Source of the DNA: an uncultured Bacilli bacterium
Lineage (GTDB): Bacteria; Bacillota_I; Bacilli_A; RF39; UBA660
Assembly (NCBI GenBank): GCA_934096075.1
Contig: CAKOLN010000001.1
Coordinates: 79,242 to 143,241 of the forward strand
Direction of reading: 5' to 3'
Length of the DNA: 64,000 bases
Shown: positions 1-64,000 of the stretch, piece after piece
Position numbering within the stretch: position 1 is the stretch's first letter
Layout: every line of letters begins with the position of its first letter
Position numbers and translations under genes: made by a program
The notes under the pieces: model-generated
Seen by the model: only the letters and a program-made list of their open reading frames with translations
Told to the model about the DNA's origin: nothing
Database searches by the model: none

Positions 1-90
1 AAGAGATGAAAAAGATATTTTATATGATGAGCAAGATATTTTTGTTTTTTTCTATAAAATGTTGTATACTAATTGTAGGTGTATGGTTAT

Positions 91-492
91 ATGAATAAAA
101 AGGGATTTACTTTAACAGAGTTATTAATTGTTATTGTACTTTTAATAGTTGTTATGGGAAGTACAATATTAAATATGCAAAAAATAAGTGAAGAATCTAA
201 AATAAAAAATTTAAAAAGAATAAAAACTCAAGTAGAATTAGCTACTAAGGTGTACTTTAATAATACTAAAGTATATGAACAAAGTTTATTAAATGGTACA
301 AGTACAGAGATATGTACTAGACTATATGTTTTAGAAAATAAGGATTTAATTGATATAGATTTAACTGACCCTATGACTGGTAAAAGAATACCTGGTAACT
401 TATGTGTAATGTCTAGATTAAATGATGAAGGGATAGTTGAACATCATTTTGAATATATAGAAAATATAATAAATGAGTATGAAAATAAATAG
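91..492 (+). CDS. Prepilin-type N-terminal cleavage/methylation domain protein (pseudopilin-like)
   Basis: N-terminus MNKKGFTLTELLIVIVLLIVV matches the class III signal G|FTLTE. ATG at 91 follows a GTAGGTG RBS. The ORF track starts at an upstream GTG (79). Confidence 0.5.
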   Translation: MNKKGFTLTELLIVIVLLIVVMGSTILNMQKISEESKIKNLKRIKTQVELATKVYFNNTKVYEQSLLNGTSTEICTRLYVLENKDLIDIDLTDPMTGKRIPGNLCVMSRLNDEGIVEHHFEYIENIINEYENK

Positions 493-561
493 TCAACCAA
501 AAAAGGTTGACTTTGTTAATAAAATGTAATAGAATATTAATGAGAAAGCGAGGGATATATA

Positions 562-828
562 ATGGTAAAATTAAGACTTAAAAGAATGGGTAGTAAAAAG
601 AAACCTTATTACAGAATAGTTGCAGCTGATAGTCATGATAGAAGAGATGGATCTTTTATCGAATTAGTGGGAACATATAGTCCATTAGAAGATTCAAAAA
701 TTAATATTAATGAAGAAGTTGCTCTTAAATGGTTAAGAAATGGTGCTATGCCAACTGATACAGTTAAAAATTTATTAAGTAAGGCTGGAGTTATGGAAAA
801 ATTCCATAATGAAAGAAATGCTAAGTAA
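562..828 (+). CDS. rpsP: 30S ribosomal protein S16
   Basis: [30 protein letters not shown] is a typical S16 N-terminus. A KH-domain gene follows, as in the rpsP-ylqC arrangement. Confidence 0.9.
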
Positions 829-1070
829 TGAGTATAGAAGAATTTGCAGAATTTCTTGTTACTAACATCGCTACTGAAAGTGATTTGGTTAAAGTAAAAA
901 AATTTGTTACTGAAGAAGGAACTATTTTAGAAATCTTAGTAAGTGAAAGTGATATGTCACGAGTAATAGGAAAGCAAGGTAGAGTGGCTAATTCAATTAA
1001 AAGTTTAATACAAGTAAAAGCTTATAATGAAGGTATTAAAAATTTAAAAATAAATATTGATTCTTTTTAG
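828..1070 (+). CDS. KH-domain RNA-binding protein (YlqC-like)
   Basis: About 80 aa with a VIGKQGRVANSIKSLI KH motif. Its start overlaps the rpsP stop. Confidence 0.7.
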   Translation: MSIEEFAEFLVTNIATESDLVKVKKFVTEEGTILEILVSESDMSRVIGKQGRVANSIKSLIQVKAYNEGIKNLKINIDSF

Positions 1071-1251
1071 AATTGATATTTTTTTGTTATATTAATTAAA
1101 TATATGTTAAATAGTGTAAATGATTTGTAAAATGATATTTAAATATTCTAATCAATGATATAATTAAGTCACGGAAGAATATACATAAAGCAACCTAAAT
1201 TATATATAATGATAATAGTTTATGTGTTATTCTTAATATGGAGGAAGAAAA

Positions 1252-3456
1252 ATGATTAAGTTAGATAAGGTAAGTAAGTATTATTATTCTAATGGTATGG
1301 TGAGTTCTGGAATCTCTAAAGTTTCTTTGGAATTTAATATGGGTGAATTTATTGCGATTACTGGTGCTTCAGGAAGTGGTAAATCAACATTATTAAATGT
1401 AATAAGTGGTCTTGATACTTATGAAGATGGAGAAATGTATATTAATGGAAAAGAGACTAGTCATTATACAGAAAGAGAATATGAAGATTATAGAAGAAAT
1501 TATATTGGTAATATATTTCAAAACTTTAATCTTATTAATAGTTATACTGTTTATCAAAATGTTGAATTGGTTCTTTTATTAAATGGATATAAAAGAAGAG
1601 AGGTTAAATCAAGAATATTAGATATTTTGAAGAAAGTTGGACTTTATAAGTATAGACATACTAAAGTATCTAAATTAAGTGGTGGTATGAAACAACGTGT
1701 TGCGATTGCGAGATGTTTGGCAAAAGATACACCTATAATAATTGCTGATGAACCTACTGGTAATTTAGATTCTAGGTCTGCAGAAAGTATTATTAAATTA
1801 CTAAGTGAAATAAGTGAATATAAATTAGTAATAATTGTAACACATAACTACGACCAAGTAAGTGAGTATGTTACAAGAAAAATTACTATGCATGATGGAA
1901 GAGTAATTGAAGATAATAAAATAAAGGATTATAAAAAAGTAGATAATTTTAATTTAAGTACTAATAAAGATGCTAAGATAGTATCAAAATTAAGACTTGG
2001 TATTAGAAATACATTTAATATATTACCAAAGTTCTTATTACTTAGTTTTGTGTATTTGTTTATTATTTTTGCAATTAGTATGACATATGCTTCTTTTCAA
2101 AAAGGTGAATATGAGTCAAGTATAAGTGGAAGTAATTCATTTTTTAATACTAAAGATTTAGAGAAAAGAATTATTATTAGGAAGTTAGATGGAACAAATA
2201 TAACTGATGAAGAATATGAAAGTATTTCTCATATTAATAATGTAGATTATATTGTTAGAGATGATTTAGTTTTAGATAATCAAATAGATATTTATGATAA
2301 TGATGTTTATTTATATGGATATGCTAATGAGGCTTCTAAGTTTAAAGGTAAAGTTGATTTAGGAAGAAATATTGAAAATGATAACGAGATAATAGTTAGT
2401 GGTAGTAAGAATAATTGGTATTTGAGTGATGGAGATAAAATATTAGACAAAGAACTTAATATTGAAGGAATATATAATAGTGATGGAAGTGAGTATAAAG
2501 TAAAGATCGTAGGTATTTCTTATGATGAGTCTAGAGAATATGAGTTAGATTTTTATATGAGTAGTACATTAATAAATAAATTTAATAAAACTTTGATTAA
2601 TAGATTTAGTAAGATGTCATTTTTATTTAATGATAAGTTAGTTAATTATGATTATGTATCTAGTGATATGTTAGTATCTAGTGATAAAGTACCTGAAGGA
2701 ACAGCATTTATTAGCGAAAATGATAGTTATAATTGTAAGAAGGGTAATTGTAAAAAAACTAATTTAGAAGTATCTTTAACAAATCAAAAATTTACTAATA
2801 AAATAGATTTAACTATTACTAATGAATATAATAAGAGTAATATTAAGAGATTATTAGGTATAGATTATAATGATGAGCATTCTAATTCTATTTATGTAAA
2901 TCAAGCAGATTATGATAAGTTATATGATATGAACAGTTATCAATCTAGTGTGTTTATTAAAGATTATAAAGAAAAAGATAGTGTTATTAATACATTAAAA
3001 GATATGGGATTTGATACTTTCTATCTTAAAGATGGTTTATATATATCTACAATGGTAGGTGTTCTTAGAATAGCAAAATTATTAGTTATGGTTACTTTGA
3101 TAGTAGTTTTATTCTTTATAAGTTATTTTGTAATTAAGTTAATACTTAAATCTAGAAATATTTACTTTAGTATTATAAGAATGCTTGGTAGTAGTATTAG
3201 AACAACAAAAAGATTATTAGATATAGAATTATTAACAATTACTAATTTAATGTATTTGATTTATATTACTTTCTTAGAATTAGTTAAGCATAATGTTATA
3301 GCTAGTGGTATGAAAGATACCTTGAGTTATTTAGGATTAAAGGAAAATATAATTATTTATGTTATTTTAATAGTTATGACATTCTTATTAAGTACTAAAT
3401 ATGCTAGAAAGATATTTACTAATAGTTCTATGAGTGTTTATAGGAGTGAGGTGTAA
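1252..3456 (+). CDS. ABC transporter, fused ATP-binding/permease (MacB/FtsX-like)
   Basis: Walker A GASGSGKST, signature LSGGMKQRVAIAR and Walker B IIIADEPT are present. One TM segment follows the ATPase, then a ~470-aa extracytoplasmic region, then a C-terminal 3-TM FtsX-like block. Confidence 0.8.
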   Translation: MIKLDKVSKYYYSNGMVSSGISKVSLEFNMGEFIAITGASGSGKSTLLNVISGLDTYEDGEMYINGKETSHYTEREYEDYRRNYIGNIFQNFNLINSYTVYQNVELVLLLNGYKRREVKSRILDILKKVGLYKYRHTKVSKLSGGMKQRVAIARCLAKDTPIIIADEPTGNLDSRSAESIIKLLSEISEYKLVIIVTHNYDQVSEYVTRKITMHDGRVIEDNKIKDYKKVDNFNLSTNKDAKIVSKLRLGIRNTFNILPKFLLLSFVYLFIIFAISMTYASFQKGEYESSISGSNSFFNTKDLEKRIIIRKLDGTNITDEEYESISHINNVDYIVRDDLVLDNQIDIYDNDVYLYGYANEASKFKGKVDLGRNIENDNEIIVSGSKNNWYLSDGDKILDKELNIEGIYNSDGSEYKVKIVGISYDESREYELDFYMSSTLINKFNKTLINRFSKMSFLFNDKLVNYDYVSSDMLVSSDKVPEGTAFISENDSYNCKKGNCKKTNLEVSLTNQKFTNKIDLTITNEYNKSNIKRLLGIDYNDEHSNSIYVNQADYDKLYDMNSYQSSVFIKDYKEKDSVINTLKDMGFDTFYLKDGLYISTMVGVLRIAKLLVMVTLIVVLFFISYFVIKLILKSRNIYFSIIRMLGSSIRTTKRLLDIELLTITNLMYLIYITFLELVKHNVIASGMKDTLSYLGLKENIIIYVILIVMTFLLSTKYARKIFTNSSMSVYRSEV

Positions 3457-3457
3457 T

Positions 3458-5872
3458 ATGATTAAGTTAATTAATGTTAATAAGTATTTTAATAGACATA
3501 GAAAAAGTGAAATACATGTTATAGATAATACTTCTTTAGAGTTACCTGACAATGGATTAGTTACATTTTTAGGTGAAAGTGGATGTGGTAAAACTACTCT
3601 TTTAAACGCTATAGGTGGTTTAGATAAAGTTAATAAAGGTAAAATAATTATTGATGGAGAAAAGATAACTGGTAGAAGTATAAATAAAGTTGATAAGATA
3701 AGAAGTTTAAAGATAGGTTACATATTTCAAGATTATAATCTTATAGATAATATGACTGTTTTTGATAATGTTGCTTTAGCACTTAAAATGAATGGTTTAA
3801 AAGATAAAACTGAAATAGAAAAAAGAGTTAATTATGTTTTAGAACGTGTTGGAATGTATAGATATAGAAAAAGACTTGCTAATATGCTTAGTGGAGGAGA
3901 AAGACAAAGAGTTGGAATTGCAAGGGCTATTGTTAAGAATCCTAAGATTATTATCGCAGATGAACCTACTGGTAATTTGGATAGTAAGAATACTTTAGAA
4001 ATAATGAATATAATTAAATCAATTTCTAGGGAAAGATTAGTAATTTTAGTAACACATGAAAAAGATATTGCTGAATTTTATTCAGATAGAATATTGCATA
4101 TACAAGATGGTAAAGTTATTAGTGATGAAAAAAATGAGGTTCCAAGTGATTTAGATTATAGATTAGATGGTAAGATTTATTTAAAAGATATTAAAAATAA
4201 AGAAACTGTTAATAAAGATAATTTAAAGATAAATTATTATAATGATAATAATGAAAAAATTGAATTAGATATTGTTCTTAAGAATGGTAATATTTATATA
4301 AATAGTAAGACTAATGAAAAGGTTGAAGTTCTTAATAATGAATCTACTGTTGAATTTGTGAATGAACATTATAAAAAGATAGATAAAAGTATATATGAAA
4401 ATTATAAATTTGATTTAGATAGTGTAAGTGATAAGAATTATAAAGTTAGATACTCAAGTATATATAATCCAATTACTTCTTTAGTTACAGGTATAAAGAA
4501 AGTATTGAATTATAAAGCAGTGAAAAAAGTGTTATTGTTTGGTTTTGTATTGAGTGCGATGTTTATAACATTTAGTGTATCAAGTATACTTGCTTCATTA
4601 AAAGTGGATGAAAAGAACTTTTTAACATATAATAAAAACTATTTATTAGTTAATGATAAACAAGTGTCTTTAGATGATTTTGTTAAGTATAGTGATAATG
4701 AAGATATAAAGTATGTTATACCAGGAGAATCTATTGTGACATTTATATTGAGGTTTAATAAGTATTATCAAACTTTTAATAGTAGTGTTAGTTTAACTGG
4801 ATCTATGACTGATAAAAGTTATTTAAGTGAAAATGATATTATATATGGTAGAAGTATTAGTGAATCTAATGAAATAATTGTTGATAAATTTATTATAGAT
4901 AAAGTGATAAATGAAGACTATAATCCTAAGATGGCTGGATATGGTAAAGCAATTGATTACATTAATCAAGTTGTTAGTTTAGGTGGTGTTAAAGATTATA
5001 CTATAGTAGGTATATCTGATACTGGAGAGCCAAATATTTATGTTAGTGATAGTGAATTTTATACAATTATAGATAATAGCAAAGAAGATTTATATTCATA
5101 TGATGAAGAAAGTACTGTTGTTGATTATAATTTAGTAAGTGATTTTACTTTGGTTAAAGGTAGAATGCCAGAGAATGCTTATGAAGTAATAATTAATAAT
5201 GATTTAAGTGATACTTATAAATTAAATAAAACAATAGATACAAAAATTAATGATACTAAACTTACTGTTGTTGGTTATTACACAAGTTTAAGTAATATTA
5301 ATAAGTATTTAGTTGGACCAGAAACAATAAGAATAAAGGTTATAACTTCTACAAGTAATGTGAGTGTTTATACTGAAAATAAAGAGGCAGTAACAAAATA
5401 TTTTAAAGACAATGATATAAATGTTGAAGATTCTTATAAGAAAAGTAAAGATGTTTATATGTCTGATATTAGAGATAGTTTGAATAGTAAGTTATTATTT
5501 AGTGGAATTATTTTAGTTGTTTCATTAGTGGAAATTTTCTTGATGATTAGAAGTAGTTTCTTATCTCGTGTTAGAGAAGTTGGTATTTTAAGAGCTATTG
5601 GATTTAAAAGAAGAGATATTTATAAGATGTTTGGTGGAGAAATACTTGCGATTACATTACTTGCTAGTACACCTGGATATTTAATAATGAGTTATATATT
5701 GTATCAATTAGCAAAGATGCCTTATGTAAGTAGTTATATTGAATTTAGTCCAATTATGTTGATTGTAAGTTATGTTTTAATATTAATGTTTAATTTAGTA
5801 TTTGGATTAATACCGGTTTATAGAACAATTAGTAAAAGGCCTGCAAGAATATTAAGTAGAAATGATGCATAA
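3458..5872 (+). CDS. ABC transporter, fused ATP-binding/permease (MacB/FtsX-like), second subunit
   Basis: Walker A GESGCGKTT, LSGGERQRVGIAR and IIIADEPT are present, with the same architecture as the upstream gene. ATG at 3458 follows an AGGAGTGAGG RBS. The ORF track begins upstream at 3434. Confidence 0.8.
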   Translation: MIKLINVNKYFNRHRKSEIHVIDNTSLELPDNGLVTFLGESGCGKTTLLNAIGGLDKVNKGKIIIDGEKITGRSINKVDKIRSLKIGYIFQDYNLIDNMTVFDNVALALKMNGLKDKTEIEKRVNYVLERVGMYRYRKRLANMLSGGERQRVGIARAIVKNPKIIIADEPTGNLDSKNTLEIMNIIKSISRERLVILVTHEKDIAEFYSDRILHIQDGKVISDEKNEVPSDLDYRLDGKIYLKDIKNKETVNKDNLKINYYNDNNEKIELDIVLKNGNIYINSKTNEKVEVLNNESTVEFVNEHYKKIDKSIYENYKFDLDSVSDKNYKVRYSSIYNPITSLVTGIKKVLNYKAVKKVLLFGFVLSAMFITFSVSSILASLKVDEKNFLTYNKNYLLVNDKQVSLDDFVKYSDNEDIKYVIPGESIVTFILRFNKYYQTFNSSVSLTGSMTDKSYLSENDIIYGRSISESNEIIVDKFIIDKVINEDYNPKMAGYGKAIDYINQVVSLGGVKDYTIVGISDTGEPNIYVSDSEFYTIIDNSKEDLYSYDEESTVVDYNLVSDFTLVKGRMPENAYEVIINNDLSDTYKLNKTIDTKINDTKLTVVGYYTSLSNINKYLVGPETIRIKVITSTSNVSVYTENKEAVTKYFKDNDINVEDSYKKSKDVYMSDIRDSLNSKLLFSGIILVVSLVEIFLMIRSSFLSRVREVGILRAIGFKRRDIYKMFGGEILAITLLASTPGYLIMSYILYQLAKMPYVSSYIEFSPIMLIVSYVLILMFNLVFGLIPVYRTISKRPARILSRNDA

Positions 5873-5980
5873 TCATTTCTATTTTTTACATAATAGTGAG
5901 TTATCGACCATTTTTAGGGGTATACATATCAATTTTGGGCGATAACTTATTTTTCTTTGTATAAAAATGTTTGTCTAAGT

Positions 5981-6010
5981 GTTGACTTTTAATTCAAAAT
6001 AGGGTATCAT
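5981..6010 (+). promoter_or_regulatory. Putative sigma-A promoter for tRNA-Ser
   Basis: TTGACT, a spacer of about 17-18 nt, then TATCAT, ending about 20 nt before the tRNA 5' end. Confidence 0.35.
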
Positions 6011-6030
6011 TTAGAAGTAATCAGGCAAAT

Positions 6031-6121
6031 GGAGTGATACTCAAGTGGTTGAAGAGGCGCCCCTGCTAAGGGTGTAGATCGGGAAACTGGTGCGAGAGTT
6101 CAAATCTCTCTCACTCCGCCA
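6031..6121 (+). tRNA. tRNA-Ser (anticodon GCU)
   Basis: Cloverleaf: acceptor GGAGTGA/TCACTCC, anticodon arm CGCCC-CTGCTAA-GGGTG, long variable arm, T-arm GAGAG-TTCAAAT-CTCTC, encoded CCA. Confidence 0.85.
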
Positions 6122-6189
6122 ATTATAAAATTAACTCCTTAATGGAGTTTTTTCTTTATATTTTAATAAAAAAATGATATAGTTAATTC

Positions 6190-8367
6190 ATGAAAGAAAA
6201 TAGTTACATTAAAGGAAATATAGTTAAAATATTATATGAAAGTTCTACTGGTTATAAAGTAGGACTATTTAAAGTGAAAGAATCTAGTGATGATGTAAAA
6301 GAATTTTTGAATAAGACTATGACATTTACTGGTAATTTTATGCCTCTTAATAATGAAATAACTTATATTTTTAAAGGTAATTTGATAAATCATGCTAGGT
6401 TTGGAATACAGTTTAATGTAACAAGTTATGAATCTGTTATACCAAGTGATACTGATGGAATAATAATGTATTTATCTAGTGGTATATTTAAAGGAATAGG
6501 ACCAAAAACAGCTAAAGTAATTGTAGATACTTTTGGTGAAGAGACTATAAATGAAATAAAGAATGGTAATCCTGTTTTATCTAGATTAAAGGGTATGAAT
6601 GAGAAGAAAGCAAGGGAACTTACTAAGAAAATATTAGAATATGATAAAGATCAAGAATTGATTATAGAATTTAATAAATTAGGTTTTACTACTGAAGAGT
6701 GTTTAAAAATTGTTAATAAATATAAAGATAGATGTTTTGATATTATAGAAAATAATATATATATGTTAGAAAGTGATATTAATTTTATAAAGTTAGATAA
6801 AGTTTTTTTAACTAATCATGATGAATTTGAATGTGTTAGGATTGATGCTTTAATTAAATATTCAATTAAAAATCTTTGTTATACAACTGGGGATACTTTA
6901 GTTACTAGAGAAAGTTTATATTTAGAGATGAATAAATATTTTAGTATTAATTTAGATAGTAAATTGTTTTTAGATAGACTTAATGATTTGATTGTTTGTA
7001 AAACTGTTATAGAGGTGGATGAATTTATTACTTTAAATATGTTTTATGAAACTGAAGTTGAAATTGCTGATACTATAAATTATTTAAATAAAATTAAACC
7101 TACTTTTAATAAAGAAGATATAGATGATTATATTAATAAGTATCAAAAAGAAAATAATATTACTTTTAATAATTCTCAAATAGAAGCGATTAAAGGAAGC
7201 TTATTAAATAATTTATTTATTATTACAGGTGGACCTGGTACTGGTAAAACCACTATTATTAAAGCAGTAGTGGATATTTATGAAAAATTATGTGGTGATA
7301 TTGAACTTAAAGATATTACTCTTCTAGCACCAACTGGAAAAGCTAGTAAAAGAATAACTGAAAGTGTACATAGAAAGTCTAGTACTATTCATAAGTTCTT
7401 AAAGTGGAATAAAGAAACTAAGGAATTTAGTGTTAATAGATTTAATCCTGTAGATACTAGGTTAGTCATAATAGATGAATTTAGTATGGTAGATATATTT
7501 TTATTTAATAGTTTATTAGATGGTTTAACAAGTAAAGTGAAATTAATTTTAGTGGGGGATGCTAATCAATTGCCTAGTATTCAACCAGGAAATATTTTAG
7601 CGGATTTACTTAGTGATAAAAATTTACCAGGAATATATTTGACAGATATTTATAGAACTAAAAAGGAGTCTTATATAATTCCTCTTGCGATGGATATAAA
7701 GAATAGAAAAGTTTTTGAAGATTTTCCTACTAATTATGAAGATTTTAAATTTTTTTCAGTACCAGATATACAAATTAAATCTTATTTAACTACAATTTTT
7801 AAACATGCTAGAGATAAGAATATGTCTATAGAAGATTTTCAAGTTTTGATTCCTATGTATAAGGGAGAAAATGGAATAGATAATATTAATAATTTAATGC
7901 AATCTATATTTAATCCTGAATCTATCATGAAAAAAGAAATTGTTATTAGAGATGTAACTTATAGAGAAGGAGATAAAGTTATTCAATTAGTTAATGATGT
8001 TGATAATAATATATTTAATGGAGATACTGGATATATTAAAAGAATTATTATGGGTAAGAATCCTTTTATTGAAATAGATTATAATGGTAATGTAGTATCC
8101 TATAAAAAAGGTAAGTTTGATGAATTTACTTTAGCTTATGCAATAAGTGTGCATAAAAGTCAGGGAAGTGAATATGATAATGTAGTGGTGGTTTTACCTT
8201 CTAATATGAAGAGAATGCTTTATAATAAACTTATTTATACAGCTGTTACAAGAGCTAAAAAGAGTTTAATTATTATTGGAAATATAGATAGTTTAAATTA
8301 TGCTGTTAAAACTGAATATAGTGTATATAGAAATACAGCTTTAAAGAAAATTTTAGGTATAAATTAA
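6190..8367 (+). CDS. recD2: ATP-dependent RecD-like DNA helicase
   Basis: 725 aa with Walker A GGPGTGKTT, helicase motif LILVGDANQLPS and C-terminal SVHKSQGSEYD. The N-terminal OB-like region is typical of RecD2. Confidence 0.85.
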   Translation: MKENSYIKGNIVKILYESSTGYKVGLFKVKESSDDVKEFLNKTMTFTGNFMPLNNEITYIFKGNLINHARFGIQFNVTSYESVIPSDTDGIIMYLSSGIFKGIGPKTAKVIVDTFGEETINEIKNGNPVLSRLKGMNEKKARELTKKILEYDKDQELIIEFNKLGFTTEECLKIVNKYKDRCFDIIENNIYMLESDINFIKLDKVFLTNHDEFECVRIDALIKYSIKNLCYTTGDTLVTRESLYLEMNKYFSINLDSKLFLDRLNDLIVCKTVIEVDEFITLNMFYETEVEIADTINYLNKIKPTFNKEDIDDYINKYQKENNITFNNSQIEAIKGSLLNNLFIITGGPGTGKTTIIKAVVDIYEKLCGDIELKDITLLAPTGKASKRITESVHRKSSTIHKFLKWNKETKEFSVNRFNPVDTRLVIIDEFSMVDIFLFNSLLDGLTSKVKLILVGDANQLPSIQPGNILADLLSDKNLPGIYLTDIYRTKKESYIIPLAMDIKNRKVFEDFPTNYEDFKFFSVPDIQIKSYLTTIFKHARDKNMSIEDFQVLIPMYKGENGIDNINNLMQSIFNPESIMKKEIVIRDVTYREGDKVIQLVNDVDNNIFNGDTGYIKRIIMGKNPFIEIDYNGNVVSYKKGKFDEFTLAYAISVHKSQGSEYDNVVVVLPSNMKRMLYNKLIYTAVTRAKKSLIIIGNIDSLNYAVKTEYSVYRNTALKKILGIN

Positions 8368-8406
8368 GTAATTTAGTAAATAATAATACTGAAGGAGAGT
8401 GTTATT

Positions 8407-8553
8407 ATGAATTTTATGAAAAATATGGCTTTTATGATGGGTGGCATAGGTGTTGGATATTGTGTTTCTAAATATGGAAAAGATATTAAAAAAGCCATGA
8501 AAAAAGGTAAAAAAGAAGTAATGAAAACTATCGAAGATTTTGAGAATATGTAA
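8407..8553 (+). CDS. Small Met/Gly/Lys-rich protein (48 aa), not in the ORF track
   Basis: MNFMKNMAFMMGGIGVGYCVSKYGKDIKKAMKKGKKEVMKTIEDFENM. A GAAGGAGAG RBS lies 7 nt upstream of the ATG. A perfect intrinsic terminator follows immediately at 8552-8581. Confidence 0.45.
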   Translation: MNFMKNMAFMMGGIGVGYCVSKYGKDIKKAMKKGKKEVMKTIEDFENM

Positions 8554-8581
8554 ACTCTAAGTATATTAGAGTTTATTTTTT
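8552..8581 (+). terminator. Rho-independent terminator
   Basis: AAACTCTAA-gtata-TTAGAGTTT hairpin followed by ATTTTTTG. Confidence 0.6.
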
Positions 8582-8652
8582 GTAAAGTGTTTACAAAAGT
8601 AATTGAATTTAATAATTTACATGGTAGAATATAGGTAGATGGGTGAAGAGAT

Positions 8653-9834
8653 ATGAATAATAAAAAAGAAAAATTAGATATAGAAGGTGTTAATGAGGTA
8701 GTTAAGACTGGAAGTAAAATATTAAATTTATTTTATGTAGTAATGGTATTTTTAATTATAATGGGTGTTATTTTTCTATGTAAAATACTTAATATTTTTC
8801 CTATATTATTTACTATATTGTCAGTTGTTAGTCCATTCTTTTTAGGTTTTATAATTGCGTGGCTTTTAAATCCAATTGTTAATAAATTAACTGATAAAGG
8901 TATGAGAAGAGGATGGGCAGTTGCTTTAGTATATTTAATGCTTGTAGTTTTGATATATTTATTTTGTTTGGCAATTATTCCGGCTTTAGTAGATCAGCTT
9001 AATGAAATGGCTAAGACAGCACCTGAATTATTACTTAATGTTAAAGATTTAATTAATAATATATTTGTAAAACTTAGTAATGGTACAAATATAGATATGA
9101 CTAATGTTAAAATGCAATTTATGAATTATTTAGAAGATTTTTCTAAGAATTTAACTACCGATTTACCAAGTAAAATAGTTTCTATAGTACAAGGTTTAAT
9201 TAGTGGAGTTGGTAAATTTTTAGTAGGAGCAGTTATAGGATTCTACTTATTGATGAATTTTAATAATGTTACTAAGTTCTTGATAAATATGGTTCCTAAG
9301 AAATTTAAGGGTGATGTTGAAAAATTATCTAATAATATAAGTGAAGTTTTATTTGGATTTGTAAATGGAACTTTCTTAGATTCATTAATTTTGTTAATTA
9401 TAAATATAATAGGTTTTTCATTGATTGGACTTAATGCACCAGTGTTATTTGCAGTATTCTGTGTAGTTACAAATATTATTCCTTATGTGGGACCTTATAT
9501 TGGCGGTATACCTGCGATTTTAGTTGGGTTTACACAAAGTCCATTAATAGGAACTTTAATATTGGTATTCATAGTAGCAACTCAAAGTATTGAAGGAAAT
9601 TTCTTACATCCAATTATTATGGGAAGAAAGATGGATTTACATCCAGTAACTATAGTAATTTCATTGTTGATATTTGAACACTTCTTTGGTATAATGGGTA
9701 TGGTTGTTGCGACACCAGTGGTTGCAGTATTAAAAGTAATATATGTATTCTTAGATGAAAAATTTGATTTCTTTGGATACAGTAAAGAGAAAAGTGTTAA
9801 AAAAGAAATAAGTAAAGTAAGCAATGCTAAATAG
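8653..9834 (+). CDS. AI-2E family transporter (PerM-like permease)
   Basis: 393 aa, multi-TM, with a conserved NIIPYVGPYIGGIPA segment typical of the AI-2E/PerM family. Confidence 0.7.
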   Translation: MNNKKEKLDIEGVNEVVKTGSKILNLFYVVMVFLIIMGVIFLCKILNIFPILFTILSVVSPFFLGFIIAWLLNPIVNKLTDKGMRRGWAVALVYLMLVVLIYLFCLAIIPALVDQLNEMAKTAPELLLNVKDLINNIFVKLSNGTNIDMTNVKMQFMNYLEDFSKNLTTDLPSKIVSIVQGLISGVGKFLVGAVIGFYLLMNFNNVTKFLINMVPKKFKGDVEKLSNNISEVLFGFVNGTFLDSLILLIINIIGFSLIGLNAPVLFAVFCVVTNIIPYVGPYIGGIPAILVGFTQSPLIGTLILVFIVATQSIEGNFLHPIIMGRKMDLHPVTIVISLLIFEHFFGIMGMVVATPVVAVLKVIYVFLDEKFDFFGYSKEKSVKKEISKVSNAK

Positions 9835-9837
9835 AGA

Positions 9838-9985
9838 ACTCTTGGTTGGTGGAAAAGAGAAGTATCTTATTTGAAAGCTATTCTTTGAGTGCTATAATAA
9901 TAGCCGGGTTCGCCCGTTAGAGAAATTAAGTTAAATAAGGATGGTACCACGTTTCTTCGTTCCTTGAAGAGATGTGGTTTTTTCT
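9838..9985 (+). promoter_or_regulatory. T-box leader (probable Ala specifier GCU)
   Basis: T-box-like AATTAAGTTAAATAAGGATGGTACCACG followed by a terminator hairpin ACCACG...TGTGGT plus a U-tract. GAAAGCTA sits in the putative specifier region. Architecture is paralogous to the serS leader at 33638, and the downstream operon ends in alaS. Confidence 0.55.
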
Positions 9986-10099
9986 TTAAATAATTTATCA
10001 AATAGCAAACATATTATTGACAAACATATATACTTATGATAATATTAAACCATGTTGTATGAAGAATTAAGTTAATGCTTTTAGAAAGGAGATAAGTTA

Positions 10100-10738
10100 A
10101 TGGAATTAGAAAAAAGATTTAATGACAGGTATGATGAAGTTACACTTCTTAAAGATAATCAAAAACTTAGTTTAACTTATGCACCTAATTTGGACTTATA
10201 TTTTACTATAGAAAATGCCACTGAATTTGTAATAACAAAAGAAGACTATAAAATTTATGAATTATTCTTGAATTTATATGAAACCATTATAAAAGGAGAT
10301 GTGTTTGGAAGGAGTACTTTTAATTACTACATTAATGATTATTTAAATTTTTTTGAAAGTGAACTATTTAATTATGAAGATTATTCTAAAGAAATAGAAA
10401 AAGAATTAAAAGTTGAAAGAATGGGAGATTATTATAATAATTTAGTAAAAGGAAATAGAATATTATGGAAGTGTGATGATTACCCCCATAATGAAGCTCC
10501 TTCTTTTGAAATAATTAAGGAAATGGATAAGTTTATAATAAAATTTGAAAGAGGAGAAAGTAAAAAAGAATATTTATTGCATCCTAAAAATAAGGTGTGT
10601 GTTAGAATAAGAACAAGTGGGTCATATTATAATTATTATTTTATTCCATTTATGAAATTATTTAAGGAGTTAAAAGTGCTAAACTTAGATGGGCAAATAC
10701 ATATTGAAGAATATTTATATACCAAAAAGTTAAAATGA
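10100..10738 (+). CDS. Hypothetical protein
   Basis: 212-aa ORF with no recognisable motifs. It is the first gene after the T-box leader. Confidence 0.4.
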   Translation: MELEKRFNDRYDEVTLLKDNQKLSLTYAPNLDLYFTIENATEFVITKEDYKIYELFLNLYETIIKGDVFGRSTFNYYINDYLNFFESELFNYEDYSKEIEKELKVERMGDYYNNLVKGNRILWKCDDYPHNEAPSFEIIKEMDKFIIKFERGESKKEYLLHPKNKVCVRIRTSGSYYNYYFIPFMKLFKELKVLNLDGQIHIEEYLYTKKLK

Positions 10739-10792
10739 AATTTGCAAAATGAATTTATTAATGATTATAAGGTTTGTGAAAGGAAGAGATGA

Positions 10793-11341
10793 ATGGAATT
10801 AAGAAATGAAGATGCATTAATAGTAATATTTAGTGGTAAGGCTAGGAGTGGTAAAGATACCGCGATGAATATTATTAGAGAAAAATATGAGAAAGCTAAT
10901 AAAAAGGTTATTAATCTTCAATTTAGTAGTTATATTAAAGAGTATGCTAAAAGAATTAGTAATTGGGATGGAACGGATGAAACAAAACCAAGGGAGTTAC
11001 TTCAAGAATTGGGTACTGATATTATTAGAAATAAGATAGATAAATATTTTTTTATTAATAGAATAATAGATGATATTAAAGTATATAGTTATTTCTTTGA
11101 TATTATTATGATAAGTGATGCTAGATTTCCTGAAGAGATAGATGCAGTTAAAAAACAATTTAAAAATACTATAAGTATACATATTAATAGACCAAATAAT
11201 GATACTTTAACTGATAGACAAAAAGTACATATTACTGAAACGGCTTTAGATAATTATAGTAATTATGATTATATAGTTAATAATGATGGAACAATTGAAG
11301 ATTTGGAATGTAAGCTAGATAGTTTATATAAAAGTTTATAA
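10793..11341 (+). CDS. Deoxynucleoside monophosphate kinase, phage T4 gp1-like
   Basis: P-loop GKARSGKDT, RELLQELGTDIIRN, HITETALD and VNNDGTIEDLE match the T4-type dNMP kinase pattern (SGxKRSGKDT ... LMQALGTD ... HITE ... NDGSLEEL). Confidence 0.65.
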   Translation: MELRNEDALIVIFSGKARSGKDTAMNIIREKYEKANKKVINLQFSSYIKEYAKRISNWDGTDETKPRELLQELGTDIIRNKIDKYFFINRIIDDIKVYSYFFDIIMISDARFPEEIDAVKKQFKNTISIHINRPNNDTLTDRQKVHITETALDNYSNYDYIVNNDGTIEDLECKLDSLYKSL

Positions 11342-11355
11342 AGGAGAGATGAAAA

Positions 11356-13092
11356 ATGAATTTAAAAGATTTATATATTGATTTTTTTGTAAGTAAGGGA
11401 CATAAACAAATACCGAGTGCGCCAGTGGTGCCTGAAAATGATCCAAGTGTATTATTTAATACTGCAGGTATGCAACCATTAATTCCATATTTAATGGGAG
11501 AACCACATCCATATGGAACTAGGTTAGTTGATTATCAAAAGTGTGTTAGGACTAATGATTTGGATTCTATTGGAGATACAACACATCATACATTCTTTGA
11601 AATGCTTGGAAACTGGAGTTTAGGAGATTATTTTAAAGATGAAAGTATATCTTGGAGTTTTGAATTTTTAACGAAAGTTTTAAATATACCTGTTGAAAGA
11701 TTAGCAGTAACTGTATATGCTGGAGAAGGTAATATTCCTTTTGATGAAGTGAGTTATAATAAATGGCTAAGTTTAGGAATACCTAAAGAAAGAATTGCAA
11801 AAACAGTTTTAGATAATTTTTGGATTGCTGGTGCTTCTGGACCATGTGGACCTGATACTGAGATATTTTATTTTAGAAGTACTGATGATATTCCTGAAGT
11901 GTTTGATCCAGAAGATGATAGATGGGTTGAAATTTGGAACAATGTATTTATGGAATTTTATAAAGATCAAGAAGGTAATGTAACAGAATTACCTAAGAAG
12001 AATGTTGATACAGGTATGGGATTTGAGAGAACAACTGCTGTACTTGAAGGAGTTTTAGATAACTATGAATCTAGTGTATGGAAAGATGTTATTGAACTAA
12101 TAAGTGAAATATCAAATAAGCCTTATAAGGGTAATGAAGAAAGTATGAGAATTATTGCTGATCATATTCGTACTTCTGTATTTATTAGTGCTGATCCTGC
12201 AGGTATAAAACCAAGTAATACTGATCAGGGTTATATTTTAAGAAGATTAATTAGAAGAGCAATCAGACATGCTAAAAAATTAGAAATTGATATAAATAGT
12301 GATTGGGAGCAAAGAATAGCAAGACTTATAATATTAAAGTATAAAAAGTATTATAGTGAATTAGAACAAAATGAAAGTATTGTTTTAGAAGTATTAAAAA
12401 AAGAAAAAGAAAAATTTAATAAGACACTAGAAAAAGGATTAAGAGAATTTTCTAAAGTTAGTAATAAAGATATTGATGCTACAACTGCATTTCATCTTTA
12501 TGATACGTATGGATTTCCAATTGAACTTACTTTAGAACTTGCTGATGATGCTGGAATTAAAGTTGATGTTGAAGGATTTAAGGAAAAATTTAAAGCTCAT
12601 CAAGAATTATCTAGAACTGCAAGCGCAGGTAAATTTAAAGGTGGATTAGCTGGTAATAGTGAGATAGAAACTAAATATCATACTGCTACACATTTATTAA
12701 ATGCAGCACTTAAGTTAGTAGTTGGACCTGATGTTCATCAAAAAGGTAGTAATATAACTGATGAAAGAATGAGATTTGACTTTTCATGTGATCATAAATT
12801 AACTGATGAAGAAAAAACTAAAGTAGAAGATTTAGTTAATGAGTGGATTAAAGAAGGTATAGATGTTACAGTAGAAGAAATGTCTAAAGATGAAGCTATT
12901 AAAAGTGGTGCAGAGTGTATGTTTATAGAAAAATATCCTGATATAGTAACTGTTTATTCAATAGGTAATATTTCAAAAGAATTGTGTGGTGGACCACATG
13001 TTAAAAATACAAGTGAGTTAGGTCATTTTAAAATTAAAAAAGAAGAAGCATCAAGTGCTGGTGTAAGAAGAATAAAGGCTGTGTTAGAATAA
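11356..13092 (+). CDS. alaS: Alanine--tRNA ligase, compact form (no C-Ala domain)
   Basis: Class II AlaRS motifs FNTAGMQP, HHTFFEMLGNWSLGDYFK, GPCGPDTEIFY and VDTGMGFERT are present, as are editing-site HTATHLL and CGGPHV. The protein ends at GVRRIKAVLE and is only 578 aa against about 870 aa for typical bacterial AlaRS. Confidence 0.85.
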   Translation: MNLKDLYIDFFVSKGHKQIPSAPVVPENDPSVLFNTAGMQPLIPYLMGEPHPYGTRLVDYQKCVRTNDLDSIGDTTHHTFFEMLGNWSLGDYFKDESISWSFEFLTKVLNIPVERLAVTVYAGEGNIPFDEVSYNKWLSLGIPKERIAKTVLDNFWIAGASGPCGPDTEIFYFRSTDDIPEVFDPEDDRWVEIWNNVFMEFYKDQEGNVTELPKKNVDTGMGFERTTAVLEGVLDNYESSVWKDVIELISEISNKPYKGNEESMRIIADHIRTSVFISADPAGIKPSNTDQGYILRRLIRRAIRHAKKLEIDINSDWEQRIARLIILKYKKYYSELEQNESIVLEVLKKEKEKFNKTLEKGLREFSKVSNKDIDATTAFHLYDTYGFPIELTLELADDAGIKVDVEGFKEKFKAHQELSRTASAGKFKGGLAGNSEIETKYHTATHLLNAALKLVVGPDVHQKGSNITDERMRFDFSCDHKLTDEEKTKVEDLVNEWIKEGIDVTVEEMSKDEAIKSGAECMFIEKYPDIVTVYSIGNISKELCGGPHVKNTSELGHFKIKKEEASSAGVRRIKAVLE

Positions 13093-14114
13093 TGAGTATA
13101 TTTGATTTAACGTTAACTGAATTAGAAAATATTTTAGTTACAAATGGTTTTAAGAAATTTAATGCTACTCAGGTATTTGAAGGTATTTATAAAAAAAGAG
13201 TAAAATCATTTGATGAAATTACAAATATAAGTAAAGATTTAAAAGATTTTTTAAATAATAATTATTCATTGAAATATTTAAATATTGTTGATGAATTATC
13301 TAGTGATGATACAAATAAATATTTATTAGAAGTTAAGGATAGTTTTGTTGAATGTGTTTTAATGAAACATGATTATGGTAATAGTTTATGTATTAGTACT
13401 GAGATAGGTTGTAATATGGCTTGTGCATTTTGTGAAAGTGGTAAACTTAAGAAAATTCGTGGACTTTCTGTTAGTGAAATAGTGCTACAAGTTTTAACAA
13501 TTGAAGAGAAAGAAAATATAAGAATAAGCAATATTGTTTTTATGGGAATAGGTGAACCTTTTGATAATTATAATAATATAATAAAATCAATAAATATATT
13601 AACTTGTCCAAAGGGTATAGATTTAGGTAGTAGAAAAATTACTGTTAGTACATGTGGTTTGGTACCTAAAATTAAAGAGTTTGCTGATACTCCTGGACAA
13701 GTAAATTTAGCAATTAGTTTGCATGCATCTAATGATTCAACTAGAAATAAATTGATGCCTATAAATAAAGTTTATCCAATAAAAGAAGTTATTAATGCGA
13801 TTGATTATTATATTAATAAAACTAATAGAAAAGTTACTATTGAGTATATTTTATTAGATGGAATAAATGATAGTGTGGAAAACGCACTTGAGTTAGTTAA
13901 TTTGTTTAAAGGTAAATTAGTGTATATTAATTTAATTCCTTATAATAGTACTAGTAGTGGGTTTAAAAGAAGTGATAAAGAAACTATAAGTAAATTTTTT
14001 GATACATTAACTAAGAATGGTATTAATGTACAAATGAGAAGAGAAATGGGTAAAAATATAAAAGGTGCTTGTGGACAATTGAGAGCAAGTCATGAAAGTA
14101 ATATTATTTCCTAA
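13092..14114 (+). CDS. rlmN: 23S rRNA/tRNA m2A methyltransferase RlmN (radical SAM)
   Basis: CNMACAFCESG radical-SAM cysteine motif and C-terminal GACGQL. 340 aa. Confidence 0.85.
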   Translation: MSIFDLTLTELENILVTNGFKKFNATQVFEGIYKKRVKSFDEITNISKDLKDFLNNNYSLKYLNIVDELSSDDTNKYLLEVKDSFVECVLMKHDYGNSLCISTEIGCNMACAFCESGKLKKIRGLSVSEIVLQVLTIEEKENIRISNIVFMGIGEPFDNYNNIIKSINILTCPKGIDLGSRKITVSTCGLVPKIKEFADTPGQVNLAISLHASNDSTRNKLMPINKVYPIKEVINAIDYYINKTNRKVTIEYILLDGINDSVENALELVNLFKGKLVYINLIPYNSTSSGFKRSDKETISKFFDTLTKNGINVQMRREMGKNIKGACGQLRASHESNIIS

Positions 14115-14142
14115 TTAGAAAAATAAAGAAAGGAGTCATAAA

Positions 14143-14334
14143 ATGTTTAAAGAAATAAAAGGTATTGCGAGTAATCCAAAACAAATAAAAAATCAAATAG
14201 AACTAAGAAGAATTGCTGAAAATGCTAAAGTAGATAGATCAGAAACCTGTTTTAGAGGAAAAAGTAGGCAAACTAGAGATCAATACCTTGAAAGTGTAGA
14301 AAGAGCAAAAGTTTTATCTAAAAGATGGTATTAA
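14143..14334 (+). CDS. Small basic hypothetical protein
   Basis: 63-aa ORF with an AAAGGAG RBS. An intrinsic terminator follows at 14367-14390. Confidence 0.4.
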   Translation: MFKEIKGIASNPKQIKNQIELRRIAENAKVDRSETCFRGKSRQTRDQYLESVERAKVLSKRWY

Positions 14335-14366
14335 TATAATTTAACTCTATATAAAGTTAACAGTAA

Positions 14367-14390
14367 AAGATAACTAGTTGTTATCTTTTT
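14367..14390 (+). terminator. Rho-independent terminator
   Basis: AAGATAAC-loop-GTTATCTT followed by TTTT. Confidence 0.55.
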
Positions 14391-14442
14391 AAATTGGTAA
14401 AATAAAAATTAAATATGTACATATAATTAATTGGTGATATGT

Positions 14443-14679
14443 ATGTTAAATAATATAAGTACATACTTAAGAGATTTAGATTATAGGGTTACTTTGCTTA
14501 AAAATGGATTACATGTTTTAAATTATAAATCTATAATAGATATTACTTCTAATATTATAATGTTTAAAGTGAATGATAAGTTATTTAAAGTTAATGGTAA
14601 GAATATGATACTAAAAGAATTAGATAAAAAAGAATTTTTAATAACTGGTGTTATAGAAAGTGTGACAATAAATGGATAA
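14443..14679 (+). CDS. YabP/YqfC-like sporulation-family protein
   Basis: Small protein with a VNGKNMILKELDKKEFLITGVIESV pattern. It is followed by a YqfD-like membrane protein, then ybeY, cdd and era, matching the B. subtilis yqfC-yqfD...era context. Confidence 0.45.
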   Translation: MLNNISTYLRDLDYRVTLLKNGLHVLNYKSIIDITSNIIMFKVNDKLFKVNGKNMILKELDKKEFLITGVIESVTING

Positions 14680-15811
14680 ATCTCTTTTAGTAGTTAAAGT
14701 AACTATGGAATATAATGAACTTTTAAGAATATTATTAAGACTTGATATATCATATAAAGACTTAGTTATAAATGGGAATAATATAGTTTTTAAAATATCT
14801 AGTGAAGATTATGAAAAATTTAAATTATATTATAAAGATATTAAAATAGTAAGAAAATTAGGTATAAATGGTGTTAAATCTTTTATAAAAAAACATTATA
14901 TTTTACTTTGTTCATTTATATTTACTTATATTATTTTAATACTTTTGTCTAATGTTATATTTGATGTAGAAATAGTTAGTAATAATTATGAACTTAAGAG
15001 AGTAATTAATTTATATTTAGAAGAAAATAATATTAAGAAACATAAATTCGTTAAGAGTCATAAAGAAATAGAAAGTATAAAGAAAAAGATATTAGAAAAT
15101 AATAAAGATACTTTAGAGTGGATAGAGATAGAGAGAGTTGGTACTAAATATATAGTTAATCTAACAGAAAGAGTTATTAATGAAAATAAAACTGTTGAAG
15201 AAAAGAAAGATCTTGTAGCTAAGAAAGATGCTTTGATTAAATATTTAATTATTAAAAGTGGTACTGGTGTAAAAGAAGTAAATGAGTTAGTTAAAAAGGG
15301 AGATATTATTATAACTGGTAATATTATAAAAAATGAAGAAGTCATTGATAGAGTTAATGCAAATGGTAAAGTATATGGTGAAACTTGGTATACAGTTAAT
15401 ACTACAGTACCTTATAAACATGTTGATTATGAAAAAACTGGTAAGATAGTTAATCATGTGTATTTAAGTATATTTGGTCATAAGTTTACACTTTATGGAA
15501 AGTATGATACTAAAAATGAAATAGTAAGTTCTAAAGTATTAATTGATAAACCATATTTATTTTTTAAAGTTATTAAAGATAGAAAAGAAATATATAATTA
15601 TGTTACTCACACATTAACTGAAGAAGAGGCTTATAAAGAAGCAATAAAAAGAAGTGAAAGAGTTATAAAAGATAAATTAGCAAGTGATGAATACATAATG
15701 GATAAAAAAGTTTTGAAAAATAATAAGTATAGTAGTAAAATAGAAGTAGAGATATTTTATAAAGTTTATGAAAATATCGGTGAATACAAAGAACCAGAAA
15801 TTATAGAATAA
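14672..15811 (+). CDS. YqfD-like stage IV sporulation-family membrane protein
   Basis: 379 aa with a single TM (YILLCSFIFTYIILILLSNVIF). The position after the yabP-like gene is conserved. Confidence 0.45.
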   Translation: MDKSLLVVKVTMEYNELLRILLRLDISYKDLVINGNNIVFKISSEDYEKFKLYYKDIKIVRKLGINGVKSFIKKHYILLCSFIFTYIILILLSNVIFDVEIVSNNYELKRVINLYLEENNIKKHKFVKSHKEIESIKKKILENNKDTLEWIEIERVGTKYIVNLTERVINENKTVEEKKDLVAKKDALIKYLIIKSGTGVKEVNELVKKGDIIITGNIIKNEEVIDRVNANGKVYGETWYTVNTTVPYKHVDYEKTGKIVNHVYLSIFGHKFTLYGKYDTKNEIVSSKVLIDKPYLFFKVIKDRKEIYNYVTHTLTEEEAYKEAIKRSERVIKDKLASDEYIMDKKVLKNNKYSSKIEVEIFYKVYENIGEYKEPEIIE

Positions 15812-15826
15812 TAAGAGGAGTTATAT

Positions 15827-16435
15827 ATGGTAAAAGAGACATTTTTTGAATTACTTAGTACAACATGGCCTACGCTAGTTATATTTTTAGTAATAGTTAT
15901 TATTATGAGATATTTTTATATAAGGAATAATGGTAAAAAATTTATATTACATGAAGAGTTGCTTTTATTACTTTTTATTACTTATATTTTATTACTATTT
16001 GAATTAGTTACATCTAGAGATGTTTGGTTAAGTGGTACTAATTTAATACCTTTTAAAGAGATATTAAGGTATCCTGTAGGAAGTACTAATTTCTATAGAC
16101 AAGTAATTGGAAATATAGTGTTATTTATACCATTTGGTTTTTTTGCTAGTTATTATACTAAAACTAATAGATTAGGTACTATTGCTTTTATAACGTTCTT
16201 AGTTAGTTTAACTATTGAAGTTGTTCAAAAGTATATTGGAAGAAGTTTTGATGTTGATGATATAATACTTAATGTAGTGGGTGGAATATTAGGTTTCTTA
16301 ATATTTGTAGCATTAGATGCAATTAAAAGAAAATTACCTAAATTTTTGCAGAGAGATGGATTTTATAATTTCTTATCAATATTGTTAGTAATATTTGTGG
16401 CTTTGTATTTAACAGGAATAATTAAGTTGTGGTGA
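15827..16435 (+). CDS. VanZ-like family membrane protein
   Basis: Four TM segments. The IGRSFDVDDIILNVVGGILGF C-terminal pattern is typical of VanZ. Confidence 0.55.
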   Translation: MVKETFFELLSTTWPTLVIFLVIVIIMRYFYIRNNGKKFILHEELLLLLFITYILLLFELVTSRDVWLSGTNLIPFKEILRYPVGSTNFYRQVIGNIVLFIPFGFFASYYTKTNRLGTIAFITFLVSLTIEVVQKYIGRSFDVDDIILNVVGGILGFLIFVALDAIKRKLPKFLQRDGFYNFLSILLVIFVALYLTGIIKLW

Positions 16436-16440
16436 ATAGA

Positions 16441-16881
16441 ATGGAATATGAATTAAGTAATTTAACAGATGAAACAGTAGATACAACTAACATGGAAAGA
16501 GTAATTGATGAAGTAAGTAGAGAACTTAAAGTAAAGAATGGACTTGTTAGTTTTGTATTTGTTGATAATAAGAAAATTAGAGAAATCAATAAAGAATATC
16601 GTGGGATAGATAGAGAAACTGATGTAATTAGTTTTGCTTTTATGGATGAAGATATTAATCCTGATACAGATTATACTAATTATGGAGAAATATATATTAG
16701 TTTAGAGAAAACTTTAAGTCAAAGTTTAGAATATGGTCATTCATTTGATAGGGAATTATGTTTTTTAACAGTACATGGTTTATTACATTTACTTGGATAT
16801 GATCATATGACTAAGGAGGATGAGAAAGTTATGTTTTCTCTTCAAGACAAGATATTAAATAAATTAGGTATAGAAAGGTAA
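16441..16881 (+). CDS. ybeY: Endoribonuclease YbeY
   Basis: HGLLHLLGYDH metal-binding motif. ATG at 16441. The ORF track begins at an upstream GTG (16429). Confidence 0.85.
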   Translation: MEYELSNLTDETVDTTNMERVIDEVSRELKVKNGLVSFVFVDNKKIREINKEYRGIDRETDVISFAFMDEDINPDTDYTNYGEIYISLEKTLSQSLEYGHSFDRELCFLTVHGLLHLLGYDHMTKEDEKVMFSLQDKILNKLGIER

Positions 16882-16883
16882 TT

Positions 16884-17264
16884 ATGAAAGATAAATTAAG
16901 TGAATTATTGAAAAATAGTTATGCACCTTATTCAAATTATCATTTTGCTTGTATAGTTGAAACTAAAAAGGGTAATTTGTATGAGGGAGTAAATGTTGAA
17001 AATGCAAGTTTTGGTGCGACAGTGTGTGCTGAAAGAAATGCTATATTTAATGCAGTTAGTCACGGAGAAAAGGAATTTTCTGCATTATATTTGATGAGTG
17101 ATAAAGATAATATTTTATATCCATGTAATTTGTGTAAACAAGTTATGTTAGAGTTTTTTGATAAAGATGTAATATTTAATATTATGAATAAAAATGGAGA
17201 TTCTAAAGTTTTAACTTTTGATGAATTAATGAGAACAACATTTAGTAGGGATGATATGGAATGA
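16884..17264 (+). CDS. cdd: Cytidine deaminase
   Basis: CAERNA and PCNLCKQ zinc-binding motifs. 126 aa. Confidence 0.85.
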   Translation: MKDKLSELLKNSYAPYSNYHFACIVETKKGNLYEGVNVENASFGATVCAERNAIFNAVSHGEKEFSALYLMSDKDNILYPCNLCKQVMLEFFDKDVIFNIMNKNGDSKVLTFDELMRTTFSRDDME

Positions 17265-18142
17265 GAAGTGGATTTGTAAGTTTAATTGGTAGGCCTAATG
17301 TTGGAAAGAGTACATTACTTAATAGATTAGTTGGAGAAAAAATTGCTATTACAAGTGATAAACAAGGGACAACAAGAAATTTAATACAAGGAGTTTATAC
17401 TAAAGATGATACACAAATAGTATTTGTTGATACTCCAGGAATACATAAGCCTATTCATAAACTTGGTAATAAACTAAATTATCAGGCTTACTATAGTGCT
17501 AATGATGTCGATGTAATAGCGCTTGTAATGGATGCTAGTGAAAGTATAGGTAAAGGAGATATGTTTGTAATAGATAAACTTGTGAATGTTACTACTCCTG
17601 TAATACTTGTACTTAATAAGATAGATAAATTAAATAATGAAGAGATATTAAAGAAAATAGATGAAGTTAAGGATTTATATAGCTTTGCTGAAATAGTACC
17701 TGTAAGTGCTAGTCATAATGATAATGTAGAAAGACTAATAAGTGTTTTGAGTAAATATTTAAATGATACAGTAAAATATTTTCCTGATGAAGAGAAAACT
17801 AGTAGTCCGATGGAATTTAGATTAGCAGAAATTGTTAGAGAAAAGATATTAGAATTAACTAATGATGAAGTACCTCATTCAGTTCATACTTTAGTAAGTG
17901 ATATAACAGAAGATGATAAAACGATAAATGTTTATGTGGATATTATTGTTGATAGAGATGCATTAAAGAAAATTATTATTGGTAAAAAAGGATTAATGCT
18001 AAAAGAAATAGGTATGCGTGCTAGAACAGATATGGAAAAATTACTTGGTAAACAAGTATATTTAGAACTTTATGTTAAGACTTTAAAAAAGTGGAGAGAT
18101 AAAGAAAAATATCTAAATGAATTAGGTTTTAATGAATTGTAA
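17261..18142 (+). CDS. era: GTPase Era
   Basis: G1 GRPNVGKST, G3 DTPG, G4 NKID and a C-terminal KH domain. 293 aa. Confidence 0.9.
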   Translation: MRSGFVSLIGRPNVGKSTLLNRLVGEKIAITSDKQGTTRNLIQGVYTKDDTQIVFVDTPGIHKPIHKLGNKLNYQAYYSANDVDVIALVMDASESIGKGDMFVIDKLVNVTTPVILVLNKIDKLNNEEILKKIDEVKDLYSFAEIVPVSASHNDNVERLISVLSKYLNDTVKYFPDEEKTSSPMEFRLAEIVREKILELTNDEVPHSVHTLVSDITEDDKTINVYVDIIVDRDALKKIIIGKKGLMLKEIGMRARTDMEKLLGKQVYLELYVKTLKKWRDKEKYLNELGFNEL

Positions 18143-18194
18143 AAATTAATGAATAAAATTTTAAGTTTTGTCACAATATTAAGTAGGTGATAAA

Positions 18195-18275
18195 ATGACT
18201 AAAAAGGAATTATGGGAAAAATTTAAAGAAAGTGGAAAAATAGAAGATTATTTAGAATACAAGAAAGAGAAGTAA
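18195..18275 (+). CDS. YqzL-like micro-protein (26 aa), not in the ORF track
   Basis: MTKKELWEKFKESGKIEDYLEYKKEK. Its position between era and recO, the W-KxF-ETG-like core and the DYLEYK tail resemble the Bacillus YqzL family. An AGGTGA RBS is present and the stop abuts the recO start. Confidence 0.45.
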   Translation: MTKKELWEKFKESGKIEDYLEYKKEK

Positions 18276-18276
18276 T

Positions 18277-19005
18277 ATGGAAATAATTAGCATAGAAGGA
18301 ATTGTCATAAGTTCTTTAAAGTATGGAGAAAATAGTAAAATACTTAATATACTTACTAAAGATAAAGGTATAATAGGCGTTATTAGTAAAGGTGCTTTAA
18401 AGGAAAAGAGTAAACTTAGAAGCGTTAGTGATAATTTCACTTATGCTATTTTTCATTTGTATTATAAAGAGAATAAAATGAGTACACTTATTAGTGCTGA
18501 TGTTATTAATTATTTTCTTAATATAAGAACTGATATAGAAAAGCTTGGTGTACTTAATTATTTAACTGAATTAACTAGAGATGTTTATAAAAGTTCTAGT
18601 AGCAGTGATATTTATGATATTTTTATATCGGCTATTTTGAAAATAGAAGAAGGATTTGATCCTAAGATAATATCTAATATAGTGGAAATAAAATATTTGG
18701 ATTTTTTAGGTATAGGTTTATATTTAGATGGGTGTGTAGAATGTGGTAGTACTAGTGTTGTGAGTTTAAGTCATGCTAAGGGAGGTTATATTTGTTATAA
18801 ACATCGTAAAGATGAACCATTATATGATGCAAGTTTTTTAAAGTTAATAAAAGCATATTATTATATAGATATTAGTAAAATAAGTGAATTAAATTTAAAA
18901 GCAAAGACTGTAAATGAAATAGATAAATTTTTAGATATATATTATAGAGATTATACTGGTCTTTATTTAAAAAGTAAAAATTTTTTTAAGAATATTAAAA
19001 AATAA
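18277..19005 (+). CDS. recO: DNA repair protein RecO
   Basis: OB-fold N-terminus and CVECGS zinc-finger-like motif. The era-recO synteny is conserved. Confidence 0.8.
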   Translation: MEIISIEGIVISSLKYGENSKILNILTKDKGIIGVISKGALKEKSKLRSVSDNFTYAIFHLYYKENKMSTLISADVINYFLNIRTDIEKLGVLNYLTELTRDVYKSSSSSDIYDIFISAILKIEEGFDPKIISNIVEIKYLDFLGIGLYLDGCVECGSTSVVSLSHAKGGYICYKHRKDEPLYDASFLKLIKAYYYIDISKISELNLKAKTVNEIDKFLDIYYRDYTGLYLKSKNFFKNIKK

Positions 19006-19022
19006 CTACGAATTTTTCGTAG
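18996..19022. terminator. Bidirectional hairpin shared by convergent recO and the HTH regulator
   Basis: AACTACGAA-ttt-TTCGTAGTT palindrome overlapping both 3' ends. Confidence 0.45.
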
Positions 19023-19275
19023 TTACTTTTTCTTCTTTAACCAAATCATCCAAACTTACTTCAAGGACTGTGGCAATTTTATAAAGTGTAAAGACAGAAA
19101 AACCACTTTTACCAAAACTAGTTTCAATTCTTCTAACAAAGTCATAGGATAACTCTGCATAAAGGGCTAATTCTTCTTGAGTTAATCTTCTTTGTTTTCT
19201 ATATTTTCTTATATTTTTTGCGATAGTGCCTTTTAGGTTTGGATTGAAGTTATAAAACTTTTCATCTTTTTTCAT
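19006..19275 (-). CDS. XRE-family helix-turn-helix transcriptional regulator
   Basis: IRKYRKQRRLTQEELALYAELSYDFVRRIE is a classic Cro/C1-type HTH. Confidence 0.75.
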   Translation of the reverse strand: MKKDEKFYNFNPNLKGTIAKNIRKYRKQRRLTQEELALYAELSYDFVRRIETSFGKSGFSVFTLYKIATVLEVSLDDLVKEEKVTTKNS

Positions 19276-19514
19276 CTCTATCCCACCTAATGAAATCTTA
19301 ACATTAGTTTAGAAAAATCTTCGTGACCTGTATATACCGATTTTACCATTTTTTACCAAAAAATTAAGTATTTTACATATGATTGGTAGAAAATTAAGTA
19401 CAATTAATCAATATGTGATATAATTGTAAATAGAGAATATACAAAATGCAACTATTAAATGGTAGCAGTTAAGAATAAATATATTTAAAATATATATTGT
19501 ATAGGAGTATTTGT

Positions 19515-20192
19515 ATGAGAAGAAGAAAAAAGAGATTAAGAAAACAACCAGTTATATTTTTGTTTATTTTTGTTTTTATTATAATGTATTTTATGTCTAA
19601 AAAGAAAGTTTTACTGGATGTTGAACCGGTTAGTCAGTATCCTGGTTATCCGACTGGATGTGAAAGTGTTTCATTATATATGTTATTAAAATATTATAAT
19701 GTTGATGTAAGCATTGATAAAATAATAGAAGAGTTACCTAAAGGGCCACTACCTTATGGTGATGGAGATATTTTAGAAGGAGCAAATCCAGAAAAGGAAT
19801 TTGTTGGTAGTCCTTTAGATGAGAATTCATATGGAGTATTAAGTGAACCGATTAGAATAACAGCTAATAAATTTAAAGATGGTGCTAAAACTAAAACTGG
19901 TACTACAATAAAAGATATTAGAAAGATACTTAAATCCGGTAACCCAATGATTGCTTGGTTTACTACCAATTTGGAGGAAGGTATTGTATATAAAGAAAAG
20001 TGGTTGGATTATGAAACTGGAGAAATTATAAAATGGCCTAGTTATGAACACGCAATATTGATTACTGGAATAGATAACAAAAATGTATATTATAATAATC
20101 CTAATACAGGGAAAAAAGAAAAAATCAATATTAATATATTTAAAAAAATATTTGATATGATAGATGGAAGAATAGTTTATTATGAGTCTTGA
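19515..20192 (+). CDS. Peptidase C39-like (BtrH/YvpB-like) domain protein, membrane anchored
   Basis: N-terminal TM, then QYPGYPTGCESVSLYMLLKYY as a candidate catalytic Cys region, and a YEHAILITG His region. ATG at 19515 follows an AGGAG RBS. Confidence 0.45.
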   Translation: MRRRKKRLRKQPVIFLFIFVFIIMYFMSKKKVLLDVEPVSQYPGYPTGCESVSLYMLLKYYNVDVSIDKIIEELPKGPLPYGDGDILEGANPEKEFVGSPLDENSYGVLSEPIRITANKFKDGAKTKTGTTIKDIRKILKSGNPMIAWFTTNLEEGIVYKEKWLDYETGEIIKWPSYEHAILITGIDNKNVYYNNPNTGKKEKININIFKKIFDMIDGRIVYYES

Positions 20193-20243
20193 TATTAAAA
20201 ATAATTTATGATATTTTAAATATGAATGTAAAGGAGTGATTTT

Positions 20244-20882
20244 ATGTTAGTAAGTGGTTCAATTTTATCTGATAAAGTTAGTACAAAAGATGCTGTAAAA
20301 TGTATGGAGAATGCAAATGTTGATTATTTACATATAGATGTTATGGATGGTAAATTTGTTGAAAATAAAAGTTACACTATTAAAGAAGTTATGGATTTGA
20401 CAAAATATACGAATAAGCAACTTGATATTCATTTAATGGTTAAGAATCCACTTAAATATATTGATGCATTTAGTATGTTAAATACGGCATATATAACTTT
20501 TCATTATGAGGCAGTAAGAAATCCTGATGAAATTATAGATAGTATTAAAAATAAAGGAATAAAAGTAGGATTAAGTATTAAACCAAAAACAAATGTAAAT
20601 GAAATAGAAAAATATTTAAGTAAAGTTGATTTGATTTTGATAATGAGTGTAGAGCCTGGAAAAAGTGGTCAATCTTTTATGGATAGTGTAATTTATAAAA
20701 CAGAAATTTTAAAAAAGCTAAGAGATGAAAAAAAATATAATTTTATTATTAATATAGATGGTGGAATAAATAATGAAAGCTTTCCAAAAATAAAAGATAA
20801 TGTTGATATGGTAGTCAGTGCTTCGTATCTTTTAAGTGGTAATGCTAAAGAAAAAGTTGAATGTTTTAAAAAATGTAATTAA
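20244..20882 (+). CDS. rpe: Ribulose-phosphate 3-epimerase
   Basis: SILSDKVS, HIDVMDGKFV and IMSVEPGKSGQSF motifs. Confidence 0.8.
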   Translation: MLVSGSILSDKVSTKDAVKCMENANVDYLHIDVMDGKFVENKSYTIKEVMDLTKYTNKQLDIHLMVKNPLKYIDAFSMLNTAYITFHYEAVRNPDEIIDSIKNKGIKVGLSIKPKTNVNEIEKYLSKVDLILIMSVEPGKSGQSFMDSVIYKTEILKKLRDEKKYNFIINIDGGINNESFPKIKDNVDMVVSASYLLSGNAKEKVECFKKCN

Positions 20883-20994
20883 ATAAATACAAAAGAGAAA
20901 ATATTGTAATATTTTGTAAAATAATGTAATAAATAAGTTGAAAAAGTTTCTTGAAAGTGTTAGAATAACTGATAGAACGAAGGGAGGGAAGAAA

Positions 20995-21189
20995 ATGACT
21001 CGTGTAGAAGTTAAGAACGGAAATGTTGAAAATGCTTTAAAAAGATTTAAAATTAAAGTTCAACGTAGTGGAGTCCCTTCTGAAATGAAAAAGAGAAAGG
21101 AATACTCTAAACCAGGTGTTGTTAGAAGAGAAGCTAAAAAGGAAGCTATAAAAAATGCTAGAAGAAACAATAGAAGACATTCAGCTTAG
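20995..21189 (+). CDS. rpsU: 30S ribosomal protein S21
   Basis: MTRVEVKNGNVENALKRFKIKVQRSGV has an S21-like N-terminus and a basic tail. An AGGGAGGGAA RBS is present. The ORF track starts upstream at 20938. Confidence 0.8.
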   Translation: MTRVEVKNGNVENALKRFKIKVQRSGVPSEMKKRKEYSKPGVVRREAKKEAIKNARRNNRRHSA

Positions 21190-21200
21190 GAGGAATATTT

Positions 21201-21647
21201 ATGTTATATAATGAAATAAATAAAACCATGTTAGAAGCAATGAAAAGTAAAGATAAAGAAACATTGAGTACTATAAGGCTTTTAAAGAGTGCAATAGATT
21301 TATATAAAATAAATAATAAATTAACTGAAATAACTGATGATGTGGTTATAGAGGTTGCTAGTAAGCAAGTTAAGCAACACAGAGAAAGTATAGAAGAGTT
21401 TAGAAATGCTGGAAGAAATGACTTAGCTGATAATTTAGAAAAAGAAATTAGTATAATCAGTAAGTTTTTACCAGAGCAATTATCAAAAGAAGAAATTGAA
21501 AAAGAAATAGATGAAATATTTGCAGAAGTTAAACCTGAAAGTAGAAAAGATATGGGTAAAGTAATGAAAGAAGCAAATGTTAGACTTAAGGGAAAAGCTG
21601 ATTTTAAACTTGTAAGCGAAATTGTAAACACTAAATTGGGTATATAG
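21201..21647 (+). CDS. GatB/YqeY domain protein
   Basis: 148 aa with a YqeY-like pattern. The position after rpsU is conserved in Firmicutes. Confidence 0.75.
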   Translation: MLYNEINKTMLEAMKSKDKETLSTIRLLKSAIDLYKINNKLTEITDDVVIEVASKQVKQHRESIEEFRNAGRNDLADNLEKEISIISKFLPEQLSKEEIEKEIDEIFAEVKPESRKDMGKVMKEANVRLKGKADFKLVSEIVNTKLGI

Positions 21648-21705
21648 CGTTTAATATGTACCCAATAAACCTTCGATAATAAATTTTATCGAAAACCCAA
21701 ACTCG

Positions 21706-21733
21706 CTAGTACAAAAAATGTACTAGTTTTTTT
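21706..21733 (+). terminator. Rho-independent terminator
   Basis: CTAGTAC-aaaaaat-GTACTAG plus TTTTTTT. A second hairpin, TTCGATAA...TTATCGAA, lies just upstream. Confidence 0.6.
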
Positions 21734-21771
21734 GTTAAAAATTTGTTAAAATTTTTATAGTAGGTGATAAT

Positions 21772-23169
21772 ATGATAGATGATTTATTAAATTATCAAGT
21801 GATAGTTAAAAGTAGTAGTGATTCTTTAGAAAATTATGTTAATTTAGTGAATGTTAATAATATTAAATCTATTTCATTTTTAATTAAAGCACCAATAAGT
21901 GATATTGAATATCCTACTGAAAATACTATTTCTGTTGAAGAGTTTGAAAGTATAATAAATAAAATAGATTTGTTAAGAAAAAGTTATCCTAACATTAAAA
22001 TTAATCTTGGCGTTATATCCGATTATAATAAATCTAAAGAAAAATTTTTAGGAGAGCTAAGAAATAAAGTTGATTTTGTATCATTGAAAATAGAGCCAAC
22101 AGGTGTAGTAGATTATTTTAAAAAAATTAGTGAAGCTATTGAATCTGGAATCTATGATAATATTATTGGACTTGAAGATTTATTTAATTATCGTGGAACA
22201 TTAACTGTTGAAGAAAGAAAAAAATTTGATAGTCAGGCAAATGATGCTTTTCAAATTATTGCAGAAAAGCTTAACGAACTAGGAATACCAATTAATTTAG
22301 ATATTAATAATATTCCACATAGTATGCAAGAGTTTTTAAGAATTACATCATTTTATCATAATAAAATAATAAAGTCATCTAATTTTACTAATTCAAATGA
22401 ATTGCCTTTTAATAAAAATTCGTTATCTCTTGTAAATTTAAATAATGTTGTTAATAATTACAATCCAAGATTAGAAAGATTAACTAATCAAAAGCTTACT
22501 TATATTTTTAATAATAGACAAGCTAAAATATATAGTATATATACTGAAAGAAGTTTGGATCTTTTAAGAAATATTTTAAATAAAACACCAAAAGAAACTG
22601 ATAAATCTTTGGTTGAATATTACATTATGTCATCTTTAGATAATGCTATTAAAGTAGATAATGATAAAGCTAATTATATGGATCAAGGTGAGTTTAATAA
22701 GATAGAAAGTTTTAGTTTATCTCAATTGACTGCGGAAGAAAAAACTATAGAATTAGAAAGAGTTAAAAGAAATATAAATAGCATAAATAATACTTTAAGT
22801 AAAAGGATTTCATTAATTAATATGATAAAAGAAAGTGTAAAATATGCGTTTCAGGTTGGAGCTTCAACGCCAGATGACATATTAACAATAACTGCATATT
22901 TAATCGAAATAAAAGTAGGTAATAATGAATCAATGAGAAAAGTGTTAGTTGATAATTTAATGAATCTTGAGGAAAGTTTAAAGTCATCTAGTGGTAAAGA
23001 AGATAATGCTGTTTTATCTAAAAGAAATCCTGCGTTTCAGAATACTGAATCAAAACAGTCTTTTAATTGGAATAGTGGTATAATAAATTTAATTTCTATA
23101 GCATTAATACTAACATTTATATTAGGATTTGGTATTGGAATAGCTTATATGTTGTTAAAGATTAGCTGA
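21772..23169 (+). CDS. Hypothetical protein with a C-terminal TM anchor
   Basis: 465-aa ORF whose C-terminus LISIALILTFILGFGIGIAYMLL is hydrophobic. Confidence 0.4.
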   Translation: MIDDLLNYQVIVKSSSDSLENYVNLVNVNNIKSISFLIKAPISDIEYPTENTISVEEFESIINKIDLLRKSYPNIKINLGVISDYNKSKEKFLGELRNKVDFVSLKIEPTGVVDYFKKISEAIESGIYDNIIGLEDLFNYRGTLTVEERKKFDSQANDAFQIIAEKLNELGIPINLDINNIPHSMQEFLRITSFYHNKIIKSSNFTNSNELPFNKNSLSLVNLNNVVNNYNPRLERLTNQKLTYIFNNRQAKIYSIYTERSLDLLRNILNKTPKETDKSLVEYYIMSSLDNAIKVDNDKANYMDQGEFNKIESFSLSQLTAEEKTIELERVKRNINSINNTLSKRISLINMIKESVKYAFQVGASTPDDILTITAYLIEIKVGNNESMRKVLVDNLMNLEESLKSSSGKEDNAVLSKRNPAFQNTESKQSFNWNSGIINLISIALILTFILGFGIGIAYMLLKIS

Positions 23170-23232
23170 TTATGTCAGTTTTTTCTTTTAAAAAAGTAGT
23201 AAATTTTGTATAATTATGTTAGAGGTATTACT

Positions 23233-23997
23233 ATGAGTGAAATATTAAAATATAATGAAAGTGAAAATATAAATTTTGTATTAGAAAGTGGAAATTTTTA
23301 TACATTTGTAGGTGAACTAAATAATCATATAATAAATAATCTTTTATTAACTGAACTTAATGAATTTATTGTTTTAGATGATTCTACTGTAACTAATGAT
23401 AATTTGAATAAATATAGAAAAGAGGTTTCATTTAGTTTGTATGACCTAGTTAATACTTTTACTTGTGAAAGAGTTATTGATGAACTTGCATTTCCTTTGG
23501 AAAATATGGCATATAAGAATTCTACTATGCAAAGTAAAATTAAAGAGTTTGCACCTAAATTAAGATTAGATTTAATATTAGATGAAAGTCCAAATAGTAT
23601 ATGCATGAGTAAAAGAGCTTTACTAAATATAGGAAGTGCTTTAATTACAGCACCTAAAATTTTGGCTATTAATAATATATTTAGTTTGCTTGATAAAAAA
23701 GATAAAGAAGCTTTGCTAGATTATTTAAAAGAATATGTTAATAATGATGGAATAGTAGTTAATTTTACTTCTGATATAGAAGAAGCATTATTTGGAAATA
23801 AGTTAGTGGTATCTAATAAAGAGAAAATAGTTATAAGTGGTAAAACTATAAGTGTACTTAATGAAGAAATAATTATGAAAAGACTAGGATTTAGTTTACC
23901 TTTTATAGTACAGTTAAATAAATATATGAAAGATTATGAACTTATTAAGAATTATACACTTAGTTATGAAGGGTTAGTTGGTAAGATATGGAAATAG
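23233..23997 (+). CDS. ecfA: EcfA-like ABC ATPase homolog with degenerate catalytic motifs
   Basis: Alignable to the EcfA core: FPLEN~FGLEN, ICMSKRALLNIG~LSGGQKQRVAIA, AINNIFSLLD~ILDEATSMLD, FTSD~ITHD. The Walker A region reads FVGELNNH with no GxxGxGKS/T. It sits in a conserved ecfA-ecfA-ecfT-truA context. Confidence 0.6.
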   Translation: MSEILKYNESENINFVLESGNFYTFVGELNNHIINNLLLTELNEFIVLDDSTVTNDNLNKYRKEVSFSLYDLVNTFTCERVIDELAFPLENMAYKNSTMQSKIKEFAPKLRLDLILDESPNSICMSKRALLNIGSALITAPKILAINNIFSLLDKKDKEALLDYLKEYVNNDGIVVNFTSDIEEALFGNKLVVSNKEKIVISGKTISVLNEEIIMKRLGFSLPFIVQLNKYMKDYELIKNYTLSYEGLVGKIWK

Positions 23998-24830
23998 TTT
24001 TTAATGATGTAACATTTAAAGAAAATATAAAAACTCCATTAGAAAAAACATATTTAAAAAAAGTTTCTTTTATGATTGAAGATAATAAAATAACTAGTAT
24101 TATAGGTAATACTAGTAGTGGAATAGATGTAATAGGTGATTTGATAAGTATAATTAAAACTCCTACTAGTGGATCTATAAGGGTGTTTGAATATGTGAAT
24201 GATGGTAGAAGAATTAAGAATATAAATAAATTAAGAATGAATATTGGTTATGTTAAAAGTGATGTTAATAAGATGTTGTTTAATAAAACTGTTAAAGATG
24301 AATTGTCTTTTGGAGTAAAATATTTTAAATATAAAATAAATAAACAAGAAATAAGAGTTAAAGAAGCGTTAAAGTTAGTTAATTTAGATGAAGAGTATTT
24401 AAATAAAAATGTAAGTGATTTAACTTTTGAAGAGAAAAAGAAAGTAAGTTTAGCTTCTGTATTAATATTTAATCCTAGTTTAATTATTTTAGAAGATATA
24501 ACTATTGGATTAGGTAATAAAGAAAAAGAAAATTTAATAAAGTTATTGAATACTTTAAAAAATAAATATAAAAAAACTATAATATTAATTTCTAAAGATA
24601 CTGATTTTTGTTATAGAGTGACAGATAAAGTGTTTATAATTGATCATGGTAGAGTAGTATTTAATGGAGATAGAAATGTTTTAATACATGATAAAATGTT
24701 AACTTTTTATGATTTAGAAACTCCTAATATTGTAAAATTTATAAATGCTGCGAATAAGAAAAATAAAAATTTAACATATACCACTAATATTTTAGACTTA
24801 ATAAAGGAGGTATATAGAAATGCAAAATAA
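23988..24830 (+). CDS. ecfA: EcfA'-like ABC ATPase homolog with degenerate catalytic motifs
   Basis: Walker A position reads IIGNTSSGIDV (no lysine), signature position LTFEEKKKVSLA, Walker B LIILEDIT, H-loop LISKDTD (no His). The ABC fold spacing is otherwise retained. Confidence 0.6.
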   Translation: MEIVFNDVTFKENIKTPLEKTYLKKVSFMIEDNKITSIIGNTSSGIDVIGDLISIIKTPTSGSIRVFEYVNDGRRIKNINKLRMNIGYVKSDVNKMLFNKTVKDELSFGVKYFKYKINKQEIRVKEALKLVNLDEEYLNKNVSDLTFEEKKKVSLASVLIFNPSLIILEDITIGLGNKEKENLIKLLNTLKNKYKKTIILISKDTDFCYRVTDKVFIIDHGRVVFNGDRNVLIHDKMLTFYDLETPNIVKFINAANKKNKNLTYTTNILDLIKEVYRNAK

Positions 24831-25578
24831 TAAATATTTTGGATCATATTATCCAGTTACAAGTAATATTCATAAGTTAAATCCTATTGTTAAATTACTT
24901 TGTTTGTTGATCTTTATATTAACAATGATAGGTAGTATGAATTTAAAATTACATGTAGTTATACTGTTTTTCTTATTTATGATGATGTATTATTCTAATG
25001 TACCTTTAAGATTTTATACAGGTATGCTTTATGGATTAAGGTATGTTTATATATTTCTTCTATTTTTGTTAGCCAGTAAAGGGTTAAGTTTAGAAAATGC
25101 AGTTACTATATTTTTGAAAATTAGTATGGTAATAGAATATCTTGCTTTAATATTTTATACTACTAGTAATAGTGAACTTAAATATGCTATAGAAAAGATA
25201 TTAAATCCTATAAATGTTTTTAATTTAAACTTAAATAAAATATCATATGTAATAACTAATGTAATTATATTCTTTCCATTATTAATAACAACTGATTTAG
25301 AAGTAGTAGAAAGTGCTTCTTCTAGAGGATTAGATTATTTTCATGGAGATATATTATCTAGATTAATTGTACAAAAAAATACTATTAAAAATACTTTGAG
25401 ATTAACTAGAGAAAAATTAAAAAGAATTAAATTTGTAAGTAGTTTAAAATTATATAATACAAAAAAATTAAGAACTAATTTAAATACAAATAAATTTAAT
25501 TATAGAGATGTTTTATTAATTTTGGTTCATTTAATTTTTATAGCTTTTTATATTGCGTTTGAAAGGGGTGTTTTATGA
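24820..25578 (+). CDS. ecfT: Energy-coupling factor transporter transmembrane protein EcfT
   Basis: 252 aa, multi-TM. N-terminal YPVTSNIHKLNPIVKL is typical of EcfT/CbiQ. Followed by truA. Confidence 0.65.
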   Translation: MQNNKYFGSYYPVTSNIHKLNPIVKLLCLLIFILTMIGSMNLKLHVVILFFLFMMMYYSNVPLRFYTGMLYGLRYVYIFLLFLLASKGLSLENAVTIFLKISMVIEYLALIFYTTSNSELKYAIEKILNPINVFNLNLNKISYVITNVIIFFPLLITTDLEVVESASSRGLDYFHGDILSRLIVQKNTIKNTLRLTREKLKRIKFVSSLKLYNTKKLRTNLNTNKFNYRDVLLILVHLIFIAFYIAFERGVL

Positions 25579-26300
25579 GATACTTAGTTAATATGTGTTA
25601 TGACGGAACTGATTATTATGGATTTCAAATACAAAAAGATATGAAAACTATTCAAGGAGATGTAGAGAGAATATTATCTAAAATATTAAATGAAAATATT
25701 AATATAGTAGGTTGTTCAAGGACAGATAAAGGAGTACATGCGAATGATTATTATTTTCATTTTGAGACTTTTAAAGAGTTTGATTTAGGTAAGCTAACTA
25801 AAAGTTTAAATAGTTTACTAGATGATTCTATTTATATTAAGAATATTAAAGAAGTAGATAATGAATTTCATGCACGATATAGTGTTAAAGACAAAGAATA
25901 TTTATATGTTATTAATACTGGTGAGTATTGTCCTACTAGAAGGAATATAGAGTTAGAATATAATAAATGTATTGATGTAGAGTTATTAAAAGAAGCATCC
26001 AGATATTTAATTGGTAAACACGATTTTAAAAGTTTTACTTCTGATAATGAAAGAGATAATTTCGTTAGAACAATTAATTATATAAAGTTTGAAGAAAAAA
26101 ATGAGATATTAAATATATATATAAATGCAGATGGATTTTTAAAGTATATGGTTAGAAATATAGTAGGATTATTCTTAGAATTAAATGATGGTAAAAAGAA
26201 TTTAACCGATATCGAAGAAATTTTGGAAAGTAAAGATAGAACTATGCTTGGAGTATGTGCTCCTTCCGTTGGACTTTATTTAAATAAAGTGAATTATTAA
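25575..26300 (+). CDS. truA: tRNA pseudouridine(38-40) synthase
   Basis: YDGTDYYGFQIQ and GCSRTDKGVHA contain the catalytic Asp motif. Confidence 0.85.
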   Translation: MRYLVNMCYDGTDYYGFQIQKDMKTIQGDVERILSKILNENINIVGCSRTDKGVHANDYYFHFETFKEFDLGKLTKSLNSLLDDSIYIKNIKEVDNEFHARYSVKDKEYLYVINTGEYCPTRRNIELEYNKCIDVELLKEASRYLIGKHDFKSFTSDNERDNFVRTINYIKFEEKNEILNIYINADGFLKYMVRNIVGLFLELNDGKKNLTDIEEILESKDRTMLGVCAPSVGLYLNKVNY

Positions 26301-26386
26301 GGGAAAGTACTTGTATTTTCCTTATTTTTATGGTATATTTTATTTATCAAACACAAAGGTGTTTTTTTTATGGAGGTCTTTATATA

Positions 26387-26557
26387 ATGAAAGAATTTTT
26401 TAAAGGTGTAAAAAATGAAACTAAAGCAATACGTTGGCCTAAGGGAAAAACAATGGTAAAGTATTCTTGTGTAGTACTTGTACTTATGTTATTCTTTGGA
26501 GTATATTTTTATGGGTTTGATGTATTATTTACTTTCTTGAAAGGATTAGTGAGTTAG
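26387..26557 (+). CDS. secE: Preprotein translocase subunit SecE
   Basis: 56 aa with a KAIRWPKGKT-type motif followed by a single TM. It lies immediately upstream of nusG. Confidence 0.7.
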   Translation: MKEFFKGVKNETKAIRWPKGKTMVKYSCVVLVLMLFFGVYFYGFDVLFTFLKGLVS

Positions 26558-26558
26558 T

Positions 26559-27098
26559 ATGGAAAATGAAAAATTATGGTATGTAGTTAATACTTATTCA
26601 GGTCATGAAAGTAAAGTAAAAGAAAATTTAGAAATGCGTACTGAATCAATGGGAATGGAGAATAATATTTTTAGAGTTGTTATTCCAGAAACTAAAGAAG
26701 TTGAAATTAAGGATGGAGTAAAAAAAGAAAAAACTAAGAAAATGTTTCCAGGATATGTTTTAGTTGAAATGATTATGAGTGATGAAGCTTGGTATGCTGT
26801 TAGAAATACGCCAGGTGTTACTGGATTTATAGGATCAAGTGGTAAAGGTGCTAAGCCTATTCCATTAAGTCCTGCTGAAATTGATAAAATACTTGCTAAT
26901 GAAGGAATGAGTAGATTAGATTTAGAAAATGATCTAAAAGAAGGAGATTCTGTTAAAATTGTTGATGGTCCATTTAAAGAAATGTATGGTAAAGTTCAAA
27001 ATATAGATTTAGAAAATCAAAAACTAAATGTTTTAATTGATTTATTTGGACAAGAAACACCTGTAGAAGTTGAGTTAGCTCAAATAAGTAAGATGTAA
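26559..27098 (+). CDS. nusG: Transcription termination/antitermination protein NusG
   Basis: WYVVNTYSGHE NGN domain and a C-terminal KOW domain (GDSVKIVDGPFKEMYGKV). Confidence 0.9.
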   Translation: MENEKLWYVVNTYSGHESKVKENLEMRTESMGMENNIFRVVIPETKEVEIKDGVKKEKTKKMFPGYVLVEMIMSDEAWYAVRNTPGVTGFIGSSGKGAKPIPLSPAEIDKILANEGMSRLDLENDLKEGDSVKIVDGPFKEMYGKVQNIDLENQKLNVLIDLFGQETPVEVELAQISKM

Positions 27099-27117
27099 AG
27101 TTTTAGTAAATAAAATG

Positions 27118-27147
27118 ACAAGTGATAAGAAAATCACTTGTTTTTTT
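27118..27147 (+). terminator. Rho-independent terminator after nusG
   Basis: ACAAGTGAT-aagaaa-ATCACTTGT plus TTTTTTT. Confidence 0.65.
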
Positions 27148-27206
27148 GTAAAATAAAAGCATTTTTATAGTTTTTGTCGTATATATATTTAGGAGGTAAA
27201 AAAATT

Positions 27207-28094
27207 ATGAACTATTATGATGAAATAAAAAATATATTAGTAGATAATATAATTGGAAGAAAAGTAAGAGAATATAAAAGTAATCAAAAAGATTTAGAAG
27301 GATACTATAATGTAGGTAAATTACTTATAGAAGCACAAGGTGGAGTAGCAAGGGCTAAATATGGTAATCAACTTATTAAAGAATATTCTAAAAGATTAAC
27401 GAGTGAACTTGGAAAAGGGTTTTCTATTAGAAGTTTAAAATATATGAGGAAGTTTTATTTAGTTTGTCAAAAAGGGCAATCACTGATTGCCTTATTTATA
27501 AAATATAATGTATCATGGACATTTGTTACAAAACTTTTAAAACTTACTGATATTTGTGAAATTGAATATTATATTAAAAATATTTATAAATTTAATTTGA
27601 CAACTAGAGAATTAGATTTGAAACTTAAAACCGATGAATATGATAGACTTGATGATGAAGTAAAAGAAAAGTTATCTAAACAAGAAGTAGTACCAATTAA
27701 AGATACAATACCTAATCCAGTGGTATTAAATGGTTTAATGTTTAAAGAAAAACTAACAGAGAAAATACTTCAAAAATATATAGATGAAAATCCAATTGAA
27801 TTATGTAAATCCTTAGGTGAAGGATATACATATGTTGATAGTCAGTATAAAATTAAAATAGGAAATAATTACAATTACATTGATGTCTTATTGTTTAATA
27901 TCATAGATATGAATTATATAGATTTAGAATTAAAGAAAGAATATCATAATAAGACTAATGGAGTAATCTTATGTAGAAAAGATAATAAATGGTTAATAAA
28001 GTATATAAATAGTGAAGAAATAAGAATAAGAAGATTTATAACAAGTGATGAAAATATTTGTGAATGTTTAGGAGAAAAAAATGAACTATTATGA
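27207..28094 (+). CDS. YhcG/DUF1016-family PD-(D/E)XK nuclease-like protein, copy 1 (internally deleted)
   Basis: N-terminal EYKSNQKDLEGYYNVGKLLIEAQGG...AKYGNQLIKEYSKRLTSELGKGFSIRSL matches the DUF1016/YhcG pattern. About 25 aa are missing relative to copies 2 and 3, including the VVVELKITELKKEH core. ATG at 27207 follows a GGAGG RBS. Confidence 0.6.
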   Translation: MNYYDEIKNILVDNIIGRKVREYKSNQKDLEGYYNVGKLLIEAQGGVARAKYGNQLIKEYSKRLTSELGKGFSIRSLKYMRKFYLVCQKGQSLIALFIKYNVSWTFVTKLLKLTDICEIEYYIKNIYKFNLTTRELDLKLKTDEYDRLDDEVKEKLSKQEVVPIKDTIPNPVVLNGLMFKEKLTEKILQKYIDENPIELCKSLGEGYTYVDSQYKIKIGNNYNYIDVLLFNIIDMNYIDLELKKEYHNKTNGVILCRKDNKWLIKYINSEEIRIRRFITSDENICECLGEKNELL

Positions 28095-29040
28095 TGAAAT
28101 AAAAAATATATTAGTAGACAATATAATTGGAAGAAAAGTAAGAGAATATAAAAGTAATCAAAAAGATTTAGAAGGATACTATAATGTAGGTAAATTACTT
28201 ATAGAAGCACAAGGTGGAGAAACAAGAGCTAAATATGGTAATCAACTTATTAAAGAATATTCTAAAAGATTAACGAGTGAACTTGGAAAAGGATATTCAG
28301 TTAGATCTCTAACTAATATGAGAACGTATTATTTACATCTGCAAAAACGGCAGACAGTGTCTGCCAAATTCAAAGCACTTAATATAACCTGGTCAAACAT
28401 ATGTGAAATATTGAAATTAAAAGATGAAAAAGAAATAGAATATTACTTAAATATTTCAAATAAATTTAATTTATCTACAAGAGACTTAAGAAAAAGAATT
28501 AAATCCAAAGAATATAATAGACTTGATGATGAAGTAAGAGAAAAACTATCTAGACAAGAAGTGGTACCAATTAAAGATACAATACCTAATCCAGTGGTTC
28601 TAAGTGGTTTAAAGTTTAAAGAAAAACTAACAGAAAAAATACTTCAGAAATATATAGATGAAAATCCAGTTGAATTTTGTAAGTCTTTAGGTGAGGGGTA
28701 CACATATGTTGATAGTCAATATAAAATTAAAATCGGAAATAATTATAATTATATTGACGTATTGTTGTTTAATACAATTGATTTAAATTATGTTGTAGTG
28801 GAATTAAAGATAACAGAATTAAAGAAAGAACATATAGGACAAATACAAACATATATGAATTATATAGATTTAGAACTTAAGAAAGAATATCATAATAAGA
28901 CTAATGGAGTAATCTTATGTAGAAAAGATAATAAATGGTTAATAAAGTATATAAATAGTGAAGAAATAAGAATAAGAAGATTTATAACAAGTGATGAAAA
29001 TATTTGTGAATGTTTAGGAGAAAAAAATGAACTATTATGA
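28081..29040 (+). CDS. YhcG/DUF1016-family PD-(D/E)XK nuclease-like protein, copy 2
   Basis: 319 aa. DUF1016-like N-domain plus a C-terminal D...VVVELKITELKKEHIGQIQTYMNYID restriction-endonuclease-like core. Start overlaps the copy 1 stop. Confidence 0.65.
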   Translation: MNYYDEIKNILVDNIIGRKVREYKSNQKDLEGYYNVGKLLIEAQGGETRAKYGNQLIKEYSKRLTSELGKGYSVRSLTNMRTYYLHLQKRQTVSAKFKALNITWSNICEILKLKDEKEIEYYLNISNKFNLSTRDLRKRIKSKEYNRLDDEVREKLSRQEVVPIKDTIPNPVVLSGLKFKEKLTEKILQKYIDENPVEFCKSLGEGYTYVDSQYKIKIGNNYNYIDVLLFNTIDLNYVVVELKITELKKEHIGQIQTYMNYIDLELKKEYHNKTNGVILCRKDNKWLIKYINSEEIRIRRFITSDENICECLGEKNELL

Positions 29041-29971
29041 TGAAATAAAAAATATATTAGTAGACAATATAATTGGAAGAAAAGTAAGAGAATATAAAAG
29101 TAATCAAAAAGATTTAGAAGGATACTATAATGTAGGTAAATTACTTATAGAAGCACAAGGTGGAGAAACAAGAGCTAAATATGGTAATCAACTTATTAAA
29201 GAATATTCTAAAAGATTAACGAGTGAACTTGGAAAAGGATATTCAGTTAGATCTCTAACTAATATGAGAACGTATTATTTACATCTGCAAAAACGGCAGA
29301 CAGTGTCTGCCAAATTCAAAGCACTTAATATAACCTGGTCAAACATATGTGAAATATTGAAATTAAAAGATGAAAAAGAAATAGAATATTACTTAAATAT
29401 TTCAAATAAATTTAATTTATCTACAAGAGACTTAAGAAAAAGAATTAAATCCAAAGAATATAATAGACTTGATGATGAAGTAAGAGAAAAACTATCTAGA
29501 CAAGAAGTGGTACCAATTAAAGATACAATACCTAATCCAGTGGTTCTAAGTGGTTTAAAGTTTAAAGAAAAACTAACAGAAAAAATACTTCAGAAATATA
29601 TAGATGAAAATCCAGTTGAATTTTGTAAGTCTTTAGGTGAGGGGTACACATATGTTGATAGTCAATATAAAATTAAAATCGGAAATAATTATAATTATAT
29701 TGACGTCTTATTGTTTAATGTTATAGATATGAATTATGTTGTAGTAGAATTAAAAATAACAGAATTAAAGAAAGAACATATTGGTCAGATAGAAACATAT
29801 ATGAATTATATAGATTTAGAACTTAAGAAAGAATATCATAATAAGACTAATGGAGTAATCTTATGTAGAAAAGATAATAAATGGTTAATAAAGTATATAA
29901 ATAGTGAAGAAATAAGAATAAGAAGATTTATAACAAGTGAAGAAAATATTTGTGAATGTTTTGATGAGTAA
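29027..29971 (+). CDS. YhcG/DUF1016-family PD-(D/E)XK nuclease-like protein, copy 3
   Basis: 314 aa. Nearly identical to copy 2 at the DNA level, with a slightly different C-terminus (ICECFDE). Confidence 0.65.
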   Translation: MNYYDEIKNILVDNIIGRKVREYKSNQKDLEGYYNVGKLLIEAQGGETRAKYGNQLIKEYSKRLTSELGKGYSVRSLTNMRTYYLHLQKRQTVSAKFKALNITWSNICEILKLKDEKEIEYYLNISNKFNLSTRDLRKRIKSKEYNRLDDEVREKLSRQEVVPIKDTIPNPVVLSGLKFKEKLTEKILQKYIDENPVEFCKSLGEGYTYVDSQYKIKIGNNYNYIDVLLFNVIDMNYVVVELKITELKKEHIGQIETYMNYIDLELKKEYHNKTNGVILCRKDNKWLIKYINSEEIRIRRFITSEENICECFDE

Positions 29972-30154
29972 TGGTTTAAAGCGATATAAATATAAAATAT
30001 TTTTAATTATCTTTGGTGGTGTTTGCTTGTTTTATAATGCATTTAATGATAATATTATTTAAGTTTATTGATGAATGAATAAATACATAGATTTATAATC
30101 TTATGATATAATAAATAATATTAGTGTTATAAAAATTAATTAGGAAGTGGTAAT

Positions 30155-32107
30155 ATGTTTGAAATAGTTAGTAAGTATAAACCAAGTGGGGATCAACCAA
30201 AGGCAATAGAAGAGTTAGTTTCTGGAATAAAAAATAATAAAAAATATCAAGTATTACTTGGTGCGACAGGTACTGGTAAAACTTTTACAATTGCGAATGT
30301 TATTAAAGAAGTAAATAAACCTACTTTAATTTTAGCACACAATAAAACATTAGCTGGTCAACTATATGGTGAATTAAAAGAATTATTTCCTAATAATAGA
30401 GTTGAATACTTTGTATCATACTATGACTATTATCAACCAGAAGCCTATGTTCCAAGTAAAGATTTATATATAGAAAAAGATGCATCTATAAATGATGAAA
30501 TAGATGAATTAAGACATGCTGCGACTAGTAGTTTACTTAAAAGAGATGATGTAATTGTAGTAGCAAGTGTATCTTGTATATATGGTATAGGTGAAGTAGA
30601 AGAATATAAAAATAAAATGTTAACTTTGGAAGTTGGCGAAATAATAGATAGAGATGAAATATTAGAAAAATTAGTAAGTATGCTTTATGAAAGAAGTACT
30701 ATAGATTTTAAAAGAGGAACATTTAGGGTTAATGGAGATACTATAGAAATAATACCAGCTTATGAAAGAAAAAATGGAATAAGGATTGAACTATTTGGAG
30801 ATGAAATAGAAAGAATTAGTGAATTTGATGTATTAACTGGAGTAATAATAAATGATAAAAAAACTATATCAATATTTCCAGCAAGTCATTTTGTAACAAG
30901 TGATGAAAAATTAAAAGAAGCTATTAAGAGAATAGAAGCTGAGTTAAAAGTTAGACTAGAAGAGTTAGATAAAGAAGGTAAGCTTGTTGAAAAAGAAAGA
31001 CTTAAACAAAGAACTATGTATGATTTGGAAATGCTTAGGGAAACTGGATTTTGTCATGGAATAGAGAATTATTCAAGACATATGGCACTTAGAGAAGAAG
31101 GAGAAACTCCAACAACATTAATTGATTTCTTTCCTAAAGATTTTTTACTTGTTGTAGATGAATCACATGTAACATTACCACAAGTAAGAGGAATGTATAA
31201 TGGTGATAGGATGAGAAAACAAACTTTAGTTGACTATGGATTTAGATTACCTAGTGCTTTGGATAACCGTCCTTTAAAATTTGATGAATTTGAAAGTAAA
31301 ATAAATCAAGCAATATTTGTATCAGCAACACCTGGTGATTATGAGTTAGAATTAGTTAATAATAAATATGTAGAACAAATAATTAGACCTACTGGTTTAC
31401 TTGATCCTATAATTGAAGTAAGAAAAACTAAAGGACAAATAGATGATTTAATAAGTGAAATAAATGAAAGAATAAAAAAAGATGAAAGAGTTTTGGTAAC
31501 AACTTTAACTATAAGAATGGCTGAAGAACTAACTAACTATTTAAAAGAAGTTGGTATTAAAGTAACTTACTTACATAATGAAATTAAAACACTTGAAAGA
31601 ATGAATATTATTAGAAATCTAAGACTTGGTGTAATAGATGTAGTAGTAGGTATAAACTTATTAAGAGAAGGTATTGATATACCTGAGGTAAGTTTAATAT
31701 CTATAATGGATGCTGATAAACAAGGATTTTTAAGAAGTACAAGAAGTTTAATTCAAACAATAGGAAGATGTGCTAGAAATAAAAATGGTAAAGTTATAAT
31801 GTATGCAGATAGTTATAGTGATTCTATGAAAGAAGCAATAGAAGAAACTAAAAGAAGAAGAAGTATACAAGAAAAATATAATTTAGAACATCATATTGTT
31901 CCTGAAACAATTAAAAAAGAAGTTAGAGAACTTATTAGTAATGTTGATAATACAAGTAAAAAGAAAACTGAAAAGATGTCTAAGACTGATAAAAAATTAA
32001 TGATACAAAATATAGAAAAAGAAATGAAAAAGGCTGCGAGTGAATTAGATTTTGAACGCGCGATGGAATTAAGAGATATAATGTTTGAATTGAGTACTGA
32101 AGAGTAG
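30155..32107 (+). CDS. uvrB: Excinuclease ABC subunit B
   Basis: Walker A GATGTGKT, helicase motifs, beta-hairpin region and C-terminal UVR domain. 650 aa. Confidence 0.95.
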
Positions 32108-32130
32108 TATAATTATTTTAGGAGGATTTT

Positions 32131-32697
32131 ATGATAGATTTGATTAAAAGAAAAGAAATTAAAGGAATACTAGTATCTATATTGTTACTTGTACTTGGTG
32201 TATTTTTAATACTTAAACCTTTAGAAATTATTGGTACTTTAGTACAAGTTATAGGTGTAATACTTTTGATATGTGGTGTATTTGATTTTGTTAATTATTT
32301 TTCATTAAAAGATGAAGATAAACTAATTGATTATACTTTAATGAAAGGTATTATGGAAATAACTACATCTATATTATTTATATTTAAGTCAGATGTACTT
32401 TCTAGTGTATTTCCTATATTACTTGGATTAATAATTATATTTATTAATATCTTTAAATTAGAACTTGCTTTAAGTTTAAAGTCTATTGATGAGAATAATT
32501 ATTTAATTGGAGTTATAATTTCTACATTATCTATTATACTTGGAGTAGTTATAATATTAAATCCTTTTGATACTTTAGAAGTTGTAGTAATGGCTTCTGG
32601 TATAGTTATTATAATAACTGAATTAAGTAATATTATTTATAGTTTTAAAGTATTGAGATTTATTAGAAAAACTAAAAAGTTAATAGTTAAGGCATAA
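32131..32697 (+). CDS. Multi-pass membrane protein (DUF308/HdeD-like)
   Basis: 188 aa with six hydrophobic segments showing repeated small-residue motifs. Confidence 0.4.
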   Translation: MIDLIKRKEIKGILVSILLLVLGVFLILKPLEIIGTLVQVIGVILLICGVFDFVNYFSLKDEDKLIDYTLMKGIMEITTSILFIFKSDVLSSVFPILLGLIIIFINIFKLELALSLKSIDENNYLIGVIISTLSIILGVVIILNPFDTLEVVVMASGIVIIITELSNIIYSFKVLRFIRKTKKLIVKA

Positions 32698-32793
32698 TTA
32701 ACATACAATAGCATAATATTGGTACTAAATATAGTACCTTTATTTTTATATTAATTTGTGATATAATGGTATTCGTGTGTTAGGAAGGCTAAT

Positions 32794-33339
32794 ATGACAA
32801 AGAAAAATAAAATTAAATATAATGATATAGTTAAAGATATAATAAATAATGAAGTGTTTTTACTTACTAAGAATGATATACATCATGGTTCAAATAAATA
32901 TGATCATTTAATAAGAGTATCTAAATTAAGTTATACTCTAGCCAGTTTATTAAAACTTGATGTAGTAAGTACTACAAGAGGAGCAATATTACATGATTTC
33001 TTTTTAGGTACAAGAAAATCTAAAGAAGAAAATTCTTATTTAAATCATCCAAAAACTGCGGTAAAAAATGCTAAAAAGTATTTTAATATTAATGAAATGG
33101 AAGAAGATATAATAAGAACTCATATGTTTCATCATGTTTTGGCTAAAAAAATATGTCCTTTAATTAATATTAAAGAACATGCTAAGATAAGTGAGAATAA
33201 GCCTAATTATAAAGAATCATGGGTTGTTTCAATAAGTGATATGTTAGTATCTTTTGTTGAGTCTTTTAGATTTGAACCATCATATATTGTAAATATGAGT
33301 TTATTAATTATTATGAGTGAATTCACAATAAAGTGGTAA
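32794..33339 (+). CDS. HD-domain phosphohydrolase family protein
   Basis: HH...D motif (IHHGSNKYDHLIRVS ... AILHDFF) characteristic of the HD superfamily. Confidence 0.55.
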   Translation: MTKKNKIKYNDIVKDIINNEVFLLTKNDIHHGSNKYDHLIRVSKLSYTLASLLKLDVVSTTRGAILHDFFLGTRKSKEENSYLNHPKTAVKNAKKYFNINEMEEDIIRTHMFHHVLAKKICPLINIKEHAKISENKPNYKESWVVSISDMLVSFVESFRFEPSYIVNMSLLIIMSEFTIKW

Positions 33340-33461
33340 AAAATATTCATACAGAAATGTATGATTTTTAAATATAAAAATGTTTGTTTTTAATGACAGT
33401 GGTTTTAATAATTATTGCCATAAAAATAGACACTATCAAATGAACTGAAAAACAATCAGGT

Positions 33462-33492
33462 GAACATTCAGAATTGAATGTTCCACTTTTTA
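33462..33492 (+). terminator. Rho-independent terminator
   Basis: GAACATTCA-gaat-TGAATGTTC with flanking GC pairs, then TTTTT. Confidence 0.6.
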
Positions 33493-33637
33493 TTATATGA
33501 AGATTTCTCTTCTAGATAAGTAATAATATAAATTTTAAAAAAAGTCAAAAAACACTTGTATATAAATATTAAAGTATTATATAATACAAATATAAAGCAA
33601 AAAGAAGAATAGTAATTAAATTAATTATATATAGAGA

Positions 33638-33788
33638 ACTAGTGGTTGGTGTAAACTAGTAATAATATTTAATGAATCTACTTCTTAGTGAAGTTAATAG
33701 CTTCCGGGAAAACCCGTTATAGAATTAAGTTAAAAATAGGATGGCACCGTCATTTAAAGACTCCTTTAAATATGGTGCTTTTTTTGTT
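33638..33788 (+). promoter_or_regulatory. T-box leader (probable Ser specifier UCU) upstream of serS
   Basis: GGTTGGTG 5' element, GAATCTA in the specifier region, and T-box-like AATTAAGTTAAAAATAGGATGGCACCGTC. A GCACC...GGTGC hairpin plus TTTTTTT overlaps the T-box as a terminator/antiterminator alternative. Confidence 0.6.
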
Positions 33789-33801
33789 AGAAAGGATAAA
33801 T

Positions 33802-34032
33802 ATGAGAAAGGAAACAATAGAAGTTGGAAGTAAATGGAAACATTTTAAAGGATTTATACTTGAAGTAAAATTAATTGCTAAACATACTGAAACTTTAGAA
33901 GATATGGTAATATATGAACACTCGGGTGAGTTATGGGCAAGACCTATTAGTATATTTTTAAGTGATGAAGATATAAGCAATAGAAGTGATAATATAACAA
34001 AACAAAAATATAGATTTGAAAGGATAGATTAA
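33802..34032 (+). CDS. DUF1653-family small protein
   Basis: W-KHFKG-ILEV...AKHTETLEDMVIYEH-GELWARPISIF matches the DUF1653 signature. ATG at 33802 follows an AAAGGA RBS. The longer ORF-track version (33688) would run through the T-box terminator. Confidence 0.6.
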   Translation: MRKETIEVGSKWKHFKGFILEVKLIAKHTETLEDMVIYEHSGELWARPISIFLSDEDISNRSDNITKQKYRFERID

Positions 34033-34033
34033 G

Positions 34034-35308
34034 ATGATAGATATTAATTTAATAAGAGAAAATAAAGATATAGTAAAAGAAAATATAAAGAAAAAATTTC
34101 AAGATGTTAAATTGCCTTTAGTAGATGAAGTATATAATTTAGATATAGAGTATAGAAATACTAAAGTTGAAGCTGACAATCTAAGAGGAGAAAAAAATAA
34201 ACTTAGTGGACAAATAGGTTTACTTATGAGAGAAGGTAAAAAAGAAGAAGCTGAAACTATTAAAAATCAAGTAAGTGAAATGAATGATAAAATAAAAGAG
34301 TTAGAAGAAAAAGAAGAATCTTTAGAACCTAAAATTAGAGAAATAATGTATAAAATTCCTAATATAATTGATAAAAGTGTACCAATTGGAAAAGATGATA
34401 CAGAGAATGTAGAAATAGAAAAATTTGGTGATCCTGTAGTGCCTTCATATGAAATACCATATCATGCAGATATAATTGAAAGTAAAATGGGACTTGATAA
34501 AACGAGTGCTGGTAGAACTAGTGGTAATGGTTTTTATTACTTAATGGGTGATATAGCAAGACTTCATTCTGCGATGTTAAGTTATGCAAGAGATTTTATG
34601 ATAAATAAAGGGTTTACTTATTGTATACCACCATTTATGATAAGAAGTGATGTTGTTAATGGTGTAATGAGTTTTCAAGAAATGAATGATATGATGTATA
34701 AAATAGAAAATGAAGACTTGTATTTGATTGGAACTAGTGAACATTCAATGATAGGTAAATTTAAAGGACAAATAATTGATGAAAAGGAATTACCTTTGAC
34801 TTTAACAAGTTATAGTCCTTGCTTTAGAAAAGAAGTAGGAGCACATGGAATAGAAGAAAGAGGTTTATATAGATTACATCAATTTGAAAAACAAGAGATG
34901 GTAGTGCTATGTAAAAATGAAGATGGTATGGATTGGTATAATAAAATGTGGAGTTATACAGTAGAATTTTTTAGAAGTTTAAATATACCTGTTAGAACTA
35001 TTGAATGTTGTAGTGGTGATCTTGCTGACTTGAAAGAAAAATCATGTGATGTGGAAGCATGGAGTCCAAGACAACAAAAATATTTTGAAGTTGGTAGCTG
35101 TTCAATATTAGGTACAGCACAGGCAAGAAGGTTAGCAATTAGAAGTAAGGGAGAAAGTGGTACTAAGTTCGTTACTACTTTAAATAATACTGTATTAGCA
35201 AGTCCTAGAGGCTTAATTGCATTTGTTGAAAATAACTATAATGAAGATGGAAGTATAACTATTCCAGAAGCTTTAAAACCTTATATGGGTGGAAAAAATA
35301 GGATATAG
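34034..35308 (+). CDS. serS: Serine--tRNA ligase
   Basis: N-terminal coiled-coil arm plus class II motifs (GTSEHSM, FRKEVGAHG, RLHQFEK-E). 424 aa. Confidence 0.95.
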   Translation: MIDINLIRENKDIVKENIKKKFQDVKLPLVDEVYNLDIEYRNTKVEADNLRGEKNKLSGQIGLLMREGKKEEAETIKNQVSEMNDKIKELEEKEESLEPKIREIMYKIPNIIDKSVPIGKDDTENVEIEKFGDPVVPSYEIPYHADIIESKMGLDKTSAGRTSGNGFYYLMGDIARLHSAMLSYARDFMINKGFTYCIPPFMIRSDVVNGVMSFQEMNDMMYKIENEDLYLIGTSEHSMIGKFKGQIIDEKELPLTLTSYSPCFRKEVGAHGIEERGLYRLHQFEKQEMVVLCKNEDGMDWYNKMWSYTVEFFRSLNIPVRTIECCSGDLADLKEKSCDVEAWSPRQQKYFEVGSCSILGTAQARRLAIRSKGESGTKFVTTLNNTVLASPRGLIAFVENNYNEDGSITIPEALKPYMGGKNRI

Positions 35309-35365
35309 TTGTAAAAATGTTATGATTAATAAATCACTTACATATAATTATGTAGGTGATTTATT

Positions 35366-36190
35366 TTGAAAAAATTCTTTGAATATATTGGTTTAATTGC
35401 TTTTACTTTATTTAGTTTTTATTATACTGATAAAGTTACTAAAGTGATGAATAATAAAGATCCGTTGATGATAAGTATAAAAGAATATAGAGATAAAACA
35501 AAAGAAACATGTAAAGAAGGATATTATACAACTGATGGTGTTGTATTAGGTGTAAGTGGTAAAGTTGTGAGTGTAAATGAATCTTATTCAAATATGGTAA
35601 CAAATGGTTTTGATTTAGAATCAATGGTATATGAAGAAATAACTTGTAAAGTAAATAAAGAATCTACTTTGGATAATTTTATAATAAAAGGAAATGAAAC
35701 GAAGAATTCAGTTAGTTTATTTATTAATATAAAAAGTTTAGATTTAATTGAATCATTAATAAATGTTAGTAATAATCAAAATGTTAAATTAAATTTATTA
35801 ATAGATGGTAAAACTTTAGAAAAAAATAAAAAATTATTAAAAGAGTTTTATAATGAAAATTATGATATAGTATATAATGGAAGTAATAAAGAAGATTTGA
35901 AACTTTATATTAAAACTATTAAATCATTTAATAAAACTGATAGAATGTTTTGTATGAGTTATAATAATATAGATAATAAAAATATATGTAGTGAGGAAAA
36001 AATAAATACTTTAAAAACTGAATATATATATGATAAAAATGTATTTAGTAATACTAAAAATAATTTAGAGAAAGGTGGATTTTATATATATAATGAAAAT
36101 AATTTAACATTAAAAGAGTTAAATACTATTATAAATTATATAAAGGGAAAAAATATAAATGTAATTAATGTGACAGAAATGATAAAATAA
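35366..36190 (+). CDS. Hypothetical membrane-anchored protein
   Basis: 274-aa ORF with an N-terminal TM (YIGLIAFTLFSFYY). TTG start with a TAGGTGA RBS. Confidence 0.4.
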   Translation: MKKFFEYIGLIAFTLFSFYYTDKVTKVMNNKDPLMISIKEYRDKTKETCKEGYYTTDGVVLGVSGKVVSVNESYSNMVTNGFDLESMVYEEITCKVNKESTLDNFIIKGNETKNSVSLFINIKSLDLIESLINVSNNQNVKLNLLIDGKTLEKNKKLLKEFYNENYDIVYNGSNKEDLKLYIKTIKSFNKTDRMFCMSYNNIDNKNICSEEKINTLKTEYIYDKNVFSNTKNNLEKGGFYIYNENNLTLKELNTIINYIKGKNINVINVTEMIK

Positions 36191-36234
36191 TTATAAAAAT
36201 GTATAAAATAAATTACAAAAATAGTCGAAAAGTG

Positions 36235-36263
36235 TTGACTATTTCTTTATTTTGTTGTATAAT
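36235..36263 (+). promoter_or_regulatory. Sigma-A-type promoter
   Basis: TTGACT, 17-nt spacer, extended -10 TGTATAAT, 33 nt upstream of the 36296 start. Confidence 0.55.
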
Positions 36264-36295
36264 CGTAGCATGAAATTCACAGAGGGGGTATTTAT

Positions 36296-37765
36296 ATGAA
36301 TAGTAGTGAATTAATAAAGAAACTCGTTGAGATATCTAAGGAAAGACAAACTAGGATAAATGAATTGAAAGGAGAATATGCTGAACTTACTGATATTGAA
36401 AGAAATCAAACATCAAAAGATTTAAGAAGAATTAAAGAAATCAGAAGTGAATTAGCAAGACTTAGTAATAAGGAACTTGAAGAAGATTTATCTTATTTAA
36501 AATCTTTAAATAATAAATTAAAGAATTTTAAAAGAGGTTTGAATGAAACCAAAGATGATAAACTAAAAAAAGAATTATTAGAAGAAAAGGTTAATGAATT
36601 AGAAAATGAATTAATGGACTTTGTTAGCGGATTAGAAGAAAAGTATGCTGACTTAATTAAAGCATATGATGAAAAAGTACGTATTGCTAAAGAAAAAGAA
36701 GAAGCAGAAAAGAAAGCTGAAGAAAAGCCTGAAGAAGTAAAAGAAGAAAATAAAACTAAAAAGAAAATCAATAAAGGTGCTTTGACTTTAGCTATATTAG
36801 CTGCTTTAGGTGTAGGTACTGTTGGATATGCTGCTGGTAAAGGAAGCATAAAAAATGCAAAAAATTCGGTTTCAACTTCAATAACTGATATTAAAAATGA
36901 TACAAATAAAGAGATTGAAAATCCAGAAACAAAAGTAGAAACTGAAAATTCAATTAAAGATATAGAAAGTAGAATTACTTTTGAAAAAGCTGAAGAAGAA
37001 AATTATACATTTACTGATGTAGATGATGAAGAACAAGTTGCTGAAAGAGCTTATGAAATAATAGATTCATTTGATAAGATTTCACCGGTACAAAACATAA
37101 AGCTTGATGATGTAATGGACTTCTTAAGATATATTAATGGTGGAGTTGTTAATGAAGTAAGTCGTGAGGCTGCATTAAATGTTATTAGTCAAATAGAAGT
37201 TTTAATGAACAATGAAATGAATTATGGTGTTGATGTTGCTTTAAAAGGTAATAGCGAAAGACCAAAACAAGATTTAAGAGTAGATTATAGTAAATTCTTT
37301 ATAGATGGAACACAAGCTAGTAAATTGGCAAGTAAAATTACAACATTAAGAACTGATATGTTAGATAATCCAACTAACAAAGATAAACAAAGTGAAGAAT
37401 TTACAAAATTATTATTGAATTCATGGTATTTAAATGGTAATGAAGAAATTAATGCTAATGCTCTTGAAACTTCAGGTAGTGCTGCATTAATAGATAAATT
37501 ATTCTTAAATACTGCAATGATAGCTCAAGCTAACCCAGATGAAAACTATGAAATATCAGTTAATATGGGTGTGGTTGATGAAGAAATAACATTAACACAA
37601 ATAATAGATGAAATTAATAAACCAATTTGTCCTACTATGGTAACTGCTGATAATGGAGAAACATTTGAAACATTAATGAATAAATTTAGTAGTGATATGG
37701 AAGGTATGGTTAAAGAAGCTTATTATAATAAAGAAAATAGTAATGGCTTAACATTACATAAATAG
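36296..37765 (+). CDS. Coiled-coil membrane protein, hypothetical
   Basis: N-terminal ~160 aa is E/K-rich with heptad periodicity. A single TM (ALTLAILAALGVGTVGYAAG) precedes a ~300-aa C-terminal domain. Confidence 0.5.
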   Translation: MNSSELIKKLVEISKERQTRINELKGEYAELTDIERNQTSKDLRRIKEIRSELARLSNKELEEDLSYLKSLNNKLKNFKRGLNETKDDKLKKELLEEKVNELENELMDFVSGLEEKYADLIKAYDEKVRIAKEKEEAEKKAEEKPEEVKEENKTKKKINKGALTLAILAALGVGTVGYAAGKGSIKNAKNSVSTSITDIKNDTNKEIENPETKVETENSIKDIESRITFEKAEEENYTFTDVDDEEQVAERAYEIIDSFDKISPVQNIKLDDVMDFLRYINGGVVNEVSREAALNVISQIEVLMNNEMNYGVDVALKGNSERPKQDLRVDYSKFFIDGTQASKLASKITTLRTDMLDNPTNKDKQSEEFTKLLLNSWYLNGNEEINANALETSGSAALIDKLFLNTAMIAQANPDENYEISVNMGVVDEEITLTQIIDEINKPICPTMVTADNGETFETLMNKFSSDMEGMVKEAYYNKENSNGLTLHK

Positions 37766-37782
37766 TTTAGGGGGAATTAAAT

Positions 37783-39639
37783 ATGTATAACACAGAAAAA
37801 AATCCAGGTTTTAATATTAAAGATGTAATAATTAAAGCAATATTCTTGGTATTATTTATATTATTATTAGTATGGTTATTTCCAAAAGTTCCTAATATGA
37901 AACCTTTTTATAGCAACGTATTTAGAGAAAATATAAAATATATGCAAGATGCTGCTGAAAGTTATTATACAACTGATAAATTGCCTAAAAATGTAGGTGA
38001 TACAGCTGAAATGACTTTACAAGATATGATTGATAAGAATTTAATCTTACCTTTTGTAGATGAAGATGGTAATTCTTGTGATACTAAAAAATCATATGTT
38101 GAAGTTAAAAAGAATAAAAACGATTATACTTTGAAAGTTAATCTAGTTTGTCCTAATGAAGAAAATTATGTTGAAAAAACTTTAGGATGTTATCAATATT
38201 GTGAAGATGGTAATTGTCAAAATAGTGATACAAAAAATAATGAAGAAAAACCATTAACAGCAATTGAATATCAATTTAAACAAACTGGTAGTAAAGATGT
38301 AAGTTATTATACTTGTCCAGATGGTGGTACTTTAACTAATGGTATTTGTAATATTTATACAACAGATACTTATAAAGCTACGGTAATTACTACTAAAGGT
38401 GAAGAATATTGTAAAGATGGTGGTGAACTTAAAAACGGAAGATGTTATAAAGTTGAAACTACTAAATATAAAGCATCAGTTAGAGAAGGTGTATATTATT
38501 GTCCAGATGGTGGAAGATTAAATGGTGATACTTGTTATGTTGATAGAAGTTCAAGTTATGATGCAACAGAAGTATTAAGTTGTCCAAATGGAGGAAGTCT
38601 TCAAGGAACTAAATGTATTGTTGAACATACATCAAGTGGTTCAAGTTATGATGCTTCAGTTAGATATACTTGTCCAAATGGAGGATCATTAAGTGGTACA
38701 AGATGTATTACTAAATCTGGAACAAGTGGTTCAAGTTATGGTGCTTCAGTTAGATATACTTGTCCAAATGGAGGATCATTAAGTGGTACAAAATGTATTA
38801 CTAAAGCTGGAACAAGTGGTTCAAGTTATCCTGCTACTAAAACTACTAGTAGAGTAGAAAGCAGAACACCATTAAGTGGAAGTGATTTAACATCTGCTGG
38901 AACTGATACTGTGTATATTTGTACATCAAGTTCAAATTGTCCAGGATATGTAACAATTTATTACTATATTAGAACAGGTTATACTTGTCCAAATGGAGGA
39001 TCATTAAGTGGTACAACTTGTAAAGTTTCTGGAACTCCAGAGCAAAGTTATGGTGCAACACCAAGTTATTATTGTCCAAATGGAGGAACAATAAGTGGTT
39101 CAACTTGTAGAGTTTCTGGAACTTCAGAAGAAAGTTATAGTGCAACACCAAATTATTATTGTCCAAATGGAGGAACAATAAGTGGTTCAACTTGTCGTAT
39201 AAGTGGCTCATCTAGTTCATCTAGTTATGATGCATCAAGGACATTAAGTTGTCCGAATGGAGGAAAACTTCAAGGAACTAAATGTGTAATTTCTGGCTCA
39301 TATACTTATAAAGCTACAAAGTCTAATGGTGAAAAATATTGTCCAAATGGAGGAAATTTATCAGGTGATTACTGCGTAGCAACAAAAACAACAGATTATA
39401 AAGCTAATGTAACTGATGGTAAAACAACTAAAACTTGTCCAAATGGAGGAAGTCTTAAAGATGATGGATTATGTTATGTAAATAAACTTTCTAAATCTTA
39501 TAAAGCTACTTTAAATACAAGAAAACAATATTATACAAATTATAAATGGAGTAGAGAAGAATCTTTACCAGGATGGGTAAGAACAGGAGAAACTAGACAA
39601 GTTACAATTGGTTCTACAAGTTCTAATAAACAAAAATAG
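37783..39639 (+). CDS. Cys-rich CPNGG-repeat surface protein, hypothetical
   Basis: N-terminal TM, then at least 14 repeats of Y-x-CP(N/D)GG-x-L-x-G-x-C at about a 30-aa period. It includes two tandem 90-bp near-identical DNA units at 38635-38814. Confidence 0.55.
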   Translation: MYNTEKNPGFNIKDVIIKAIFLVLFILLLVWLFPKVPNMKPFYSNVFRENIKYMQDAAESYYTTDKLPKNVGDTAEMTLQDMIDKNLILPFVDEDGNSCDTKKSYVEVKKNKNDYTLKVNLVCPNEENYVEKTLGCYQYCEDGNCQNSDTKNNEEKPLTAIEYQFKQTGSKDVSYYTCPDGGTLTNGICNIYTTDTYKATVITTKGEEYCKDGGELKNGRCYKVETTKYKASVREGVYYCPDGGRLNGDTCYVDRSSSYDATEVLSCPNGGSLQGTKCIVEHTSSGSSYDASVRYTCPNGGSLSGTRCITKSGTSGSSYGASVRYTCPNGGSLSGTKCITKAGTSGSSYPATKTTSRVESRTPLSGSDLTSAGTDTVYICTSSSNCPGYVTIYYYIRTGYTCPNGGSLSGTTCKVSGTPEQSYGATPSYYCPNGGTISGSTCRVSGTSEESYSATPNYYCPNGGTISGSTCRISGSSSSSSYDASRTLSCPNGGKLQGTKCVISGSYTYKATKSNGEKYCPNGGNLSGDYCVATKTTDYKANVTDGKTTKTCPNGGSLKDDGLCYVNKLSKSYKATLNTRKQYYTNYKWSREESLPGWVRTGETRQVTIGSTSSNKQK

Positions 39640-39744
39640 ATTATGAATATCATAATCTATTTTATTATGTATGCTAAAAAGATTATAAATGGTTTATGAT
39701 ATAAGGTTTATAAAAAATATTTAGAAATTCAATCTAAATATTTT

Positions 39745-40941
39745 TTATTCATTTTTTATCTTTTTATTAAATTCGTACATTGACATTTCATATTTATTAT
39801 CACCAGGATAATAGTATTTACTATTTTTAATATTATCTGGAAGATATTGCTGTTTAACCCAGTGGTTTTTATAATTGTGTGGATATTTATACAAATTCTC
39901 ATTATATGTTCTTATGTGTTTAGGGACTCTACCAACATTGCCTTTCTTTAAGTCATTAATTGCAGCTGTATAGGTTTGTTCAATAGTGTTACTTTTAGGA
40001 CTAAGGGCCATATCGATAACCGCTTGTGTTAATGGCTTATATAATTCTGGTAATCCAATTCTTTCAGCTGCTTCAATTGCCGTTAAAACCTTAATGGGCA
40101 TATTAGGATTAGCAAGTCCTATGTCTTCATATGCAATAACAAGCATTCTTCTATAAATAATATCAAAATCTCCAGCTTCAATTAATCTCATCAGATAGTG
40201 AATCGCTGCATCTACATCGCTACCTCTAATACTTTTTTGAAATGCACTAATAACATCATAGTATCCATCTTCGTTTTTATCATGAAAGAAATTAACATTA
40301 TTATTTATTGTTTTAATATCTTCAATAGTAAATTCTTTTCCAAAGCCGTTATAGCAGAATTCAATTAAGTTATAAGCATATCTCAAATCTCCGTTGCTTT
40401 GTTTTGAAATGTATTTTTTTACATCATCACTTAGATTAATATCCGGATATACTTCTTTAACTCTATCTAATGTATTGAAAATGTCATTTTCATTTATTTC
40501 TTTTAAAAGAACCATTTGACATCTACTTCTAATTGCTGGATTAATAGAATGAAATGGGTTACTATTAGTTAATCCTATTAGAATAACTTTGCCACTTTCT
40601 ATGTAAGATAATAATAAATCTTGTTTGTCCTTATTCATTCTATGTATTTCGTCTACAATTAAAACTAGATCATCATACATTTTTGATTCTTCAAAAACTA
40701 TTTCAAAATCTTTTTTACTATTTATTGTTGCATTTAGCATTCTATAATGAACATCAAACTCATTCATTAATGCAAGGGCTATGGTTGTTTTTCCACATCC
40801 ACTATTACCATAAAATATCATATTAAAAAGTCTCTTATTTTTTACTAAGTTGCTTAATAGCTTTCCTTCTCCAATAAGATCAGTTTGTCCAACAACTTCA
40901 TCTAATTTTTTTGGTCTTAATTTTTCTGTTAAAGGTTCCAT
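39745..40941 (-). CDS. rarA: Replication-associated recombination protein A (AAA+ ATPase)
   Basis: LRPKKLDEVVGQ N-terminus, Walker A GNSGCGKTT, Walker B LVIVDEIHR and a C-terminal MgsA-like domain. Confidence 0.75.
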   Translation of the reverse strand: MEPLTEKLRPKKLDEVVGQTDLIGEGKLLSNLVKNKRLFNMIFYGNSGCGKTTIALALMNEFDVHYRMLNATINSKKDFEIVFEESKMYDDLVLIVDEIHRMNKDKQDLLLSYIESGKVILIGLTNSNPFHSINPAIRSRCQMVLLKEINENDIFNTLDRVKEVYPDINLSDDVKKYISKQSNGDLRYAYNLIEFCYNGFGKEFTIEDIKTINNNVNFFHDKNEDGYYDVISAFQKSIRGSDVDAAIHYLMRLIEAGDFDIIYRRMLVIAYEDIGLANPNMPIKVLTAIEAAERIGLPELYKPLTQAVIDMALSPKSNTIEQTYTAAINDLKKGNVGRVPKHIRTYNENLYKYPHNYKNHWVKQQYLPDNIKNSKYYYPGDNKYEMSMYEFNKKIKNE

Positions 40942-41011
40942 AATAACACCTCGATTAGTATTTTATCATAATAATTGACTTTAAACCATATATAAGTTAC
41001 AATAATCATCA

Positions 41012-41890
41012 ATGGTGGTTAAAATGCTTAGTGAAAATACTATATTACTTATAATGGAAAGTTTAGATAAAAAAGAATTTTTAACAAAAAAATTTCTTTA
41101 TGAATTAGAAGAAGTTATATTGTTTTATGATAATTTAAATCTATATTTTAGTGGTTTTGATATAGTAAATAGAATTAATAGTTATACAATAGCGTTTTAT
41201 AATACAAAAACTAAAAAAATAATATTTTGTAAAGATCATATACTAAGTGAGTATGAAGATTTTTTAAAACTGTCACCTGTTGAAGATAATATTATTAGAA
41301 GGAACTTATTTTTTTTACATATCATATTACATGAATTAGTACATGTTTATCAAAAGTTTTTAGTCCATATGAATACGACATATGACGATTTAATAAATGA
41401 TTCATTAATGACTATAGAAGGTATGTTTTCTCCTTACAAATTAAGTAATATTCTTCCAACTAGTATAAATACATATTTAATAAATGATTTTTATCATAAG
41501 AAACATGCGATATTTCCCAATGAATTACACGCTAATGGTGTTGCTTTAGAAATTGAAAATAAAATAATAAAAAAATGTAATTATTCTAAAGAATATTTAG
41601 ATTATACTACGTTTTTAATATCTCATTTACTTGGACAATATAAAATTAAAAGAAATGAAATAATATCACCAATAAGGAGATTTTATAAATCAATTAATTT
41701 ATTAGATAGTTTAAATTATTTAGATTATAGTTTATTTACTGATAGGGAAAAGTTTTTATTTGGTTTAACTGAGAATATAAATGTAATTAATAAAGAAGCA
41801 AGTGAATTATTGTTTTTGTCTAAATCAATTGATTTAAGTGATGCGATAAAAGAATGTTCAAGTCCAATAAAATTATTTTTGAAAAAATAA
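41012..41890 (+). CDS. Hypothetical protein with HExxH motif
   Basis: 292-aa ORF with HIILHELVHVYQ as a candidate zinc-metalloprotease motif and no signal peptide. Confidence 0.35.
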   Translation: MVVKMLSENTILLIMESLDKKEFLTKKFLYELEEVILFYDNLNLYFSGFDIVNRINSYTIAFYNTKTKKIIFCKDHILSEYEDFLKLSPVEDNIIRRNLFFLHIILHELVHVYQKFLVHMNTTYDDLINDSLMTIEGMFSPYKLSNILPTSINTYLINDFYHKKHAIFPNELHANGVALEIENKIIKKCNYSKEYLDYTTFLISHLLGQYKIKRNEIISPIRRFYKSINLLDSLNYLDYSLFTDREKFLFGLTENINVINKEASELLFLSKSIDLSDAIKECSSPIKLFLKK

Positions 41891-41940
41891 ATTATATCTC
41901 TTGAATAAAAACAGATGATTTGATAAAATTAAAATGTAAA

Positions 41941-42112
41941 AAATAAAGGAGCAAACGAAAACTATGAAATTAAATAATTTCTTTTATAACAAAACAATAG
42001 TTTGTTATGGGGGGGGGTTTATTACTAACTAACTCTCATAGTTTTTGTTTTACATTAAATTCATAGGCACAAGTCTATGGATTTTTTCGTGTGTGAGAAA
42101 AGAGGTAAAGGT
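41941..42112 (+). promoter_or_regulatory. Conserved 5' leader, copy 1
   Basis: About 170 nt, about 90% identical to 48757-48922. It contains a GGAG RBS, a uORF (41964-42032), a G9 tract (42009-42017), a hairpin AAATTCATAG-loop-CTATGGATTT plus TTTTT, then the RBS AGAGGTAAAGG of the main gene. Confidence 0.55.
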
Positions 42113-44875
42113 ATGAAATTTATAAAAACAAAAAAGGGTATTTTTTATGGAGTAGTTTTTTTACTAATGATAACATTAGGAGTGAGTTATGGGACTTTTG
42201 TATTTGTATCAAATCCATATAAATCAAGTAATATGTTAATAAGCAATTTATTATATGGAGTTAGTATACAAGAAGAAGGTAGTACAAGCGAAATAGATAA
42301 TAATAAGGTAACAATACCGGCTAAAACTAAAGGATATTTTTATGTAACAATATCAAGTGTAAATAAAATAGATAGTAAATATACTTTGGCTTACAAATCA
42401 ACAAATACGGTGAATGTAAAATATACTGATAGAACTAACTGGAATCCAGAAGGATTAATAAAAGGTTATGATGAAACTACTTATAGTAAGAAAGTAAAAG
42501 TGGTGGTAGATAATACATCAAATACAAGTAGTACAGAGGTAACGTTTGGTGTGTTTGGTGGATATACTTATAATTCATATGAAACAATAAGTTTAGAAAA
42601 TGGCTATTTAACCATAAATGGTCCATATACAGAGGTTATACAAGGAACAAATAGATTAGTTGATATAGTAGAAAAAGATACCTCATGTATAACAGAAGAA
42701 AATAAAACATGTATGTATGGAGGAGAAACTATAAGTAACTACTTACAATACCCAGTGAATGATGATGTTACAAAAAATTTATGGAGAATAATTGGAACAT
42801 ACAATATAGATGGAGAAGTAGTAACAAAGGTAATAAGTATAACAAATGGTATAACGACACAAAGTACGCTGATGACAGATTTAATTAGCTTCTATAATAC
42901 ACTAGAAGAAAAAGAAAAATATGTATATAATACAAATAAATTTAATTGTGATACAAAATGTAATACGAGTAGTTTTACAAATATAGGAATTCTTAATAAG
43001 TATGAATATGATGTTATAGGTGGAGACAATTCATATTTGAAAGAATATGTACCATTTTATATATTAAATAATGGTGAAGTAGAAAATCTATATAGTACAG
43101 AAACAAGTAGTAATTTGAGAGGAAATATATATTTTCAAACAGATGTTAAAGTAACAGGAAGTGGAACAAAAACTGATCCATATAAAGTAAGTAAAGGACA
43201 AGATGTGAATTTAGTAGCTTATACTTTAAATGGAGAATCTACGACGAAAACATATGAATGGTTAAAAACGAATAATGCAATTAATGGAATAAGCTGTGAA
43301 AATGGTTCGGTTGCAGAGTGGGATTATGATAAAAATGGAATATATTTTTCAAAAGTAAATGTTCCTGATTATTGTACAGTAGATTTTGGAGATGGATATA
43401 CAGTGACTTTAAAAGCATTAAATGGTACTGTGACAAGTGCAACATCAATTTCAGTTGGAGAGAATGGAACAGCTTTATTTACAATAACTCCAAATAGTGG
43501 TTATACATTAGATGGCTCAACAGTTACATGTACTGGAAGTGGTTTAGCAGATATAACAACAAGTGGTGTTAAGGTCAGTAATGTAAAAAGTAGTCAAACT
43601 TGTATTATAACATTAGATAAAATAGGTACAAGTTTAGCAAATCATATAATAAATACTTATACAACAAATAATGCAGTAGGTACAAGGACAAGCTTTTCGT
43701 CAGCATTTACAGAAAAAAATAATAAAATATATTCAACAAATAGAACGGAAGATGGAAGTACGGTTTACTATTATGCAGGAAATACAATTAATAACTGGGT
43801 GAAGTTTGGTAAATATACCAAAACTGTAGTAAGAGGTTATGATTCAAGTTCAACAAATATAACTTTACACTATAAGGAATTTAATAGTATGTCTGATTGT
43901 ACTAATGATGAATATTACAAATATAATTGTGAATATGCATGGAGCGCAGGAGACGATATGTATTGGAGAATTATAAGAACAAACGAAGATGGTAGTGTAA
44001 GACTATTATATGCGGGAAATGGTCCAGATACTAGAAACGGTTATATTAGTCCTAGTTTGATTTATAATATTAGTGTTTCAACTTCACATATGGGAGTAGG
44101 ATATATGTATGGGGAAATAACTTCATCTGGTACAGGTAATTATTCTTTAGAAAAGCTAAGAGCAAATACAAATCCTAGTACAGTTAAAATAGCTGTGGAT
44201 AAGTGGTATGTTGATAACATTTTAGATAGTTATGGTAAGTATGTAAGCAAGACAGCAATATATTGTAATGATAAGAGTATTTATTATTCAGGATCTTCAA
44301 GTTTAGTTCCATCAATTTATTCAGGTAGTAGCACTATTTTTGGATCCTATACTAGAATAATTACTGATAATTATTTAACATATAAATGTGGAAGTAATTC
44401 AAGTGGTGTACTTAATGTTACTGCAAGTGATGCGGATAAATTTAATGCATCTAAAGATGACAAATACAAAAATTATGGTAAATTAAATTGTAGTGTTAAT
44501 GGATATATGAATGAAGATTGTCCAGTAGCACTTATGACTGGAGATGAACTTGCATTTGCGGGCGCAAATTTTAACTCGGAGAATGCATCAGCTTGGTATG
44601 CTGTTAATAGTAAAGCCAAATCTGTAAATAATGGTAATGTTTGGTTAACAATGACTCCAGCAAGTTTTAATGGAAATAACAATGGTACAGGTTCACCCGG
44701 AGTTTTGGGTGCAACAGGAGATGGAAGATTAGCTGGTTCACAAACTAATGTAAATAGTATTATACGTCCAGTCCTTAGTCTTAAAGCTTGTGTTAAATAT
44801 TCTAAGGGTGATGGTACGTCAAGTAATCCATACGAAATAAGTATAAATGATGTATGCGCAAATGCTGAAAATTAG
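42113..44875 (+). CDS. Large secreted protein with TasA/camelysin-like N-terminal domain, paralog 1
   Basis: Signal/TM followed by GTFVFVSN (compare camelysin GTFAFFSD). The central region is Thr/Ser-rich. The C-terminal ~330 aa are shared with the 48923 gene: TEDGSTVYYYAGNTINNWVKFGK, YWRIIRTNEDGSVRLLY, YPVALMTGDELAFAG, IRPVLSLK, NPYEI. Confidence 0.55.
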   Translation: MKFIKTKKGIFYGVVFLLMITLGVSYGTFVFVSNPYKSSNMLISNLLYGVSIQEEGSTSEIDNNKVTIPAKTKGYFYVTISSVNKIDSKYTLAYKSTNTVNVKYTDRTNWNPEGLIKGYDETTYSKKVKVVVDNTSNTSSTEVTFGVFGGYTYNSYETISLENGYLTINGPYTEVIQGTNRLVDIVEKDTSCITEENKTCMYGGETISNYLQYPVNDDVTKNLWRIIGTYNIDGEVVTKVISITNGITTQSTLMTDLISFYNTLEEKEKYVYNTNKFNCDTKCNTSSFTNIGILNKYEYDVIGGDNSYLKEYVPFYILNNGEVENLYSTETSSNLRGNIYFQTDVKVTGSGTKTDPYKVSKGQDVNLVAYTLNGESTTKTYEWLKTNNAINGISCENGSVAEWDYDKNGIYFSKVNVPDYCTVDFGDGYTVTLKALNGTVTSATSISVGENGTALFTITPNSGYTLDGSTVTCTGSGLADITTSGVKVSNVKSSQTCIITLDKIGTSLANHIINTYTTNNAVGTRTSFSSAFTEKNNKIYSTNRTEDGSTVYYYAGNTINNWVKFGKYTKTVVRGYDSSSTNITLHYKEFNSMSDCTNDEYYKYNCEYAWSAGDDMYWRIIRTNEDGSVRLLYAGNGPDTRNGYISPSLIYNISVSTSHMGVGYMYGEITSSGTGNYSLEKLRANTNPSTVKIAVDKWYVDNILDSYGKYVSKTAIYCNDKSIYYSGSSSLVPSIYSGSSTIFGSYTRIITDNYLTYKCGSNSSGVLNVTASDADKFNASKDDKYKNYGKLNCSVNGYMNEDCPVALMTGDELAFAGANFNSENASAWYAVNSKAKSVNNGNVWLTMTPASFNGNNNGTGSPGVLGATGDGRLAGSQTNVNSIIRPVLSLKACVKYSKGDGTSSNPYEISINDVCANAEN

Positions 44876-44882
44876 GTGATAT

Positions 44883-45107
44883 ATGATAACAGAAAATGAA
44901 CTTAAAATGATAATAGGAAATAATATAAAGAAATATAGAAAAGAAAAAGGAATTACTCAAAAAGAATTAGCAAGTTTAATTGGAGTAACAACTCCACTTT
45001 TAGGTGCACTTGAAAGTAAGAATATAAGTCAAGGAATAAGTAATTATACATTATATAAAATAGGTAAAACTTTGGATATTCCAGTAAATAAGTTTTTTGA
45101 ACATTAA
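44883..45107 (+). CDS. Small XRE-family HTH DNA-binding protein
   Basis: 74 aa with IKKYRKEKGITQKELASLIGVT HTH. It lies immediately downstream of the TasA-like gene. Confidence 0.6.
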   Translation: MITENELKMIIGNNIKKYRKEKGITQKELASLIGVTTPLLGALESKNISQGISNYTLYKIGKTLDIPVNKFFEH

Positions 45108-45137
45108 AAAATATCTCATTGATTTGAGATATTTTTC
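45108..45137. terminator. Bidirectional terminator hairpin
   Basis: AAATATCTCA-ttgatt-TGAGATATTT sits between convergent genes and is flanked by T-runs on both strands. Confidence 0.55.
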
Positions 45138-45138
45138 T

Positions 45139-45948
45139 TTACATAAATATTAAAATAATTAATCCTAATAATAAAGTATATATACTAAAATAAATTAGAT
45201 TGCCTTTCTTAACAACTCCAATGAACCATCTAAGTGTAAAATAAGAAACTACAAATGATGCAATGAATCCAAGACCATATGGTAAAACTAAATCATGTAT
45301 GTTACTCATTTCTAATAAATCTTTAAATCCTAGAATTGTAGTACCTACACTAACAGGTATATAAAGCATAAATGAATATCTTAATGCAGTATCTCTATCT
45401 AATCCTCTAAATAGTCCGCCTATTAATGTTGAACCACTTCTACTAATTCCTGGGATAAGCGCAATTACTTGTGTTAGTCCAATTACGACTGCGTCTTTCC
45501 AACTTAAATCTTTATCTTTTTTAATTCCTTTAATATTTCTGACTAAGAATAAAAATAGTGATGTTATTAAAAATGATATACCAACTATTTTAATATTACT
45601 TAAAGCACTTTCAATATTATCTTTAAAAAGAAAGCCAACAATTCCAACAGGAATAGATCCTAAAACTATAAGCCAACAATACTTGTAATCTCTTTTAGTT
45701 TCATCGTTCTTGACTTTAAAATATTTAAAGAAATTTTTAATAAGTCTAATTAAATCATCTTTATAAATAAGTAAAATAGCGAGTAAACTACCAAAGTTAA
45801 CAATTATTTCAAAATTTAAATCAATAGTAGTAATACCCATCAATTTTTTTAAAATAAAGACGTGTCCACTAGATGAAACTGGTATAGGTTCAGTAAATCC
45901 TTGTACAATTCCTAATATAATATACTTTAAAATATCTATAAATTTCAT
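45139..45948 (-). CDS. uppP: Undecaprenyl-diphosphatase (BacA/UppP)
   Basis: 269 aa with eight TM segments. The SRSGSTLIGGL and PVSSSGH motifs are typical of UppP. Confidence 0.85.
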   Translation of the reverse strand: MKFIDILKYIILGIVQGFTEPIPVSSSGHVFILKKLMGITTIDLNFEIIVNFGSLLAILLIYKDDLIRLIKNFFKYFKVKNDETKRDYKYCWLIVLGSIPVGIVGFLFKDNIESALSNIKIVGISFLITSLFLFLVRNIKGIKKDKDLSWKDAVVIGLTQVIALIPGISRSGSTLIGGLFRGLDRDTALRYSFMLYIPVSVGTTILGFKDLLEMSNIHDLVLPYGLGFIASFVVSYFTLRWFIGVVKKGNLIYFSIYTLLLGLIILIFM

Positions 45949-46016
45949 ATAATCACCATAATAATTATATTATAAAATTTATATAAAAGAAATAAAATTA
46001 AATAAGGAAGTGTAAA

Positions 46017-46223
46017 ATGATTAAATATTTTTTATATATAATAGGTATATTTTTGATAAGTATAGGTTTGTCTTTTATACTAATAAATTTGAATTTGTTA
46101 ATAACTGGGTATACTTTTTTTGAATATGTAAAGTTTATAATTAGTAGTTTATATTTTTATTATATTATTATAGGATTAATACTTATTTATATATCTATAA
46201 TAAGAAAGAAGGGGAAGAGATGA
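46017..46223 (+). CDS. Small two-TM membrane protein, hypothetical
   Basis: 68-aa hydrophobic ORF with an AAGGAAG RBS. It overlaps the next ORF by 4 nt. Confidence 0.35.
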   Translation: MIKYFLYIIGIFLISIGLSFILINLNLLITGYTFFEYVKFIISSLYFYYIIIGLILIYISIIRKKGKR

Positions 46224-46846
46224 TTTATATTTATGATTTATTGGTTAATTTAAATGAAGAAATAATTGATTTTTATGATTGGGAAGAAACAGATAATTAT
46301 GAACATATAAGAAAATGTTTACTTATGAAAGTAAGTAAAGATGATTATTATAATATATTGTCTAATAATATAATTTTGAATGAAGAATTATTAAAAGATA
46401 TAAAAGGAAAAGCACAAAAATTTAGTGGTAGAAATACTATTGTTATAGATTATATAGTTACTATAACAGATGGAATAAATGCTTTAATGATAAAGTTTGA
46501 TAAAAATGGTTATTCTACACATAAAAGTAAGTTCCTTATAAATGAAGAAATGGAAATAACTTCTTTAAGTGATTCTTTAAAAATATATGATATAAAATAT
46601 ACAATTTTAGATAAAAAAGAAAATAATACAATGACTAGAAAAGAAAAGAGGTTAGTGAATTTAATATTACATGAATTAAATTATATAAAAAATGATAAAG
46701 AAAAAATTGATTATTTATATTATGAGTGGTTTGATACTAATGTAGGTGAAAATAAATTGGATAAATTAATTGAAAGTATTAAATCTTATTATAGTGATAA
46801 ACATCAATATTTTTTAAATGTTTTAGATCTTATTACAAATAAATAG
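46220..46846 (+). CDS. Hypothetical protein
   Basis: 208-aa ORF translationally coupled to the upstream small ORF. Confidence 0.4.
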   Translation: MIYIYDLLVNLNEEIIDFYDWEETDNYEHIRKCLLMKVSKDDYYNILSNNIILNEELLKDIKGKAQKFSGRNTIVIDYIVTITDGINALMIKFDKNGYSTHKSKFLINEEMEITSLSDSLKIYDIKYTILDKKENNTMTRKEKRLVNLILHELNYIKNDKEKIDYLYYEWFDTNVGENKLDKLIESIKSYYSDKHQYFLNVLDLITNK

Positions 46847-46895
46847 TATAAATAATATAAAAAGAGTTCACACTATTAGCAGGAGAGTGAATAGT

Positions 46896-47435
46896 GTGAA
46901 GAAGATTTTAATTATAGTTATGTCATTATTTCTTACAGTAGGTTGTTTTATGGATAATACTCCTTCTAATGAAGTTACTAAGTTATTTAAGAAATATCAA
47001 GCATTAGATGATGCAGTACTTGATGATTTAGAATTTGTAACAGAAGGAATAAATTTAAAGACTGAAAAGCAAAAAGAAAATTATACTAAGGCTATGAAAA
47101 TGCAATACTCTGATATTAAATATGAAATATTAGATGAGGATATTAGTGGAGATGAAGCTACTGTTAAAGTTAAGATATCTGTTTATGACTTTTATAAAGT
47201 TCAACAAGAAGCAGAAGATTATAAGAGCAGTCATAAAGATGAATTTATTATTGACGGAGAATATGATGATGAAAAGTATATGAATTATAAATTAGATAAA
47301 TTAATGAATGCTAGTGAAAGAGTAGAATATACTATAGATGTAGATTTAACTAAAGAAGATGATAAATGGGTAGTTGAACCTTTTGATAAAACTACTTTAG
47401 AAAAGATACATGGTACCTATAATTATGATAAATAG
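46896..47435 (+). CDS. Lipoprotein, hypothetical
   Basis: MKKILIIVMSLFLTVGC has a lipobox LTVGC. GTG start at 46896 with an AGGAGAG RBS. The ORF track starts at GTG 46887, inside the RBS. Confidence 0.55.
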   Translation: MKKILIIVMSLFLTVGCFMDNTPSNEVTKLFKKYQALDDAVLDDLEFVTEGINLKTEKQKENYTKAMKMQYSDIKYEILDEDISGDEATVKVKISVYDFYKVQQEAEDYKSSHKDEFIIDGEYDDEKYMNYKLDKLMNASERVEYTIDVDLTKEDDKWVVEPFDKTTLEKIHGTYNYDK

Positions 47436-47548
47436 CTAATTGGCTATTTTTTCTTGTGTAAAGTTTTTGACATTTGATTTACTACTTTCTTTCTTTATGT
47501 TAAACTATTGTTATGATAATATAGTAGATATAGAAAGGATGATATAAA

Positions 47549-48736
47549 GTGAATAGAATAGGTACTGTAGTAAGAGGTATTAGAACAGGAGTTATAAAAG
47601 AAGGAGATAATCTAAAAGATATAGTTGTTAATAGTATAATAGAAGCTAGTAAAGAAGATAATTTTGAATTAAGTGATAGAGATGTTGTCGCTATTACTGA
47701 AGCAGTCGTGGGTATTAGTCAAGGTAATTATGTTACAGTAGATGAAATAGCATTAGATGTAAAAAATAAATTTAATACTAATCATATAGGTATAGTTTAT
47801 CCTATATTAAGTAGAAATAGATTTGCAGTATTACTTAGTGCTTTTGCTAGAAGTATGGATAAGATAACAATGTTATTAAGTTATCCTAGCGATGAAGTAG
47901 GTAATGATATAATGGATAAAGATAAACTTAGAAAAAGTGGTATACCTATGAATAATTATGTTATTAGTGAAAGTGAATATGAAGAATTATTTGGAGATTT
48001 TAAACATGTATTTACTGGTGTAAATATGGTTGATTTTTATAGAGATTTAGCTAAAAAAGAAAATTGTGAGATAGAATTTATTTTCTCTAATAATCCAGAA
48101 ACTATATTAGATTATACTAAAGATGTATTATGTGCTGATATACATACAAGAGAATATACTAAGAGTATTATAAAAGAAAAGGGTGGTAATGTAGTACTTG
48201 GTTTAGATGATATTCTTAATGTTAGTGTTAATGGAAGTGGATTTAATCCTACATATGGTTTATTAGGTAGTAATAGAAGTACTGAAGAAAGAGTTAAGTT
48301 ATTCCCAAGTCATTGTCAAGAATTAGTTGAAAGTATACAAGAAGAGTTTAAGAATAGAACTGGCAAAACTATTGAAGTTATGGTTTATGGAGATGGTGCT
48401 TTTAAAGATCCAGTAGGTAAAATTTGGGAATTAGCCGATCCAGTAGTTAGTCCTGGTTATACAAAAGGTTTAGAAGGTAGTCCTAATGAAATTAAATTAA
48501 AATATATATCTGATAATAAATTTGCTGATTTAAAGGGAGAAGAACTTAATGAAGCGATAAAGAAAGAAATAAAAGAAAAAGAATCTAATTTAAAGGGTAC
48601 TATAATAACACAAGGAACTACACCTAGAAGATATACTGATTTGATTGGTTCACTTTGTGATTTAACAAGTGGTAGTGGAGATAAGGGTACACCTGTAGTA
48701 TTAGTACAAAATTATTTCAAAAATTATGCTGATTAA
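47549..48736 (+). CDS. CofE/F420-0:gamma-glutamyl ligase-like domain protein
   Basis: The N-terminal IRTGVIKEGDNLKDIVVNSI...SDRDVVAITEAVVGISQGN pattern resembles the CofE/FbiB ligase fold. A longer C-terminal extension follows. Confidence 0.35.
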   Translation: MNRIGTVVRGIRTGVIKEGDNLKDIVVNSIIEASKEDNFELSDRDVVAITEAVVGISQGNYVTVDEIALDVKNKFNTNHIGIVYPILSRNRFAVLLSAFARSMDKITMLLSYPSDEVGNDIMDKDKLRKSGIPMNNYVISESEYEELFGDFKHVFTGVNMVDFYRDLAKKENCEIEFIFSNNPETILDYTKDVLCADIHTREYTKSIIKEKGGNVVLGLDDILNVSVNGSGFNPTYGLLGSNRSTEERVKLFPSHCQELVESIQEEFKNRTGKTIEVMVYGDGAFKDPVGKIWELADPVVSPGYTKGLEGSPNEIKLKYISDNKFADLKGEELNEAIKKEIKEKESNLKGTIITQGTTPRRYTDLIGSLCDLTSGSGDKGTPVVLVQNYFKNYAD

Positions 48737-48756
48737 CTTGAATAAAAATGTAAAAA

Positions 48757-48922
48757 ATAAAGGAGCTAATGAAAACTATGAGATTAAAGGATTTTTTATA
48801 TCATAACAATAGTTTGTTATGGGTGGGGTTATTATTAACTAACTCTCATAGTTTTTGTTTTATATTAAATTCATAGGCACAAGTCTATGGATTTTTTGGT
48901 ACTATAAAAAATGGAGGTAAAG
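48757..48922 (+). promoter_or_regulatory. Conserved 5' leader, copy 2
   Basis: Paralog of 41941-42112. The uORF 48778-48876 (32 aa) has its stop inside the 5' arm of the AAATTCATAG...CTATGGATTT hairpin. The G-tract is interrupted (GGGTGGGG). Confidence 0.55.
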
Positions 48923-50704
48923 ATGAAAGAAAAGAAATATTTAGTACTAGGCATAATGATAGTACTACTAACATTTGTAGGAGTATCACTAGCATACTTC
49001 TTAACAACAATAGAAGGGGATAGAAAAAATATTACAATTAATACAGCAGACTTAAGAGTAATATTTAATAATGGAGACGAGATAGAAGGAACGGAGATAG
49101 AACCAGGATGGAGTGTAACTAAAACATTTAGTGTAGAAAATAAAACTAAGAATGAATATAAATATAATATAGTAATAGAAAATTTAGTAAACACATTTAA
49201 GACAATAGGATATTTACAATACAAAATAACAAGTACAGATGGTGGATACAACATGACTGATTTTGAAGATGTACCAAAATCATCAAGTGCAACAGATGCA
49301 GTACTATCATATAGTGTATCAATACCATCAAAATCAACACAAAACTATACAATAACAATACAATATAAAAATGATGAGAATGTAGATCAAAGCATAGATT
49401 CGTTAAATAATGCAGTAGTAACGGGAAAACTATATATAACTGAGGGTACGACAAATTCAAAATTGTTAACTCAAGCAATGTTAGAAGATAATCCAACAAT
49501 AGAAGAAAGAACAGACTTTAATGTGGCAAACACAGCAACAACAACAGGAACAATCTATCAAACAAATAAAACAGAAGATGGAAGCACAGTGTACTATTAT
49601 TCAGGAAACACAATAAACAACTGGGTAAAGTTTGGAAAAGAATCAATACAAGAATGTACATATAACGGTGACCAAGTACATTATGGTATTTATGATGAAA
49701 ACACATCTATTTCTTATAAAAATATAAGAGGAGTTGCTTCAATCGATGAATGTGTTTCATTTAATATTTGTTTAGATAGTGAATATGGACCTATAGTTGG
49801 TTTAGCTGATGAAGAAGAATGTGAAAAAGCTGGTGGTAATTGGACAACTGACAAGGCTATAGTTGGTGAAAAGTTAGAAAAAGATATATATTGGAGAATA
49901 ATAAGAACAAATGAAGATGAAGGTGTAAGGCTCTTATACTCTGGAACCAATCCTGATACAACATCAGGATATATAGGCATATCTCAATTTAATGAAAATA
50001 ATAACGGTCCAATGTATGTAGGATATATGTATGGAACGAGTGGAACATTAGAAAATAACCGAAATAATACAAGTGATAGTACAATAAAGACACACATAGA
50101 CATATGGTATAGAAATAATTTATTGACAAACTATGAAAAGTATATAAGTAAAAGTGCAATTTATTGTAATGATAGAAGTACTCGAAATAATTCGTACTCT
50201 ACTAGTAATTCATTCTATTATGGTGGTTACACAAGATTAGCTACATATAAGAATCCATCGTATAAATGTGGAGCAAATACAAGTAATGGTTTATTTGAAA
50301 GTACACAAGCAGTAGAAGATAAATTTAGTGCAAGTACTGAAGGTGGAGGAAATGGACAACTTACATATCCAGTAGCACTTATGACTGTGGATGAAGTGTC
50401 TTTTGCGGGTGGCAAGTATAGTACATCTAGTCCTAACACATGGTATTATGCAAACAGTAATGGAGATTCAATTACAGGAAGTACTATGTGGTGGTCTTTA
50501 TCGCCTTCTGGTTTTTATAATTCTAATATTGATGTGTTTAGAGTCGAAGATGGCTTTCTAGGTTACGATGTATACTATACATTATCTGTTATCCGTCCTG
50601 TCATAAGTTTAAAATCATGTGTTGAATATTCTTCTGGTAATGGGACTCCAGAAAGTCCTTATGAAGTAACAATAGATGATACATGTGCTAGTGCTGAAAA
50701 TTAA
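48923..50704 (+). CDS. Large secreted protein with TasA/camelysin-like N-terminal domain, paralog 2
   Basis: Signal peptide then SLAYFLTT...NITINTADLRVIFNN...IEPGWSVTKTFSVENKTKNEYKYNIVIE (compare camelysin AFFSD...NTFATGTLDL...LKPGDTIEKEFKLENKGSLDIKKV). The C-terminal domain is shared with the 42113 gene. Confidence 0.6.
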   Translation: MKEKKYLVLGIMIVLLTFVGVSLAYFLTTIEGDRKNITINTADLRVIFNNGDEIEGTEIEPGWSVTKTFSVENKTKNEYKYNIVIENLVNTFKTIGYLQYKITSTDGGYNMTDFEDVPKSSSATDAVLSYSVSIPSKSTQNYTITIQYKNDENVDQSIDSLNNAVVTGKLYITEGTTNSKLLTQAMLEDNPTIEERTDFNVANTATTTGTIYQTNKTEDGSTVYYYSGNTINNWVKFGKESIQECTYNGDQVHYGIYDENTSISYKNIRGVASIDECVSFNICLDSEYGPIVGLADEEECEKAGGNWTTDKAIVGEKLEKDIYWRIIRTNEDEGVRLLYSGTNPDTTSGYIGISQFNENNNGPMYVGYMYGTSGTLENNRNNTSDSTIKTHIDIWYRNNLLTNYEKYISKSAIYCNDRSTRNNSYSTSNSFYYGGYTRLATYKNPSYKCGANTSNGLFESTQAVEDKFSASTEGGGNGQLTYPVALMTVDEVSFAGGKYSTSSPNTWYYANSNGDSITGSTMWWSLSPSGFYNSNIDVFRVEDGFLGYDVYYTLSVIRPVISLKSCVEYSSGNGTPESPYEVTIDDTCASAEN

Positions 50705-50710
50705 CATAAT

Positions 50711-50748
50711 AAAAGATATAAAATATGATAAAATACTTTATATCTTTT
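50711..50748. terminator. Bidirectional terminator hairpin
   Basis: AAAGATATAAA-loop-TTTATATCTTT with TTTT downstream, between convergent genes. Confidence 0.5.
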
Positions 50749-51769
50749 TTATTAGGTTTTCTACTTCTTTACATGCATTATAATTATTTAATTTCATTAG
50801 TTTATTTTTTATAGATTTAGTTAAAAATTTATAATTTAAAGTTAATTTAACTTTTTTTACTAGGTCAGTGGGAGTGTTAGCTTTTATTGATAAATGATTT
50901 TTAACCATAAAATTTAAATTTTTTCTTTCTTCAATTGTGGTACTAGGTAGTAATATAGAAGGTTTTTTAAAGTTCATACATTCTATTAAAGTAGAAGTGC
51001 CTGGTTTTGTAATTACAACATCACTAATATTAAATAAGTTATAAAAATCTTTAATGTAACCTAGAACTAAAACATTTTTATAATCATTTTCATAAACTAT
51101 ATTACTACACTTATCATATAAAGATCTATTTTTACCAGATATAAATATGATATTAATATTAAATTGTTTTTTAGTTAAAAATTTAAAGTATTCATAAAAG
51201 TAATCGTGGCCATTTGCTATAAACAGATATACTAATTTATTATTATCTAAACTATATTTTTTAAGTGTTAAGTCTTTTTCTTCTAAATTTATATTATCAA
51301 TGTTAAAAGTAGGAGTACCTGCGACTAAAATGTTTTTGCTTGGTATATTCTTTTTTATTAGTTTGCTTTTTATAACGGTGTTATTAACAACATAATAGTT
51401 TTTTCTTGTTAAATGTTTAATATTGCTATCTAAAGATATTTCACATAATATATTAATAATTTTACATTTTAATGAATAGTTTTCTATTAATACTGAAATT
51501 TTATAATTAGTAGAAATAAATATATTTGGGTTAAAATCTAATATAGAATTTCTTATTTTAATATCATTTATATTATAATTATTTTTAAAAATTTTATTTA
51601 TCATTTTTTTAATTACATTATTATTTTCTTTAACACTAAAACAAGATGAAAAATCTAATAATTCTACATCAAATTCTTTAACATTTAACAAATAGTTATA
51701 TAATTCTAAAGCAACTCTTTTTTCTTCACTTTTAGAATTAGTGTATCCAATCATAATTTTTTTCTTCAT
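50738..51769 (-). CDS. Glycosyltransferase, MGDG-synthase/UgtP-like (GT28 family)
   Basis: The C-terminal VITKPGTSTLIECMNFKKPSILL pattern is typical of the diacylglycerol glycosyltransferase family. The likely start is MKKKIMIGY at 51769. Confidence 0.55.
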   Translation of the reverse strand: MKKKIMIGYTNSKSEEKRVALELYNYLLNVKEFDVELLDFSSCFSVKENNNVIKKMINKIFKNNYNINDIKIRNSILDFNPNIFISTNYKISVLIENYSLKCKIINILCEISLDSNIKHLTRKNYYVVNNTVIKSKLIKKNIPSKNILVAGTPTFNIDNINLEEKDLTLKKYSLDNNKLVYLFIANGHDYFYEYFKFLTKKQFNINIIFISGKNRSLYDKCSNIVYENDYKNVLVLGYIKDFYNLFNISDVVITKPGTSTLIECMNFKKPSILLPSTTIEERKNLNFMVKNHLSIKANTPTDLVKKVKLTLNYKFLTKSIKNKLMKLNNYNACKEVENLIKKI

Positions 51770-51890
51770 AGTACCTCTATTATACACTTATTTTAAAAAT
51801 AAAACATCATAAAAATAAAATAGAAGACTACTTTGGTTTGGAAAAGCAGTCTTCATATATCTCAATCGGAATGAGAATTAGTGTCATATT

Positions 51891-51967
51891 TGGTAGCGAC
51901 GCTCGGAATCGAACCGAGAACCTCACGGGTATGAACCGTGCGCTCTAGCCAGTTGAGCTACATCGCC
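51891..51967 (-). tRNA. tRNA-Met or tRNA-Ile2 (anticodon CAU)
   Basis: The reverse complement GGCGATGTAGCTCAACTGGCTAGAGCGCACGGTTCATACCCGTGAGGTTCTCGGTTCGATTCCGAGCGTCGCTACCA folds as a cloverleaf with anticodon loop TTCATAC. A hairpin terminator lies downstream at 51822-51855. Confidence 0.8.
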
Positions 51968-52029
51968 ATCACTGAAACAAATAATACCAAAAAAAATGTA
52001 TCTAGTCAATAGTTTTTGATGAATTTGTA

Positions 52030-52058
52030 TTGACTTTATCAAATATATATATGATAAT
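52030..52058 (+). promoter_or_regulatory. Putative sigma-A promoter
   Basis: TTGACT, 17-nt spacer, then GATAAT preceded by TATG, upstream of the small ORF and the HerA-like gene. Confidence 0.4.
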
Positions 52059-52064
52059 TTAATC

Positions 52065-52388
52065 TTGGTGATTAAAGTGAATGGATTAGTAGTGGTAACT
52101 CATTCAATACAGTTTAAGGATAAAGATGAATGTTACATTGATGAACTAAAAAGAGTATTAAGAAAATATAAAAAAATAACAAAAATATATTTAAAAAGAA
52201 ATCCAGAGGATAAAATGTGCTTAGTTGTTGAAGGTATAAAAGAATTATATGGACATTATTCTGAAAAAGAAAATATTTTTTTTGATGCAGTAAACAATAA
52301 TATTTATTCAATAGAATATTTAAAAAGATTAAAAGATTTTGTTTTAAAAGAAAAAATATGTATGGTTAAATCAAAAATACTTTATTAA
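52065..52388 (+). CDS. Hypothetical small protein (107 aa)
   Basis: ORF with no recognisable motifs, immediately upstream of the HerA-like ATPase. Start is TTG or GTG. Confidence 0.35.
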   Translation: MVIKVNGLVVVTHSIQFKDKDECYIDELKRVLRKYKKITKIYLKRNPEDKMCLVVEGIKELYGHYSEKENIFFDAVNNNIYSIEYLKRLKDFVLKEKICMVKSKILY

Positions 52389-52434
52389 AAGATAAAAATG
52401 TGTTATTCTATTATTAGAATAAAGGGTGTTAAGT

Positions 52435-54180
52435 ATGTTTGGAAAAATATTAGAAATAGATGAAAATAGGGTAATAATAGAAAATGCAAAAAAGGAAACT
52501 CATTCTGAATTTATGAATTGTCATATAATTTTTGAAGAACCTTCTAAAAAGACTGTTGGTGAAATTACTAAAATAGATGATAATTTTATAAACGTTCTAT
52601 TAATTGGAGAAATAGAAAATAATGTCTTTTCAGCAGGAGTAGTAAAAAAACCAGCGACTAATTCACTAATTAGAATTATTAATGTAGGAGAATTGGAATT
52701 AATAATAGGTAAGAGTGATCCAAAAGGAAATTTAGTTATAGGTAATTCTGCTATATACAAAACATTTAATATTACAATACCAATAAATTCTTTTTTTGCT
52801 AATCATTCTTCAATTATTGGTAATACCGGAAGTGGTAAATCGTGTGGTGTGTCTAGAATATTAGAAAATTTATTTATAAATAATCCATATAAACCAGTAA
52901 ATTCTCATTTTGTAATATTTGATGCTTATGGAGAATATAAAAATTCTTTTAAAAAACTAAATCAAATAGAAGGCTTAGGATTTAAAAAATATACTACAAA
53001 AGTAGAAGTAGAAGATGAAGTTCTACTTAGAATACCTCCTTTCTTTTTAGGTGCTGATGATCTTGCAATATTATTATCAGCTGATGATTCTAGTCAAATA
53101 CCGGTATTAGAGAAAACTTTAAAATTAGTATATATTTTTACAAGTACTGATGAAAAAATTAAGGAATATAAAAATGATATAATAGCTAAATGTTTATTAG
53201 ATATATTAACAAGTGGGAAAAGTGGTAGTCAGATGAGAGACCAAATAATAGCGGTTTTATCTCATTACAATACTGAAGATTTAAATTTAGAATCTATTGT
53301 AAAACAGCCTGGTTATGATAGAACTCTTAAACAATGTTTATTAATTGATGAACAAGGTAAGATGAATGCAATATTGTTAGTAACTGAATTTTTACATCAA
53401 TTTGAAAGAGTTAATCTAGATAATATTGTTATGGGAGAAGGATTTACATATACTTTAAATGATATTTATTATGCTTTGGAATTTGCATTAATAAGTGAAG
53501 GTACAATTAATAGTAATAATCAATATGATAAAAATAATATTTTAAAAACAAGATTACTTACTATTATAAATTCTGATTTAGCACCTATATTTGAAATAAA
53601 TGAATATTTAGATAAGGATTTATATATTAATAAATTATTTGATAAGGCATCTTTAATTGATATTAATTTAAATCATATAGATGATAGATATGCTAAAATT
53701 GTAACTAAATTAATGTCTAAGATTTTGTTTTCTTATTCAACTAAGCAAAAAGTAAGAGGTTCTTTTTCAGTTAATTTAATATTAGAAGAAGCACATAGAT
53801 ATGTTCAAAATGATAATGATGTAAATATTATTGGTTATAATATATTTGATAGAATTACTAAAGAAGGAAGAAAATATGGAACTTTGCTAACATTTATTAC
53901 TCAAAGACCTAGTGAATTGTCAACAACGGCTATTAGTCAATGTTCTAATTTTATAGTATTTAGATTATACCATCCTAAAGATTTTGATATTGTTAAAAAT
54001 TTAAGTACAAATGTAAATGATGAAACATTAGAGAAAATTAAAAGTTTGAATCCAGGTACAGCACTTGTATTTGGAACTGGTTTTAAAGTTCCTCTACTTG
54101 CTAAATTTGAATTACCGACAATTATGCCAGAAAGTACTAGTGTAGATCTTAATAAATTGTGGTATACAACCAGTGTTTAA
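52435..54180 (+). CDS. HerA-like ATPase (HAS-barrel plus DUF87 FtsK/HerA-type P-loop domain)
   Basis: The N-terminal ~90 aa have a HAS-barrel pattern. Walker A GNTGSGKS, Walker B LILEEAHRY and sensor FITQRPSELS are present. ATG at 52435 follows an AAAGGGTG RBS. Confidence 0.65.
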   Translation: MFGKILEIDENRVIIENAKKETHSEFMNCHIIFEEPSKKTVGEITKIDDNFINVLLIGEIENNVFSAGVVKKPATNSLIRIINVGELELIIGKSDPKGNLVIGNSAIYKTFNITIPINSFFANHSSIIGNTGSGKSCGVSRILENLFINNPYKPVNSHFVIFDAYGEYKNSFKKLNQIEGLGFKKYTTKVEVEDEVLLRIPPFFLGADDLAILLSADDSSQIPVLEKTLKLVYIFTSTDEKIKEYKNDIIAKCLLDILTSGKSGSQMRDQIIAVLSHYNTEDLNLESIVKQPGYDRTLKQCLLIDEQGKMNAILLVTEFLHQFERVNLDNIVMGEGFTYTLNDIYYALEFALISEGTINSNNQYDKNNILKTRLLTIINSDLAPIFEINEYLDKDLYINKLFDKASLIDINLNHIDDRYAKIVTKLMSKILFSYSTKQKVRGSFSVNLILEEAHRYVQNDNDVNIIGYNIFDRITKEGRKYGTLLTFITQRPSELSTTAISQCSNFIVFRLYHPKDFDIVKNLSTNVNDETLEKIKSLNPGTALVFGTGFKVPLLAKFELPTIMPESTSVDLNKLWYTTSV

Positions 54181-54195
54181 AATGATATAATAGTA

Positions 54196-54219
54196 GGCAA
54201 TTCATTGAGTTGAATTGCC
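54196..54219 (+). terminator. Perfect 9-bp hairpin (terminator or processing site)
   Basis: GGCAATTCA-ttgagt-TGAATTGCC lies 15 nt after the HerA-like stop. The downstream tract is A/T-mixed rather than pure U. Confidence 0.4.
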
Positions 54220-54259
54220 TATAATAATTTGTGAATGGTTAAATAATCATAAAATATAA

Positions 54260-54630
54260 AAAGATAAAGAATATATTTATAGTAAGTGTGGAGATGTATC
54301 TCTAGCAACACATCTTTATCCCTCAGATAAAATTGGATGAGATGAAGTTGGTAAGAGAGATAGGTTTTGTGTTAAAGTTATAAAAACTAAAGGAGAATTT
54401 GTAGGTATTTGAAATAAAGATAGAGATTTAATTGGTATAGATGTTTCTGGTTATATATTATCAAAAGTTAAATGTAGTTATTTAAAATTAGAAAAGCTAG
54501 TTTACATGTATTATACAGATTGCTTGCGTGAATATAATGAAAAACTATTTACAGATAAAACACCAGGATTTGAATTTGTCAAAGTAGAATACTTGCATCT
54601 AGAAATGGAATTAATAAGACATTTAGTATA
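54260..54630 (+). pseudogene. Decayed ORF fragment interrupted by two in-frame TGA codons
   Basis: A 123-codon frame open from 54260, with no ATG or RBS at its head. It is interrupted only by TGA at 54338 and 54404, in contexts KIG*DEVGK and VGI*NKD. Its codon usage looks protein-like (...GEFVGI.NKDRDLIGIDVSGYILSKVKCSYLKLEKLVYMYYTDCLREYNEKLFTDKTPGFEFVKVEYLHLEMELIRHLV). Confidence 0.35.
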
Positions 54631-54779
54631 AATGAAACTTTGGAAAAATATTCAATTTAACTATTAGTGAATTGGTTAGTTTGACACATAGAGAAAATAG
54701 TCCTTGGACTAAATCAAACAAAATAATAACTGATGATATGATAATTAAATATCATAAATATGAAAAGGAAGTGTAAATA

Positions 54780-55793
54780 ATGAAAGATATAGTTTTAACA
54801 GGAGATAGACCTACAGGTAAGTTACATTTAGGACATTATGTAGGTTCACTTAAAAATAGAGTGGAAATGATGAATACAGGTCTTTATGATATGTATGTAT
54901 TTTCTGCTGATATGCAAGGTTTAACAGACAATGCTAAAGATATTAAAAAGATAAGAGAAAATGTTTTTGAAGTAATTAAAGATAATTTATCAGTAGGGTT
55001 AGATCCAGAAAAAGTTACTATTTTTGTACAATCTGGAGTACCAGAATTAACTGAATTAACAATGTATTATTTAAATTTGGTGACGCTTAGTAGACTTAAA
55101 AGAAATCCAACTATTAAAGAAGAAATAAAACAAAGAGGATTTGAAGAAAGTGTGCCAGTTGGATTTTTAACTTATCCTATAAGTCAAGCAGCAGATATTA
55201 CTGCATTTGATGCAACTTTGGTACCAGTTGGAGAAGATCAAGTTCCAATACTTGAACAAGTTTGTGAAGTTGTAGATACATTTAATAGACTATATGGAGA
55301 AACTTTAGTTAGACCTAAATATGTTTTGCCTGAAAATAAAAATGCTAGAAGGTTACCAGGTATAGATGGAAAAGCAAAGATGAGTAAAAGTGCAGGTAAT
55401 TGTATTTATTTAACAGATGATACAGAAACAGTTAGAAAGAAAGTAATGAGTATGTATACGGATCCTAATCATATTAAAGTAAGTGATCCTGGAAATACTA
55501 AAGATAATCCTGTATTTATATATTTGGATGCATTTATGACTGATAGAGAAAAGTTTGAAGAATTAAAGAATCATTATGAACAAGGCGGTCTTGGAGATAA
55601 AGTTGTTAAAGAAACTTTATTTGAGGTATTAGAAAGTGTTTTAACTCCAATAAGAGAGAAAAGAAAGTATTATGATGAACATCCAGAGATTGTTGAAAAT
55701 ATTGTTAAAGAGGGAACTAAGAAAGCCAGAATTAAAGCAAGTGAAACATTAAAAAGAGTTAGAGAGAGAATAGGTGTAGAATACTTTAATTAA
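54780..55793 (+). CDS. trpS: Tryptophan--tRNA ligase
   Basis: Class I motifs: HIGH-like TGKLHLGHYVG and KMSKS. Confidence 0.9.
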   Translation: MKDIVLTGDRPTGKLHLGHYVGSLKNRVEMMNTGLYDMYVFSADMQGLTDNAKDIKKIRENVFEVIKDNLSVGLDPEKVTIFVQSGVPELTELTMYYLNLVTLSRLKRNPTIKEEIKQRGFEESVPVGFLTYPISQAADITAFDATLVPVGEDQVPILEQVCEVVDTFNRLYGETLVRPKYVLPENKNARRLPGIDGKAKMSKSAGNCIYLTDDTETVRKKVMSMYTDPNHIKVSDPGNTKDNPVFIYLDAFMTDREKFEELKNHYEQGGLGDKVVKETLFEVLESVLTPIREKRKYYDEHPEIVENIVKEGTKKARIKASETLKRVRERIGVEYFN

Positions 55794-56029
55794 GATTGAA
55801 TTGGAAAAATGTGTAAAAAAGGTCAAAATAAGTCGGATTTTTGTGATGAGGTAACTTTTTAATTAATATTGAGAAAGAAAATTGATATTATGTATTAGAA
55901 ATAGATACTTAATGGTGATATGTCTATTTTGGTTTTAAACTTTAATAAAAAATTTCACAAAATATTCATAAAAATATATTATAATAAAGTTAGAAATTTG
56001 CTTTCTAGCTTTTTTTGAAGGAGGAAAAA

Positions 56030-56692
56030 ATGAACATACTAGTAGTAGATGATGAAAAACTGATAAGAAGTGTAATTAAAGATTACTTATTAAATGAAAA
56101 ATTTATGGTATATGAAGCTGAGAATGGAGAAGAGGCTCTAAGGGTTTTTAAAGAAGAAAAAATCAACTTAGTTATACTTGATGTAATGATGCCTAAAATG
56201 GATGGAATAGAAACACTAAAAGAATTGAGAACAATTAGTGAAGTACCAGTAATAATGTTAACAGCTATCAAAGAAGAAATAGACAAGATACACTCATTTG
56301 ATTTAGGAGTAGATGACTATGTTACAAAACCATTTAGTCCAAAAGAATTAGTAAGTCGTGTTAAAGCAGTATTAAAAAGATGTGGTATGTTAAAAGAAAT
56401 ATACCAATACAAAGGATTAGTTATAGATTATCAGGGAAGAAAAGTAACAATTGATAGCAATGTGATTAATCTAACACCTAAAGAATATGAATTGCTTGTA
56501 TATTTTATTGAAAATAAGGGTATTGCAATCTCTAGAGAAAGACTATTAAATACCATCTGGGGTTATGATTTTTATGGTGATGATAGGACTGTTGATACCC
56601 ATATAAAAATGCTTAGAAAAAGTTTAGGTAAATATGGAAATTTGATAACGACTGTTAGAAAAGTAGGTTATAAATATGAAACAGAAAACTAA
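56030..56692 (+). CDS. OmpR-family response regulator
   Basis: Receiver domain (MNILVVDDE...DVMMPKMDG) plus a winged-helix output domain. ATG at 56030 follows a GAAGGAGGAAAAA RBS. Confidence 0.85.
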   Translation: MNILVVDDEKLIRSVIKDYLLNEKFMVYEAENGEEALRVFKEEKINLVILDVMMPKMDGIETLKELRTISEVPVIMLTAIKEEIDKIHSFDLGVDDYVTKPFSPKELVSRVKAVLKRCGMLKEIYQYKGLVIDYQGRKVTIDSNVINLTPKEYELLVYFIENKGIAISRERLLNTIWGYDFYGDDRTVDTHIKMLRKSLGKYGNLITTVRKVGYKYETEN

Positions 56693-58052
56693 TGGTTTAA
56701 CTTTTAAAATATGGATATACTTAGCTTTATTCTTAACATTAATAATAGCATTCATTTGGATATTTCAAGTAGCTTTATTGAATTCTTTTTATGAATATAG
56801 AACTAATAGATTAGTTGAGAAAATAGCAACACTAACAAGTCATTATTATAATAAAGAAAAAGATACTAGTTATTATGATAAACTAGCATACAATAATAAT
56901 GCATGTATTGAAATAGAAAGAGATTCCGAATTATTATATTCATCTAATATGCAAAGGGGATGCTTAGTTACAGATAATTATTCTTATAAATCTGATTTTC
57001 TTATCAGTAATAAAAATAGTATGATGTATAAACTTGTTAATCCTGTATTAGACAATAAAACCCTTATATACGCAATAAAACTAGATGAAGATACAGTAGC
57101 ATACATAAATGTTTCGCTAGAACCTACAGACCCAGCTATAAGTGTAATAAGAGAAGAACTAGTTTTTATAACTATAATTATATATCTAAGTTCATTTATT
57201 TTAGCATACTTTATAAGTAAAAGGATATCTACGCCTATATTAAAGATAAACAATATGGCTAGGAAAATGAGTAAAGGTGACTTTGACACCCCAATCGTGG
57301 TTAATGAAAATATAGATGAAATTAATGAATTATCAGATACATTAAATCAGACAAGATTAGAATTATCTAAAATAAATGAAACAAGAAGAGATTTACTTTT
57401 GAATGTAAGTCATGATTTAAAAACTCCTTTAACTATGATACAAGCATATGCTGAAATGGCTAGAGATTTAAATAAGAATGATGAAGAAAAAAGAACAGAA
57501 AACTTAAATGTAATAATAGATGAAAGTATGAGACTAAATGAACTTGTTAATAACATATTAGAACTATCTAAAAGTGAAGTTAATTTAGATAATCTTAAAA
57601 TAGAAGAATTTAATCTAACAAAAGAAATAAGAGTTATTTTAGATAGATTTAGTTACTTAAAAGAAAAAGAAAATTATAATTTTGTCTTTGATGTAGAAAA
57701 GGGTTACTTAGTAAAAGCCGATAAAACTAAAATAGATCAAGTTATATATAATTTACTTATAAATGCAATTAATTATACAGGAGATGATAAAAAAGTAATA
57801 ATATCTATTGAAGAATATAAGAAATATTTAAGAGTTAAAATAACAGATACAGGTAAAGGTATAAAAAAGGAAGAATTAGATAAAATATGGGATAAATATT
57901 ATACTAATGAAAAAAATCATAAAAGAAATAAAATCGGAACAGGATTAGGTTTATCTATTGTTAAGAATATTTTAATAAAACATAAATTTAAATATGGGGT
58001 AACATCAAAGGTAAATAAAGGAACGACTTTCTATTTTGATATTAACATATAA
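56676..58052 (+). CDS. Sensor histidine kinase
   Basis: Two TM segments, a HAMP region, H-box SHDLKTPL and an HATPase_c domain with GTGLGLSIV. Overlaps the regulator stop. Confidence 0.85.
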   Translation: MKQKTNGLTFKIWIYLALFLTLIIAFIWIFQVALLNSFYEYRTNRLVEKIATLTSHYYNKEKDTSYYDKLAYNNNACIEIERDSELLYSSNMQRGCLVTDNYSYKSDFLISNKNSMMYKLVNPVLDNKTLIYAIKLDEDTVAYINVSLEPTDPAISVIREELVFITIIIYLSSFILAYFISKRISTPILKINNMARKMSKGDFDTPIVVNENIDEINELSDTLNQTRLELSKINETRRDLLLNVSHDLKTPLTMIQAYAEMARDLNKNDEEKRTENLNVIIDESMRLNELVNNILELSKSEVNLDNLKIEEFNLTKEIRVILDRFSYLKEKENYNFVFDVEKGYLVKADKTKIDQVIYNLLINAINYTGDDKKVIISIEEYKKYLRVKITDTGKGIKKEELDKIWDKYYTNEKNHKRNKIGTGLGLSIVKNILIKHKFKYGVTSKVNKGTTFYFDINI

Positions 58053-58335
58053 AGTTCATTTAAATTACACAAGAATTTCACTTTAGTTTGATAGAATTAT
58101 TATCAGAAAGAAGGTGAAAATGAAGAAAAGAAAAATTGTAACAATAAATATTTAATCCTCAAAAACCTATAAAATCACATATAAACTTTAAGAGACACGA
58201 TATAAGTTGTCTCTTTTAATATAGATTGAAGAAAATAGTAAAATAATTTGACATATAATTAACTAGTTTTATTTGAAATAAGTATGAATTGTGTTATACT
58301 TATTTTAGTAATAATTTGAAAGAGGTGTAGTAATC

Positions 58336-59082
58336 ATGTTAACTCATTATCAAACTGATGCAGGTAAAGTAAGAGATCACAATGAAGATAGTGTTACTAT
58401 AGTGAAAAATTTGACTGGTGACTATATGTTAATGGTTGCTGATGGAATGGGCGGACATCGTGCTGGTGAAGTAGCAAGTTCATTGGCTGTTACTCATATA
58501 GGTTCTAGATTTCAAAATATGAGTACACTTGGAACTAAAGTTGATGCAATAACATGGCTTAAAGAAATTATTGAAGAAGTAAATACTAATATAATAAAAT
58601 ATGCTGAAGAACATGTAGATGCTACTGGACTTGGGACGACTTTGGTATGTGCTATATTAACAAGAGAATATTTGATATTTGCAAACATAGGAGATTCAAG
58701 CGGTTTTGTGTTTAAGAATGGTAAACTTTATAAAGTTACAAAAGACCATACATATGCTAATTTTTTAGTAGATACTGGTGAAATAAGGCCAGAGGAGGCA
58801 GCTACTCATCCTCAAAAGAATGTTTTAATGAGAGCACTTGGTGCTAGTCCTAAAGTTGAAGTGGATATATTTGATGTGGAAAATACAGTTGATGGGATAT
58901 TCTTGTGTAGTGATGGACTTACTAATATGGTTACTAAAGAGCAAATTGAAAAAGTATTAAATGATGAAAATTTGGATATAGAAGAAAAGGTGGATAAATT
59001 AATTTTAAAGAGTAATTTGAGAGGTGGAAATGATAATATTTCTGTAGCACTCTTAATAAATGGTGGTGTGTATGATAAATAA
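58336..59082 (+). CDS. stp: PP2C-family Ser/Thr protein phosphatase
   Basis: VADGMGGH and DGLTN PP2C motifs. 248 aa. It sits directly upstream of a PASTA kinase. Confidence 0.85.
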   Translation: MLTHYQTDAGKVRDHNEDSVTIVKNLTGDYMLMVADGMGGHRAGEVASSLAVTHIGSRFQNMSTLGTKVDAITWLKEIIEEVNTNIIKYAEEHVDATGLGTTLVCAILTREYLIFANIGDSSGFVFKNGKLYKVTKDHTYANFLVDTGEIRPEEAATHPQKNVLMRALGASPKVEVDIFDVENTVDGIFLCSDGLTNMVTKEQIEKVLNDENLDIEEKVDKLILKSNLRGGNDNISVALLINGGVYDK

Positions 59083-60844
59083 AGGAACAAAGATAAATAA
59101 TAGATATTCTATAATTAGAACTATTGGAGAAGGGGGAATGGCAAATGTTTATCTAGCTTATGATACAATACTAGATAGAAATGTTGCTGTTAAAGTTTTA
59201 AGAGGAGATTTAAGGAATGATGAGAAATTTGTAAGAAGATTTCAAAGAGAAGCTTTAAGTGCATCAAGTCTAAATCATCCAAATATAGTTGAAATGTATG
59301 ATGTTGGTGAAGATGATGGTGAATACTATATAGTAATGGAATATGTAGAGGGTAAAACTCTTAAGCAACTTCTTAAAAAAAGAGGAAGTTTAACTATAAC
59401 TGAGGTTATTGATATAATGAGTCAATTAACTGATGGTATGGCACATGCTCATGATTCATATATAATTCATAGAGATATTAAACCACAAAATATAATGATA
59501 TTAGAAAATGGATTAATTAAAATAACAGATTTTGGTATAGCAATGGCTCTTAATAGTACTCAATTAACACAAACTAATTCTGTAATGGGAAGTGTTCATT
59601 ATTTACCTCCTGAGCAAGCAGCTGGTAAAGGTTGTACTATAAAAAGTGATATATATTCTATGGGTATACTTATGTATGAACTTTTAACAGGTAGTGTTCC
59701 ATTTAAAGGTGATAATGCAGTAGAAATTGCTTTAAAGCAACTAAAAGAACCAATTCCTAGTATAAGGAAAATATTACCAGAGTTACCACAAAGTGTAGAG
59801 AACATAATAATAAAAGCAACTGCTAAGAATCCAGCTAATAGGTATAAAGATGCAAGAGAGATGCATCAAGATATAATAACATGCTTAGATGAAACTAGAG
59901 CAAATGAAAAAAAATATGTATATCCTTATCCGGAAAATGATTTAGAAACTACTAAGAAGGTGGATGATACAGTAAAAGAAATAAAAAAGCAGGAACAGAA
60001 AAAAGAGGTAAAAAAAGAATCAATGGAATTTTTTGAAGATAATACTGAAAAAAGTCAAAATAAAATATTAATAATTTTAGCATGTGTATTTGCTGGTTTA
60101 ATTGTGATGATAACAGCTATTGTGTTCTTGTTACCTAAAATAAGTAAGGGAAAAACATTAGAAGTTCCTGATGTATCTAATTTAAGTAAAGTTGAAGCAA
60201 GTAATACTTTGACAAAAAAAGGATTTGTAGTGAAGTGTTCTGAAGGAGATTATAAATATACACCAAGTGATGAGATAAAAGAAGGATATGTGGTTAAAAC
60301 TGATCCTGAAAAAGGTACAATAGTTAAAGAAGGTAAGTCTATTTGTTTATATATTTCTAGTGGGGATGCAACATTTGTGATGCCAGACTATAGTACTAAA
60401 AATTATATTGAAGTTAAAACTATTCTTGAAACAAAATATAATTGTAATGTAGTTATTGAAAAAGAAAAAGTGACTGATGAAGAAAAGTATAAGGGAAAAG
60501 AGGAAACTGTTTTAAGAACAAGCCCAGGAGTCGATGAGAGTGTTAAATATGGTTCTAGTGTGACACTATATGTTCCTGAACTTGAAATCTTGTATCCTGA
60601 TTTTACAAATGGAAGTTATACTATAGAAATGATTCAAGAATATGCTAATAAATATAAATTAAAACTTGAAATAAAAGAAGAAACAAATTCTTTATTACCA
60701 AGTGGAACGATAATTAATCAATCAAGACCGACAAAAAGTGTTGTAACTGAAGGAGTAACATTAACTATTACGGTGGCTAAAACTCCTGAACCTGTGGAAG
60801 ATGTTATTACACCAAGTGAAGGAAATAATAGTACAGATGAATAA
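59072..60844 (+). CDS. prkC: Ser/Thr protein kinase with extracellular PASTA repeats
   Basis: Hanks kinase motifs (GEGGMANVY, HRDIKPQN, DFG, PPE), a single TM and three PASTA-like repeats. The ATG at 59072 is favoured over the upstream GTG at 59060. Confidence 0.85.
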   Translation: MINKGTKINNRYSIIRTIGEGGMANVYLAYDTILDRNVAVKVLRGDLRNDEKFVRRFQREALSASSLNHPNIVEMYDVGEDDGEYYIVMEYVEGKTLKQLLKKRGSLTITEVIDIMSQLTDGMAHAHDSYIIHRDIKPQNIMILENGLIKITDFGIAMALNSTQLTQTNSVMGSVHYLPPEQAAGKGCTIKSDIYSMGILMYELLTGSVPFKGDNAVEIALKQLKEPIPSIRKILPELPQSVENIIIKATAKNPANRYKDAREMHQDIITCLDETRANEKKYVYPYPENDLETTKKVDDTVKEIKKQEQKKEVKKESMEFFEDNTEKSQNKILIILACVFAGLIVMITAIVFLLPKISKGKTLEVPDVSNLSKVEASNTLTKKGFVVKCSEGDYKYTPSDEIKEGYVVKTDPEKGTIVKEGKSICLYISSGDATFVMPDYSTKNYIEVKTILETKYNCNVVIEKEKVTDEEKYKGKEETVLRTSPGVDESVKYGSSVTLYVPELEILYPDFTNGSYTIEMIQEYANKYKLKLEIKEETNSLLPSGTIINQSRPTKSVVTEGVTLTITVAKTPEPVEDVITPSEGNNSTDE

Positions 60845-61655
60845 TATTGGAAAAATAATAAGTATAAATAAAGATTTATATACTGTTATGAGTAGTAACA
60901 GTGTTTTTCCTTGTTCAGTTAGGGGAAAATTAAAAAATATAAAATTAACTGTTGGAGATAATGTTGAATTTAATAGAGAGTCTTTAACAATAGAAAAGCA
61001 ATTAGAAAGAAAAAATACTTTAATAAGACCTTTAATATCTAATATAGATAAGCTTTTTATTGTAGTAAGTACACATATACCGGCATTTAGTTCATATTTA
61101 TTAGATAAGTTTCTTATTTTAAGTGAATATAATAATATAGAACCAGTGATAATAATTACTAAATTGGATTTGTGTAGTAAATCTGAATTATGTGAAATAA
61201 AGAAGTATATAAAATATTATAAAAAAATAAGATATAAGGTTTATACAAATAAACAAGTTAGAAAAATAAAAAAAGAAATAAAAAATAATGTAGTTGCAGT
61301 GGCTGGTCAAACTGGTGCTGGTAAAAGCACAATGCTTAATAAGATTGATAAAAATTTGAATTTAAAGACTGGAGAAGTAAGTACTCATTTAGGAAGAGGT
61401 AAACATACTACTAGACTAGTTGAATTGCATAGTGTATGTAAGGGGTTGATTGCTGATACTCCTGGATTTAGTAGTTTAGAGTTAGATATAAATAAAAATG
61501 ATATAAGTGGTTGCTTTAAAGAATTTGGATATAATTGTAAATATAAGAGCTGTACACATTTAAAGAATGATGGTTGTGATGTAATAAAAAGAGTAGAAAG
61601 TGGTAAAATTTTAAAGAGTCGATATGAAAATTATTTAAAATTAATTAAAGAATAA
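60837..61655 (+). CDS. rsgA: Ribosome small-subunit-dependent GTPase A
   Basis: OB domain, circularly permuted GTPase motifs (TKLDL, AGQTGAGKST) and a C-terminal zinc motif C-x5-C-x-H-x5-C. It overlaps the prkC stop. Confidence 0.85.
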   Translation: MNNIGKIISINKDLYTVMSSNSVFPCSVRGKLKNIKLTVGDNVEFNRESLTIEKQLERKNTLIRPLISNIDKLFIVVSTHIPAFSSYLLDKFLILSEYNNIEPVIIITKLDLCSKSELCEIKKYIKYYKKIRYKVYTNKQVRKIKKEIKNNVVAVAGQTGAGKSTMLNKIDKNLNLKTGEVSTHLGRGKHTTRLVELHSVCKGLIADTPGFSSLELDINKNDISGCFKEFGYNCKYKSCTHLKNDGCDVIKRVESGKILKSRYENYLKLIKE

Positions 61656-61659
61656 AACT

Positions 61660-61688
61660 TGATTTTTGAAGATTTATGTATTATAATG
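61660..61688 (+). promoter_or_regulatory. Sigma-A-type promoter for rpsO
   Basis: TTGATT, 17-nt spacer, TATAAT. Confidence 0.5.
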
Positions 61689-61773
61689 TACCTGAAGTTT
61701 TATCTTAGTTTAAGACATCTCCAGTTCTTCTACTCAGATTAAACGGATAAATTGATGAAGGGAGAAAATAAAA

Positions 61774-62043
61774 ATGGCTTTAGCGAAAACAAGAAAAGAA
61801 GAATTAGTTAAAGAATTTGGAAGAGGAAATAAAGATACAGGTAGTGTTGAAGTTCAAGTTGCAATCTTAACTGAAGAAATTAAAGAATTAACTGAACACT
61901 TAAAAGAACATAAACATGATTTCCATTCTAAAAGAGGTCTTTTACAAAAAGTTGGTAAAAGAAAGAGTTTACTAGAATATTTAAAGAGAACAGATGTAGT
62001 TAGATATCGTAAACTTATAGAAAAATTAGGATTAAGAAAGTAG
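61774..62043 (+). CDS. rpsO: 30S ribosomal protein S15
   Basis: 89 aa. [16 protein letters not shown]...[12 protein letters not shown] is S15-typical. Confidence 0.9.
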
Positions 62044-62069
62044 GCACTTATTTTAAGTGTCTTTTTTTC
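62042..62069 (+). terminator. rpsO-pnp intergenic hairpin (attenuator/terminator)
   Basis: AGGCACTTA-ttt-TAAGTGTCT followed by TTTTTTT. Confidence 0.6.
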
Positions 62070-62094
62070 TGGATATTTAGGAAGAGAGGTAGTT

Positions 62095-64000
62095 ATGAAA
62101 AGAGTTTTTGAATATGAATTTTTAGGAAAAAAATTAATAGTAGAAACTGGAGAACTTGCTAAACAAGCTAGTGGGGCTGTTTTAGTTAGATATGAAGATA
62201 CTGTAATATTAAGTACAGCTGTTATGAGTAATAATGTTAGTACTGCAGATTTTTTCCCACTTACAATACTTTATCAAGAAAAGTTATATTCTGTAGGTAA
62301 AATTCCTGGAGGGTTTATTAAAAGAGAAGGTCGTCCTACTGATGCAGCAACTTTAACTGCTAGGGTAATTGATAGACCTATAAGACCTATGTTTGATGAG
62401 AACTTTAGAAATGAAGTACAAGTTGTTAATACTGTTTTAAGTGTAGATAATGATTATACACCTGAAATGACTGCTTTATTTGGTTCAAGTTTAGCATTAG
62501 GTATTAGTAATATTCCATTTGATGGACCAGTAAGTGGAGTTATAGTTGGTAAGATTGATGGAGAATTAAAGATTAATCCTACAGTAGAAGAGATGGAAAG
62601 AAGTACAATTAATCTTACAGTAGCGGGTACTAAAAAAGCTATAAATATGGTTGAATCAGGTAGTAAAGAAGTATCTGAAGAAGAAATGTTAGAAGCTTTA
62701 ATGTTTGGACATGAGTATATTAAAGAATTATGTTTAATACAAGAAGATATTATTAATGAAGTAGGTGTACCTAAGATTGAAGTAGAACTTGCTAAGTTAG
62801 ATGAAAATATAGTTAGAGAAGTAGAAGAAGATATTAAAGATGATATGTGTTCTGCTATACAGATTAAAGATAAGTTGGAAAAGTATGCTAAGATTGATGA
62901 GGTTAAAGAAAGAGCAGTAACTGATTATGAAGAAAAACATAAAGATAGTGAAACTTTAGAAGAAGAATTAAAGCAAGTTAAGAAGATAGCAGATAATATA
63001 GAAGGAAATGAAGTAAGAAGATTAATTACTCAAGAAAAAGTAAGACCAGATGGAAGGGGTATGACTGAGATTAGACCACTTTCAACTGATAAGGATTTAC
63101 TTCCTAGAACTCATGGTAGTGCATTATTTACTCGTGGACAAACTCAAGCACTTGCGATTACTACATTGGGTGCTTTAGGTGAAAATCAAATATTAGATGG
63201 AATTAGTGTTGAGGATACTAAGAGATTTATGTTCCATTATAATTTTCCTGCATTTAGTGTTGGTGAAACTGGTAGATATGGTGCTCCAGGCAGACGCGAA
63301 ATTGGACATGGTGCTTTAGCCGAAAGAGCATTATTACAAGTAATGCCAAGTGAAGAGGAATTTCCTTATACTGTTAGAGTAGTAAGTGAAGTATTAGAAA
63401 GTAATGGTTCAAGTAGTCAGGCTAGTATTTGTGCTGGATGTATGAGTTTAATGGCTGCAGGTGTTCCAATTACTGCTCCAGTTGCGGGTATTGCTATGGG
63501 ACTTATTACTGAAGATGGAACATGTGATTCTAATTATACAATATTAACTGATATTCAAGGATTAGAAGATCATATGGGAGATATGGATTTTAAAGTAGCT
63601 GGTACAAGAAAAGGTATTACTGCTTTACAAATGGATATTAAGATTAAAGGAATTAATGAGTCTGTATTTAGAGAAGCATTAGCGCAAGCTAAGACTGCAA
63701 GATTTGAAATATTAGATGTAATGGAGAAAGAAATAGCTGAACCAAGAAAAGAATTAAGTAAGTATGCTCCAAAGACTAGAATAATGATGATTAATCCAGA
63801 AAAGATTAAAGATGTTATTGGTCGTGGTGGAGAAATGATCACTAAGATTATTTTAGAAAGTTCTAATGTTAAAACAGTAAGTGATAAAGATGCTGTTAAA
63901 ATTGATATTACAGATGATGGAAGAGTTGTTGCATATCATACAAGTAGTGAAGTATTAGATAAAGCTATGTCTATGATTGAGCAAATAGTTAGAGAAGTAG
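62095..64000 (+). CDS. pnp: Polyribonucleotide nucleotidyltransferase (PNPase), 5' partial; continues beyond the window
   Basis: [34 protein letters not shown]-terminus, two RNase PH domains, and a KH region ([12 protein letters not shown]) near the end of the window. The frame stays open to position 64000. Confidence 0.9.

Follow-up and report, generated by a model that had tools for sequence, protein, structure and literature searches.

The window, by which we mean the whole 64-kb stretch of DNA analyzed, comes from an uncultured human-gut bacterium and contains two paralogous genes that are each preceded by a leader combining a Shine–Dalgarno sequence (SD), a short upstream ORF (uORF), an intrinsic terminator, and the SD of the main gene (Table 1). 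The leaders lie at 41936–42112 (copy 1, upstream of gene 1) and 48750–48922 (copy 2, upstream of gene 2) and are ∼87–88% identical over ∼190 nt, rising to 94% over an 80-nt 3′ core. A preliminary description of this DNA had reported a duplicated leader of about 90% identity with a common layout in its two copies, and both points hold, down to the positions of the individual features. The window holds exactly two copies: a pattern for a 52-nt core matched twice, against 0 matches expected by chance, and an nhmmer search found the same two and no others. Two 2-nt indels separate the copies and make their reading frames diverge in mid-“peptide,” the sequence of which is therefore not conserved. 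Transcription of copy 1 would begin near 41936, as judged from its promoter; the SD of the copy-2 uORF is at 48760–48765.

Table 1. Features of the two leaders and of the genes that follow them, in window coordinates
Feature	Position	Strand	Remarks
Copy-1 promoter, TTGAAT-17-TAAAAT with TG extension	41901..41929	+	Same promoter in most homologous leaders
Copy-1 leader-ORF SD, AAGGAG	41946..41951	+	GGAG/AGGA 8–13 nt 5′ of the uORF AUG kept across leaders
P1, 5′ strand; holds the uORF AUG and pairs with 42036–42050	41953..41967	+	Covariation
Copy-1 leader ORF, G9 short state (predicted OFF), 22 codons + TAA	41964..42032	+	
P2 hairpin in the uORF; pyrimidine tract and inner stem pair with TTTGTTAT and the first G's of the tract	41980..42014	+	
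Copy-1 poly-G tract, G9; proposed slippage site setting the uORF frame	42009..42017	+	
Copy-1 early stops closing the two short frames: TAA 42026, TAA 42030, TAG 42039	42026..42041	+	
P1, 3′ strand (TCATAGTTTTTGTTT)	42036..42050	+	
Copy-1 intrinsic terminator, 12-bp stem, ACAA loop, U6	42057..42087	+	Long-frame TAG 42064–42066 in the 5′ arm
Main-gene SD (AGAGG), gene 1	42101..42105	+	
Regulated gene 1, 920-aa secreted/surface protein	42113..44875	+	N-terminal hydrophobic helix; C-terminal domain common to gene 2
Copy-2 leader	48750..48922	+	Starts 14 nt past the stop of the upstream gene; without a recognizable promoter of its own
Copy-2 leader ORF, 32 codons, long state	48778..48876	+	TAG 48874–48876, 7 nt into the terminator 5′ arm
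Copy-2 interrupted tract GGGTGGGG (broken by a T); predicted lock in the long (ON) frame	48821..48828	+	
Copy-2 terminator hairpin + U6	48867..48897	+	Stem 48867–48894; hairpin identical to copy 1
Regulated gene 2, 593-aa paralogue	48923..50704	+	Main ATG 48923

Searches of both regulated proteins against Pfam and NCBIfam found no family, and a PDB sequence-profile search with them gave no match. The preliminary description had called the large genes TasA-like; neither a Pfam/NCBIfam match nor a clear fold identity places their products with TasA or camelysin (Peptidase_M73). Secreted, lectin-like proteins form a large paralogous family here, and the leader device precedes about half of its genes. 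A presumably co-transcribed gene for an XRE-type HTH protein lies at 44883–45107. There is a lesson for annotation here. The gene caller starts gene 1 at 42077, in the 3′ arm of the terminator, where the start is probably spurious, and the ON or OFF state of such a gene cannot be read from its ORF alone.

The arrangement of stops in copy 1 turns on the length of its G tract. From the ATG at 41964, the uORF read through G9 stops at the TAA at 42030–42032, 27 nt 5′ of the terminator stem. The preliminary description had identified this stop correctly and had put it 40 nt earlier than the long-frame one; the distance to the long-frame TAG (42064–42066) is 34 nt. With G8, an allele found in two other samples (L084/L103 and L101), the uORF has 33 codons and ends at that TAG, 7 nt inside the terminator stem. 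Copy 2 is built the same way, its 32-codon uORF ending inside the 5′ arm of the hairpin as had been described. It had also been proposed that a one-base slip would restore the long frame. This is true of a −1 (or +2) change, whereas +1 leads into the other short frame, closed by the TAA at 42026–42028. In copy 2 the tract is interrupted, identically so in three independent contigs. Going by the sequence, copy 1 reads as OFF and copy 2 as locked ON.

The copy-1 terminator stem occupies 42057–42084 and its U-tract 42082–42087. The hairpin, first drawn with an 8-nt loop, is more accurately described by a stem of 12 bp closed by a loop of 4 nt (−11.8 kcal/mol). A terminator scan matched it, with 0.0 matches expected in shuffles; copy 2 escaped the scan solely through the tail rule, by which 4 T's are counted past the extended stem.

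The G9 tract is the sole G or C run of at least 6 in a window of 25.5% GC, which bears out its reported uniqueness. Across related loci (541 kb), all 33 of the 33 G or C runs of at least 7 fall in leaders. Assemblies break at poly-G leaders.

Metagenomes were searched with two patterns, of which the first, specific to the tract context of the window, gave 0 matches and the second, more general, gave 15 loci. In MAGs of several species of related gut Bacilli, 45 homologous leaders were found, each 5′ of a gene of the paralogous family. The hosts of the device are several uncultured gut Bacilli with small genomes, known from the gut samples of Hadza, Nepali, and other people and from MAGs of animal origin. 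Nearly all 45 leaders keep a sigma-70 promoter, an SD and AUG, a tract of G7–G11, and a design in which one frame past the tract is open and two are closed. In most of them the promoter ends 16–18 nt 5′ of the SD; at that distance the tract lies ∼73 nt downstream of the predicted start of transcription. The length of the tract varies, and its position is kept, inside the uORF in nearly all. Wherever the tract is intact, the uORF is open from its AUG through the tract. In 33 of the 36 aligned leaders, one post-tract frame stays open to a TAG in the 5′ arm of the terminator, and each of the remaining two meets a stop in the first 15 nt. The same design was found in all eight of the eight representatives below 80% similarity, against a frequency of 0.11–0.17 per sequence in shuffles. 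The stop of the long frame is the near-invariant TAG of an “ATAG” in the 5′ arm, and the stem pairs adjacent to it covary.

Most leaders with intact tracts have the short state, the long one occurring in four (L084/L101, L021, L028, and L026). Among leaders whose tract has decayed or is interrupted, three are fixed long 5′ of genes (copy 2 of the window, L097, and L096), and some with decayed tracts are fixed short (L090, L091, and L087:10032).

Tract length differs between samples at the copy-1 locus. Compared with the G9 of the window, G8 is the single indel over 12.2 kb in L084/L103 (3 mismatches) and over 13.5 kb in L101 (19 mismatches), and the G8 form carries the long uORF. This polymorphism was seen at one locus only, among few independent samples, with one of the two G8 contigs at 4.8× coverage. 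The assemblies of the source samples are ERZ4560852, ERZ4568042, and ERZ27286994. At the P0036 locus the leader is G8 in both samples compared, and the P0013 locus, which was checked for tract polymorphism, has a 75-nt gap 5′ of its gene and no leader. Within the group-1 leaders, G8 is strikingly modal whether ON requires a +1 or a −1 change. This modal length could reflect selection on a fixed length instead of free switching, with the reservation that many leaders are near-identical modules and so not independent. Mosaic leaders precede genes that are 97–99.7% identical, and a cassette at 48737 shows presence/absence; these two observations hint that leader modules might be shuffled between paralogues by recombination.

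In our view each leader is probably a phase-variable attenuator of transcription that acts through a leader peptide. A leader RNA of roughly 175 nt would be made from the sigma-70 promoter, and a ribosome recruited by the strong SD would translate the short ORF with its poly-G tract, the length of which would set the reading frame downstream. In two of the frames, the ribosome would stop within ∼15 nt past the tract, at least 27 nt before the terminator; the hairpin would then form and transcription would end (OFF). In the third frame, it would reach the conserved TAG 7 nt inside the 5′ arm, where its footprint would block the hairpin and allow RNA polymerase to read through into the surface-protein gene, itself supplied with an SD (ON). 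Replication, which we infer to be the level of the slippage, would change the length of the G tract by slipped-strand mispairing and make the switch heritable, reversible, and particular to single paralogues. That the long frame should be the ON frame is argued by analogy with Streptococcus gallolyticus. When folding was constrained by a 30-nt ribosome footprint, as had been suggested at the outset, the terminator hairpin was lost only in the long state. The preliminary description had proposed attenuation gated by a slippery G-tract, and its model gains support because there is comparative evidence for each of its elements: the 45 leaders, the frame design, the G8/G9 difference, the interrupted tracts held in the long frame, and the logic already known from S. 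gallolyticus. Weighing against it are the single polymorphic locus, the constant G8 at P0036, the modal G8 of group 1, the missing promoter of copy 2, the decayed tracts fixed short, and the fact that tight transcription–translation coupling is not universal in Firmicutes.

The leader RNA also contains two conserved helices, P1 and P2, that were absent from the preliminary description, and its conserved structure is stronger than a simple attenuator model requires. The uORF AUG is paired in P1 in 36 of 36 MFE folds; the register of P1 varies by group, and the AUG is inside it in every group. Folding z-scores are −4.0 and −4.6 for the window copies and average −4.5 over 36 leaders. Compensatory changes keep 99.6% of cells paired in P1 and 94% in the terminator, compared with 18–62% when the strands are slid, and the covariation of both helices exceeds that in all 500 shuffles. 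In the terminator it is the outer stem pairs that covary, around an invariant ATAG/CTA. From module to module the P1 interior is replaced as a whole, the inner hairpin of P2 is kept in other modules with a different sequence, and the spacing from hairpin to tract ranges from 2 to 7 nt between modules. As to function, we can only speculate that P1 restricts initiation to a co-transcriptional window and that P2 pauses the polymerase, keeping it coupled to the ribosome. An antiterminator pairing of the uORF start region with the terminator 5′ arm (CTATGAA/TTCATAG) was considered for group 1 but is absent from group 2 and was therefore discarded as a property of the leaders in general, and we found no conserved alternative antiterminator pairing across both leader groups.

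These helices bear on the other ways in which the leaders might work. A structured cis-regulatory RNA, whether a riboswitch or a leader that binds a protein or an sRNA, could use P1, P2, and the pairing of the G run with pyrimidines as a sensor, the uORF being incidental. The strongly negative folds, the compensatory changes and covariation of P1 and the terminator, and the constant inclusion of the AUG in P1 despite its changing register all speak for such an RNA. We nonetheless judge it distinctly improbable. Rfam searches with the window, the leader, and seven related loci gave no match at the gathering score, and the matches at E-value threshold were far below gathering and represent noise; no known riboswitch or other element was recognized in this way. 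No conserved core of unpaired nucleotides, such as a ligand pocket would typically have, was seen in the leaders, and the wholesale exchange of the P1 interior is hard to reconcile with a sensor. Pairing alone would be served by A's opposite a U-rich strand, yet the run is strictly G, and a sensor leaves the SD and AUG, the one-open-frame design, and the invariant TAG in the stem unexplained. Amino-acid sensing, in which a shortage of charged tRNA-Gly would stall the ribosome on the consecutive rare GGG codons for glycine and so alter the fold of the leader, has in its favor that the uORF always includes two to four GGG-encoded glycines in a row, in a genome with a GC content of 25%. It seems to us very improbable all the same, given that there is no conserved antiterminator (the 1:3 complementarity of group 1 is missing in group 2) and that the regulated genes encode secreted proteins, not enzymes of glycine metabolism. 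Moreover, a codon-run sensor could not tolerate a tract that varies in length and shifts the frame. An attenuator of the trp/his type was rejected on the same two grounds, the lack of a conserved 2:3 antiterminator and the secreted products of the downstream genes.

Promoter spacers and in-gene frameshifts are the commonest uses of homopolymeric tracts. A conventional G-tract switch of either kind (PMC3894217; for in-gene G-tracts, PMC9187656), acting in a −35/−10 spacer or inside the structural gene, is nevertheless scarcely credible here. The spacer hypothesis was rejected because a conserved promoter lies upstream of the SD, ∼80–110 nt 5′ of the tract, and ends ∼80 nt before it, and no conserved hexamers flank the tract. 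As for a frameshift inside the gene, each of the three frames that leave the tract meets a stop ahead of the main ATG, and the main gene is equipped with an SD and a signal peptide of its own. A closer competitor retains the attenuator and makes the frame change non-heritable: RNA polymerase would slip on a G8–G10 template aided by the upstream hairpin, or the ribosome would slip on GGGGGGG aided in some modules by a downstream hairpin, giving graded or condition-dependent leakiness rather than clonal switching. The near-fixation of G8 in group-1 leaders whatever the direction of the shift needed, the identity of the P0036 locus in two samples, and the conserved hairpins flanking the tract fit this reading, and a nascent hairpin beside a homopolymer reportedly stimulates transcriptional slippage. 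We think it unlikely as the sole explanation of the frame change, since the G8/G9 difference exists in DNA, as the only indel in 12–13.5 kb, homologous tracts span G7 to G11, and the distance from hairpin to tract is not constant. Slippage at the level of transcription or translation and slippage in replication are, however, compatible with each other. There is an outside chance that the leaders are composite RNA/DNA devices. In these a near-fixed G8, flanked by the conserved hairpins and lying within a helix that conceals the uORF start codon, would let RNA polymerase or the ribosome slip in addition to the replisome; such devices might give each paralogue a tunable, partly non-heritable chance of being expressed, and recombination of leader modules among paralogues could add combinatorial surface variation in a Mollicutes-like gut lineage.

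It is useful to set the proposed phase-variable attenuator beside known switches. Homopolymers in promoter spacers operate in Bordetella fim (poly-C) and Treponema pallidum tpr (poly-G). There, as is predicted here, homopolymer length sets the transcription of surface-protein paralogues, the difference being that the fim and tpr tracts lie at the promoter hexamers and the present one lies ∼73 nt 3′ of the predicted TSS, in a uORF. In Clostridioides difficile, cwpV is said to encode a phase-variable surface protein controlled by an invertible leader in which an intrinsic terminator forms or does not. The parallel is a Firmicute surface protein varied in phase through an intrinsic terminator in its 5′ leader; cwpV is switched by recombinase-driven DNA inversion, whereas no inverted repeats or recombinase were seen here. 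In trp/his attenuation, the position of the ribosome on the leader ORF decides whether the terminator forms (PMC3894217). The leaders would share that decision, with tract-length frame and no antiterminator in place of tRNA charging, stalling at regulatory codons, and a 2:3 antiterminator. The G-tracts of Bifidobacterium breve sortase pili (Penno et al. 2022, PMC9187656) are, as is proposed for these leaders, poly-G ON/OFF surface switches of a gut commensal that act through replication slippage, but they lie in a structural gene and frameshift the protein, whereas here the tract lies in a separate uORF and transcription termination is the predicted outcome.

The nearest relatives in logic are the GCAGA-repeat leaders of S. 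gallolyticus pil1 and pil3, for which phase-variable leader-peptide attenuation has been proven genetically (Danne et al. 2014, PLoS Pathog, PMC3894217). Leader peptides that end at least 28 nt before the terminator give mostly low-expressing cells, and those that end just before the hairpin or run through it give mostly high-expressing cells (PMC3894217). Mutants of the leader ATG (ATG*), with three stops, or without the terminator (Δterminator) were analyzed, the last being locked high (PMC3894217). The leaders described here have the same parts in the same order: a promoter, an ORF with a ribosome-binding site and a slippage-prone repeat within it (translation of this ORF being predicted), an intrinsic terminator, and genes for surface structures. 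Stops are placed alike, with short peptides ending roughly 28–39 nt before the hairpin in pil and 27 nt before it in copy 1, and long ones ending in or after it. In both systems most alleles are in the short state, and both belong to Gram-positive gut commensals. There is no sequence similarity between the two, and the proposed device also differs in construction. A homopolymer of G7–G11 replaces 13–23 GCAGA units, so that the switching unit is a 1-nt step. The leader ORF spans just 16–34 codons, and in the long frame it ends at a conserved TAG whose place in the stem is fixed. Two further conserved helices are present, P1 sequestering the uORF AUG and P2 ending in the tract, and many paralogues per genome carry the device, compared with two pilus operons in S. 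gallolyticus; no sortase pili are involved. In the literature searched, the only terminators described as governed by a phase-variable leader peptide are those of S. gallolyticus, where the repeat is a pentanucleotide. What would be new here is the homopolymer tract, the additional conserved RNA helices, and the large gene family, the attenuation logic itself being already known from pil1/pil3. Overall, a homopolymer version suggests that Gram-positive bacteria use this logic for stochastic surface variation more generally than had been recognized.

Two copies of a noncoding leader of ~175 nt are present in the window, each adjoining the 5′ end of a large paralogous gene (copy 1 before gene 1, copy 2 before gene 2). 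A search with a 52-nt core pattern gives two matches in the window, where zero are expected, and nhmmer with a profile of the family detects no further copy there. They are ~87–88% identical across ~190 nt, close to the ~90% of the preliminary description, which was accurate bar minor corrections. It had also picked out the G9 tract as the window's unique G run, and this is indeed the sole G or C run of ≥6 in 64 kb (GC 25.5%). Copy 2 has the same parts except for the tract and the end of the leader open reading frame (uORF), which, as described, stops inside the 5′ arm of the terminator hairpin. The called start of gene 1 (ATG 42077, 932 aa) falls within the terminator 3′ arm; a more likely start is the ATG at 42113, which has an SD before it and a signal-peptide-like N-terminus after it.

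Features of the two leaders and their genes (window positions)
Feature	Position	Details
Copy-1 sigma-70 promoter	41901–41929	TTGAAT-17-TAAAAT, good match
Copy-1 uORF SD	41946–41951	AAGGAG
Copy-1 helix P1	41953–41967 with 42036–42050	
Copy-1 uORF start	41964	
Copy-1 poly-G tract	42009–42017	G9
Copy-1 uORF stop	42030–42032	TAA
Copy-1 hairpin	42057–42084	12 bp, 4-nt loop, then U6; −11.8 kcal/mol
Gene 1	42113–44875	920 aa, own SD, ATG at 42113
Copy-2 tract	48821–48828	GGGTGGGG
Copy-2 uORF stop	48874–48876	32 codons; TAG 7 nt into terminator 5′ arm
Gene 2	48923–50704	593 aa, paralogue of gene 1

The leader is widespread in relatives of the window contig, which exact-protein look-ups identify as a 182-kb contig from a Hadza human-gut metagenome. 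Iterated nhmmer over fetched loci, following the suggestion to search related genomes, gave 45 leader copies, each directly 5′ of a family gene (L and P numbers below denote related loci or contigs from gut Bacilli MAGs and metagenomes). The relatives are MAGs with names such as "uncultured Bacilli," "Tenericutes bacterium UMGS1658" and "Clostridium sp. CAG:628." A homopolymeric G tract occupies the matching position in nearly all 45, mostly G8 but also G7 and G9 in leader group 1, and G8 to G11 in group 2. In 541 kb of AT-rich related loci, 32 of 33 G or C runs of ≥7 lie inside recognised leaders, and the other belongs to a leader interrupted by a scaffold gap starting straight after its G8. 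Assemblies break at leaders: in L069 (2637–2644) a run of N starts directly 3′ of G8, and contigs L002 and L102 begin within or just past the copy-1 leader. A promoter is also kept (TTGAAT/TTGAAC-17-TAAAAT with a TG extension), its 3′ end 16–18 nt before the SD. In L088, L048 (both leaders), L017 and L018, a conserved motif, TTTGTACAT(N3-5)TAATT(C/T)(G/A)CAAAT, ~40 nt before the SD, replaces this standard promoter; it might be an operator or a promoter of a different type.

Most leaders share one reading-frame design. All leaders with intact tracts have a frame, set by the SD-preceded AUG, that is open through the tract. Past it, two frames close within 15 nt and exactly one stays open for 41–52 nt, to a stop within the terminator, in 33 of 36 aligned leaders; in most leaders the long frame ends at a TAG within the 5′ arm, part of a nearly invariant ATAG. 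The one-open, two-closed design is present in each of the eight representatives <80% similar, and segment shuffles give it in 11–17% of trials; the joint probability of ~1e-7 overstates the significance because the leaders are homologous. The ATAG/CTA stem core is invariant amid covarying flanking pairs (AU/UA/UG and CG/UA in group 1, UA/GC/AU in group 2), as would be expected if the stop codon, beyond its pairing, were under selection. Leader peptides differ between modules (e.g., MKLNNFFYNKTIVCYGGG..., MERIILFELSTKLGTNFGGG, MRILENSNCNNNCLLWGG, MKINSLVQNKVQNGGG...), and copies 1 and 2 translate the uORF middle in different frames. The length of the peptide can matter, and its sequence cannot.

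Most distinct intact-tract leaders are in the short state (16–22 codons, predicted OFF), and four are in the long state (33–34 codons, predicted ON): the copy-1 G8 allele, L021, L028 and L026. Some modules need a +1 shift to reach the long frame, and others need −1. Interrupted or decayed tracts are fixed long in three leaders (window copy 2, L097, L096) and fixed short in three (L090, L091 and L087:10032, the last with a mutated SD and an ORF of only 196 aa behind it). Three independent assemblies cover the copy-1 locus, and the 932-aa called protein is identical in all of them. The tract in the window contig (69x coverage) is G9. L084/L103, from another Hadza sample at only 4.8x, has G8, with 3 mismatches and a single 1-nt gap, at the tract, over 12,204 nt; L101, from a third sample, has G8, with 19 mismatches and a single gap, again at the tract, over 13,546 nt. 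G8 places the uORF in the long frame. As the preliminary description anticipated, a 30-nt ribosome footprint computed on the stop codon wholly covers the terminator arm of the copy-2 leader and of the G8 allele, and leaves that of G9 untouched. Copy 1 is predicted to be OFF in the window and copy 2 locked ON, the latter possibly transcribed from upstream. The expected difference in tract length was seen between samples at the copy-1 locus but not at P0036/L010/L110, which is G8 in the two samples read, and the evidence for hypermutability is therefore real but thin.

The leaders are also structured RNAs. Both window copies fold well below shuffled controls (z −4.0 and −4.6), with a mean z of −4.5 over 36 leaders. 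All MFE folds pair the uORF AUG, within the long helix P1, with a segment just 5′ of the terminator. Compensatory changes in P1 are AU to GC in group 1, and CG to UA and GC to AU in group 2; its register differs by group (AAAACUAUGA/UCAUAGUUUU vs ACAUGAAAAAC/GUUUUUCAUGU), the AUG being included in both. When scored on the given structures, 99.6% and 94% of cells pair, compared with 18–62% once partners are slid, and covariation exceeds all 500 shuffles. P1 encloses a hairpin, P2, whose end lies in the G tract; the tract pairs with a pyrimidine stretch upstream of it. The sequence of the P2 inner stem varies by module and the stem is kept. We speculate that P1 would restrict uORF initiation to a co-transcriptional window and insulate the terminator, and that P2 and the tract would pause polymerase, letting the ribosome catch up.

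A riboswitch-like RNA would account for these helices, but it leaves the SD and AUG, the frame design, the invariant TAG and the strict homopolymer unexplained; the leaders match no known Rfam family, a comparison already suggested, and a lone tRNA gene (51894–51967, −) is the sole Rfam match in the window. Nonheritable slippage, by either RNA polymerase or the ribosome, on a G8 that is almost fixed would account for the modal G8 and the hairpins flanking the tract, and is compatible with slippage in DNA. Since the promoter is conserved upstream of the SD, the tract lies ~73 nt inside the transcript, and a promoter-spacer model was rejected; glycine-codon sensing and an intragenic frameshift failed specific tests. 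Leader conservation, frame design and the G8/G9 difference instead make leader-peptide attenuation gated by a slippery G tract, as originally proposed for phase-variable surface proteins, the best-supported reading; the observation itself is real, and we hold this mechanism to be fairly probable.

The protein family of genes 1 and 2 has at least 6,567 database matches at E < 1e-5 and many paralogues per genome; a genome scan kept 80 related loci, the majority from a handful of MAGs. Neither protein matches a Pfam or NCBIfam family, and DUF6273 is present in some homologues. The N-terminal domain of IgAse is described as a C-type-lectin-like fold resembling Lcl (PMC12237041), and by analogy a lectin-like binding domain is the probable identity of their shared part. 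Phase variation would suit a secreted, adhesin-like role. A 74-aa XRE-type HTH gene (44883–45107, +) lies 8 nt past gene 1, with homologues (39–72% identity) directly 3′ of family genes in L034, L073, L049, L074 and L048; in L088 and L094 they lie directly 5′ of the next leader. The HTH protein may be co-expressed and regulate other members of the family. The window also holds a 618-aa ORF of 87–90-nt tandem repeats (37783–39639, +) with a Cys-containing "YxCPNGG...C" unit (D4–D6, D10, D11), and three to four tandem ~310-aa paralogues (27033–30098, +; period 946 nt; repeat families D1–D3), two copies being 99% identical across 300 nt.

Leaders and genes may be reshuffled among these genomes. 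The copy-2 cassette (leader and 593-aa gene, 48737–50737) shows presence/absence polymorphism. In L101 (13545–13573), homology to the window ends exactly at 48736, the stop of an F420-ligase-like gene, and a glycosyltransferase gene is next; at the same site L087 (10012–10766) has another leader module with a decayed tract, mutated SD and only the 196-aa ORF. L087 also has a gene 99.7% identical to gene 1, and its leader at 3193–3368 has the same 5′ and 3′ ends as window 41936–42112 but another uORF/hairpin module between them. Two leader modules likewise precede genes 97–98.7% identical on four metagenome contigs (L085/L093 vs L089/L094). Such mosaics, with different modules before near-identical genes, suggest recombination or gene conversion between leaders. 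About half of family genes have no attenuator (e.g., L004, L007, L009, L027, L054, L056 and L057, about 2850–3000) and still have the same promoter and the beginning of the 5′ leader; thus, the attenuator resembles a module that can be inserted or deleted. In L004 the leader has collapsed, its two P1 strands fused as AAAACTATGAA-AATAAA-TTCATAGTTTT, and in L007 the SD and P1 are present and the G tract and terminator absent.

The principle itself is not new. In S. gallolyticus pil1/pil3, whose leader peptide gene contains GCAGA repeats, short leader peptides end 28–39 nt before the terminator and give low expression, whereas out-of-frame repeat changes yield long peptides ending in or after the hairpin and high expression; this logic was proven genetically, the mutants analysed being ATG*, triple-stop and Δ-terminator, the last locked high (PMC3894217). 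In the later literature retrieved on leader-peptide phase variation, S. gallolyticus is the only species cited. G-tract replication slippage is known from the pili of a gut commensal, Bifidobacterium (PMC9187656), but there, unlike here, the tract is intragenic. The leaders described here would belong to the same mechanism class as pil1/pil3, with a different repeat, the extra RNA elements P1 and P2, a multigene family and an uncultured lineage, and so would represent a second and independent instance, in much wider use, of a mechanism that has rarely been documented.

Follow-up and report, generated by a model that had tools for sequence, protein, structure and literature searches.

HerA-like ATPases are taken by automated defence finders, and by readers, as markers of anti-phage systems. 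One such system is SIR2-HerA (Nezha), which is borne on plasmids or islands and is represented by examples from Listeria and Enterococcus plasmids (PDB ID codes 8j4u/8su9 and 8wiv); on these plasmids the SIR2 gene overlaps that of HerA by 8 nt. In the Paenibacillus SIR2-HerA structure, the N-terminal barrel of HerA is the domain on which SIR2 docks (PMC11472057), and in one E. coli Sir2-HerA type, nickase activity comes from HerA alone (PMC13434337). Another is DUF4297-HerA, which is likewise represented by solved structures (PDB ID codes 9c1m, 8xau, and 8ziq). There are also HerA-family hexameric ATPases that are lineage-wide and serve in DNA repair, competence or DNA transfer, and not in mobile defence; the HerA of Deinococcus, reportedly a core-genome bacterial homologue that acts with NurA or RecJ, belongs to this group. 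So does the core-genome HerA of Thermus thermophilus, HepA, which has roles in repair and competence (PMC5448004).

The 64,000-nt stretch of DNA that we analysed (the window) encodes a HerA-family ATPase that is flanked by a small ORF on its 5′ side and a decayed gene on its 3′ side. An earlier note on this DNA had grouped the three as a mini-island beside a tRNA gene, and took them for either an undescribed HerA system or a degraded defence island. We conclude instead that the HerA gene does not belong to any mobile defence island, and is a stand-alone gene kept at this site across its clade. The region as a whole is probably an otherwise ordinary piece of chromosome that carries three elements with no relation to one another: a solo core HerA, an orphan ORF and a dead antitoxin.

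The ORF of the ATPase spans positions 52426–54180 of the + strand and encodes 584 aa when read from GTG. Its relatives are 578–583 aa long, and the start is therefore probably the ATG at 52435, which places the gene at 52435–54180 (+) and gives a protein of 581 aa; the earlier note had recognised the ORF correctly, but had given its length as 582 aa. The motifs it had listed (GNTGSGKS, LILEEAHRY, and FITQRPSELS) are all found in the translation, and its assignment of the ATPase to the HerA type, as opposed to VirB4/TraC, also held. The protein scores above the gathering threshold of Pfam DUF87 (PF01935; 60.6 bits, cut-off 23.2) and matches the PADLOC HerA model PDLC04102 (3e-102), whereas both VirB4-type models stay below cut-off (AAA_10, 18.5 bits with a cut-off of 27.5; the CD1110 VirB4 model, 30 bits with a cut-off of 325). 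The best match to HerA chains in the PDB was 6.5e-37 with the single sequence and 4e-57 with a profile. The protein comprises a putative N-terminal β-barrel and a RecA-like core, with GNTGSGKS as Walker A and LILEEAH as Walker B, together with a helical insert, and the motifs GNTGSGKS, LILEEAHRY, KEGRKYG, and TQRPSELS are invariant in 17 clade members and in the SIR2-linked HerAs. An AF2 model, built from a shallow alignment, was poor as a whole (mean pLDDT 55) and was therefore used just for the N-terminal domain, where residues 1–90 are all-β (block pLDDT 60–87), and for hit ranking. In sequence, this N-terminal part aligns to the barrel of SIR2-linked HerAs, with three deletions. Judging from solved HerA structures, the protein would assemble into a hexameric ring, which would bind DNA and translocate it with ATP. 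A search of a phage collection returned no full-length match and two partial ones, covering ≤49% of the query; one of these two coincides with a gene that bears the annotation terminase large subunit.

When compared end to end, the window HerA and the HerA of SIR2-HerA belong to the same family and share the same domain order, with 32–33% identity over 91% of the length. The Walker A, Walker B, KEGRKYG, and TQRPS motifs are identical, and the Listeria SIR2-linked HerA has PDLC04102 as its best PADLOC model, as does the window HerA. However, the window gene has no SIR2 gene upstream, and its product lacks ~35 residues of the N-terminal β-barrel that docks SIR2. It is also chromosomal, syntenic and vertically inherited, and it scores far below the NCBIfam cut-offs for HerA_antiphage equivalogs (NF042943, 153.8 bits with a cut-off of 800; NF042944, 142.4 bits with a cut-off of 850). 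The HerAs of DUF4297-HerA are its best sequence matches among solved structures, and their structures head its Foldseek list, but no gene for a DUF4297/Cap4-like nuclease lies adjacent to it. Thermus HepA and Deinococcus HerA are of the archaeal or NurA-linked type, whereas the window HerA is nearer the anti-phage branch; the archaeal HerA 4d2i matched it at just 1e-21.

The lack of synteny that the earlier note had cited in favour of a mini-island was not borne out. All relatives with readable flanks (L001, L091–97, L007, L009, L004, L006, L010, L011, and L107–111) have the gene order tRNA-Met(−)/HerA/trpS/response regulator/histidine kinase, as does L005, where just the tRNA is absent. Each of the relatives that we recovered has HerA between tRNA-Met and trpS, in copies that are 58–99% identical; the full gene order extends to lineages with 60–99% HerA identity, and the synteny survives a swap of trpS for a different TrpS type (~30% identity). 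Comparison of the tRNA-Met-to-trpS interval among relatives always recovers HerA, and the small ORF with one allele only. In the window, trpS is the conserved right-hand neighbour (54780–55793, +; Pfam tRNA-synt_1b, 2.7e-53), and tRNA-Met(CAT) lies divergent to HerA at 51891–51967 on the − strand (ARAGORN; Rfam tRNA, 65.6 bits). The pairing of HerA with this tRNA is conserved in the clade: the tRNA is located ~115 nt upstream of HerA in L001, L004, L006, L009, L011, L091, L093, L095, L097, and L107–110, and ~900 nt upstream in L010. Neither does the tRNA appear to have served as an integration site, since HerA is on its 5′ side, and the integrase of L010 sits 3′ of the tRNA, on the opposite side from HerA. 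We found no integrase and no flanking repeats at the HerA module, and its GC content (0.21–0.26) does not differ from the window mean (0.25).

HerA is monocistronic, with a motif of its own upstream and a hairpin of its own downstream. The region at 52374–52434 (+) is conserved in a multiple alignment with relatives (alignment A1) and contains the motif TGnTATnnT at 52401–52409 and the Shine-Dalgarno sequence AAAGGGTG. The invariant alignment columns T522, G523, T525, A526, T527, and T530 coincide with TGnTATnnT in 7/7 lineages, and we infer that this is the extended −10 promoter element of HerA. The perfect 9-bp hairpin reported earlier downstream of the gene is present, but it is longer, being a terminator-like hairpin of 12 pairs at 54193–54222 (+; terminator scan; RNAfold, −21.7 kcal/mol). 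An equivalent hairpin and T-run follow HerA in L095, L010, L004, L009, and L091, which makes six lineages including the window. The tRNA has a promoter-like site on the − strand in ancestral intergenic sequence (TTGACT-17-TATTAT with TG, 51981–52009; promoter scan), the TAGTCAA block of which is invariant in alignment A1, and an Rfam search for a T-box or other RNA leader before trpS or within the module gave the tRNA alone at E ≤ 1. Purifying selection on HerA is as strong as that on TrpS: ω is 0.03–0.16 for HerA and 0.12–0.13 for TrpS, and in the same genome pair dN is lower for HerA (0.086) than for TrpS (0.100).

The absence of a NurA, Sir2 or DUF4297 partner from the locus, as stated in the earlier note, was confirmed by Pfam and PADLOC scans and by tblastn with SIR2, which gave no match in the window or in ~180 loci. 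Upstream of HerA, relatives have the tRNA and ~115 nt, and no SIR2 gene; DUF4297/Cap4-like nucleases are not among the neighbours in the relatives' gene maps, nor is NurA in the Pfam tables of their HerA neighbourhoods. At 80 further HerA loci (43–84% identity), the neighbours are housekeeping genes of many families, the commonest of which occurs at 13 of the 80. Those recognised by Pfam scan include YqeH, M16 peptidase, RNase J, SepF, DivIVA, and HIT, and precomputed Pfam hits place YqeG near the homologues in L103–105. At nine loci HerA is directly upstream of sepF or one gene off, with divIVA then following in seven of them. A DnaE near a HerA homologue was recognised by eye only. Two distant HerA homologues are broken, one by a frameshift in L103 and the other by a stop codon in L106, so that, barring assembly errors, HerA is perhaps dispensable in some lineages.

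We propose that HerA is an ancestral stand-alone gene, which became a fixture of the tRNA-Met-to-trpS interval in a low-GC clade of uncultured Bacilli of the gut. The gene would share common ancestry with the motor subunit of SIR2-HerA, but neither it nor the rest of its subfamily has an effector gene alongside. Because the gene is universal, syntenic, under strong constraint and surrounded by housekeeping genes, maintenance of chromosomal DNA is its likeliest role, and we favour a DNA-dependent hexameric motor for genome maintenance. Such a motor might serve in repair or end processing, or in segregation, and could act alone or with partners encoded elsewhere, like the core HerA homologues of Thermus (HepA) and Deinococcus. 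Three observations sit less comfortably with this proposal. The closest characterised relatives of the protein are immune HerAs, and two distant homologues are broken, as noted above. The gene also lies in a strain-variable block with an inserted toxin-antitoxin cassette; a fixed defence locus could look alike.

It is conceivable, if in our judgement unlikely, that HerA is still immune, either as a single-gene defence or as a motor with its effector elsewhere, and became fixed at a recombination-prone locus. Its nearest relatives are, as noted, the SIR2-HerA HerAs, with 32–33% identity and the same best PADLOC model, and since the E. coli HerA nicks by itself (PMC13434337), damage to DNA by a HerA without an effector is possible in principle. 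Exchange of the block between lineages has left divergent alleles (83–87% identity) in near-identical backgrounds; among strains whose left flanks are 99.5% identical, the HerA alleles are only 83% identical at the DNA level. In sister strains, moreover, a toxin-antitoxin cassette adjoins HerA. However, the alleles are old: dS between them is ~1, which indicates that they were imported and are not evolving fast, and ω is as low as that of TrpS. Allele turnover may also be hitch-hiking on the adjacent hypervariable genes for glycosyltransferases and surface proteins. Further against an immune role, the gene is universally present and syntenic, ~90 neighbourhoods hold housekeeping genes and 0 effectors, and the protein reaches 154 bits where the NCBIfam HerA_antiphage cut-off is 800. 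As for a degraded defence island, a SIR2-HerA island that recently lost its effector and whose HerA is heading for decay seems to us extremely improbable. The type of the HerA, which is SIR2-linked, the decayed gene adjoining it and the three deletions (10, 15, and 10 aa) in its N-terminal β-barrel relative to SIR2-linked HerAs would all suit such a history, but the absence of an effector is ancient, being common to homologues down to 43% identity in many contexts, the gene is intact and strongly constrained, and its decayed neighbour is an unrelated antitoxin gene. A wider proposal, which we regard as rather doubtful, would have a large and so far undescribed effector-less HerA subfamily in reduced-genome gut Bacilli, sister to the SIR2-HerA motors, with either a housekeeping DNA role (repair, segregation, cell division) or that of a single-protein immune motor and nickase, and with one strain lineage that has gained a de novo small accessory protein.

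A HerA subfamily such as that of the solo core gene favoured here, which matches anti-phage models best yet behaves as a core gene, calls for caution in the calling of islands and defence systems, and suggests a possible exchange between immune and housekeeping roles of a DNA motor. If it is true that the solo HerA maintains the chromosome in small-genome uncultured Bacilli, it would add to what HerA is known to do in bacteria; if it is true that HerA alone protects against phage, it would represent a HerA system in minimal form.

We regard both the orphan ORF and the dead antitoxin as ordinary strain-level variation. The small ORF (52065–52388, +; from the ORF list) encodes 107 aa from TTG or 103 aa from GTG 52077; the latter start is likelier because the codon is ATG in the sister contig L001 and is preceded by GGTGA. 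Nearly all of the ORF is contained in a haplotype-specific insertion of ~357 bp (52017–52373, +; BLAST breakpoints 52016 and 52374), and its stop codon falls in ancestral sequence upstream of HerA. The insertion is absent from L091, L095, L004, L009, and L011 in alignment A1 and from L107, and was found only with one HerA allele of the host species. We found neither terminal repeats nor a target duplication, and mobile-element signatures did not rise above the AT-rich background. Its 5′ end may carry a partial duplication of the HerA promoter. The insertion also contains the TTGACT-17-GATAAT sequence that the earlier note had described as promoter-like; the sequence is indeed there (52030–52058, +), but the AT-rich stretch holds no excess of sites of this kind (31, compared with 25.8 ± 5.2 in shuffles).

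Searches with the small ORF yielded two close homologues only among 5.8 billion clusters, no credible homologue from any other species in a set of 1.84 billion cluster representatives, and no family match in Pfam, PADLOC or NCBIfam; its 3′ end had no match in viral contigs. The AF2 model has a pLDDT of 62, and its best Foldseek matches in the PDB (E > 0.03, TM < 0.46) are generic α/β folds. The ORF shows no similarity to the 326-aa gene that precedes HerA in L007, of which it might have been a fragment, nor to the 107-aa ORF that follows HerA in L095, and we rejected a link with either.

The small ORF nevertheless seems to be a real gene, made by the insertion. In comparison with L001, dN/dS is 0.20 in frame and 1.1–1.4 out of frame, and the changes divide evenly into 12 synonymous and 12 non-synonymous ones, whereas ~18% synonymous would be expected (binomial P = 4e-4). 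We therefore see it as somewhat improbable that the ORF is a mere open frame in inserted non-coding DNA. In favour of such a frame are the dearth of homologues and family matches, the low-confidence structure model, the non-ATG start in the window, and a third allele in which both of two differences are non-synonymous. Half of the L001 differences also cluster within 23 nt, so that the substitutions are not independent. However, the differences in the cluster conservatively replace one hydrophobic residue by another, the remaining frames behave as if neutral, the start in L001 is an ATG with a GGTGA Shine-Dalgarno sequence, and an open frame of 107 codons has a chance of ~6e-5 per frame at the base composition of the stretch (25% GC).

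The earlier suggestion of a small partner for HerA did not hold as a general rule: the small ORF is confined to one HerA allele of this species, and it was absent from the >90 other HerA loci that were examined for co-occurrence, an outcome that the earlier note itself had named as counting against its view. That it forms with HerA an undescribed two-gene system on a small island is thus very unlikely. The two genes are same-strand neighbours that no terminator separates, the ORF is apparently under coding constraint, and it is seen only together with one HerA allele; but it lacks a homologue outside its own species, the conserved putative HerA promoter lies downstream of its stop codon, and there is no integrase, flanking repeat or GC shift. 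Nor are the two tightly co-evolving, because in L001 the HerA protein is 99.5% identical while the bases of the ORF differ by 7.4%.

The decayed gene 3′ of HerA proved real, and is a SocA/Panacea (PanA-type) antitoxin gene (54249–54777, +), as established by tblastn to L095/L097 and a base-by-base alignment. It belongs to a toxin-antitoxin cassette and is not the remains of a HerA partner. The remnant of ~370 nt with two in-frame TGA codons described earlier corresponds to ~366 nt at 54266–54631, to which a second piece in another frame (54640–54777) has to be added. By tblastn the remnant is 79–90% identical to an intact 237-aa protein of L095/L097, which matches PF13274 at 5e-14; a direct Pfam scan of the repaired remnant gave no match, and its identification came only via the intact L095 copy. 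We rejected the reading of TGA as Trp (genetic code 4), since the genome stops at TGA and uses TGG for Trp, and at the sites of the two TGA codons the intact homologue has TGG and TTA. The likeness is to PanA with a small alarmone-synthetase toxin (toxSAS): the L095 antitoxin is preceded by two short ORFs with RelA/SpoT-synthetase-like motifs, in which the toxin is split (75 + 107 aa) and scores 19.9 bits with RelA_SpoT, below the Pfam cut-off of 27. A cassette of this kind, in which a toxin similar to small alarmone synthetases was paired with an antitoxin of the Panacea domain, probably once stood between HerA and trpS and is now reduced to a dead antitoxin fragment. In the window, a 634-nt 5′ deletion took the toxin-like ORFs and the start of the antitoxin, leaving just the dead antitoxin part. 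The damage to the remnant comprises this 5′ truncation, the two TGA codons and deletions of 6, 94, and 1 nt, and the remnant is identical in L001.

The ATPase gene between tRNA-Met and trpS, which the earlier note had read as part of a mini-island together with a small ORF and a decayed partner gene, proved to be fixed and syntenic across relatives, and the island as proposed is not real. The features themselves are present, with minor corrections. The minus-strand tRNA-Met(CAT) (51891-51967), with its terminator-like hairpin (51823-51854), is followed by a plus-strand small ORF of 107 codons (52065-52388, likely start 52077), the plus-strand ATPase ORF (584 aa from 52426, or 581 aa, rather than 582, from the ATG at 52435, ending at 54180), a hairpin that is longer than the 9 bp first described (12 pairs, 54193-54222), ~560 nt of broken reading frames, and trpS (54780-55793). 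A TTGACT-17-GATAAT motif is present at 52030-52058, and such promoter-like matches are not enriched in the stretch (31, versus 25.8 ± 5.2 in shuffles). In GC content, the module (0.21-0.26) matches its flanks. The window has 25% GC overall and follows the standard genetic code (the 42 frames that stay open for 200 codons or more, counted over all six frames, are closed by 26 TAA, 9 TAG and 7 TGA stops).

The assignment of the ATPase to the HerA type was borne out. It passes the Pfam DUF87/HerA model (60.6 bits versus a cut-off of 23.2), while FtsK, AAA_10 and TrwB all fall under their cut-offs in the same scan, and it matches the PADLOC HerA model PDLC04102 over nearly its full length (3e-102). 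It falls far short of the cut-offs of the NCBIfam HerA_antiphage equivalog (154 bits versus 800), and the VirB4-like CD1110 model gives just 30 bits against a cut-off of 325. The best matches among solved structures are the HerAs of the DUF4297-HerA and SIR2-HerA complexes (9c1m reaches 6.5e-37 in a single-sequence search and 4e-57 when a profile is used), with archaeal HerA (4d2i) matching more weakly; a low-quality AF2 model left this ranking unchanged. The protein is a genuine HerA, and the SIR2-linked kind is the nearest to it. Its closest relatives in the plasmid collection, which align over 91% of the length at 32-33% identity, belong to the SIR2-HerA systems of Listeria and Enterococcus, where the HerA gene lies directly after, and overlaps, the SIR2 gene. 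The Listeria HerA has PDLC04102 as its best PADLOC model as well, and the proteins align end to end with all ATPase motifs identical; the catalytic motifs of the window HerA are intact. It differs mainly in the N-terminal beta-barrel, which has lost 10, 15 and 10 residues in three deletions; SIR2 is held by this domain in the structure of Paenibacillus SIR2-HerA (PMC11472057).

HerA-bearing contigs came from three sources: look-ups of exact protein matches, a scan of species-representative genomes anchored on trpS, and a scan of metagenomes. The earlier note had cited a lack of synteny; the order tRNA-Met(-), ~115 nt, HerA, trpS, response regulator, histidine kinase is instead kept in relatives whose HerA is 99% (L001), 88% (L091-94), 87% (L095-97), 84% (L107), 74% (L007), 70% (L009), 68-69% (L004-6, L010, L108-111) and 60% (L011) identical to that of the window. 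Not every locus shows the full order: L005 is without the tRNA, and L107 does not have the regulator genes after trpS. The L007 contig stops too near HerA to show the tRNA, and those of L011 and L091 stop before the regulator genes. The order is kept even in L004-6, L009 and L108-111, in which a different TrpS type (~30% identity to the window's) occupies the trpS position and has replaced trpS in place. An empty HerA site was found in none of the relatives. In genomes whose TrpS is at most 66% identical, HerA is not beside trpS; in one of these more distant settings (L050), it directly follows a 942-aa ORF identified by eye as leuS. HerA occupies the 5′ side of tRNA-Met. A tyrosine integrase gene adjoins the 3′ end of the tRNA in L010, so elements insert at the tRNA flank opposite HerA.

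Several further observations were made at these loci. HTH/phage-like genes lie upstream of HerA in L005. The L010 integrase gene (2903-4234) ends 46 nt from the tRNA. Where trpS was replaced (for example, L004 7841-8827), HerA is 68-70% and the response regulator 67-70% identical to the window's. In L132, L171 and L173 (HerA 58-61%), a minus-strand tRNA-Lys(CTT) stands ~130-150 nt upstream of HerA instead of tRNA-Met; a divergent tRNA gene next to this HerA recurs in these more distant lineages, with a different tRNA.

The signals around the gene are those of a monocistronic unit. An invariant TGnTATnnT (window 52401-52409), which we interpret as a putative extended -10 promoter, and the ribosome-binding site AAAGGGTG are kept upstream of HerA across seven lineages, and a hairpin followed by a T-run lies downstream of it in the window, L095, L010, L004, L009 and L091. 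Purifying selection is evident from the omega values of HerA, which are 0.028 against L001 (not computable for TrpS, which has zero differences), 0.076 against L095, 0.071 against L091 (TrpS 0.129) and 0.159 against L007 (TrpS 0.124); in the L091 comparison, the dN of HerA (0.086) is lower than that of TrpS (0.100). HerA is a stand-alone, strongly constrained transcription unit.

No effector is linked to it in the wider subfamily. The metagenome scan yielded 80 full-length homologues of 43-84% identity, and a SIR2 relative at E ≤ 0.01 was found at none of the 80 loci. Their immediate neighbours belong to many families, the largest accounting for 13 of the 80 loci; the Pfam scan identified YqeH GTPase, M16 peptidases, RNase J, SepF, DivIVA and a HIT protein, precomputed Pfam hits added the YqeG phosphatase adjoining YqeH at three further loci, and DnaE was identified only by eye. 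Two distant solo HerAs are interrupted, one by a frameshift (L103 5001-6765) and one by an in-frame stop at a Lys position (L106 5262-7007); these are either pseudogenes or assembly errors. The L106 protein also has an Asn/Glu-rich N-terminal extension of ~87 aa.

The small ORF had been proposed as a partner of HerA. Alignment of the tRNA-HerA spacers shows that it was brought, together with the TTGACT-17-GATAAT site, by a ~357-bp insertion (52017-52373) that occurs only in the window, L001-3 and L100-102 and is absent from L091, L095, L107, L004, L009 and L011; its final codons and stop reach into the ancestral stretch that precedes HerA. As a HerA partner it is not conserved, an outcome that the earlier note had itself named as refuting its reading. 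The ORF has two close homologues (97% and 89% identity) among 5.8 billion clusters and nothing credible outside its own species among 1.84 billion representatives, where the remaining hits are the 89% homologue, a 75-aa fusion protein that shares the last 26 residues of the ORF, and long unrelated proteins matched over short stretches at low identity. It matches no family in family scans, and its AF2 model (pLDDT 62, beta-alpha-beta-beta-alpha-alpha) has no significant fold match. Compared with L001, the ORF has 12 synonymous and 12 non-synonymous changes, half of all changes falling within 23 nt, with an omega of 0.20 versus 1.1-1.4 in the other two frames (binomial test, P = 4e-4); the chance of a 107-codon open frame is ~6e-5 per frame. 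The ORF is probably a genuine gene, young and confined to some strains. A 98% identical copy of window 52309-52421, which covers its last 27 codons and 33 nt upstream of HerA, occurs in L090 (421-533), where it continues the first 51 codons of a Cof-type HAD hydrolase gene as a fusion and is followed by a secreted-protein gene; it may have arisen by duplication or recombination, or may be an assembly artefact.

The gene remnant at 54249-54777 is indeed decayed, yet it is no HerA partner. In L095 and L097, HerA is followed by a 75-aa ORF, a 107-aa ORF with a weak RelA_SpoT match (19.9 bits, under the cut-off), a 237-aa protein matching SocA_Panacea (PF13274; 5e-14), and trpS. The broken frames of the window are 79-90% identical to this 237-aa protein, and base-by-base alignment reveals a 634-nt deletion that removed both short ORFs and the antitoxin gene start, two nonsense changes (TGG to TGA and TTA to TGA), and further deletions of 6 nt, 94 nt (through the Panacea domain core) and 1 nt. 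The remnant is therefore the dead antitoxin gene of a toxin-antitoxin cassette once present between HerA and trpS. L001 carries the identical wreck, and L107 is truncated differently. Panacea antitoxins are known to pair with small alarmone-synthetase toxins. The toxin-like gene of L095 (7813-8350) is split into the overlapping 75-aa and 107-aa ORFs, in which RelA/SpoT synthetase N- and C-terminal motifs can be recognized by eye, and may already be frameshifted.

Two of the three proposed parts, the small ORF and the remnant, amount to ordinary variation between strains, and the locus lies in a block that is itself strain-variable. To the left of this block, up to 48747, L095 matches the window at 99.5% identity over 4.7 kb; to the right, from 54582, identity is 96.6%. 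In between, L095 has no 597-aa secreted protein, identity is 47% for the glycosyltransferase and 87% (protein) or 83% (DNA) for HerA, and an intact three-ORF cassette follows HerA. The L095 and L096 blocks are 100% identical to each other, with only 38-80% identity to their left, and L107 has a third HerA allele (84%) next to a trpS that is 96% identical in DNA. The HerA alleles are strongly constrained, and their synonymous sites are saturated (dS ~1). They accordingly resemble sequences brought in from neighbouring lineages through homologous recombination rather than fast-evolving copies. The ~6-kb block (48748-54581), comprising the secreted protein, glycosyltransferase, tRNA, HerA and toxin-antitoxin site, differs sharply between strains with flanks 96-99.5% identical, a pattern suggesting either that lineages have exchanged the block by recombination or that metagenome contigs are chimeric. 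The 597-aa protein (48911-50704) has a 932-aa paralogue (42077-44875); neither matches a Pfam or PADLOC family, and both have an N-terminal hydrophobic segment ending in AYF, presumably resembling a SipW-type signal peptide. The L001 copy is just 58% identical although its flanks are 97-100% identical, and the 597-aa protein is probably a hypervariable surface protein.

By analogy with solved relatives, HerA would assemble into a hexameric ring, load on DNA and hydrolyse ATP. Because it is fixed among housekeeping genes, we favour, with moderate confidence, a composite explanation in which it would serve chromosome maintenance, either in repair or end processing or in segregation and division, acting alone or with unlinked partners. 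There is precedent in Thermus HepA, a core-genome HerA homologue that every strain has and on which UV and heat resistance, competence and DNA donation depend (PMC5448004). The main rival, a fixed immune function, draws on the kinship of HerA with SIR2-HerA motors, on a variable locus visited by a toxin-antitoxin cassette, and on one E. coli HerA reported to be a nickase by itself (PMC13434337); we regard it as rather unlikely. A system of HerA plus a small partner is very improbable. The interest that remains is in the effector-less, vertically inherited subfamily for which we argue, which scores as anti-phage HerA and is a useful caution for defence-system calling.

In the 45-48% identity branch of the subfamily, sepF lies downstream of HerA at nine loci, directly in L150, L152, L169, L172, L176, L180 and L183, where divIVA comes next (seven of the nine), and one gene further on in L168 and L170; two M16 peptidase genes often precede HerA in this branch. 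The HerA-sepF adjacency may be due to chance in compact genomes, or may hint at a link with cell division.
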